Part shown: one piece after another, positions 1-1,114 of the stretch
Numbering within the stretch: the first letter of the stretch is position 1
Layout: each line of letters begins with the position of its first letter
Source: a phage
Strand: one strand, 5' to 3'
DNA length: 1,114 bases
Sequence record: PZ739819.1
Notes under the pieces: model-generated
What the model was told of the DNA's origin: nothing
The model's database searches: none
Seen by the model: the letters and a program-made list of their open reading frames with translations, nothing else
Translations under genes and position numbers: made by a program

Positions 1-12
1 CACAAAATTATG

Positions 13-40
13 TTGCACGTTTAACAAAAAATGCTATCAT
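13..40 (+). promoter_or_regulatory. Candidate sigma70 promoter: -35 TTGCAC (13..18), 16-nt spacer, extended -10 TGcTATCAT (32..40)
   Basis: Seen in sequence: TTGCAC matches the TTGACA consensus at 3 of 6 positions with the TTG intact; TATCAT matches TATAAT at 5 of 6; a TG dinucleotide sits one base upstream of the -10 hexamer. The predicted transcription start is near 47..48, giving a 5' UTR of about 36 nt. Hexamer-only prediction in an AT-rich intergenic stretch, so chance occurrence is quite possible. Confidence 0.3.
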
Positions 41-72
41 TGTGGCGTTACATACTAACAGCCTTTATATAT

Positions 73-77
73 GGAGG
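73..77 (+). promoter_or_regulatory. Shine-Dalgarno ribosome-binding site (GGAGG) for the CDS starting at 84
   Basis: Seen in sequence: GGAGG at 73..77, then the 6-nt spacer AAGAAA, then ATG at 84..86. The region around the start is A-rich (AAGAAAATGGAAAAAGAAAAA), which is typical of efficiently initiated genes. Confidence 0.7.
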
Positions 78-83
78 AAGAAA

Positions 84-1058
84 ATGGAAAAAGAAAAATT
101 TGATCAGCTAGATGCGGATATTGTTTCTAGCTATCTGGCTACTCGCGGCGTTAAGGGTGATGCTTCTGATATGGGTATCTGGACGGCGCAAGAGCTTCAC
201 AAGATCCGCTCTAATGCTTACGAGAAAGAATATCCGGCAGGTTCAGCGCTTCGTGTATTCCCTGTAACTAATGAGCTTTCTGATACTGATAAGACTTTTG
301 AATATCAGATGTTTGACAGGGTTGGTTACGCAAAAATTATCGCTGATTACACAGACGACCTGCCGACCGTTGACGCGCTGATGTCCAGCGAATTTGGTAA
401 AGTGTTCCGCTTGGGTAACGCGTTCTTGATCTCCATTGACGAAATCAAGGCTGGTCAGCGCACTGGTAAGAGCCTTTCCACTCGCAAGGCAAACGCAGCG
501 CAAAACGCGCATGATCAGGAAGTTAACCGCTTGGTGTTTAAGGGTTCAAAACCGCATAAGATTCTTTCGGTGTTCGAACATCCTAACCTGACAAAGATCG
601 TGTCTTCTGGCTGGTTAAGTAATGATGAAAACACTAAGTTCCCGCAGGCTGCATCTGATGAACTGGAAAAGGCTATTGAAACCATTCAGACCATCACCAA
701 TGGTCAGCACCGAGCAACCAACATCCTGATTCCGCCGTCTATGCGCAAGGTTCTTTCCGTTCGAATGGAAAACACCACTGAAAGTTATCTGGAATACTTC
801 CAGAAACAAAACAGCGGAATCACCATTGACTCAATCGCAGAGCTTGAGGATATTGATGGCGCTGGAACGAAAGGTTGCCTGGTATATGAGAAAGACCCAA
901 TGAACATGTCGATCGAAATTCCAGAAGCATTTAACATGCTTCCGGCGCAACCAAAAGATCTGCATTTCAAAGTTCCGTGCACTTCAAAATGTACTGGCCT
1001 GACGATTTACCGTCCGTTTACGCTGGTGCTTATTACTGGCTTGAAAAAATCAGGTTAA
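84..1058 (+). CDS. Putative phage/prophage structural protein, tentatively a small HK97-fold major capsid protein (encapsulin-like, DUF2184-like); 324 aa
   Basis: Seen in sequence: uninterrupted frame with ATG at 84..86 preceded by GGAGG (73..77) at 6-nt spacing, TAA stop at 1056..1058, intrinsic terminator just downstream. The N-terminus MEKEKFDQLD reads as a natural start. Codon usage is enterobacterial-like. The product call is inference from length (about 320-340 aa, typical of delta-domain-less capsid proteins), acidic soluble composition and the gene-then-terminator context; no alignment was run. Confidence that this is a real CDS is about 0.85; the stated value reflects the added uncertainty in the start and product (product alone about 0.35). 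Confidence 0.75.
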   Translation: MEKEKFDQLDADIVSSYLATRGVKGDASDMGIWTAQELHKIRSNAYEKEYPAGSALRVFPVTNELSDTDKTFEYQMFDRVGYAKIIADYTDDLPTVDALMSSEFGKVFRLGNAFLISIDEIKAGQRTGKSLSTRKANAAQNAHDQEVNRLVFKGSKPHKILSVFEHPNLTKIVSSGWLSNDENTKFPQAASDELEKAIETIQTITNGQHRATNILIPPSMRKVLSVRMENTTESYLEYFQKQNSGITIDSIAELEDIDGAGTKGCLVYEKDPMNMSIEIPEAFNMLPAQPKDLHFKVPCTSKCTGLTIYRPFTLVLITGLKKSG

Positions 1059-1071
1059 TCGTATAACATTG

Positions 1072-1102
1072 GGGAATCCTTAACTGGATTCCCTTTTTTA
1101 TT
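1072..1102 (+). terminator. Rho-independent (intrinsic) transcription terminator
   Basis: Seen in sequence: perfect 8-bp stem GGGAATCC (1072..1079) pairing with GGATTCCC (1086..1093), 5 GC and 3 AT pairs, 6-nt loop TTAACT (1080..1085), immediately followed by TTTTTTATT (1094..1102). It begins 14 nt after the TAA stop. The minus-strand reading lacks a good U-tract, so it is mainly unidirectional for the plus strand. Confidence 0.8.
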
Positions 1103-1114
1103 GGAGATTATGAA

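Follow-up and report, generated by a model that had tools for sequence, protein, structure and literature searches.

The 1,114-nt stretch of DNA analysed here (the window) is best read as the gene for the major capsid protein of a virulent siphovirus of the T1-like type (Hanrivervirus, Drexlerviridae), with the control signals on either side of it, lying inside a normal head-morphogenesis cluster and organised as a promoter-gene-terminator module in which the host sigma-70 polymerase would start transcription and a terminator would limit the mRNA; we put the probability of this reading at roughly 80%. The window is 98% identical at the nucleotide level to phages of the T1-like genus Hanrivervirus, and many virulent Hanrivervirus/Drexlerviridae genomes match it at 96-98% identity. 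Its coding sequence (CDS; 84-1058, on the plus strand like all features below unless stated otherwise) specifies a protein of 324 residues, for which PF09950 was the only Pfam family matched, with 183.8 bits where the cut-off is 26.8 (E = 4.6e-54), and PHROG 264 (major head protein) was matched at E = 2e-99. Residues 3-320 matched the 'Major capsid protein' chains of PDB entries 9kmg, 9kmh and 9kzj at E = 7e-158; these are solved phage capsid structures, such that this comparison, made with sequences only, places a close relative of the protein within an assembled capsid. The homologous CDS is annotated as the major head protein in G29-2, T1 and other phages. The protein matched no NCBIfam family, and searching the window against Rfam with E ≤ 1 gave no match. 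Judged by these profile matches, the protein is a member of PF09950/PHROG 264, the HK97-type head protein of T1-like phages. The major capsid protein of the relative Rogue1 lacks its N-terminal peptides and runs at 30.5 kDa, and N-terminal proteolytic maturation has been reported for it (PMC3496638).

Promoter, ribosome-binding site and terminator

The candidate capsid promoter was compared across 28 representatives sharing 57-93% nucleotide identity in the CDS. It begins with an A-tract (4-8), 5-9 nt upstream of the -35 element, in which AAAA is invariant and around which the flanking columns are near-random (information content 0.07-0.4); this tract is possibly a proximal contact resembling an UP element. 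The -35 element TTGCAC (13-18) contains an invariant TTG and agrees with the consensus at three of six positions, and it is followed after 16 nt (17 nt in two of the 28 representatives) by an extended -10 element (32-40) composed of TG at 32-33, C at 34 and the hexamer TATCAT at 35-40, which matches the consensus at five of six positions. Within the -10, T1, A2, T3 and T6 never change, whereas positions 4-5 vary freely; the TG is nearly invariant. Stronger -35 elements, TTGACC or TTGACG, are present in distant clades and in T1. As the -35 of the window is weak, a consensus scan missed the capsid promoter here, and the same scan listed the homologous site of a distant relative (L040, TTGACC-16-TGcTATTCT).

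Conservation of the capsid promoter exceeds chance, as judged from the alignment of the representatives: its 29 core columns carry a mean of 1.56 bit of information, compared with 0.87 bit for 50 four-fold sites of the same sequences and a maximum of 1.17 bit among 10,000 resampled 29-site means. The positions invariant in all 28 representatives are confined to sigma-70 contact positions and the half-site of a repeat described below. Two promoter-like sites inside the CDS (313-340 and 826-854) were rejected as promoters and serve as an internal control, since they decay neutrally in relatives through synonymous changes between TTG and TCG and between T and C. Transcription probably starts at G47, a predicted position 7 nt past the -10 with a pyrimidine at -1; the pattern Y-G-T-T is conserved 7-8 nt past the -10 in 28 of 28 representatives, including a clade that has no hairpin at this place. 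A literature search found no mapping of transcript 5' or 3' ends for T1-like phages, the phage sequenced in the one transcriptomic paper mentioning Drexlerviridae being T5-like, and the starts and ends of the capsid-unit transcript given here are predictions.

A Shine-Dalgarno site, GGAGG (73-77), lies 6 nt before ATG 84, and sites of the GGAG/GAGG type occupy the same place in relatives. This conserved ribosome-binding site (RBS) and the annotation identify ATG 84 as the translation start, and on the same grounds GTG 42, at the head of the longest open reading frame, was rejected. An intrinsic terminator (1071-1099) begins 12 nt past the stop codon and consists of a stem at 1071-1094, with nine pairs (five G-C) and a 6-nt loop, and a T6 run at 1094-1099. 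Its stem folds at -15.5 kcal/mol (z = -4.56), a stability reached by none of 200 shuffles. All 28 representatives have a hairpin (-8.8 to -16.2 kcal/mol) followed by a run of four to nine T within 70 nt of the stop codon, compared with 0 of 364 control windows of the CDS, and the stems comprise at least seven different sequences, the structure being kept while the sequence changes. The terminator was annotated by ARNOLD in G29-2 and is also annotated in T1. By these comparative measures the terminator exceeds chance, and the promoter-like element, the RBS and the terminator are all under selection. A preliminary description of the window had proposed a promoter, a strong RBS, a CDS and a terminator, and all four were found where it placed them; its picture of a self-contained expression unit holds to this extent, but its hypothesis that the unit points to domestication does not.

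In the mechanism that we propose, host sigma-70 RNA polymerase would start, probably at G47, from a dedicated extended -10 promoter made up of the A-tract, the TTG of the -35, the TG and TATCAT. Translation would be driven by the strong Shine-Dalgarno site and most transcripts would end at the strong intrinsic terminator, the expected outcome being a short, abundant capsid mRNA that sets a high capsid dose relative to neighbouring genes. To our knowledge, T1-like phages lack both a polymerase and a sigma factor of their own.

Hairpin junctions and the 21-nt repeat

The leader contains a hairpin (44-63) that starts 3 nt past the -10 and was identified by folding and by comparison with relatives. 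It is weak in the window (-5.4 kcal/mol, z = -1.2) and reaches -10.9 to -15.1 kcal/mol (z = -2.5 to -4.2) in 19 of 22 closer-clade representatives, with compensatory exchanges of CG for UA and of GC for AU pairs across relatives. Per-sequence folds were used for these values, as the MAFFT alignment, with its unequal loop lengths and some misaligned rows, gave only a poor consensus fold (-1.16 kcal/mol). With hairpin onset 1-3 nt past the -10, the predicted start G47 falls inside the 5' arm, and RNA begun at G47 folds at only -0.6 kcal/mol. In some clades (L026, L037) this hairpin is followed by only a short T-run or by none, and in the clade without a hairpin after the -10 a canonical terminator immediately precedes the promoter instead.

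A second promoter-like element, TTGAAA-17-TAACAT (1041-1069), was identified at the other end of the gene by scanning and conservation. It overlaps the end of the CDS, and its -10 ends 1 nt before the terminator stem. In 21 of 21 closer-clade representatives the pattern TTGnnn-17-TAnnnT stops 0-3 nt short of the hairpin, a spacing that is kept despite differences in the stop-to-hairpin distance and in the C-terminus, and the element is also present in T1. Among 36 terminator-like sites in G29-2 only the capsid terminator has such a promoter partner (background rate 0.4%), and a promoter lying over the terminator was therefore rejected as a general rule for late terminators. Neither this conserved element abutting the capsid terminator nor a leader hairpin placed right after a -10, with the start within its 5' arm, was found described before, and a literature search for promoters overlapping terminator hairpins returned nothing relevant.

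At both junctions the hairpin starts 0-3 nt past the -10. The terminator seen by upstream transcripts at the downstream junction averages -15.8 kcal/mol, compared with only -2.6 kcal/mol for RNA begun at the promoter of this junction itself, and at the upstream junction the corresponding values in most clades are about -11 to -15 kcal/mol and -0.5 to -3 kcal/mol. This suggests that the two -10/hairpin junctions stop incoming transcripts and restart transcription with their own: transcripts arriving from upstream would carry the whole hairpin and terminate, while those begun at the junction would start within the 5' arm and, having no complete hairpin, would continue into the next gene. Because the upstream hairpin is weak in the window, read-through from the cement gene probably contributes to capsid expression as well.

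The spacer and extended -10 of the capsid promoter are spanned by an inverted copy (19-39, minus strand, found by PWM) of a 21-nt direct repeat that occurs genome-wide in Drexlerviridae (aaATAGCACnnnTTGnTAAAA), the minus strand of the window reading TGATAGCATTTTTTGTTAAAC at this place. The identical sequence in G29-2 scores 20.6 against a PWM threshold of 12, the G29-2 genome contains 19 copies compared with 0 in 20 shuffles, and the repeat is present 19-22 times per genome. The window copy is the counterpart of DR7 of phage TLS and runs against the direction of transcription, which sets it apart from nearly all other copies. A -10-like hexamer lies 18-19 nt downstream of 16 of 17 forward copies in G29-2 and of most copies in T1; the window copy does not have this forward arrangement, and when it is read leftward no correctly spaced hexamer follows. 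The 21 nt do not include the A-tract, the TTG or the T6 of the -10, and copies elsewhere in the genome lack the T6. A second inverted copy in the late region, upstream of the tail chaperone gene, has neither the TTG nor the T6, and for this reason the inverted repeat by itself was rejected as a promoter. A promoter whose spacer and -10 are formed by an inverted repeat copy was likewise not found described before. Since the repeat, with about 20 copies per genome, covers the conserved spacer and -10, part of their conservation could serve another role of the repeat and not promoter activity.

The inverted copy may act as an operator-like site for a factor that times the capsid promoter, a candidate being a Cro-like regulator, gp60 of G29-2 and gp23 of T1, which has repeats on both sides of its gene. 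Combining these elements, we tentatively propose, at somewhat less than even odds, that the capsid gene is flanked by two promoter-over-terminator junctions, with the -10 set 0-3 nt before the hairpin, which would act as compact devices that insulate, restart and so decouple the doses of adjacent late genes, and that a single repeat-binding factor, possibly Cro-like, activates early and middle cassettes through some 17-20 forward copies at about -42 of promoters lacking a -35 while gating the capsid promoter.

The leader hairpin could alternatively be a 5'-terminal stem-loop that protects the mRNA against 5'-end-dependent decay, as in the ompA type, or an RNase III site, with transcription starting 3-5 nt past the -10 and the whole hairpin contained in the mRNA. 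The short or missing T-runs of some clades would suit such a role, as would the onset of the hairpin so close to the -10, since a slightly more upstream start would place it exactly at the 5' end; it is also general knowledge that a very abundant mRNA would be well served by a stable 5' hairpin together with a terminator hairpin at its 3' end. A start 3-5 nt past the -10 is, however, atypical for E. coli RNA polymerase, and the Y-G conserved at 7-8 nt agrees with initiation within the stem. Moreover, the hairpin-less clade has an upstream terminator in its place and no other 5' structure, and the annotators of both T1 (15095-15121) and TLS (T35) scored the hairpin as a terminator. On balance we consider a 5'-terminal stem-loop unlikely.

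Less probable still is that there is no functional promoter at all and that the capsid gene is fed only by read-through of late genes, in which case 19-39 would be a repeat copy with another role (stoperator, enhancer or protein-binding site) and the terminator would merely attenuate. The copy number of the repeat, the lack of a promoter call here by the TLS authors and the weak hairpin of the window's clade, which permits read-through from gp31, all speak for this possibility, and the -35 of the window, with its match at only 3/6 positions, counts against a promoter. A repeat with another role does not, however, account for the TTG at its fixed 16/17-nt spacing, the T6 and the A-tract, none of which belongs to the repeat and all of which stay unchanged across the 28 representatives beside unconstrained neighbouring columns, nor for the absence of the T6 from repeat copies elsewhere. 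In addition, a terminator or strong hairpin isolates the capsid gene from upstream genes in most clades, and because of this the most abundant virion protein would be left there without a source of transcript. We retain the dedicated sigma-70-type promoter as the preferred reading.

Genomic setting and comparison with known phages

In both G29-2 and T1 the gene order on one strand is TerS, TerL, portal, head morphogenesis, protease, cement and major capsid protein (MCP), followed by connector and tail genes. This synteny is kept in 74-76 of 77 related loci, with head morphogenesis, protease and cement genes upstream on the same strand and, on the downstream side, a conserved trio of genes homologous to G29-2 gp34-gp36, and all 77 viral loci are phage head modules. 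The RBS of the next gene (GGAG, 1103-1106, from the G29-2 annotation) lies at the end of the window, and its ATG is the first base after it, position 1115, which corresponds to the annotated gp33 of G29-2 at locus position 10115; the product is a DUF7444 protein of 90 residues (Pfam PF24231, E = 7e-38). No copy of the capsid gene was found in 5,426 complete E. coli genomes, and among 185,579 GTDB species representatives it was matched by one MAG fragment only.

The suggestion of the preliminary description that the gene is a domesticated or repurposed capsid-like shell (an encapsulin, a capsid-forming satellite island or PICI, or a gene-transfer agent) standing alone with its own promoter and terminator, drawn solely from the monocistronic look of the window, is for practical purposes refuted, as the near-identity to many virulent Drexlerviridae genomes, the position between protease/cement and connector genes in nearly all loci, the rarity of the gene in cellular genomes and the match to virion capsid structures all argue against it, Pfam and NCBIfam gave no encapsulin or gene-transfer-agent capsid family, and the genomic-context comparison that it had called for found homologues consistently embedded in phage late gene clusters rather than on a chromosome or island without a full morphogenesis module. 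The promoter-gene-terminator module is a family-wide trait of T1-like phages and is no sign of domestication.

The capsid gene of the window is thus of the standard virion type and comes from a well-known phage family, which removes a false lead on a domesticated shell protein, and capsid dosage is recurrently set by framing the gene with a dedicated promoter and terminator within a late cluster. Should the junction model hold, very short natural parts of about 60 nt would both terminate and restart transcription and would be of use in engineering phages and designing synthetic operons, and the model would explain the 'terminator' that lies between a promoter and its gene in T1 and TLS. With the promoter geometry described for the 21-nt repeat, the temporal programme of T1-like phages can be tested directly.

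A predicted annotation of the capsid unit already exists in phage T1 (AY216660.1), with a promoter at the homologous site (15062-15089), a terminator (15095-15121), an RBS, the MCP (15140-16099) and a second terminator (16107-16137). T1 resembles the window in its homologous gene, in the order of its signals (TTGACG-16-TGcTATTAT, hairpin, RBS, CDS and terminator), in its use of the host sigma-70 polymerase and in its head-gene neighbourhood, while the window differs in its weaker -35 (TTGCAC) and degenerate leader hairpin. The T1 annotation is purely predictive, leaves a terminator between the promoter and its gene unexplained and does not include the second promoter-like element at the capsid terminator. 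In the form in which it is cited in a paper on TLS, the T1 late region was described as a set of terminator-flanked 'transcriptons' with RpoD promoters (Roberts et al. 2004, as cited in PMC11447400). The TLS authors, who applied strict criteria, called no promoter here, did not assert transcriptons and considered that the repeat might be a stoperator, an enhancer or an UP-like element (PMC11447400). TLS nevertheless parallels the window, with DR7 corresponding to 19-39, T35 to the leader hairpin and T36A to the capsid terminator (PMC11447400, Table S1). Unlike in the TLS account, the repeat is here inverted and embedded in a conserved sigma-70-type core.

Textbook knowledge provides two further parallels. 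In gene VIII of the Ff phages (M13/fd), as in the window, the dose of a major structural protein is set by upstream promoters and a strong terminator right after the gene, but these are filamentous single-stranded DNA phages with an unrelated coat protein and a promoter cascade that yields nested transcripts, and we know of no report of a -10 set against a hairpin there. The premise of the preliminary description that capsid genes lack a promoter of their own is not general, with T7 gene 10 as the counterexample. This major capsid gene has the phi10 promoter and the s10 RBS upstream and the Tphi terminator downstream, an arrangement that yields the most abundant late mRNA. It thus resembles the window as a major capsid gene of a late region with its own strong promoter, a strong RBS and a hairpin terminator directly downstream. 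T7 differs in using its own single-subunit polymerase and class III promoters, whereas the signals of the window are those of host sigma-70, and the proteins and control sequences of the two are unrelated.

Genomic setting of the capsid gene

The window contains one real gene and extends precisely from the preceding gene's stop codon to the last base before the start codon of the gene that follows. The longest open reading frame runs from GTG 42 to 1058; the capsid start is ATG 84, giving a protein of 324 aa, as supported by public annotation and a conserved Shine-Dalgarno sequence (GGAGG, 73-77) spaced 6 nt from the ATG. An ATG at 1110-1112, 5 nt ahead of the start annotated for the following gene (1115), is out of frame, and the start at 1115 (MAKEK...) is backed by relatives. 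The capsid protein matched Pfam PF09950 'Major capsid protein' (4.6e-54), PHROG 264 'major head protein' (2e-99), and the chains named major capsid protein in PDB entries 9kmg, 9kmh, and 9kzj (7e-158). Many Hanrivervirus genomes, including phiE31-2, G29-2, pSf-1, and aaroes, were 96-98% identical in DNA over the full window length, and 220 phage records matched in total. Lower-identity matches included 19 records assigned by their labels to Campylobacter phages and one to a Streptococcus phage; such hosts would not be expected for capsid genes of the Drexlerviridae type, and mislabelling or contamination may be the reason.

The preliminary description had proposed a domesticated or repurposed capsid-like shell and suggested looking for stand-alone homologues. 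In G29-2, the same-strand order is TerS, TerL, portal, head morphogenesis, protease, two cement/minor-capsid paralogues, the major capsid protein (gp32), DUF7444, and then connector and tail genes, with predicted terminators punctuating the head-gene block; the layout around the T1 capsid gene is the same. Same-strand genes for head morphogenesis, protease, and cement lay upstream in 74 of 77 related IMG/VR loci (53-99% aa identity); downstream, 75-76 had same-strand homologues of G29-2 gp34, gp35, and gp36. None of the 77 carried the gene alone, outside a head cluster. A match to the capsid gene was absent from 5,426 complete E. coli genomes, and the 185,579 species-representative genomes yielded a match only in one short MAG contig. 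Domestication is therefore rejected, because the homologues are embedded in phage head clusters. One IMG/VR locus (L010, ~2900-3924) has 11 extra nt between the RBS and ATG, lacks one base of the spacer A-run, and has a capsid ORF truncated to 307 aa; these anomalies look like sequencing or assembly errors, and the locus was left out of the statistics.

Conservation of the capsid promoter and terminator

The promoter upstream of the capsid CDS comprises TTGCAC (13-18), a 16-nt spacer, TG (32-33), and TATCAT (35-40). It was missing from a consensus scan of the window that did list the terminator, because its -35 matches only 3/6 positions; T1 and more distant clades have the better TTGACC or TTGACG. 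To compare upstream regions, 28 representatives sharing <96% mutual CDS nucleotide identity, and 57-93% identical to the window, were anchored on the -10. The -35 TTG, the TG, -10 positions T1, A2, T3, and T6, the spacer motif TTTA.C.A, and an A-tract of four to five bases located 5-9 nt 5' of the -35 were invariant or nearly so, while regions further upstream, the gap between A-tract and -35, and -10 positions 4-5 were unconstrained. Mean information was 1.56 bit over the 29 core columns versus 0.87 bit over 50 four-fold-degenerate sites of invariant residues in the same genes, where the maximum of 10,000 resampled 29-site means was 1.17. What had been offered as a hexamer-level prediction thus goes beyond coincidence, and this comparison of sequences shows that its sigma-70 contact positions are under selection. 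Two promoter-like matches inside the CDS, TTGACA-16-AATTAT (313-340; 10/12) and TTGACT-17-GATATT (826-854; 9/12), are most likely due to chance, as synonymous positions within them drift freely (TTG to TCG and T6 to C, or the reverse).

The intrinsic terminator begins 12 nt past the TAA stop (1071-1094) and consists of a 9-bp stem and 6-nt loop followed by six T. Its predicted fold of -15.5 kcal/mol (z = -4.56) was equalled in stability by 0/200 shuffles. A hairpin of -8.8 to -16.2 kcal/mol with 4-9 T was found ≤70 nt past the stop in 28/28 representatives and in 0/364 equally sized CDS windows. The stems comprise at least seven different sequences among the 28, so structure is kept despite sequence turnover; the predicted terminator would be efficient. 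The self-contained unit of promoter-like element, strong RBS, CDS, and terminator put forward earlier thus stands, with promoter and terminator conserved in all 28.

Promoter-hairpin junctions on both sides of the gene

In 19/22 closer-clade representatives, a hairpin of -10.9 to -15.1 kcal/mol (z -2.5 to -4.2) with compensatory pairs (CG to UA and GC to AU, or the reverse) begins 1-3 nt past the capsid -10. T1 and TLS annotators scored this hairpin as a terminator, which has a terminator separating a promoter from its own gene. A Y-G step 7-8 nt past the -10 was kept in 28/28 representatives; in the window it points to G47, within the 5' arm of the hairpin, as the expected start of an active promoter. 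RNA beginning at the Y-G folds at merely -0.5 to -3 kcal/mol. Most simply, the hairpin would halt transcripts arriving from the cement genes, while RNA initiated at the junction would escape termination. The hairpin is weak in the window's own clade (-5.4 kcal/mol, z = -1.2 in the window; -6.6, z = -2.65 in a close relative, L002), so some read-through from gp31, a cement gene, is likely in the window. In the distant clade the hairpin is absent, with a canonical terminator directly 5' of the promoter instead. Locus L040 of this clade (~55% aa identity) has a terminator upstream of its capsid gene followed by TTGACC-16-TGcTATTCT (2887-2952), and the clade has a single cement gene.

A second promoter-like element detected by the scan (TTGAAA-17-TAACAT, 1041-1069) stops 1 nt short of the capsid terminator stem. 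In 21/21 closer-clade representatives, a TTGnnn-17-TAnnnT motif likewise leaves 0-3 nt between its end and the stem, even though the stop-to-stem distance varies (6-16 nt), C-termini differ, and the codons containing the TTG are not the same. In the -10, T1, A2, A5, and T6 are kept and positions 3-4 vary; the T1 counterpart is TTGTCT-17-TATTAT. In G29-2, the capsid terminator is the only one of 36 terminator-like sites to have such a promoter-like partner (background chance ~0.4% per site). In transcripts from upstream the terminator has a mean of -15.8 kcal/mol; RNA from the predicted within-stem start (~1076) has a mean of -2.6 kcal/mol. Downstream of the capsid gene, the distant clade has the conventional order of terminator and then separate promoter. 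In L040 (3936-4000) and L049 (~3920-3975), another locus of that clade, the downstream terminator precedes a separate extended -10 promoter, e.g. TTGCAT..TGcTTTAAT.

At the TerL-portal junction of G29-2 (10986-11040), a weak forward copy of the 21-nt repeat described below precedes a perfect TATAAT located 3 nt before a terminator hairpin, with the TAGCAC of the repeat 17 nt 5' of the hexamer. This could be a third junction of a -10 set against a hairpin; the T1 repeat scan gave no copy near the corresponding junction.

The 21-nt repeat and comparison with T1 and TLS

The TLS genome contains 21 occurrences of a 21-nt repeat, aaATAGCACnnnTTGnTAAAA (PMC11447400). Window positions 19-39 are an inverted copy, the counterpart of TLS DR7. 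Scanning with a position weight matrix built from the TLS copies gave 19 hits in G29-2, against none in 20 shuffles, and 22 in T1. Forward copies in both genomes (G29-2 1253-49572; T1 102-48733) share a layout of repeat, 18-19 nt, a (C/T)AT(A/T)(A/G)T hexamer, a ~35-nt leader with a stretch resembling tcatcgaaacga, and an RBS; the 18-19 nt usually hold a G+C-rich inverted repeat that annotators label a terminator. These copies lie at about -52 to -32 (centre ~-42) of predicted promoters that have no normal -35. Class II activators typically bind near -42. This position favours a role for the repeat as an activator site or -35 substitute over one as a stoperator.

Only two inverted copies occur in the late region, upstream of the capsid and tail-chaperone genes, both common to G29-2 and T1. 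The capsid copy covers the spacer and -10, and the TTG, T6, and A-tract fall outside it. The second (G29-2 19005-19025; T1 18832-18852) follows the major-tail-protein terminator and precedes the tail-chaperone gene, adjoining the RBS of that gene; having neither a TTG -35 nor T6, it forms no sigma-70 promoter. The repeat by itself is therefore not a promoter. We infer that the capsid promoter consists of a sigma-70 core holding an embedded repeat, and that a protein bound at this position would gate it. A candidate binder is a Cro-like HTH regulator (G29-2 gp60, T1 gp23; PHROG 2856, 3e-78 for gp60), whose gene has repeats on both sides (G29-2 38036-38056 and 38523-38543; T1 35977-35997 and 36442-36462), as expected of an autoregulated repeat-binding protein. 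Such a protein, bound to the inverted repeat, may time the capsid promoter.

Our literature search found neither experimental mapping of transcription starts or 3' ends in any T1-like phage nor a prior description of the junction geometry or the repeat-promoter relationship. A terminator-flanked "transcripton" organisation has been described for the T1 late region; with strict promoter criteria, its presence in TLS could not be confirmed by the authors of the TLS report (PMC11447400). In the re-annotated T1 record (AY216660.1), the homologous stretch carries a predicted promoter (15062-15089), terminator (15095-15121), RBS, major capsid CDS, and terminator (16107-16137), so that the self-contained expression unit corresponds to an existing, purely predictive annotation. 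The capsid unit is thus of a known kind, already annotated in the type phage T1.

Follow-up and report, generated by a model that had tools for sequence, protein, structure and literature searches.

A single long open reading frame lies on the + strand of the phage DNA analyzed here (the window; 1,114 bases, 43.9% G+C). According to our analysis, this frame, at positions 84–1058, is almost certainly the gene that encodes the major capsid protein (MCP) in a virulent T1-like siphophage infecting E. coli/Shigella (Drexlerviridae, Tempevirinae, Hanrivervirus-like). Homology directly supports the assignment of the product as an HK97-fold subunit and an orthologue of T1 gp47. The coding sequence is already known, as it is near-identical to annotated Hanrivervirus MCP genes, and the value of the annotation is to place the source sequence firmly among the T1-like virulent coliphages (probably the Hanrivervirus group). 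With its flanking signals, which are listed together with the coding features in Table 1, the capsid gene looks like a self-contained transcription module made of a promoter-like element of the extended −10 type at 13–40, to which the inverted repeat contributes, a strong Shine-Dalgarno sequence, the open reading frame and an efficient intrinsic terminator. Such a layout suits high expression, which a capsid gene needs.

Table 1. Coding features and predicted signals in the window (position 1 is its first base)
Feature	Position	Strand	Basis and remarks
−35-like hexamer TTGCAC	13..18	+	3/6 vs TTGACA; 16 nt 5′ of the −10-like hexamer; alignment of 45 upstream regions
21-nt intergenic direct repeat known from T1-like phages (consensus aaATAGCACnnnTTGnTAAAA), inverted copy	19..39	−	+ strand reads GTTTAACAAAAAATGCTATCA
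Extended −10-like element TGcTATCAT, putative sigma-70 capsid promoter	32..40	+	Hexamer at 35–40; the inverted repeat ends in this element, and "AT" completes it
Weak hairpin with a bulge, GGCGTTACATACTAACAGCC, then TTT	44..63	+	−4.2 kcal/mol, z = −0.28; degraded counterpart of the strong hairpin of relatives
Shine-Dalgarno GGAGG	73..77	+	6 nt 5′ of ATG 84; sequence
Major capsid protein gene	84..1058	+	324 codons plus TAA, 36.1-kDa precursor; PF09950, PHROG 264, T1 gp47, annotated MCP genes
Predicted N-terminal propeptide, codons 1–26 (MEKEKFDQLDADIVSSYLATRGVKGD)	84..161	+	TLS Edman N-terminus, start of the T1 model, alignment
Predicted mature capsid subunit, residues 27–324	162..1055	+	298 aa, 33.2 kDa; aligned with T1 gp47, it spans the N-arm, E-loop, P-domain and A-domain
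Intrinsic terminator	1071..1100	+	9-bp stem GGGGAATCC/GGATTCCC(T) and 6-nt loop at 1071–1094, T run at 1095–1099; annotated terminator in G29-2
GGAG ribosome-binding site of the next gene (90-aa DUF7444 protein)	1103..1106	+	G29-2 CDS start equivalent to window position 1115

Identity and origin of the gene

In the mechanically generated list of open reading frames, the same frame runs from a GTG at position 42 to position 1058 and would encode 338 amino acids. This start was dropped, since relatives align from residue 1–5 of the product that begins at ATG 84. Based on this alignment and on the position of the Shine-Dalgarno sequence, we chose the ATG at 84–86, from which the frame extends to a TAA at 1056–1058 and yields a product of 324 amino acids. 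A counterpart of the Shine-Dalgarno sequence precedes the equivalent ATG in all relatives except L013, which is apparently rearranged. The single gene proposed in the first-pass annotation is thus real. Its product, which had been described as acidic and soluble, is indeed mildly acidic, with a computed mass of 36.1 kDa, a pI of 5.64, a GRAVY of −0.40 and 44 aspartates and glutamates against 38 lysines and arginines.

The product matches PF09950 (Major_capside, formerly DUF2184), the first of the families that had been named beforehand for a profile search, with an E-value of 4.6e-54 and 183.8 bits (cutoff 26.8) over profile positions 1–250 of 251. It also matches PHROG 264, annotated as "major head protein", at 2e-99 over profile positions 19–320 of 321. 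Sequence searches of the PDB returned the T1 MCP (9KMG/9KMH and 9KZJ; E around 1e-158, aligned over 3–320), followed by the MCP in 9N01 (4e-93) and the capsid of cyanophage Pam3 (8HDT, 9e-19). T1 gp47 and the window protein are 76.6% identical across 316 aligned residues, and their alignment has just two small gaps. The earlier statement that the protein is not close to those of the classic model phages therefore fails for T1, which was absent from the list of phages named there. Through homology to the cryo-EM model of T1 gp47, the N-arm, E-loop, P-domain and A-domain of the HK97 fold can be assigned to the window protein; the fold assignment comes from this T1 structure, the single-sequence AlphaFold2 model being uninformative (mean pLDDT 32.9, pTM 0.21).

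At the nucleotide level, megablast of the window matched 220 phage records, of which 141 cover at least 80% of it, and the best match (98.3% identity) is annotated as a major capsid/head protein. Escherichia phage phiE31-2 is 98.3% identical in DNA and 99.4% identical in protein. G29-2, aaroes, pSf-1, egaa and further Hanrivervirus phages follow with 96.9–98.0% DNA identity, and their copies too carry the annotation major capsid or head protein. A tblastn search detected the capsid family in 1,255 phage records, again with a top protein identity of 99.4%. The exact sequence of the window is absent from the phage collection searched. Over its 1.1 kb, the window is 96.9–98.3% identical to members of Hanrivervirus (pSf-1, G29-2, aaroes, and egaa) and about 81% identical to Warwickvirus, although genus and species demarcation is formally made on whole genomes.

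The first-pass annotation had also called the product encapsulin-like. A bacterial encapsulin is a cellular nanocompartment shell protein of the HK97 fold that packages cargo enzymes, and the common fold class as well as a weak match to PF04454 (Linocin_M18, E = 0.046) could be read in this sense. However, this match reaches 13.4 bits, below the gathering score of 24.3 bits, and is confined to residues 101–181, whereas the strong matches are all to phage capsid families and solved phage capsids. Each close relative lies in a phage genome of about 50 kb that contains portal, terminase and tail genes. In addition, a megablast search of 5,426 complete E. coli genomes (20,395 records) gave no match to the window. 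On the basis of the sub-threshold profile match and the phage context, the encapsulin reading was rejected and we regard it as having practically no chance of being correct.

The same E. coli search bears on the suggestion that the capsid gene belongs to an integrated prophage or to a phage satellite (PICI-like element) and not to a free virulent phage. Prophages and some satellites do contain HK97-fold capsid genes, and no lifestyle marker is present in the window itself. However, the 141 phage records mentioned above are all Drexlerviridae with genomes of 48–53 kb, TLS and T1 are described as virulent (PMC11447400), and the signals that flank the gene, the 21-nt repeat among them, are typical of Drexlerviridae. 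Since the E. coli genomes gave no match and the relatives are virulent Drexlerviridae of about 50 kb, we rejected the prophage and satellite origin as very improbable, and the encapsulin reading falls on the same grounds.

As the window covers the capsid gene only, its gene context was taken from relatives at 77–98% identity. Phage G29-2 differs from the window at 22 of the 1,114 bases, with 5 amino-acid changes. In its genome, the genes for the small and large terminase subunits, the portal (PF06381, 1e-70) and a MuF-like head-morphogenesis protein are followed by those for a 370-aa DUF2213 protein (PHROG 530, "head maturation protease"), two paralogous cement proteins (PF22758/PF23982) and the MCP. 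Downstream of the MCP gene come those for a 90-aa DUF7444 protein, a DUF4054 connector protein, and the tail completion and terminator proteins, and further downstream those for the major tail protein, chaperones, the tape measure protein and the tail tip proteins. The DUF7444 product matches PF24231 at 7e-38 in a relative, and its start codon lies just past the window end in the relatives. The gene order of TLS is the same as that of G29-2. Terminase, portal and protease, which mark a head-morphogenesis module, are thus found in both TLS and the 98%-identical G29-2. Our results agree with the central proposal of the first-pass annotation, namely that a phage morphogenesis module supplied this gene for an HK97-fold major capsid protein: the PF09950 match and the T1 orthologue support the protein assignment, and the expected flanking genes (portal, protease, cement, connector, and tail) are present in these relatives.

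Proposed head assembly, maturation and scaffolding

T1 gp47 (319 aa) structurally resembles HK97 gp5, with an N-arm, an E-loop, a P-domain and an A-domain (PMC11945409). The icosahedral T1 head (PDB 9KZJ) has T=7 symmetry and is built from 415 copies of gp47, arranged as 60 hexamers and 11 pentamers; the cement proteins gp48 and gp49 decorate and stabilize it as trimers (PMC11945409). For both the T1 and the TLS orthologues, the MCP has been shown to outnumber all other shell components in the virion (PMC11945409, PMC11447400). Homology to the solved structures shows the window protein to be the predicted building block of a T=7 shell cemented by trimers of the gp48/gp49 type. In the relatives, the cement genes lie directly upstream of the MCP gene.

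The N-terminus of the protein is very probably removed during maturation. The MCP of TLS virions runs below its predicted mass and Edman sequencing of it gave ASDMGIW (PMC11447400), which corresponds to window residues 27–33. In T1, the atomic model of gp47 begins at residue 27 (PMC11945409). Both observations point to a cut between D26 and A27, by which the prohead protease would take off MEKEKFDQLDADIVSSYLATRGVKGD (2.9 kDa). The junction K-x-D/A-S-D-M-G-I-W is kept in the window, and residues 26–34 are invariant in alignments of relatives.

The delta domain of HK97 comprises about 100 amino acids. Nothing of this length is present here, as 26 residues precede the predicted mature N-terminus. 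The description of the protein as "delta-domain-less" is therefore right as far as an HK97-type domain is concerned, but misses the short propeptide that the TLS and T1 data very probably reveal.

In the assembly pathway that we propose, the 36-kDa precursor would co-assemble on the portal, aided by the 370-aa DUF2213 protease that is encoded upstream. The DUF2213 prohead protease would then remove residues 1–26 at the D26/A27 junction. The shell would then expand during headful DNA packaging and be locked by the cement proteins, and the connector and tail would attach. For precursor synthesis and loss of the 26 residues, we draw on sequence conservation and on experimental work with orthologues; portal assembly, expansion, and attachment of the connector and tail are deduced from gene content and from what is established for pac-type siphophages (TLS packaging). 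A literature search on the structure of the T1 procapsid returned nothing relevant.

The first-pass annotation had expected a portal gene and a separate scaffolding gene upstream. The portal gene is there in the relatives, but a separate scaffolding gene is not evident upstream and none is annotated in G29-2 or TLS. We infer that the C-terminal part of the DUF2213 protease, of about 240 amino acids, is the likeliest scaffold and the one candidate. In this 370-aa protein, the protease profile is matched over residues 16–133 only (about 120 aa); a PDB sequence search with it gave no match.

Alternatively, the MCP could act as its own scaffold, the N-terminal 26 residues being a miniature delta domain that makes any other scaffold unnecessary. 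This would agree with the missing annotation of a separate scaffolding gene in G29-2 and TLS, and the TLS authors call the N-terminal segment lost by cleavage "the putative scaffolding portion" (PMC11447400). However, 26 residues are far below the size of known delta domains, and the residues of the DUF2213 protein beyond its protease domain could do the scaffolding. We therefore consider self-scaffolding unlikely.

Signals around the capsid gene

The leader was compared in 45 distinct Drexlerviridae sequences, obtained from 51 IMG/VR loci and from GenBank phages. In this set, the 83 nt 5′ of the ATG are strikingly conserved. The −35-like hexamer is found at the same place as TTGACG in the T1 group (5/6) and as TTGAAC in the TLS group (4/6), and the −10-like element is kept as TGCTATCAT, TGCTATTAT or TGCTATATT in all but one of the 45 distinct sequences (44/45). 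A generic sigma-70 scan missed this conserved upstream element, whose −35 match is weak. The scan reported instead three weak promoter-like sites, two within the open reading frame and one across the stop codon, a count that is not above chance (3 found vs 1.8 ± 1.3). Our search of the literature for transcription start mapping in Drexlerviridae found nothing relevant.

A hairpin begins 0–3 nt past the −10-like hexamer. In most relatives it is strong, GC-rich and followed by a T run, with 25 distinct sequences of −10 to −14.5 kcal/mol. The stems vary by lineage yet still pair (GGCCGTTA/TAACGGCC, GGCTGTTA/TAACAGCC, and AGCCGTGA/TCACGGCT), a conservation seen by folding each sequence separately and not a formal covariation statistic, since the MAFFT alignment lost the register of the hairpin arms. 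In the lineage of the window itself, the hairpin is degraded.

The block at 19–39 is invariant across the sampled Drexlerviridae and keeps its orientation. It is the reverse complement of the 21-nt intergenic direct repeat that TLS, T1, Rtp, and Rogue1 are known to carry, the function of which the TLS authors list as an open question (PMC11447400). The copy in the window matches aaATAGCACnnnTTGnTAAAA and is intergenic, but it is inverted relative to the capsid gene, whereas the published rule has the repeats oriented with transcription, about 60–76 nt before the start codon. This inverted orientation before the capsid gene is already documented, though not discussed, in the supplement of the TLS work, where the copy 5′ of the MCP gene appears as DR7, on the negative strand (Table S1 of PMC11447400).

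We then counted the repeat core in G29-2 and found 16 copies, compared to about 0.5 expected. Fourteen of them are co-directional with the next gene and lie 59–67 nt (85 nt in one case) before its start codon. The other two are inverted and precede the capsid gene and the tail-chaperone gene; the copy of the tail-chaperone gene abuts the ribosome-binding site. A −10-like box follows the co-directional copies after 17–19 nt, so that the repeat sits where a −35/UP element or an activator site would be. A plain reading of the upstream block as just the capsid promoter has to be qualified accordingly, because the motif occurs 16 times genome-wide and mostly in the opposite orientation.

Two readings of the inverted copy can be set side by side. 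On the + strand, the repeat would supply the extended −10 from which a putative sigma-70 promoter serves the capsid gene. Since it begins right after the repeat, the hairpin would stop or attenuate only those transcripts that arrive from the upstream cement gene. This arrangement of promoter and hairpin fits the "transcripton" architecture of the T1 late region, as quoted in PMC11447400. In the other reading, the repeat may act in its own direction and drive transcription away from the capsid gene. More tentatively, the inverted repeat, the extended −10 and the covarying hairpin might together form a dedicated control module, which would either insulate the capsid gene from transcription arriving from upstream and boost its expression, or drive an antisense transcript into the cement gene; we consider this unlikely. 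If it were true, the capsid leader would be a natural test case for the function of the 21-nt repeats.

Downstream of the gene, the strong terminator noticed in the first-pass annotation stands, with its GC-rich 9-bp stem and TTTTT. A 46-nt segment that includes it has a folding energy of −15.7 kcal/mol (z = −3.99), which not one of 200 shuffled sequences equalled. Among 40 distinct downstream regions from relatives, 39 have such a hairpin, at −12.8 to −16.1 kcal/mol and with 6–8 T behind it. As these regions contain 19 different hairpin sequences, it is the structure of the terminator and not its sequence that is conserved.

Comparison with known systems

HK97 gp5 is the archetype of the fold, and its domain names apply here as they do to T1 gp47; its prohead protease also trims an N-terminal segment. 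Searches of Pfam, PHROG and PDB sequences detected no sequence similarity between HK97 gp5 and the window protein. The two systems differ in the segment removed, a delta domain of about 100 aa in HK97 and a predicted propeptide of 26 aa here. They also differ in the way the shell is stabilized: the HK97 capsid is held by covalent chainmail cross-links, whereas T1 uses separate trimers of cement proteins. Encapsulin shell proteins (PF04454) share the HK97 fold class, but the window protein scores below the threshold of this family and its relatives are encoded in phage genomes; it is not a member.

The closest known proteins are the MCPs of Hanrivervirus phages (phiE31-2, vB_EcoS_G29-2, pSf-1, aaroes, and egaa), with 98.5–99.4% protein identity and 96.9–98.3% DNA identity over the 1,114 bases, both intergenic regions included. 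They differ from the window by point substitutions only. TLS gp36 (Tlsvirus) is 79.6% identical and likewise 324 aa long; its mature N-terminus, ASDMGIW, matches, and the inverted repeat DR7 is found 5′ of its gene. The TLS leader differs in its stronger hairpin (−11.1 vs −4.2 kcal/mol here) and in its promoter-like hexamers, TTGAAC instead of TTGCAC and TATATT instead of TATCAT.

T1 gp47 (PDB 9KZJ and 9KMG/9KMH) is the orthologue with a near-atomic structure, and its gene also follows two cement-protein genes. It differs at about 23% of residues, T1 being a Tunavirus and the window Hanrivervirus-like. Compared to the 319 aa of gp47, the window protein has five extra residues, mainly in a longer C-terminal tail (LKKSG) and in a 2-residue insertion near 178–181. 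A more distant member of the same family is the MCP of phage ZL19, solved with Avs7 and EF-Tu (PDB 9N01; E = 4e-93, aligned over 5–320). A preprint shows that the STAND defence protein Avs7 and Dsr1 are directly triggered by the MCPs of Drexlerviridae, among them T1 gp47 and that of ZL19 (bioRxiv 10.64898/2026.01.04.697583). In the T1-like family, it is the free MCP that these bacterial defence proteins sense, and T1-like MCPs are of current interest as the molecular pattern recognized by both.

Intergenic repeats and the hairpin 5' of the capsid gene

According to our analysis of the phage G29-2 genome, 14 of the 16 copies of the 21-nt intergenic repeat of T1-like phages point in the same direction as the next gene, with a regular spacing to the start codon (59–67 nt, and 85 nt in one case). 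The inverted copies are only those preceding the capsid gene and the tail-chaperone gene. If the inverted repeat served simply as a promoter, transcription beginning 7 nt past the -10-like hexamer of the tail-chaperone copy would cut off the ribosome-binding site of that gene, so a simple promoter role is a poor fit to this second copy.

Analysis of the relatives' loci showed 25 distinct sequences for the hairpin next to the -10-like element; in most Drexlerviridae it covaries and folds strongly, at -10 to -14.5 kcal/mol. The same hairpin is degraded in the Hanrivervirus lineage of the window (-4.2 kcal/mol). As it begins 0–3 nt past the -10-like hexamer, RNAs initiated at the putative promoter would miss part of its 5' arm.

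In many co-directional copies of G29-2, the 17–19 nt separating the repeat from the -10-like box form a GC-rich palindrome, such as CCAGGattcgcaCCTGG or CCCGATacgagATCGGG. TTTT follows these palindromes when the opposite strand is read, and one of them (1274–1294) is labelled as a terminator in the G29-2 annotation.

Features of the capsid gene region and of related loci (L001, G29-2 locus; L002, TLS locus; L003–L055, further relatives' loci)
Feature	Location	Strand	Remark
Inverted 21-nt T1-like intergenic repeat	window 19–39; L001 10019–10039	minus	match to published aaATAGCACnnnTTGnTAAAA
Hairpin and T run	window 44–63; equivalent place in L003–L055		directly 3' of -10-like element
Second inverted repeat copy, TTTAACAAAAAGTGCTATCAA	L001 13780–13815		directly adjoins GGAG ribosome-binding site of tail-chaperone gene
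Repeat/palindrome/-10-like box examples	G29-2 genome 1223–1254, 42031–42062, 45281–45312, 48126–48157		
Two genes just 5' of window	L001 9008–9520 and 9566–10000		"hypothetical protein" in G29-2
Ribosome-binding site of next gene, GGAG	window 1103–1106		window stops at site (1103–1114)
TLS gp36 (major capsid protein)	L002 4438–5412		324 aa annotated

Processing of TLS gp36 and capsid gene records

Work on phage TLS states that a protease cleaves 45 residues (5.2 kDa) off the capsid protein, and reports the Edman sequence ASDMGIW (PMC11447400). However, this sequence begins at residue 28 of the annotated gp36, which corresponds to the removal of 27 residues and a change in mass from 35.96 to 32.81 kDa; the stated cleavage disagrees with the paper's own Edman sequence. 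The gel mass of about 29 kDa reported for this protein (PMC11447400) is a good fit to neither removal.

GenBank also holds 19–20 unannotated "Campylobacter phage" records with Campylobacter jejuni as host. Four of them (MG065636, MG065670, MG065680 and MG065687; about 15 more belong to the set) carry this E. coli T1-like capsid gene at 93–95% nucleotide identity over the full window, and the records probably represent T1-like coliphages that are contaminants or were mislabelled. Among the IMG/VR contigs, the capsid frame is broken or shortened in L013 (Shigella phage 2019SD1), L046 and L048, with 307, 80 and 132 aa called, respectively; in L013 the sequence directly 5' of the start also differs. 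Sequencing or assembly errors, or local rearrangement, are the likely origin of these defects.

Neighbouring genes

Downstream, the next gene encodes a conserved 90-aa DUF7444 protein and has its own terminator in G29-2. The ATG at 1110–1112 lies too near the GGAG to serve as its start, and relatives begin at the equivalent of 1115.

In phage W011D, the equivalent upstream gene is labelled "scaffolding protein". Given that both upstream genes match cement/minor-capsid families (PF22758/PF23982), some public annotations, hypothetical or scaffolding, look outdated or wrong. Their T1 counterparts are the cement proteins gp49 and gp48.
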